Notes: a model not told the origin generated them from the letters alone. A stretch of 64,000 nucleotides of DNA from Octopus bimaculoides (GCF_001194135.2 NC_068990.1:69078791-69142790); one strand, 5' to 3'; numbered from the stretch's first letter, positions 1 to 64,000 are shown. Made by a program: numbers and translations.

Positions 1-12030: not shown

Positions 12031-13595
12031 ACAATACGAGAGGGAGGACAGAGAGAGAGAGATTAGTGAAAAAGAGAAAAGAGAGCAAGATAAGAGAACA
12101 GTGAGTGAGTGAGAAAGATTGAGTGAGAAAGGAGGGAGAAGAATTAGAGAGTGGGAGGGAAAAATATAGAGTGAGAACAAAGTAATATGAATTAGAGAGA
12201 GAGAGAGAGAGAGAGAGAGCGTGTATGTGTGCGGGTGTATGTAAAAGAGTGTTGCACACAGTGTCAATGAGAGCGTGTATGCAAGGGAGACACGCTGAGT
12301 AAAGAGAGAGTTTGTGTTTGTGTATGTGCGTTTCTCTGTGAATGAGAGAGAGAGAGAGAGAGAGAAAGAGATACACAATATAAGAAAGTGTGTGAGAGAG
12401 TATATTTATGTATGTGTTTCTATCTATGCAAGAAAGACAGAAATACTGTATAAGAGAGTGAGGTGTGAGATAGTAAAAAAAGAGAGAAAGAACGTTCACT
12501 CGTGTGAGAGAGAATGAGAGGGGAAGAGAGAGAGATACCAGAGAAAGAAGTAAATAAAAGCCTATAGGGACGAACGAAAATATTGGATGAAAATGAGAAT
12601 GAGAGAGACAGACAGACAGAGGAAGATTGAGAAAAAGAAGAAAGAAAGCGAAGAAAGAAAGGAAGAGAGAGAGAGAGAGAGAGTGGGGAGTAGAGTGAAC
12701 GAGCTGAAAAAGAAACGATATAAACAGACGATAAAGAGATTAAATGAGAGGGGGAACGGAAGAGAGGGAAGAATGATAAGCAATAAAACAACAAGTATGG
12801 CGGGGAGGGGCAAATAACGGAAACCAGGCGGTGGTAGAGATGTTTGGGGTGTTGTATATAGATTGTACACGTATTACTGCTAACATCTCGTTGAATGATG
12901 GCTTTCGTTGAGAGCATACCAGCGGAGTAGTACATCACGTGATCTAAGACGTCATGCTGTACTCAAAGGTTACCAAGGTTCGTTAGTTTCGGCATGTTGA
13001 GACTGATACAGGATTACATTTGACAATATTAAAATTTATAATGGTGTAACTTCAGTGAATTCGGGATTTTATATTTCGTTTCTTTGTTTTTCTGTTGCTT
13101 TTTGTTCGGTGTTTTTATTTTCTCTTTCTCTCTAATACTGGATAGTCGATTGTCAATTTGGTACCAAACGCTTATAGAGAACAGGCACTTAACTGGAACT
13201 ATTACATTAAAACTAGCTTCCCAAAGATTCGAAACCCATCTTGGTTCGACGGCTGCTGATCAAATAAGTGGTGATAGAATTTAGTTATCCTACTTGAAAG
13301 GAACTAATGAAGGAATCTACTCCAAGGTGATGTCACCTTCCTTCGTTATCGTCGTCATAATTTCTTTGTAAAAGCTCTCTCATATGCTTGTCCACGTATA
13401 AGGGAACATAAGGACATAAACACATATGCACGTATACCACATTCACAGACTCGTACACGTATGCATGCATTATATGTATGTGTGTGTATGTGTTTGTATG
13501 TATGAAGATATATACTATTATGACTATAGAAGTTGAAATATGACACAAACATTTTCGCTAATCAAAAGTTCACTTGTGTATGTGTGTGCATACAG

Positions 13596-13663
<68 letters not shown>

Positions 13664-14107
13664 NNNNNNNNNNNNNNNNNNNNNNNNNNNNNNNNNNNNN
13701 NNNNNNNNNNNNNNNNNNNNNNNNNNNNNNNNNNNNNNNNNNNNNNNNNNNNNNNNNNNNNNNNNNNNNNNNNNNNNNNNNNNNNNNNNNNNNNNNNNNN
13801 NNNNNNNNNNNNNNNNNNNNNNNNNNNNNNNNNNNNNNNNNNNNNNNNNNNNNNNNNNNNNNNNNNNNNNNNNNNNNNNNNNNNNNNNNNNNNNNNNNNN
13901 NNNNNNNNNNNNNNNNNNNNNNNNNNNNNNNNNNNNNNNNNNNNNNNNNNNNNNNNNNNNNNNNNNNNNNNNNNNNNNNNNNNNNNNNNNNNNNNNNNNN
14001 NNNNNNNNNNNNNNNNNNNNNNNNNNNNNNNNNNNNNNNNNNNNNNNNNNNNNNNNNNNNNNNNNNNNNNNNNNNNNNNNNNNNNNNNNNNNNNNNNNNN
14101 NNNNNNN

Positions 14108-14990
14108 GCACAGCCCTTAAAAAGTAATCGGGTAGGTTGAAAATTGGGCTATTACTGAAACCAGATCTTCGCCCTCGCAAAAACTGATACCTTCTCACCA
14201 AAGAAGACCTGCGTTGCTTTTGAACCATGGCATGGTGCAGAATCCTGGATAAGCACTACATTGTCAAACCCAAACTTCTGCTCCATCCAAGGTAACAGAG
14301 AGTTCTTCAGGATGTCCAGATACTCCTTTGCGTCGATCTTCAAGCCAGACTCAATGAAGTGTGAATCCATGACACTTCCATCACTTGCCACAGCTACAAA
14401 TACCATCACAGAGGCAGGATTCTTAGTCTCAAACACAGGAGGAACGTCAGAAGGGCTGTATGCAATCACTTGAATTTCTGCGATACACCTCAGCGTTCAC
14501 AATGAATTTTTGTCGTCCACTGAATGACAGCTTTGGGCATCTCTCGGCTCTGGTTGTTTTGGCCTTGGCCGTTAGGAGGTGATGGTGTCGTCGAACATAG
14601 CTATTCATACCAAGGCTCCTGTTCACAGCTCTGGACACCGTGGAAAGGGACACGTTGCGTTTCTTTACAAGAGTTCTCATGGATGTGGATGGGGTGGCTT
14701 CAATTGAGTGTTTGGGGTCAGCGAGAAACTTTGGATTGCGCTTGGAATCACTTCGAGTCTTGTGTTCATTTCTATCAATCTTCCCCTCTTCTTTAAATTG
14801 CTTATACACACGATAAACTGTTGCCTTTGGAAGTTTCGTCAACTTAGCAATTTTACTGCTAGTGTGTCCGGTGCGCGCCAAAACAACAATGGCGGAACGA
14901 TCCTCTTGTTCAATGACTTTCTGTTGTCGAATCAGTTCGCTATTTACTTGAAAAGTAAAGAGGAGGATTAGATTTTCAAGCAAGCAAGGT
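14108..14990 (-). mobile_element. Tc1/mariner superfamily transposase pseudogene, maT (DD37D, Bmmar1-like)
   Basis: N-terminal HTH (IAKLTKLPKATVYRVYKQFKEEGKIDR), then KFIVNAEVYRRNS, NPASVMVFVAV, IQDSAPCHGSK and W.SNSPIFNLPDY. There are 37 residues between the 2nd and 3rd Asp after correcting one frameshift. The C-terminus runs into an N gap. Confidence 0.85.
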
Positions 14991-15854
14991 TTTCTCAAAA
15001 AATGGAATATATATATACTTATGTATGTATGTATGTATGTATGTATGTAGTTTTCGTACCTCGAGAGTAGCATAATGTAACTATTCCTAAGACCATCAGA
15101 AGAACTACTCATGCGACTTAGCTGATCCAGTGCCCAAACTACCGCTAAGTGACCTCCCAGTAATCCTTGCATAATTTTAAGATATGGTGAATTGAAGAGG
15201 AGCTAGAGCTATCTGAAACCGCTTTACCGGGATACCATGCATCAGACGCCAGTCACTACATCCGTGTTGTTAAGTCTCAAATGCTACTAAACGTAAGTAA
15301 TTGTACTTTATTAGATCTATATTCAGTTATTTCATTAGTAACAAAGTAGTTTTCTATTAATGCTGAAATAGTTTACACTGCTTAAAAGCCAATTTTCGAT
15401 TAGCCTAGTGGTTTAAGCTTAGCCGCTTATTCCTAGCATAACATTCGTATTAGACTAAGCATTTAGCTTGTACTTCATATCTTCATATGAAGAGAATGAA
15501 TTGTATTTTGTTAAAATAATTCTGCATTTCATTATCACTTATTAATATCTTAGACTTGGTATCTTATCAACGACATCTATATTATTTTTTTAATTAAAGT
15601 TTTAATTTTAATTAAGTGCAACTAAAACAACAACACCTTTTGGTTGAATTAGCCTAACCTTACTGAATTTCTTAAATTACTAATTTTCATCTTTTTATTA
15701 ATAATTCGTTTAAATCATTAATAATTGATAAATGTCGATCAAACTGAGATAAAGTAGAAATGTTTTAATTAAAATATGTAGACAAAAATATAATATTTAA
15801 AATCAAAATAAGAAAATATGAAAATATAGTTTTTCTTTTCTTACTACACATCAA

Positions 15855-16090
15855 TAAAGGAAGCCGGTGTGTGATTACAATGTCACAGGAAAGAATCGTA
15901 ACACGGTTTATTGAGGCCGTGCCAACTGGCAGGAGACTTTGGGGGGAGACTAAGAACGAGACGGTTGAATAATATCCATAGTCTCAGTTGGTCACGCTTG
16001 GGAATCAGGGAATCAAGTCGGTAACTGTAATGACGGGTGCTACTTATAGGTCTCTATGACGGAGGGACATGAGGACCTTGCCCCCATGAA
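15855..16090 (+). mobile_element. RTE-clade (Rex3/Expander-like) LINE ORF C-terminal fragment
   Basis: ERIVTRFIEAVPTGRRLWGRLRTRRLNNIHSLSWSRLGI resembles the G.RPRGRPRTRW.D.I..L.W.RLGI end of RTE ORFs. Confidence 0.7.
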
Positions 16091-16947
16091 GATTCCAGGA
16101 ATATTGAACAGAGATCAATGAATAGATTGTTAACAAATTAACTAATCAATTGTTTGATTGATTGACTGAACAATTAATCAAACAATTTATTAGTTAATTG
16201 GTTAAATCATTAACTAGTTGACTAATAATAAAATTAAAATAAAACTAGTGAATATGTTTGTTATTGGCATTATGATCCTACCAAGTTACAACACAATCTG
16301 TTTCGACTCACAATTTTACATGAAGAATCTTGCAAACTAAATACAAAACAAAATAATTCCCTTCATTTGTATCATAAATTCTCTAGCGGAAGACACGAAT
16401 GTCACAAGCGGTTTAACTGCTCAAGTCTCCGATATCCAAGTGGCCAAAAAGTATCAGCAGAAGGGGATGCGGTCCAGCCCCCTTAGAGTGTAAGAATAAG
16501 AAATCAAAGGCTGAAACACTTGCCTGAGTGGGGTTTCTGGAGGAGGTGCCTGAAGACATTACGCCCAAGCATAATGACTTGATACCGTACAACAGAGCTG
16601 TTAATAAAGAAATAATTCTAGCAAAAACGCATTCTTTTGTACACACTCTAAAGAGGTATCTTTTGCCAAATAGCTAGATTTACGATGAAATATTACTTCA
16701 ATATTTTAACAATGATCATCAGGCTTCTTTACAAATATTCATGAAAATACTTCCTATTGATTTATATTTTATTTAATGATGAAATATTAAATTATTTTGC
16801 TATTTCATATCCATAAAAGGAGTCATGATTATTTCCATTCTATCCTAACACGCAGGAAGTGCTATAAATACTCATTTTCATTCTATTTGCGTTATGCTTT
16901 CTTACATGATCATAGATGTTTATATTTTATCTTTTACATTCTTCTGT

Positions 16948-17350
16948 CATTGGACTGCGACCGAGCTGGGGCACCGACTTGAACGATTTCAGTCGAACAA
17001 GTCCACCCCAGTACTTATTCTTCATTTATTTTTTAAAACTCTGACACTTAATCGAGTGGAATTTTTTTTTTTACCTAACCGCTAAGTTACGAGGAAGTAA
17101 ACAAACCAGCACCGTTGCCAAGCAGTTTTGGAGTAGAAATACACACAAAAAGACAGACAGACAGATACATACACACACGTGCGCATATGATGGGATTCCA
17201 TGTCCATGCAGTTTCCGTGTACCAAATTCATTCACAAGGCATTGGTCGGCTCAGAGTTGTAGTTGAAGACATCCATTATATCGCGCAATGGGACTGAACC
17301 CAAAACCACATGGCTGCAAAGCGAGCTTCTTAACCACACAGTTATGCCCT
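16948..17350 (-). mobile_element. tRNA-derived SINE family B with internal microsatellite
   Basis: Reverse complement of head GTGTGGTTAAGAAGCTCGCT, central GCCTTGTGAATGAATTTGGTACACGGAAACTG block and GGTGCCCCAGC..CGCAGTC tail. Confidence 0.85.
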
Positions 17351-20300
17351 CTTAGCCACACAGCCACTCCTTCCAAAGATTCTGTCAAGTCATTTTGTCA
17401 GCACAGGTCCGATGACTAAAAAGAAGGACGGAAGGAAGGCTTGGAGAGAAAAGGAACAAAGAGGCGATCAGGAGTTGTCGGACATAAGCTAACTTGACTT
17501 TCTGCACAATCAACAGAAAACAGATCCATTATAAAGGCCTGTCTCAGCAGGTCCACGTGGTACCAACATCTCTGGAGATTATGATCAAGACAGTGGGCTT
17601 GATACGAAGGATCAATACGAAGTGGCACTTAGTCCAAAAAAAAACAACACATAAACACAGTTAGAAACATGCGTCGAGATACCCCATAAAATTCACAAAA
17701 GCCAGTATTGAAGAGTAAACAAGCCTAAAATATATTTGGAGTTGGGATGATACGGACAATTTTCCGTCAGATATCACAACCGAAATTTACAGAGGATATA
17801 TGATTCACAAAATCACACTCTATCACAACAAAAAAGTTTCCTCGTGATTGGCCGAACAAAAAGTTTTATTCCCAATGTCAATACAACAAATGGCTAATAT
17901 AAGACACGACGATGACTTGTGTTCATTCCTGGAAAAACAGTTCTTTTAAACACGTGACGTGCCCTGGTGACCAGTTATCGTAAGGGAGAGAATCACTTTT
18001 AGATCAGTTCGGGTGGGATTGGAAGTTTGAAATTTAAATCGAAGAGTAAGGAAAAAGATGCACAGAATATATACATTTAATATATCTAATATTTTCCTTA
18101 CACATTAAAAAGACCTTAAAAGTTGTAATTGAAGGTAGCTATGTATATCACCATTTCATCCTTATTTGAAATCAGCAGCATGACATAACTCAAGTGAGCT
18201 ATCTGAAAAGGCCTGGGTTTAGAGAAATGGGAAGTGATTTTTGACACGTTTACCTGAATGCGTAAACAATATAGCACTCAAGAACTGTAATTTATCCTAG
18301 TGTGGATTGCAGGGATAAGAAATTGATGTTGGGTTTGAAGTGGCGTCTTACAAAGAAATCATGAGTGTAATTGATAAATTACGAAATGTATACAGTGAGG
18401 ATAATGGAGGTAGTAAATTGGGGGTGGGGAGAAGACTTGCTTCCTGAAGAATTTTGGCAACATTGGAGCTTCTTTAAGAATATAGAATACTTGGGCCATA
18501 ACGTTTCATTTCTAGCTGAACATGTTGCAAACATAAGACCTTTGCAAGAAAACGACGAACGATTTCAAGATTTCGATCTCTCAGAATCATTTCAAATTCA
18601 ATTGATCCCCAAAGTCATAAGTGAAGTATTACAAAAAAAAATACTAAAAGTTCACGGCTGGCAGACGCTTGTCCCTTTGTTCTCCAACAAATGATTCCAT
18701 TTTTGGTTCTAGTCTTGGAGCATAACGTCACTCTCAGTGACTTTGACTCTACGTCATACCATGCATCATATTAAACACTTTCACAGAGCACCACGCTCTC
18801 CGACTCTATTCTGCGTCGCTGACTATTATATTACTTTACTCGTGACTACTTTATATAACTGAAGCCAACGAGGAAGCATCTACAGAGTCACTCATTCTGC
18901 TAAAAGTAGCAAAGTAGCAGCCAAACTCCTACGGAACATACCACAACGCCTCAGAGAATAACCCTATTGGATAATATGGTCTAAGCAAGATTTAACAAAA
19001 TTAAATGTTCAAGAATGGAGTGTCTTTGGTCATATATCTGATGAATTCAGATTGAACTAGTGATAAATGAATAACAGTAACAACACATAAGTATGGTCTG
19101 CATCACATAATGCCATACAACATTACAGTCAATGATATCCTTACACCCAGAATATCTCAGTTCTCTGTTCCACAATGCAATAACCAGAAGAATGTTGTAT
19201 TGCGTTTCACTAGATTTTGGAGTTAACAACACATTCTATATCAGCCGATTCTATCTTATACGGCACTACACGAAATAAAGCTACTATCCAAGAACAGATA
19301 GACTTTTCTCTACATTATACGATACAATACCAGATACTATGCCACGCATGAACACATGGACTGATTGGCTCTACATTAAGTCACTCTGCACTATAAATTG
19401 CTTTCATTCAGACCTTCCGGCCATAGATGTTCAGTTATTCGATTAATTGGACAACTAGGCTTATAAGTGGCTGAATATTCCACAGACGCAGGAATTTTCA
19501 ACGTAATTCTCAGGCATTACAGAGTATGATCAGTATGGGCCCTTAAATTACGGCTACACTCTACCTGTTACTCGTAAAGAATACCTCCAACAGATGCTAT
19601 TTGAAAATTACACTTGCCCTATATTTCATGCAACGGAATCGAAACCGAGATTTCATGATTGCTAAGTGAATTTCTAATCCATTTGATTATAGAGTGCCTA
19701 CAAACGTTATACACCACATATCGACTTCCACCATCTTAGCTGACCTCATCTCACTATAACACACACACGCTAACTCTTATACACACATGCTCTCAAACAC
19801 ACACACCTACAAACTCCACATACATACACACGTTCATGCACACTCCACAACCAATTATGTTGTGATCCACTGTTTCTTACTTTCTACACGATAACTGATT
19901 AACTCAATTGGCAGAGATCTGCCAACCTCGGACTAATCATATCGCAGAGGTTTAATGGAAACTTTATATGAATAACAGAGAAGAAGACTTGAAGAAAATA
20001 CTTGTGTCAATTTAAAGACGACAATACTAAATGAATTTATTAGAAACGTTCTCTTAGAATTTCAGATTATTCTCCAAATCTCCTTCGACGGCGTTCTAAT
20101 ACAAATGGACGAATAAATATTATCTTGTAATTTTTAAAAGGAACGTTATTAACACACACCAACTGCTTAATTCTCCAGCAACTTAGAAATTTACAGCTAA
20201 TAATTGAAAATTAATATTAGTATGTATTCACACACATACATACAATATCAAACAATTAGGATGCACAGGACAGATATGTCCACGTAGAGATGTGTGTGGG

Positions 20301-20408
20301 TGTGGATGTGGGTGTGTATGCGCGTGTGTGCTTCTGATTCGATGTGTGGATGTGGTTGCCTTTGTGTTCGCACATATTTAAGTACGTTAAATTATATAAA
20401 TTGATTGC

Positions 20409-20466
<58 letters not shown>

Positions 20467-21774
20467 ATATATATACATATATACATGCCTATATATGCGA
20501 GTATATATATATATATATATACAAACATGTATATATATTTATGTATATGCATATGTATGCATATGCATATTTATGTATATATATATATATATATATACAT
20601 ATATGTATGTATATATATATATATATGTATATACATATATGTATATATATATACATATATGTATATATATATATATATACATATATATACATATATGTAT
20701 ATATATATACATATATGTATATATATATACATATATGCATATATATGTATATATATATATATATACATATATGCATATATTCATATGTATATGTACACGT
20801 TATATGTATACATACATTATCTATATTATATATACTATATGTTATATTATATGTATTGTATATACATCTATACATTATATATACACATATATACATTACA
20901 TATATATTGTATATATACATGCATACATATACACAAGCATGCACTGATATGTAGGTGTGTATATATGTTTCTATGCATGTTTGTATGCATATATGTATAC
21001 ATGTATACATTTAAGGAGTATGTATACGTATGTACATGCATTTTCCTACTTTCATACACTAATATAATAACAAACACACACGTTAGAAGGGGCGTGAGAA
21101 AATTTGAAATTAAATAGAGTTATGATGATGGTAACAGAAGCCACTAAGATGTAGGAAAATCGTCAAATACATTTTGTCTTTAAGTATAGCTAGTTTCAGT
21201 GAAGGAATATTGGCAAGTATGAGAAGAGCGGGTGAATGCAGAGTTGTGTGTGATCAGAAATGAAGACGTTTAATTTGGTGGAGGAAACGGTGTGGTTTGG
21301 TGAAGGAAGCGGTATGGTTTCAGAAAATTTATTAGAAGTAACATCATTGTCTCGGAAAGATTATAACAGAGTGGGGATTAGTCGTAGTGATTCCGTGTTT
21401 AAACACAGAGAATAATACGGGTGATTCCCTTCTGAACACGCTAGCCAGCATTAATGTACGTGTGTGTGTGTGTGTGTGTGTGTCTGTGTGTGTGTGTGTG
21501 TGTGTGTGTATACAGTGGTGGTACGTTGTTATGAAACTATAGTGAATTGAAGCGAGGTGAATATCCAGATGAGGGCGAAGCTTAGCGCATGTGACTTGGA
21601 AGACAGAAAAACCGCGTGAGACAGGGCTAAATACAGAGTGAGAGAGAGAGGAAGAAAGAAAGGAATACAGACAGACAGACAGACAAACAGAAAGATCTAG
21701 ATGAAGGTGAAGCTGAGCGCAAATGGCTGAGAAGAGAGAAAGACTAAAGGAGACAGGAGAAAGACGAAGAACGA

Positions 21775-21880
21775 GACACAGACAGAGAGATAGAGACACA
21801 GAGAGAGATAGAGACACAGAGAGAGATAGAGACACAGAGAGAGATAGAGACACAGAGAGAGATAGAGACACAGAGAGAGA
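21775..21880. repeat. 18-bp minisatellite, about 5 copies
   Basis: GAGATAGAGACACAGAGA in tandem. Confidence 0.9.
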
Positions 21881-22089
21881 AAGAGAGGGAGAGACAGACA
21901 GACAGAAGGATAGGAAGGCAAAGATACAGAGAGATAAAATGACAGACAAACAGATAGACAGAGAGACAAGCAAGCAACAAACATTGAAGATGGGGAGTAA
22001 AGACGTTATAATGGGGGTGATGTTATTGACACAAGCTGTTTAATAGCTTTAAAGATAGCAAACTTATAGCGAATAAATGGCGACGGAAC

Positions 22090-22166
<77 letters not shown>

Positions 22167-22570
22167 CGCAGGTATGTTGGGAGAGAGAATGTTCGCGAGT
22201 GTTAAAGAGATAAGGTCGCCACATTAAAAGATGGAGGATTTTGTAGTTAAGATTTTGAACGAATTTATTTTTCTAGAATAATCTGTCAATTAAAATGTCT
22301 GCGTAAAGTTTTTCAACTACTCAATCCAAAAGAAACAATGTTTTGGAGTTTATGAAACTGGAAATATTCTAACCTGTATGTCTGACTTTGCATAAACAGA
22401 TACATATGGCCTTGTGCATTGTTTTGTTATTGTTTAAAACCACTTATATATTCTTCATTTTCATAACTTGTAGCATTGTATGATACGAGTGAAACTTGGC
22501 AGGTATATATATATATCTTCCTATCCTTCTCTCAGTCTATCTCTCTCCCCCTCTCTCTCCTCCTCTCTCT

Positions 22571-22614
<44 letters not shown>

Positions 22615-22619
22615 CCTTC

Positions 22620-22786
22620 ATCTTTCTCCTGTCTCCTTCAGTCTTTCTTTCTTTCTTCTCTCCCACTCAGAAGAAGAGCTTTGCTCGAAACGTAAAACCA
22701 CCTTTCTTCCCTTCCTTGAGCGTCTGCTAATACTTTACATGTACCACGTCTTCACGTTGTTGTTTTTTGTGTTTGTTCTTCGGTTT
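22620..22786 (+). ncRNA. Hammerhead-bearing repeat, degenerate copy
   Basis: CAGAAGA (U4 mutated), A, GAGC-ttt-GCTC, GAAA-CGT, a 26-nt loop, then GCGTC at 22720-22724. Confidence 0.6.
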
Positions 22787-23285
22787 NNNNNNNNNNNNNN
22801 NNNNNNNNNNNNNNNNNNNNNNNNNNNNNNNNNNNNNNNNNNNNNNNNNNNNNNNNNNNNNNNNNNNNNNNNNNNNNNNNNNNNNNNNNNNNNNNNNNNN
22901 NNNNNNNNNNNNNNNNNNNNNNNNNNNNNNNNNNNNNNNNNNNNNNNNNNNNNNNNNNNNNNNNNNNNNNNNNNNNNNNNNNNNNNNNNNNNNNNNNNNN
23001 NNNNNNNNNNNNNNNNNNNNNNNNNNNNNNNNNTGTGTGTGTGTGTGTGTGTGTGTGTGGTGTACAGATATTGAATATTGTGAAAAAAGGTCGCCAGAGT
23101 TTTGGAAAAAAATCTTTTTATTTATTCATTATTATTAACGCTTTCGTTCGTTTCTCGAACTTCTCAAATAGAATTTTGTGAATATACAAACAGCTTCTTC
23201 ATTTATATAAAACATGTTTTTTGGTGGGTTTTGTTTAAAACAGAACATTGTTTTTGTTTTTGGATGTAACGTTCCATAACAATGG

Positions 23286-23347
<62 letters not shown>

Positions 23348-23348
<1 letters not shown>

Positions 23349-23550
23349 CTTAAGCATAGTACTTATTCTATCGTGCTATTTTGCCGAACCGCTAAGTTAT
23401 GGAGAACGAAACAAACCAGCATCGGTCAAGCGATTGGAGGGGTTCGACCAGAGCCTACAGTAGAAGGCACTTTCCTAAGTTTCCATGCAGTGGGACTGAA
23501 CTCGGAACCATGTGGTAGCGGAGGAAGTTTTTTATAACATAACCACGTGT
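23348..23550 (-). mobile_element. SINE family B, internally deleted
   Basis: Reverse-complement head (CAGTGGGACTGAACTCGGAACCATGTGG) and GCCGAACCGCTAAGTTA segment. Confidence 0.75.
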
Positions 23551-23930
23551 GAACCTATACATACAAATGTATGTGTGGAGAAATGGCTAAAATGTGCCCT
23601 GTTTATAACTATATCATGTGTTACATATATATTATATCCTACCTTGCTACTATGTGGACTAAGATCCCCGTTGACAGGGGCCGGTACTTGTAGAGTATTA
23701 AACACTTTTGGTATGCAAATTAAGGACTCCTTCATAGAGTAAGTAATGTATTTATTGAGTATATAGACAGTTTGGCTGCTTGTTTCTCTGGAGTCTGTCA
23801 GAATGATGTAGGCTTCACTGATGAGAAACCAATAAGGTTCAAAAGTACATTAATGCTGTTCATCACTCTTTTTTTCTTCAGTCTGCTGAGAAATGGCTAG
23901 AATTTGCTCTGCTTATAATTAACCCATATG

Positions 23931-23985
<55 letters not shown>

Positions 23986-24690
23986 GAGTGTGTGTGTGTC
24001 TGTGAGTGTGTGCCTATATGTATGTAAATCTATGTTCATCGACGTATATATATAGACACTTAGGCACGCACACACACAAACACGCACATACATATCGGTA
24101 TGTAGACGTATATACGCACGCATATATGTTTATGTGTGAGCGTGTCTGTGTGTGTGATTACTTAATTCATGATGCATCGAAAAGTGAATCAATTCTGAAT
24201 TTAGGTTATATATTTACTTAGTTATTTAATTTTTGTATATTCATTTAATTATGAATTCATAAACATTGATATAATATACCCGATGTTGAACGTGCTGTAC
24301 CCTGAAAATACATCATCTTGCAGTTAAGTTTTGAGTTTAAATATAAAGAATATCGATTTCATAGAGATTCATACAACTTACCCCGTTTTGCACCTACTAT
24401 AACGTAAATGCCGTCTTCCTGCTAGGCTTTGGGTTAAAATTGAATTAAAGAATATCAATTTCATAAACAATAAGCTAAAGTATTAATCATCCGCTTTAAA
24501 TTCCAATCTATTTAGTCGATAATTTTACTGGAAATAGTTTTCTGTTTTATATTTTCTACACATCTATGGTTGGTGTAATATTATGAAAGTTAAGTTTTAA
24601 AGACAGTATGGATCTTAAAATATCTTAAATATTGTCTTATTAAGCAGCATGCGTATGCGCGACGCGTGTCTCAATTTTAATTACATATGA

Positions 24691-24725
<35 letters not shown>

Positions 24726-25062
24726 NNNNNNNNNNNNNNNNNNNNNNNNNNNNNNNNNNNNNNNNNNNNNNNNNNNNNNNNNNNNNNNNNNNNNNNNNNN
24801 NNNNNNNNNNNNNNNNNNNNNNNNNNNNNNNNNNNNNNNNNNNNNNNNNNNNNNNNNNNNNNNNNNNNNNNNNNNNNNNNNNNNNNNNNNNNNNNNNNNN
24901 NNNNNNNNNNNNNNNNNNNNNNNNNNNNNNNNNNNNNNNNNNNNNNNNNNNNNNNNNNNNNNNNNNNNNNNNNNNNNNNNNNNNNNNNNNNNNNNNNNNN
25001 NNNNNNNNNNNNNNNNNNNNNNNNNNNNNNNNNNNNNNNNNNNNTATATATATATATTTATA

Positions 25063-25467
25063 TTTGCCTTTCATCCTTCTGAGATGGATAAAAAAAGTAC
25101 CACTTGAGCACTGGTGTCGATGTAATCGATTTCTCCATCCCCTCAAATGTACTGACCTAATGCCAAAATGAGAAAGAATTTTGTATCGATATCACAAGAT
25201 TTTTTCGTATTGATTATATAATAATATTCTTTAATATTTGTTTAACTGAAGGCGGCGTGCTGGCAGAAACGTTAGCACGTCGGGCAAAATGCTTAACGAT
25301 ATTTCGTCTGCCGTTACGTTCTGAGTTCAAATTCCGCCGAGGTCGACTTTGCCTTTCATCCTTTCGGGTCGATAAATTAAGCATTAGTTGTGTACTGGGG
25401 TCGGTCTAATCGACTGGCCACCTCCCCAAAAATTTCGGGCCTTGTTCCTAGAGTAGAAAAGAATATT
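25063..25467 (+). mobile_element. SINE family A: partial copy (25063-25185) plus full copy (25249-25467)
   Basis: Family A core occurs twice. Confidence 0.85.
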
Positions 25468-53140: not shown

Positions 53141-53340
53141 GTGCATATTGTCTCTCTTGAGTGTTTCTCGTAACATGTGACATCATGGGTGGCATGGTTG
53201 TGAGGGACCGGCTCTCGGCGACTAAACCGGCAACACCACCAAATATGATGGGCAAGGATGGTTTTGGGAAACCGTGTGGGATGGAAAACAAAACCCGTCA
53301 AAGGAAGGATGAATTCAAGAGCGCCAATTACGTAACATAT
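53141..53340 (+). mobile_element. RTE-clade LINE 5' end containing an HDV-like ribozyme relic
   Basis: Homologous to 59828-59979 (CTCTTGAG.G.T.CT.GTAACATGT.AC, GACTAAA, AA.ACCCGTCAAA). Short ORF ...PCGMENKTRQRK. Confidence 0.6.
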
Positions 53341-53469
53341 CTATTTATCCATCGATATATATANNNNNNNNNNNNNNNNNNNNNNNNNNNNNNNNNNNNN
53401 NNNNNNNNNNNNNNNNNNNNNNNNNNNNNNNNNNNNNNNNTATGTTTATATGTATATATCTTTTACCTT

Positions 53470-53648
53470 TTACTTGTTTTAGTCATTAGACTGCGGCCAT
53501 GCTGGGGCACCTGAAGCATTTTAGTCGAGCAAATTGACACCAGTATATTCTATCGATCTCCTTTGCCAAACTGCTAGGTTACAGGGAACTAAACACCAAC
53601 ACCGGTTGTCAAGCAGTAGGGGGAACGAACACAGACACAGACACAAAG

Positions 53649-53690
<42 letters not shown>
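53470..53690 (-). mobile_element. SINE family B 3' half
   Basis: TTTTAGTCATTAGACTGCGGCCATGCTGGGGCACC tail. Confidence 0.85.
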
Positions 53691-53711
<21 letters not shown>

Positions 53712-53745
53712 CGTATGTACGTACGTGCGTACATACATACATACA

Positions 53746-53776
<31 letters not shown>

Positions 53777-54999
53777 TAAAACAGGACTTTGGAACTTTTT
53801 TAACATTATTTATTCACCCTTATACATGTTTAATTTGCTAATAAAAGTCTTAAAATTCTACATGTACTAGAAAACATGTAAAGTATCTCCTATTAGAAAT
53901 TCTTCAGATAAAGAATCAAATAATTATTTTATTCTCTGTCTGAAGGACTTCTACTAAGAGATATCTTTCTTTCTCTGCTACATATCCTATTTTGTAACTC
54001 CTATTAGCAGGTGAAACACGTGTAATGATGAATGAATAACGCCAAAATTTTTGCAGTCTCCTACTTTGATATTATTACTCTGTGGAAAGTATTTTCCAGT
54101 ATTTGCAACTCATTTACATAACTCACAACAATATAATATCTACATACAGATGTGATTCAAGAGGACACAGTTTGGATTTTAACACTATCCACATAATACA
54201 TGCACACACACAAACACACACATTAAGATGAGTTGCACAGTCACTCCAAGAAGTCAACTAACCGGGGATATGGCGCATTTTAATAGAAAAGCCTATGGTG
54301 GTGTGCTGCTCATTGAGTTTGTGACAAACATTTGCATCAAGTTTCTGTTATCAGCATTTCTAAAAAGTGTGGCTGATTCCTCACAAGCCTTCATAATTGC
54401 AAATCATCTGTGTGAGTAATTTGACAGCTATAACATTGGCTGTTAAACCTTCATACGTTGTAGCCGACGGGAGAATCCATCATATGTCTGTATATTATAT
54501 ACCCTTGTATCGCCCAGTAGGGTTCGTTCGAAGCAACCGAACTCCCACTAACAGGTTGCGTATAAGAACACAGAACCATAATTAAAATAATTAACAGAAT
54601 ATCGACTTTCAGCTTGATCAAGTCTCTACTACAATAGACACAGGTTGATCCAAGCCCCATAAGTGATATTAAGTAAATAAAAACTATAAAGAAGCGTGTT
54701 GAATGGATTGAAGATCTTCGACTTGACCTATCACTCGGTTTACCTATCCCAACTGACCCACGAATATATTTAACAGACTTAACCATTTTGCGAATGTTGT
54801 AAATGGCTTCTTGACCAGAGGATAAATCGATATATTGATGTTCTATTTCCCAACGCAACAAACTCTGTGTTTCTTCCATTTCTCGCCTATCCAACCAGTC
54901 TCCGGGAGTCGAGTCAAAGTCGTGGCCGTTGCTCTTCCTCCCCTGACTCGGTTATAAAAGAAATAAAGGTTTTAATCTGAAAATGCTTCAATTTTTGGT

Positions 55000-55620
55000 C
55001 AGGAACAAAGGTCATGGCCAGGGCCTCTCATGCTGCTGGGGACTCTTCATGCTAGAGACTAGATCCGAATGATTATACAACAGATTGAATTCTGCTACAG
55101 CAACTCTATGATTAAGTATCTTATGCAAGAATTGATTTGAACTCAGGACGCAAAGACCGGAAAGGAATGCTGCAAGGGATCGTTTCCGATGTTCTAACAA
55201 TTCTTTCAGTCTACTGCCATTTACTGACGGCGCGTGGCCAAGTTGTTAAAATATTGTACTTACGACTGTAAAATCGTGATTTCGATTCCCGGACCGGGCG
55301 GAGCGTTGTGATCTTGAGAAAAATTTTCCATTTCATGTTGCTCCATTCCACTAAGCTGCAAGGAATTACAAGAACAGCTAGAAAATTACACCTGCCCCGG
55401 GCGGGCGTCTCGCTCTCGAGGAAGTACCTCAACCATTTGCACACGTTAGAACCTGGGTCAAGCTCCGGCTTTATGAGTCTTATGGATCATGACAGACCTA
55501 AGAAGGGACAGTCCTTTATCATCCTAGAAAGCACGAAAGGCAAAATAAACATCTGCGAGATTAGAACTCAGTATACAAGGAGACCGATTAGATATTTAGA
55601 CCAGTGCCTGCATCACTATT
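55000..55620. mobile_element. Cluster of degenerate SINEs (family A-like on minus, tRNA-headed SINE on plus at 55228-55500)
   Basis: GGCGCGTGGCCAAGTTGTTAA...GATTTCGATTCCCGGACCGGGC head plus flanking family A remnants. Confidence 0.65.
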
Positions 55621-56274
55621 CTCCCAAGCCATTGAAAAAAATTGCCTGCTCAAACGGAATATGTTTATATTGCCAAAAGGCATAAATAAGAATTAAATAT
55701 TTACAAAAGTAACGACCTATATTGCACAACACAAAAATCAAATCAATTTTCACCAATTATGAAAGTAAGAGAATATTCTCCAAGATTCACTCACTAGAAT
55801 ACTAAGGTGCCGAAAGAAACTCTTCCCTTTACTCCAAAAATTAAATTTTAAAAATCACATGTAAAATATTTTGGTAATATTATAGTAAGTTCATAAAACA
55901 GCATTTAGGTTTTTAATAAATTAAAACATATAATGGAATATTTAACAGTCTGGGAGCTAGAAACGTGTATTGACGAGCACAAAATCGAACAGATTAAACA
56001 TTTTCTTTTTAATCTGTCCCAGTTGGATGAAAGACGTGACTTGAATTTAGAATGTTTTAAATCATTTGGTTGAATTTTTTCCACTTCTGACAACACCTAT
56101 TTTTAAAAGTTGTTATATATTAGAATTAACATATATTGTGTGCAATATCAGTTCAAATATGCTTGCGTTTCACTGCAATTTGTCGAACAAGATCGTGACT
56201 AGATAAGCGAAGCAATGACAGAGACGATTTTGTTTTCGCCTGGCGGCCATTCTGCTCTGTCTATCAGAATATTA

Positions 56275-56480
56275 GTTACAAATTTTAGTACAAGACTACC
56301 AATTTCGTGTTAGTTGATTACATCGACTCTAGTGTTCAACTGGTATTTATTTTGTCGAACCCGAAAGGATGAAAGCAAAGTCAACATCGGCGGCATTTGA
56401 CCTCAGGATGTTAAGAAGGATGAAATGCCGCTAAGCATGTTGCCTGGTGCGGTAATGATTCTGCTAACTCGCCGCCTTAT
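56275..56480 (-). mobile_element. SINE family A
   Basis: CCCGAAAGGATGAAAGCAAAGTCAACATCGGCGGCATTTGA...CTAACTCGCCGCCTTA. Confidence 0.85.
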
Positions 56481-56527
56481 TATTGACTGACTTCCAATTA
56501 ACAGAGCTTCACTTTACTTTTAGTTAT

Positions 56528-56570
56528 CTGATGCTGAAGAAAACTAACGAGGTCGAAATGTATGTGTCAG
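56528..56570 (+). ncRNA. Degenerate minimal type I hammerhead
   Basis: CTGAAGA (56534-56540), partial stem II ACT/GGT, GAAA (56555-56558), TGTATGTG, TC. Stem I is broken. Confidence 0.35.
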
Positions 56571-57249
56571 TCTACTAGAGAGCTCTAATATCTTTTTCTC
56601 TTAAGAGTGCATGTTTTTCTCTCCACGACAAACTGCAAAGCCTTTTACAAGTTCAAATCTCTATCAATTATATCTAAACTAGTCTTAACATATATTGATA
56701 TCTGAATTAGGGAAAAACGTCACAAGTTTGATGGTGAAGAAATGATCAATGACGTCGAACTCAGTTCTTAATGGGTATTTTATTTTTTCTGCGTAATAAA
56801 TACTTCGGAAAACACGCAAGCAAACGGGCCTCACAAGGATTTGAAAGTAGGAGGTAATGTGTCATAACTAGAAACTGCAAATCGATTTGTTAGTGCGTTT
56901 ACCGACTGTATTGATGTACTTCGAGCTGGCAGAATCACTAGAGCGTCAAAGAAAATGCTTTGCAATATTACTTTCGGTTCTGAGTTCACAGTTCGAATCC
57001 CAAAGAGATCAACTTTGACTCTCAAGATTACGGGTTCGATAAAATAAAGTTCCAGTGAATTACTGAGAATAGTATAATTGAGGAATCGCCGCACCCAAAA
57101 TTTCGACTCTTGAGCCAATTTTGAAAAGAAATAAGAATTTGGTTCGATTCCTTTGACTAAACTTTTTCAGGACGGTGCCCCAGCTTGACCGTAATCGAAT
57201 GATTGAATAAAGATACATATATGTAGTTATGATTCGAACATCTAATGAC

Positions 57250-57460
57250 ACACGTGCTTCTTTTTCTATTTTTCATCCCACTTTTTTCTCATCTCAGGGC
57301 TCTTCCTCACATCTCTGACGAAGGACTATACTCGAAACGTCAACTTACTCTTTATAATATTTCTTTTCGAACGTCGAACTGATAATATTCACTGTGAATA
57401 TCCTTTGGACTTCTTTTGTTTTGTGTTTAAATTCATCGTTTGTTTTTGATTTACCTGTGT
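57250..57460 (+). ncRNA. Hammerhead-bearing repeat with intact core nucleotides but weak stems I and II
   Basis: CTGACGA 57315-57321, GAAACGT 57334-57340, ACGTC 57371-57375 (4-bp stem III). Confidence 0.6.
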
Positions 57461-58377
57461 GTGCGTGTGTCTCTATGTGTGTGTCTGAGTGCGTGTGTGT
57501 GTCTGTGTGTGTGTACCTGTGTCTGGCTGGCTGTCACAAAAACACTTTGCACGAAACTAAAAGTTCTACGCTGGCGGCAAGTTTTAATCCCTTAAGATAT
57601 GAAATAACTTTTAAATTTATGACTGCTATTGCTATGAGAGATCATTCAGTTCTTAAATTTTATGGAGAAACCAAACATAAATAATATCTATTTTCATCTC
57701 ATGAGGGGACAGTATGTTAGTACTGTAAATTATCAGGCAACATTTTAACATACCAAAACAGCATAGAGCTTTACAACATTGTCTCTGACAGTTTTTACAC
57801 GTTCAACAATTGGTAAATTTAGTGCATCTAATCTACTGCGTTAACTAGAACACAGCACTGCATCGGCGTTGGAATATTAACTGAGCGGTTTTTCAACCAT
57901 AAGCATCACACCTCGTAGACCCTTGTGATTTCTGAAGATATATGAAGATTCTTGAAGATAAAGTTTACTTTTGAAAAGCGATTATATAAAATGAAAGTAG
58001 AAATCACAACTTCAGTGGGAAGAAGCGACCAAAATAAATGAATATATTAAAATAGAAATCATAATTGTGTTGAGATAATTTATGAGCTCACAGGTATTAG
58101 TTAATCATAACGTAGGACATTTAGTCATTTAAAACGAACTTTTGAACATTTTAAATGAATGCGTGAGTATGAGTTCGAATGTATATTCACTTAAAAAATA
58201 GTCTGCTGTCACCTGCAAACGTGTATGGATTAGTAAACATGCACAGTGCCTTCCTAACTGTTTTAGGTTACTCTATAGTCGTGAGTAGATGTAGACATCA
58301 TTTTAGCACTTCCAACCTTTGACCTGATATGTGTGTGACTGCAGGTGGCATATATATATATATATATNNNNNNNNNN

Positions 58378-58426
<49 letters not shown>

Positions 58427-58427
<1 letters not shown>

Positions 58428-58580
58428 GCCATATTGGAGCACTGAACTCTGGTCGTTTTTTTCCATTCTCTCTCTGTTTATTTCCTCATACCTTTCTGTG
58501 AAAGACTTTTCTATTTTTCCCGAGCGTCAAACCATTTCTTGTTGTTCCTACACCTGTCTTCGTTTTTCTATAATTTGAAA
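58427..58580 (+). repeat. Tandem copy 1 of the hammerhead repeat, catalytic core deleted
   Basis: Aligns to copy 2 but lacks ACGAAGAGCATAGGCTCGAAACG (23 nt). It retains GAGCGTCAAA at 58522-58531. Confidence 0.8.
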
Positions 58581-58693
58581 TATATATATATATGTATGTA
58601 TGTATATAAACTTACTTGGAAATCGATAGAGAGAATGTCATGTTGGACCACTGAACACTACATGTTTTTTTCCCATTCTCTCTATTTATTTCT

Positions 58694-58772
58694 TCTTATT
58701 CCTTTCTGACGAAGAGCATAGGCTCGAAACGTGAAGCACTTTTCCATTTTTCCCGAGCGTCAAACTAATAGA
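58694..58772 (+). ncRNA. Type I hammerhead ribozyme, fully foldable (in tandem copy 2, 58635-58825)
   Basis: Stem I TTT/AAA plus TTATT/AATAG, CTGACGA 58706-58712, extra A, stem II GAGC-ATAG-GCTC, GAAA 58726-58729, stem III ACGT/GCGT, GUC site cut after 58761. Confidence 0.8.
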
Positions 58773-59599
58773 CTTGCTTGTTGTTCTACACTTGTCTTCG
58801 TTTTTCTATAAATTTGGACTATTATTATCAGTAATATATTTAACTGAAAAGGTTTCTCTGTATGTCATATTATACATGTCCAGTGATATACATTAAACGG
58901 ACTACATGTTTATACGCATGCCTGAAGACAAAAATTATGGTCAACGTTATTTGAAATTTTCACTTCGCGGATCAGTCTTACGATGTATTCATACAATTTG
59001 ATTTGTTTTTGTGATATAAGACATCTAAAAATATTTATTGCATAGTGTTTACTCTCTGATGCTTTAATACGTACATTTTGTTTTTATTGTTCCTCCGTAG
59101 ACAGAATTATTTTTATTAAAGCTTTATGTTTAGTTGTGTGTTATTTTTTCATTTAATATCTCTTATTAATTCATCATTGCTTTTTAATATTAAATGCGCG
59201 TTCTGTTGATAGCTGCTTTGTAATATTTCCTCTTCTAGTTCTCTGCTTAAAATTTTTATATTTTAGACTGATGCATCACCTCTATATGTTCGTTCGACAT
59301 GCCAGAAATACCAGCCAAATCACCCTCTCTTCACACCTTTTCAAGTACTTAAGGACCTCGAATAAATGTTTAACTACTAGGAGTGAGGCTTTTTCTTGCT
59401 ATCGGCATTTAAAAAAATACATCTTAGCTGAAATTAAGACACATCCATCTAATACTGACGTAATTTTTCGATACACGTAAGACATTTTTTTTTTATGTTG
59501 AGGTTCATCCACGAAACCCTGAGTTGCTATTTTNNNNNNNNNNTATATATATATATATATATATATCCTCTGCATGACATCCTGCTAGTTCAAATCCAG

Positions 59600-60040
59600 G
59601 AATCTGATCTGTTAGGTCCTGCCGATAACTAAATCCACGCCCTGCTGCCGACGCTTCGATTTACTGTCATTTAGGTTATGTCTGTCGCCTACCCTTCGAC
59701 CTGTCTGGCCTAGTAAGACCTGCCTGAAGATTTCTCTCCCGCCAGCATAATTCTCCAAGTCAATGGAGCAGACAGGCACTTCATCGCGATAAGGTACTTG
59801 TTGAATTAGTTGTTGACTACTGAGTATCTCTTTTGCCTTTTGACGGGTCTTATTTTTCGTCTCGCAAGGTGTCCAACTATCACTCTCCTCGCCAAGCATT
59901 TAGTCACTGACGACCCGACCATGCGGTAGGATGTACTGGGTTACATGTTACCAGTAGCGCTCAAGAGCGGCCTGTCACCAAAATTCCGTAATTGCGTAGC
60001 TCTTTATGGCTACTTTGGACAACAGCGTTCCTAAGCTTGC
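59600..60040 (-). mobile_element. RTE-clade LINE 5' end with degenerate start of endonuclease and HDV-like relic
   Basis: KRRQQGVDLVIG resembles the H.QGVG.I motif of the RTE AP-endonuclease. The 5' part is homologous to 53141-53322. Confidence 0.55.
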
Positions 60041-60231
60041 TAATGCTAGGCTATCCTGTCACAAACCACCTGTAATACTAAAAGAAACGTTAAAGAAGTC
60101 TTTGCTGACCTGTACATACCGTATTCTTTTCCGTTGTCCACATGGCTACCAAACCAGTAAAAATGGAGAGGCTATGGGTTCCGTACCCAGTCCCATATTT
60201 GCGATGTTCTATATATTAACGAGGAAAGGCA

Positions 60232-60385
60232 CAGGCGTGGCTGTGTGATAAGAAGCTTGCTTCCTAACACATTGTTCCTGGTTCAATCCCACTGCATTGC
60301 ACCTTGGGCAATGTCTTCTGCTATAGCTTCGGGCCGACCAAAGCCTTGTGAGTGGATTTGACAGGCGGAAACTGAAAGAAGCACG

Positions 60386-60461
<76 letters not shown>

Positions 60462-60727
60462 GAGAGAGAGAGAGAGAGAAGGAGAGAGAGAGAAAGTGTG
60501 TCTTTGGGTCTGTGTTTCTTCCCCTACCATTTCTTCAAAACCGCTGTTGTGTTTACGTCCCCGTAACTTAACAGTTTAGCAAAAGAGACCTATAGAATAA
60601 ATATAACTTTTAAAAAAATAATAAGTCCTGGGATCGATTTCTTCGACTAAAAACACTTTAAGGCGGTGCCCCTATATGGCCGAAGTCAAATGACTGAAAC
60701 AAGTAAAAGATAAAAGATAAAAGAAAG
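60232..60727 (+). mobile_element. Full-length SINE family B with internal (GT)n(GA)n
   Basis: Head GGCGTGGCTGTGTGATAAGAAGCTTGC, central CGGGCCGACCAAAGCCTTGTGAGTGGATTTG..CGGAAACTGAAAGAAGC and tail AGTCAAATGACTGAAACAAG(TAAAAGA)n. Confidence 0.92.
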
Positions 60728-60868
60728 GTGTGTTATGATCATATTAAACACGGCCGAATACAATCGGTTGGGGAAGAACCATTCGCTGCAGAAATAGTGT
60801 CCCGAAACATTTCTTTTCATGGAAAATGTGTTGAAACACATCACTGAGAAATGAATGATGTCATCTGA

Positions 60869-60915
60869 TCGTAGGATGCATGTGTTTCTGCATTGTTACG
60901 CTTCATCAGCTACGA
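60869..60915 (-). ncRNA. Minimal type I hammerhead relic (Penelope-type, palindromic stem III)
   Basis: Minus strand reads TCGTAG-CTGATGA-A-GCGT-AACA-ATGC-A-GAAA-CACATGCA-TC-CTACGA, with a perfect 6-bp stem I. Confidence 0.7.
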
Positions 60916-61724
60916 ATACCGAATCAATCAGCCACAGCCCTGAAATAACTGTGTTTCTTATGTATATATGATCAGCAAATAATACATTCACTGACATGCA
61001 CTAAGCTTTATCTTTTGGTTAACCAGTGGTGCACAAAGCAGGGTTAAATTAAATATATATGTGTTCAATCATATTTAACACGTTCCCATACACTGCGAGA
61101 AGACCTTTCGCTGCAGCAATAGTTTCGGATGAAAATATCTCCTCATAGACATTATGTGAAAAAACACGAAATCAAAGTCATTCTAAGATTTAAAAACCCA
61201 TTATCTACGCCTCGTACTGTTGCTGACATAGCCATTGGACTAATATAGAAGGACAGGCTGAAAGACTAACAGAAAATCTCGAAATAATTCCTCTTGTAAA
61301 TGCCTAGTTCAAGAAAACTAGCATAAATTTGCATAGCAATATCACTGCATTCGTAGATATAAAGGAAGAAATAAGAAACGTTATATAGCACTGTAGTATA
61401 CACGACACAAAATATAAACACCTCCTTATACATGCAAGGAGGTTGTGAGTGAGGGTAACGAAAGATACAAAATATCAGTAGTCGATTGGATTAGAGCATC
61501 TTGTAAATTCTCATCTACTAAGAAAAACTTTTAATAGATCTTACAAGTGAAATACGTTTCAGGTGTTGCACTCATGTTCGGAAGGTCGTGATTTTTACTG
61601 ATTCCCAGAATAGTTGACGCGTTGTGGTCTTAAGCAAAACTCCGCATTTCCCGTTGATCCTGTTCACCGAGCTGTAAACAAGTAACGCTGCGACGGACTG
61701 GTATCTCGTTAATCCATACAAGGA

Positions 61725-62049
61725 GGAGCACTCCGTCGGTTACGACGACGAGGGTCCCAGCTGATTCGATCAACGGAACAGCTTGCTCGTGAAATTAACG
61801 TGCAAGTGGCTGAGCACTTCACAGACATGTGTACCCCTAATGTAGTTCTCAGGGAGATTCAGCGTGACACAGAGTGTGACAAGGCCGGCCCTTTGAAATA
61901 CAGGTACTACTCATTTTTGCCAGCTGAGTGGACTGGAGCAACGTGAAATAAAGTGTCTTGCTCAAGGACACAACGCGTCACCGGGAATTGAGCCCACGAC
62001 CTTACGATCGTGAGCCGAATACCCTAACCAGTAAGCCACGCGCCTTCAC
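61725..62049 (-). mobile_element. SINE family C (variant 5' half)
   Basis: Same 3' block as 39400-39540. tRNA head GTGAAGGCGCGTGGCTTACTGGTTAGGG followed by GTGTCCTTGAGCAAGACAC. Confidence 0.9.
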
Positions 62050-63019
62050 TAACCTATATATGCCCATAAAACAATGAAGTCTTAAAATTTCACTGTATTT
62101 AGATTAAACGTTATGGTAAGCTTTCACAATCTGGCAGAGAAGGACAGTATGCAACTCTCAGCTATGGGTGTCGACTACCCCCTGAACATTTCGAATGCTC
62201 GGTCAGATGCTTCCCGGCGAGTTCATATCCAAACAAGTAGGAGCAGGATTTGCGTTGCAAAAATGCAACCAGGGTAACTATGGGTTAAGCGAGGCATATT
62301 ATGATCCCAGTCACTTATACGTTATGGGAACTGGAAAACCAGCCCCGAATCCTAGGACTCCGAACAAAAATATCCGAATGTCGGTGATGACAATGACGTA
62401 CCCAATTAAATTTATCGCTCTCTCTCCCTCTCTCTCTCTCCCTCTCTGTAGAACTATCTGTGAGCGAGTGCATTCCCATAGATAAATCAAATCCATTATA
62501 CAGAAAAAAAATACACAAACAGTACAGTAGATACCAGTGACGTTATTAAATCTTGTAAAATATAACACAGAGTGTATGACTGAACAAATATAAGTTCATA
62601 GTTCGAACAGATACTTAAAAAAAAAAAATCGAGAATGTAAAATTTTCTCACCAGTCTGAAACCACAAAGTTTCACGCCATAGACCGAACTTCAAACAGCA
62701 ATATATTGTGCAGTATGGTATGCATTGAACTTACTTCAAACAACCAATATGAGGAAGTATGAAAGTTATAAACACGAAAGTTGTAAACTTCATGACAAAA
62801 GCTCTTAATAATGAGAAAATATGAAAAAAAAATATTTAATAAAAAACTTTTTAACTCGAACTGTGACATATCGAAAAGTTCTTCCTCTCTTTCTTTCTTT
62901 CTTTCTTTCTTTCTCTCTCTCCCTCTCTCGCCTTCTTTCTATTTCCACCTATCTCTCTTTCTCTTTCCCTCCCTCTCACTCTTTTTCTCTCTTTCTCTTT
63001 TCCTCCCTCCCTCTCTCTC

Positions 63020-63072
<53 letters not shown>

Positions 63073-63304
63073 NNNNNNNNNNNNNNNNNNNNNNNNNNNN
63101 NNNNNNNNNNNNNNNNNNNNNNNNNNNNNNNNNNNNNNNNNNNNNNNNNNNNNNNNNNNNNNNNNNNNNNNNNNNNNNNNNNNNNNNNNNNNNNNNNNNN
63201 NNNNNNNNNNNNNNNNNNNNNNNNNNNNNNNNNNNNNNNNNNNNNNNNNNNNNNNNNNNNNNNNNNNNNNNNNNNTACACACACATGTGTATATATATAT
63301 TTAT

Positions 63305-63350
<46 letters not shown>

Positions 63351-63466
63351 GCATACATACATACATATATGCATGCATACATACATATATATATATAGTA
63401 TGTATGTATTATGTATGTATTATGTATGTATGTATGTATGTATGTATGCGTATATGTACGTACGTA

Positions 63467-63890
63467 CGAGAGTGGGCTGAAAAGTTGATAGGCTTACTAG
63501 GAAGGAATGATGATAGAGTCGTGAAATCTTGCACGCATTAATTTCAACACTGCTTATTAATAACCGCGTTGTTTCTTTCCAAGTAAACTGATGATTGTCC
63601 AAGGAAGACTTTAAATGTGTCTAATAGCGACTTCTCTTGAAATTAGACAAAATTTGGCATCGTAGAGTTATCAAGTACGAGCAGAAAAGGGATTTAGCCC
63701 CCAAGGACATTCATGCTGATACGCTTGCAGCATTAGAGAATGACGCTCCGGTTTTATCCACCGTGTAAAAGTGAGCAGCTGAATTTAGCAGGGGAAGAGG
63801 AAGTCTTGAAGATGACACCAGGTCTGGACGTCCTGCAACTGTTACCATAGACAAAAACACTGATTGTGTCCTCTACAGGGTGATGGATGA
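63467..63890 (+). mobile_element. mariner transposon 5' part (TIR plus N-terminal HTH), interrupted by a SINE
   Basis: TA-CGAGAGTGGGCTGAAAAGT TIR-like end. HRRVIKY..KDIHAD..AAEFSRGRGSLEDDTRSGRP. Confidence 0.8.
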
Positions 63891-64000
63891 TTGTTGGCAC
63901 TCCGTCGCTTACGACGTCGAGGGTTCCAGTTGATCCGATCAACGGAACAGCCTGCTCGTGAAATTAACGTGCAAGTGACTGAGCACTCCACAGACACGTG
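63891..64000 (-). mobile_element. SINE family C 3' end, continues beyond the window
   Basis: GTTGGCACTCCGTCGCTTACGACGTCGAGGGTTCCAG is the near-exact reverse complement of 39504-39540. Confidence 0.9.

What the first reader, a model, noticed from the sequence alone, without database searches (positions are those of the whole stretch)
58694..58772. Complete type I hammerhead ribozyme in octopus-like genomic DNA
Seen: every conserved core position is present. Stem I is T58703-05/A58762-64, a 2x2 internal loop, then TTATT/AATAG. Then CUGACGA, one extra A, stem II GAGC-AUAG-GCUC, GAAA, stem III ACGU/GCGU with a 24-nt loop, and GUC cut after 58761. Established: an extra A between A9 and G10.1 is tolerated in a natural viroid hammerhead (CChMVd), and stem I internal loops commonly make tertiary contacts with loop II. 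Inference: an active self-cleaving RNA if transcribed, able to cut a host intron or lncRNA.
Basis: partly seen in the sequence, partly recalled or inferred. Interest (0 to 1): 0.82.

Follow-up and report, generated by a model that had tools for sequence, protein, structure and literature searches.

The report
Hammerhead ribozyme motif in octopus repeat
The hammerhead ribozyme motif is really there, base for base, but it is inherited from a roughly 200-bp mobile repeat family of octopus genomes, a known kind of retroelement-borne hammerhead, and this copy looks at best weakly active.

Summary
It is not an isolated motif. It lies in copy "B" (58639-58818) of a dispersed, partly tandem repeat of about 180-200 bp. 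The window holds seven copies and Octopus bimaculoides holds one.

Six copies carry the same module: CUGANGA, one bulged A, a 4-bp helix II, GAAACGU, a 24-32-nt spacer, then (G/A)CGUC. Across copies G10.1-C11.1 is invariant. Helix II shows two compensatory changes. The ACGU/RCGU helix III is kept in 5 of 6 copies. Helix I is not conserved.

The bulged nucleotide, the G10.1-C11.1 pair and the palindromic CG at 15.2/16.2 are published hallmarks of the minimal hammerheads of Penelope-like retroelements. An identical core and helix II module occurs downstream of GIY-YIG-like ORFs in animal contigs from metagenomes.

Rfam gives no hit, but it also misses those control hammerheads. Folding does not favour the hammerhead shape (-3.3 against -12.4 kcal/mol), and a rival helix covers both core and cleavage site.

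Verdict: a genuine hammerhead-type element of a known kind. Activity of this copy is doubtful, and a role in a host gene has no support.

The parts
58639..58818 (+). Repeat copy B, the unit of about 180 bp that contains the finding
   Evidence: nhmmer against the family profile, E=8.8e-45. Unit ends defined by alignment with copies A and D.
58696..58705 (+). Helix I 5' strand: UUAUU, then CC of the internal loop, then UUU
   Evidence: Read directly. Pair probabilities 0.04-0.39. Not conserved among copies: 43.8% of cells paired.
58706..58712 (+). Catalytic box C3-A9, CUGACGA
   Evidence: Read directly. Intact also in copy F and in the O. bimaculoides copy; mutated in C and D; U3-A8 form in G.
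58713..58713 (+). Bulged A between A9 and G10.1
   Evidence: Present in all six aligned copies (column 28 of A1). Described as a conserved trait of PLE minimal hammerheads (PMC4209133).
58714..58725 (+). Helix II hairpin: GAGC, loop AUAG, GCUC
   Evidence: Pair probability 0.93. G10.1-C11.1 in 6 of 6 copies; two pairs changed on both sides (A-U to G-C, G-C to U-A); 87.5% of cells paired.
58726..58729 (+). GAAA box (G12 A13 A14 A15.1)
   Evidence: Invariant in all six copies.
58729..58732 (+). Helix III 5' strand, ACGU. Also the palindromic 15.1-16.1 box of a minimal hammerhead.
   Evidence: AUGU in copy D still pairs.
58733..58756 (+). 58733 = G would be position 17 in the minimal register.
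   Evidence: Length varies from 24 to 32 nt and the sequence is poorly conserved.
58757..58761 (+). Helix III 3' strand GCGU plus C17. The predicted cut is after 58761.
   Evidence: (G/A)CGUC is present in 5 of 6 hammerhead-bearing copies and in partial copies A and E. Helix III has 95.8% of cells paired, but pair probability about 1e-4 in copy B.
58762..58771 (+). Helix I 3' strand: AAA, then CU of the internal loop, then AAUAG
   Evidence: Read directly. Not conserved among copies.
58430..58577 (+). Copy A, 209-238 bp upstream of B on the same strand. About 23 nt are missing, covering A6 of the core through the first bases of helix III's 5' strand.
   Evidence: nhmmer E=1.9e-26; alignments.
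22612..22786 (+). Copy C. Core CAGAAGA (U4 to A), helix II GAGC-UUU-GCUC, ACGU...GCGUC. It runs into an assembly gap.
45531..45719 (+). Copy D. Core degenerate at three positions, helix II intact, AUGU...GCGUC. A partial 3' fragment of another unit lies just upstream at about 45470-45530.
45076..45166 (+). Copy E. Only the 3' part of the unit, from the GAGCGUC box onward.
   Evidence: nhmmer E=4.7e-16; sequence.
57281..57385 (+). Copy F. CUGACGA intact (57315-21), helix II broken (GGAC/ACUC), ACGU 57337-40 pairs with ACGU 57371-74, C17 = 57375.
   Evidence: nhmmer E=3e-07; sequence.
47572..47701 (-). Copy G. Core UUGAUAA, which is the U3-A8 covariant form. Helix II GGG/UCC. The 3' box is degraded.
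   Evidence: The U3-A8 variant is described in PMC4209133.

Best explanation
The motif is a hammerhead-type ribozyme sequence that belongs to a short, non-coding, low-GC mobile repeat of octopus genomes. The unit is about 180-200 bp. Copies are dispersed, sometimes head-to-tail, and often next to microsatellites.

The ribozyme module is of the type found in Penelope-like retroelements (PLEs) and their non-autonomous relatives, the 'non-LTR retrozymes'. It has a CUGANGA box, one bulged nucleotide before helix II, a G10.1-C11.1 pair, GAA, and a palindromic ACGU.

A minimal hammerhead of this type cannot form helix III on its own. It normally needs a second copy. In this family a conserved downstream box, (G/A)CGUC followed by A-rich sequence, can supply the missing strand in cis.

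The inferred role is self-processing of the element's own, probably multimeric, transcript. It is not regulation of a host gene.

What is shown: the sequence elements, the family membership, and the conservation and covariation of helices II and III. What is inferred: catalysis, the cleavage site after C58761, and the link to PLEs.

Copy B is the only copy in the window with an intact core and all three helices. Those helices are weak, and I put the chance that this copy cleaves measurably at physiological Mg2+ at about one in three.
For: - All elements are present at the stated coordinates.
- Descriptor hits exceed the shuffle expectation: 2 against 0.1, and 3 against 0.15.
- There are seven family copies in the window, with nhmmer E from 8.8e-45 to 3.7e-3 (the weakest, copy G, rises to 1.1e-14 against the later hammerhead-region profile). 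One copy sits inside a (CATA)n array in O. bimaculoides.
- In the six-copy alignment A1, GAAA and G10.1-C11.1 are invariant, and the bulged A is present in every copy.
- Helix II has 87.5% of cells paired, with two pairs changed on both sides. The O. bimaculoides copy has GAUC/GAUC in place of GAGC/GCUC.
- Helix III ACGU/RCGU has 95.8% of cells paired, with two one-sided changes that keep pairing. Structures with the partner slid by 1-3 columns pair only 21-39%.
- PMC4209133 lists the 9/10.1 bulge, G10.1-C11.1 and palindromic 15.2-16.2 as the recurrent traits of PLE hammerheads. It also reports tandem and inverted arrangements and low activity.
- PMC8557442 reports the bias of PLE insertions toward microsatellites.
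- The module CUGANGA-A-GAGC-N3-5-GCUC-GAAACGU occurs in more than 70 animal-derived metagenome contigs. In two lineages it lies 214 and 676 nt downstream of ORFs with a CxxC...Y-G-T..R..EH (GIY-YIG-like) motif.
- A clean PLE-style minimal hammerhead exists in O. sinensis at L122:18272-18310.
- In copy F the two boxes are near-duplicates: UCGAAACGUCAAC and UCGAA-CGUCGAAC.
Against: - No Rfam hammerhead family matches, even at E<=10. This is weakened by the control, where Rfam also misses the bulged hammerheads of L008, L012, L023, L054 and L058.
- The hammerhead fold is 5-9 kcal/mol or more worse than the MFE in every copy. The z-score of copy B is about 0. In copy B helix III has pair probability about 1e-4 and a competing helix sequesters the core and the site.
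- Helix I is paired in only about 44% of cells, no better than slid controls. The shuffle control on the whole structure is not significant, as expected with six sequences.
- Conservation of GAGCGUC could reflect something other than pairing.
- There is no PLE ORF in the window or next to the O. bimaculoides copy.
- Pfam did not recognise the GIY-YIG-like ORFs, so the PLE link rests on motif inspection and on the published traits.
- Microsatellite adjacency in the window is not statistically established: 3 of 14 flanks against 12% expected with a strict definition.
Confidence: 0.6

Rival explanations
1. The working architecture is the PLE-type minimal hammerhead alone. Helix III would be only the palindromic ACGU (58729-32) and would be made between two ribozyme copies as a dimer. 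Cleavage would fall right after it (after 58733), and helix I would use the AAG that follows. The downstream GAGCGUC box would be conserved for another reason. In copy B position 17 is G, so this copy would be dead.
For: - The module meets the published traits of a minimal hammerhead.
- In this register the 2.1-1.1 pair is U-A in 6 of 6 copies.
- The O. bimaculoides copy is a fully valid minimal hammerhead here, with H17 = U and helix I AUUU/AAAU.
- Short helices I of 2-4 bp are usual in the control PLE hammerheads.
- A and B lie head-to-tail 209-238 bp apart.
Against: - Position 17 is G, A, A, C, U, U across the six copies, while the downstream CGUC keeps C in 5 of 6.
- This reading does not explain why ACGU and RCGU stay complementary through changes in copies D and F.
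- Helix I in this register is also only 44% paired.
- Helix II is 4 bp, not the 6-8 bp described for most PLE minimal hammerheads.
Confidence: 0.2
2. The copy is a dead relic. The family once carried a ribozyme, but this insertion is old and no longer folds or cleaves. The intact core is survival by luck.
For: - Copies are only about 70-75% identical, even the neighbours A and B.
- Four of the six hammerhead-bearing copies have lost a core base or helix II.
- Copy A has lost the core outright.
- Folding energetics are unfavourable.
- Metazoan PLE hammerheads cleave poorly even when intact.
Against:
- This rival differs from the best explanation only on present-day activity, not on what the element is.
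Confidence: 0.12
3. One reading: a host-domesticated ribozyme that processes an intron or a long non-coding RNA at this locus.
For: - Conserved intronic hammerheads do exist in amniotes (cited in PMC7229834).
- The window has long stretches with no recognisable coding sequence.
Against: - The motif is one of several repeat copies, most of them decayed. This is the signature of a mobile element, not of a single conserved host site.
- No host gene was identified around it.
- No evidence of orthologous conservation of this locus could be obtained.
Confidence: 0.05
4. Chance resemblance with no ribozyme ancestry. The family's conserved blocks would serve something else, such as a promoter or recognition by a reverse transcriptase.
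For: - A relaxed descriptor gives 0.1 hits per shuffled window, so screening many windows will produce chance hits.
- The shuffle control on six sequences is not significant.
Against: - Both catalytic boxes, the bulge, G10.1-C11.1, compensatory changes in helix II and a U3-A8 core covariant all occur together within one repeat family.
- The module is identical to the one found near GIY-YIG-like ORFs in other animals.
Confidence: 0.03

Closest known systems
Minimal hammerheads of Penelope-like retroelements (Cervera and de la Pena 2014, PMC4209133)
   Same: - Type I topology.
- CUGANGA and GAAA boxes.
- A conserved unpaired nucleotide between A9 and G10.1.
- A G10.1-C11.1 pair.
- Palindromic 15.2/16.2 (CG).
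- A U3-A8 core covariant in one copy.
- High sequence variability within one genome.
- Tandem or inverted, truncated and dispersed copies.
- Neighbourhood of microsatellites.
- An identical 26-nt module occurs in PLE-like contexts of other animals.
   Different: - Helix II is 4 bp, not 6-8 bp.
- A conserved downstream (G/A)CGUC box can close helix III in cis over a 24-32-nt loop.
- No PLE ORF or pLTR was seen near any copy.
- In the minimal register, copy B has G at position 17.
Non-LTR retrozymes: short tandem repeats with type I hammerheads in metazoans (Cervera and de la Pena 2020, PMC7229834; Li et al. 2026 preprint, 10.64898/2026.07.22.740005)
   Same: - Type I hammerhead inside a non-coding, low-GC (36-42%) unit of about 150-450 bp.
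- Head-to-tail pairs: A-B, and the partial fragment followed by D.
- Found in molluscs.
- Proposed to be non-autonomous derivatives of PLEs.
   Different: - Here the copies are mostly dispersed singles or pairs, not long arrays.
- The units have fixed ends.
- Helix III is long-looped rather than 1-2 bp with a tetraloop.
- circRNA expression is unknown.
CChMVd (+) hammerhead with an extra A between A9 and G10.1 (De la Pena and Flores 2001, as cited in PMC4209133)
   Same: One extra unpaired nucleotide at the same core position. This shows that the insertion is compatible with catalysis.
   Different: That ribozyme is a type III viroid hammerhead with stable helices and loop-loop contacts. It has no evolutionary link to the octopus repeat.
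Rfam Hammerhead_1 (RF00163) and related Rfam hammerhead families
   Same: The same ribozyme class and topology. 235 Hammerhead_1 hits are reported in the giant squid genome (PMC6962438).
   Different: The window gives no match at gathering score or at E<=10. Bulged PLE-type hammerheads from control loci are missed as well.

Membership tests
Hammerhead ribozyme (class) | C3 U4 G5 A6 N7 G8 A9 box | tested here: met
   CUGACGA at 58706-12.
Hammerhead ribozyme (class) | G12 A13 A14 followed by an A15.1-U16.1 pair, then H17 (not G) | tested here: met
In the minimal register position 17 is G58733, so the feature is not met there.
Hammerhead ribozyme (class) | G10.1-C11.1 at the base of helix II | tested here: met
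   G58714-C58725. The pair is invariant in 6 of 6 family copies.
Hammerhead ribozyme (class) | Three helices around the core, supported by covariation | tested here: inconclusive
   Helix II is 87.5% paired with 2 compensatory pairs. Helix III is 95.8% paired with one-sided changes only. Helix I is 44% paired, at control level. There are only six sequences and the shuffle control is not significant.
Hammerhead ribozyme (class) | A match to a curated covariance model (Rfam) | tested here: not met
   No hammerhead family matched at gathering score or at E<=10. In the control, Rfam also misses the bulged PLE-type hammerheads.
Hammerhead ribozyme (class) | Site-specific self-cleavage that depends on the core | not testable with these tools
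   This needs transcription and cleavage assays. Predicted folding is unfavourable: -3.3 against -12.4 kcal/mol.
PLE minimal hammerhead | [quoted passage not shown] | tested here: met
   A58713. It is present in every aligned copy. The trait is described in PMC4209133.
PLE minimal hammerhead | Palindromic 15.2-16.2 with no stable helix III of its own | tested here: met
   A-CG-U at 58729-32.
PLE minimal hammerhead | H17 and helix I directly after U16.1 | tested here: not met
   Copy B has G58733 at position 17 and only U-A, U-A, U.G after it. The feature is met in the O. bimaculoides copy, which has U17 and 4 bp.
PLE minimal hammerhead | Enlarged helix II (6-8 bp) | tested here: not met
   Helix II is 4 bp in copies B, C, D and the O. 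bimaculoides copy. The O. sinensis example at L122:18272 has 6 bp.
PLE minimal hammerhead | Location in the flanking repeats of an element that encodes RT and GIY-YIG endonuclease | tested here: not met
   There is no RT or GIY-YIG ORF in the window or near L121:2011-2209. Most published motifs are also solitary or truncated, so this does not exclude a PLE origin. A genome-wide test was not possible.
Non-LTR retrozyme | Type I hammerhead inside a non-coding unit of 150-450 bp with GC below 45% | tested here: met
   The unit is about 180-200 bp with GC of 33-42%.
Non-LTR retrozyme | Head-to-tail tandem arrays (dimers to multimers) | tested here: inconclusive
   A and B are 209-238 bp apart. A partial unit is followed by D. 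The other copies are single.
Non-LTR retrozyme | Expression as self-cleaved linear and circular RNAs | not testable with these tools
   No RNA data are available here.

The most novel reading that the evidence does not exclude
The octopus family may represent a hammerhead architecture that has not been described: a minimal PLE-type ribozyme made self-sufficient. The mechanism would be a duplicated 'substrate half' (YCGA(A/G)CGUC plus an A-rich strand) placed 24-32 nt downstream. The double-hammerhead junction, which normally needs two repeat units, would then form within one unit of about 200 nt and cut after the second GUC. If this is true and the ribozyme is active, it would be a natural intermediate between minimal (dimeric) and canonical (monomeric) hammerheads. 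It would also be invisible to the current Rfam models.
Probability: 0.25. Interest if true: 0.5.

Novelty: new member of a known kind. Interest (0 to 1): 0.3.

Why it matters
Hammerheads carried by retroelements are already known to be abundant in invertebrate genomes, so this finding mainly adds a cephalopod repeat family to that list.

It has some practical value. The family is missed by Rfam, which shows that bulged PLE-type hammerheads are under-annotated in genome surveys.

The conserved downstream CGUC box offers a testable idea for how a minimal, dimer-dependent hammerhead could become a stand-alone ribozyme.

It does not open a new question about host gene regulation.

Tried and rejected
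1. Rfam at gathering score and at E<=10 found no hammerhead. I did not treat this as refutation, because the control loci with clear bulged hammerheads are missed too.

2. A scan of the viral collection with GCTCGAAACGT-N20-45-GAGCGTC gave 16 hits. None has a CUGANGA box, so they are chance matches. The first viral scan found nothing.

3. I tried to fish more family copies through proteins, using a peptide translated from repeat copy C. It found nothing.

4. I fetched 123 kb of other DNA through transposon proteins: O. bimaculoides, O. sinensis, O. vulgaris and two unidentified ENA contigs. This yielded only one further family copy and one unrelated minimal hammerhead. That is too few for a statistical covariation test.

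5. Pfam on the GIY-YIG-like ORFs upstream of the metagenome hammerheads gave no family. The endonuclease assignment therefore rests on the motif and on a weak pairwise match, E=1e-5.

6. I tested microsatellite targeting inside the window. It is not significant with a strict definition. The O. bimaculoides copy inside (CATA)n is the only clean case.

7. I considered building a covariance model from the metagenome hammerheads. I dropped it because those sequences were selected with a pattern taken from copy B, so a match would be circular.

8. ARAGORN found no tRNA genes in the window. The promoter/terminator scan was not used because it models bacterial signals.

Full report
**The observation.**
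- Helix I: UUAUU 58696-700 pairs with AAUAG 58767-71. A 2x2 internal loop follows. UUU 58703-05 pairs with AAA 58762-64.
- CUGACGA at 58706-12.
- An extra A at 58713.
- Helix II: GAGC, loop AUAG, GCUC, at 58714-25.
- GAAA at 58726-29.
- Helix III: ACGU 58729-32 pairs with GCGU 58757-60 across a 24-nt loop.
- C17 at 58761.

A relaxed type I descriptor that I wrote finds this site and one unrelated site in the window. Markov shuffles give 0.1 hits per window. A smaller module (core, helix II, GAAA) is found three times against 0.15 expected.

**It is a repeat.**
The decisive fact is that the motif lies in a repeated element.
- The repeat finder and blastn showed that 58639-58818 (copy B) resembles 58430-58577 (copy A), which lies 209-238 bp upstream on the same strand. 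They also showed similarity to pieces at 45.1, 45.6 and 22.6 kb.
- A profile of these copies found seven copies in the window, labelled A to G.
- The unit is about 180-200 bp, non-coding, with GC of 33-42%. It has recognisable ends, CAT-N-TTGGA at one end and TTGACTA at the other.
- Copy A has lost about 23 nt, covering A6 of the core through the first bases of helix III's 5' strand.
- Copy E is only the 3' part of the unit.
- A partial unit sits directly in front of copy D.
- One further copy lies in Octopus bimaculoides at L121:2011-2209, inserted exactly inside a (CATA)n array.

The window itself is octopod DNA. A Tc1/mariner-like ORF at 14447-15172 has its best named relatives in O. bimaculoides and O. 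sinensis, and a retrotransposon ORF at 30-383 has its best named relative in O. vulgaris.

**What is conserved.**
I aligned the six copies that carry the motif (A1). These features hold across them:
- GAAA is invariant.
- The bulged A is present in every copy.
- G10.1-C11.1 is invariant.
- Helix II pairs in 87.5% of cells. Two positions are changed on both sides: A-U to G-C in copy G, and G-C to U-A in O. bimaculoides, where GAGC/GCUC has become GAUC/GAUC.
In copy D a C-to-U change gives U.G. In copy F a G-to-A change gives U-A.
- The triplet GUC is kept in five of six copies.
- The spacer between the two strands of helix III varies from 24 to 32 nt.
- Structures with the 3' partner slid by 1-3 columns pair only 21-39% of cells.

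The core box is intact in B, F and the O. bimaculoides copy. It is mutated in C (U4 to A) and in D (three changes). In G it reads UUGAUAA, which is the U3-A8 covariant form described for Penelope-like elements.

Helix I is not conserved, at about 44% paired in either possible register. With six sequences the shuffle controls are not significant, so this is supportive evidence and not proof.

**What kind of hammerhead it is.**
Cervera and de la Pena (PMC4209133) described 'minimal' type I hammerheads in the flanking repeats of Penelope-like retroelements (PLEs) across metazoans. The recurrent traits they list are these:
- a conserved G10.1-C11.1 pair;
- palindromic 15.2-16.2;
- a short helix I;
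- great variability within a genome;
- mostly solitary or truncated copies, sometimes tandem or inverted;
- low activity in vitro, thought to need a dimer.

The octopus module has the first three traits.

A scan of metagenome contigs with GAAGAGC-N3-5-GCTCGAAACGT returned at least 120 loci. About 70 of them are animal DNA carrying CUGANGA directly upstream. One such contig encodes a TRIM-NHL protein.

In two different lineages the ribozyme lies 214 nt (L008) and 676 nt (L068) downstream of ORFs ending in a CxxC...Y-G-T..R..EH motif, which resembles the linker and GIY-YIG endonuclease of PLEs. Pfam did not recognise these ORFs, so that assignment is an inference.

O. sinensis DNA contains a clean PLE-style minimal hammerhead with a 6-bp helix II and a 6-bp helix I (L122:18272-18310). 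The giant squid genome paper reports 235 Rfam Hammerhead_1 hits.

Short tandem units with type I hammerheads, the 'non-LTR retrozymes', are known in molluscs. They have recently been argued to be non-autonomous derivatives of PLEs.

**Two registers.**
The module can be read in two ways.
- In the minimal register (R2), helix III is only the palindrome ACGU, formed between two ribozymes, and the cut would fall after 58733. That base is G in copy B, which the hammerhead rule H17 = not G forbids.

Evidence for R1:
- The downstream C17 is conserved, while position 58733 is G, A, A, C, U, U across the copies.
- The ACGU/RCGU complementarity is maintained through changes.

Evidence for R2:
- It fits the published paradigm.
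- The U-A pair at 2.1-1.1 is invariant.
- The O. bimaculoides copy is a fully valid minimal hammerhead in this register.

The two readings are compatible. R1 is the junction that a double hammerhead forms between the enzyme strand of one unit and the substrate strand of the next. Here the substrate strand would be supplied in cis by a downstream box that looks like a duplicated 3' half of the ribozyme. In copy F the two boxes read UCGAAACGUCAAC and UCGAA-CGUCGAAC. This duplication origin is my inference.

**Is copy B active?**
Nothing computed here says so.
- The 79-nt segment folds to -12.4 kcal/mol with a z-score of -0.07.
- That fold pairs UGACG (58707-11, the core) with CGUCA (58758-62, the cleavage site).
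- The hammerhead structure evaluates at -3.3 kcal/mol.
- Helix III has a pair probability of about 1e-4.
- Enforcing helices II and III costs 5-9 kcal/mol or more in every copy.
- Published PLE hammerheads cleave poorly even as dimers.
- Rfam finds no hammerhead, but it also misses the control hammerheads, so that result is uninformative.

I estimate about one chance in three of measurable, core-dependent cleavage by this copy.

**Host function.**
I could not identify a host gene in the window. The recognisable ORFs are transposon remnants. The motif is one of several mostly decayed repeat copies, which argues for a mobile-element origin and against a domesticated site.

**Verdict.**
The interpretation needs two corrections:
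- This is a retroelement-family hammerhead of the PLE/retrozyme type, which is a known kind.
- Activity of this copy and any effect on a host transcript remain unsupported.

The one modestly new idea is the minimal hammerhead completed in cis. It needs a genome-wide alignment and a cleavage assay to test.

Noticed in passing
window 47622-47644 (-), within copy G at 47572-47701: The core reads UUGAUAA, which is the U3-A8 covariant of the hammerhead core described for Schistosoma PLEs. It is followed by a bulged A, helix II GGG/UCC and GAAACGU.
   Followed up: partly
window 23142-23167 (-): A second U3-A8-type module: UUGAGAA-GUUCG-AGAAA-CGAAC-GAAA-GCGUU. It lies about 400 bp from copy C on the opposite strand, across an assembly gap. 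It shows no other similarity to the family and no convincing helix I, so it may be chance.
   Followed up: partly
window 7109-7165 (-): The only other full hit of the relaxed type I descriptor: CUGAAGA, a 6-bp helix II with an 18-nt loop, a 3-bp helix III and a 3-bp helix I. It is unrelated to the repeat family and is probably a chance hit.
   Followed up: no
L122:18272-18310 (+), Octopus sinensis CM016861.1: A well-formed PLE-style minimal hammerhead: CUGAUGA, a bulged A, 6-bp helix II GGCUGG/UCAGCC, GAAACGU-U, and 6-bp helix I AGACAC/GUGUUU. There is no PLE ORF within the 20-kb locus.
   Followed up: partly
L001-L120 (metagenome contigs Ga0126336/37/43, OMLO01, OFE*01): About 70 contigs carry one repeat with the same hammerhead module, often with an inverted copy directly upstream. 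Roughly half read CCGACGA (C at position 4 instead of U), which should impair catalysis. One of these contigs (L037) encodes a TRIM-NHL protein, indicating host animal DNA in the metagenomes rather than microbial DNA.
   Followed up: partly
window about 56900-57200 (+): A tRNA-like segment (TAGAGCG ... GTTCGAATCCC, resembling A and B boxes) suggests a tRNA-derived SINE just upstream of copy F. ARAGORN and Rfam did not call it.
   Followed up: no
window 14447-15172 (-) and 30-383 (+): Transposon remnants. The first is a Tc1/mariner-like transposase N-terminus (HTH_23, HTH_29). The second is a fragment whose homologues lie on contigs with RVT_1 (reverse transcriptase) ORFs. The best named relatives of both are in Octopus species.
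   Followed up: partly
window 58707-58711 with 58758-58762: The core bases UGACG are complementary to CGUCA at the cleavage site. The same core-to-site complementarity (CUGACG with CGUCAG) exists in the coral-type PLE hammerheads with N7 = C. It may act as an off-state.
   Followed up: no
window 3686-3789 and 11898-12022: Perfect tandem repeats of 24 nt (4.3 copies) and 22 nt (5.7 copies). The window also holds 84 TRF rows of microsatellites and 3160 N in assembly gaps, so this is a draft, repeat-dense region.
   Followed up: no
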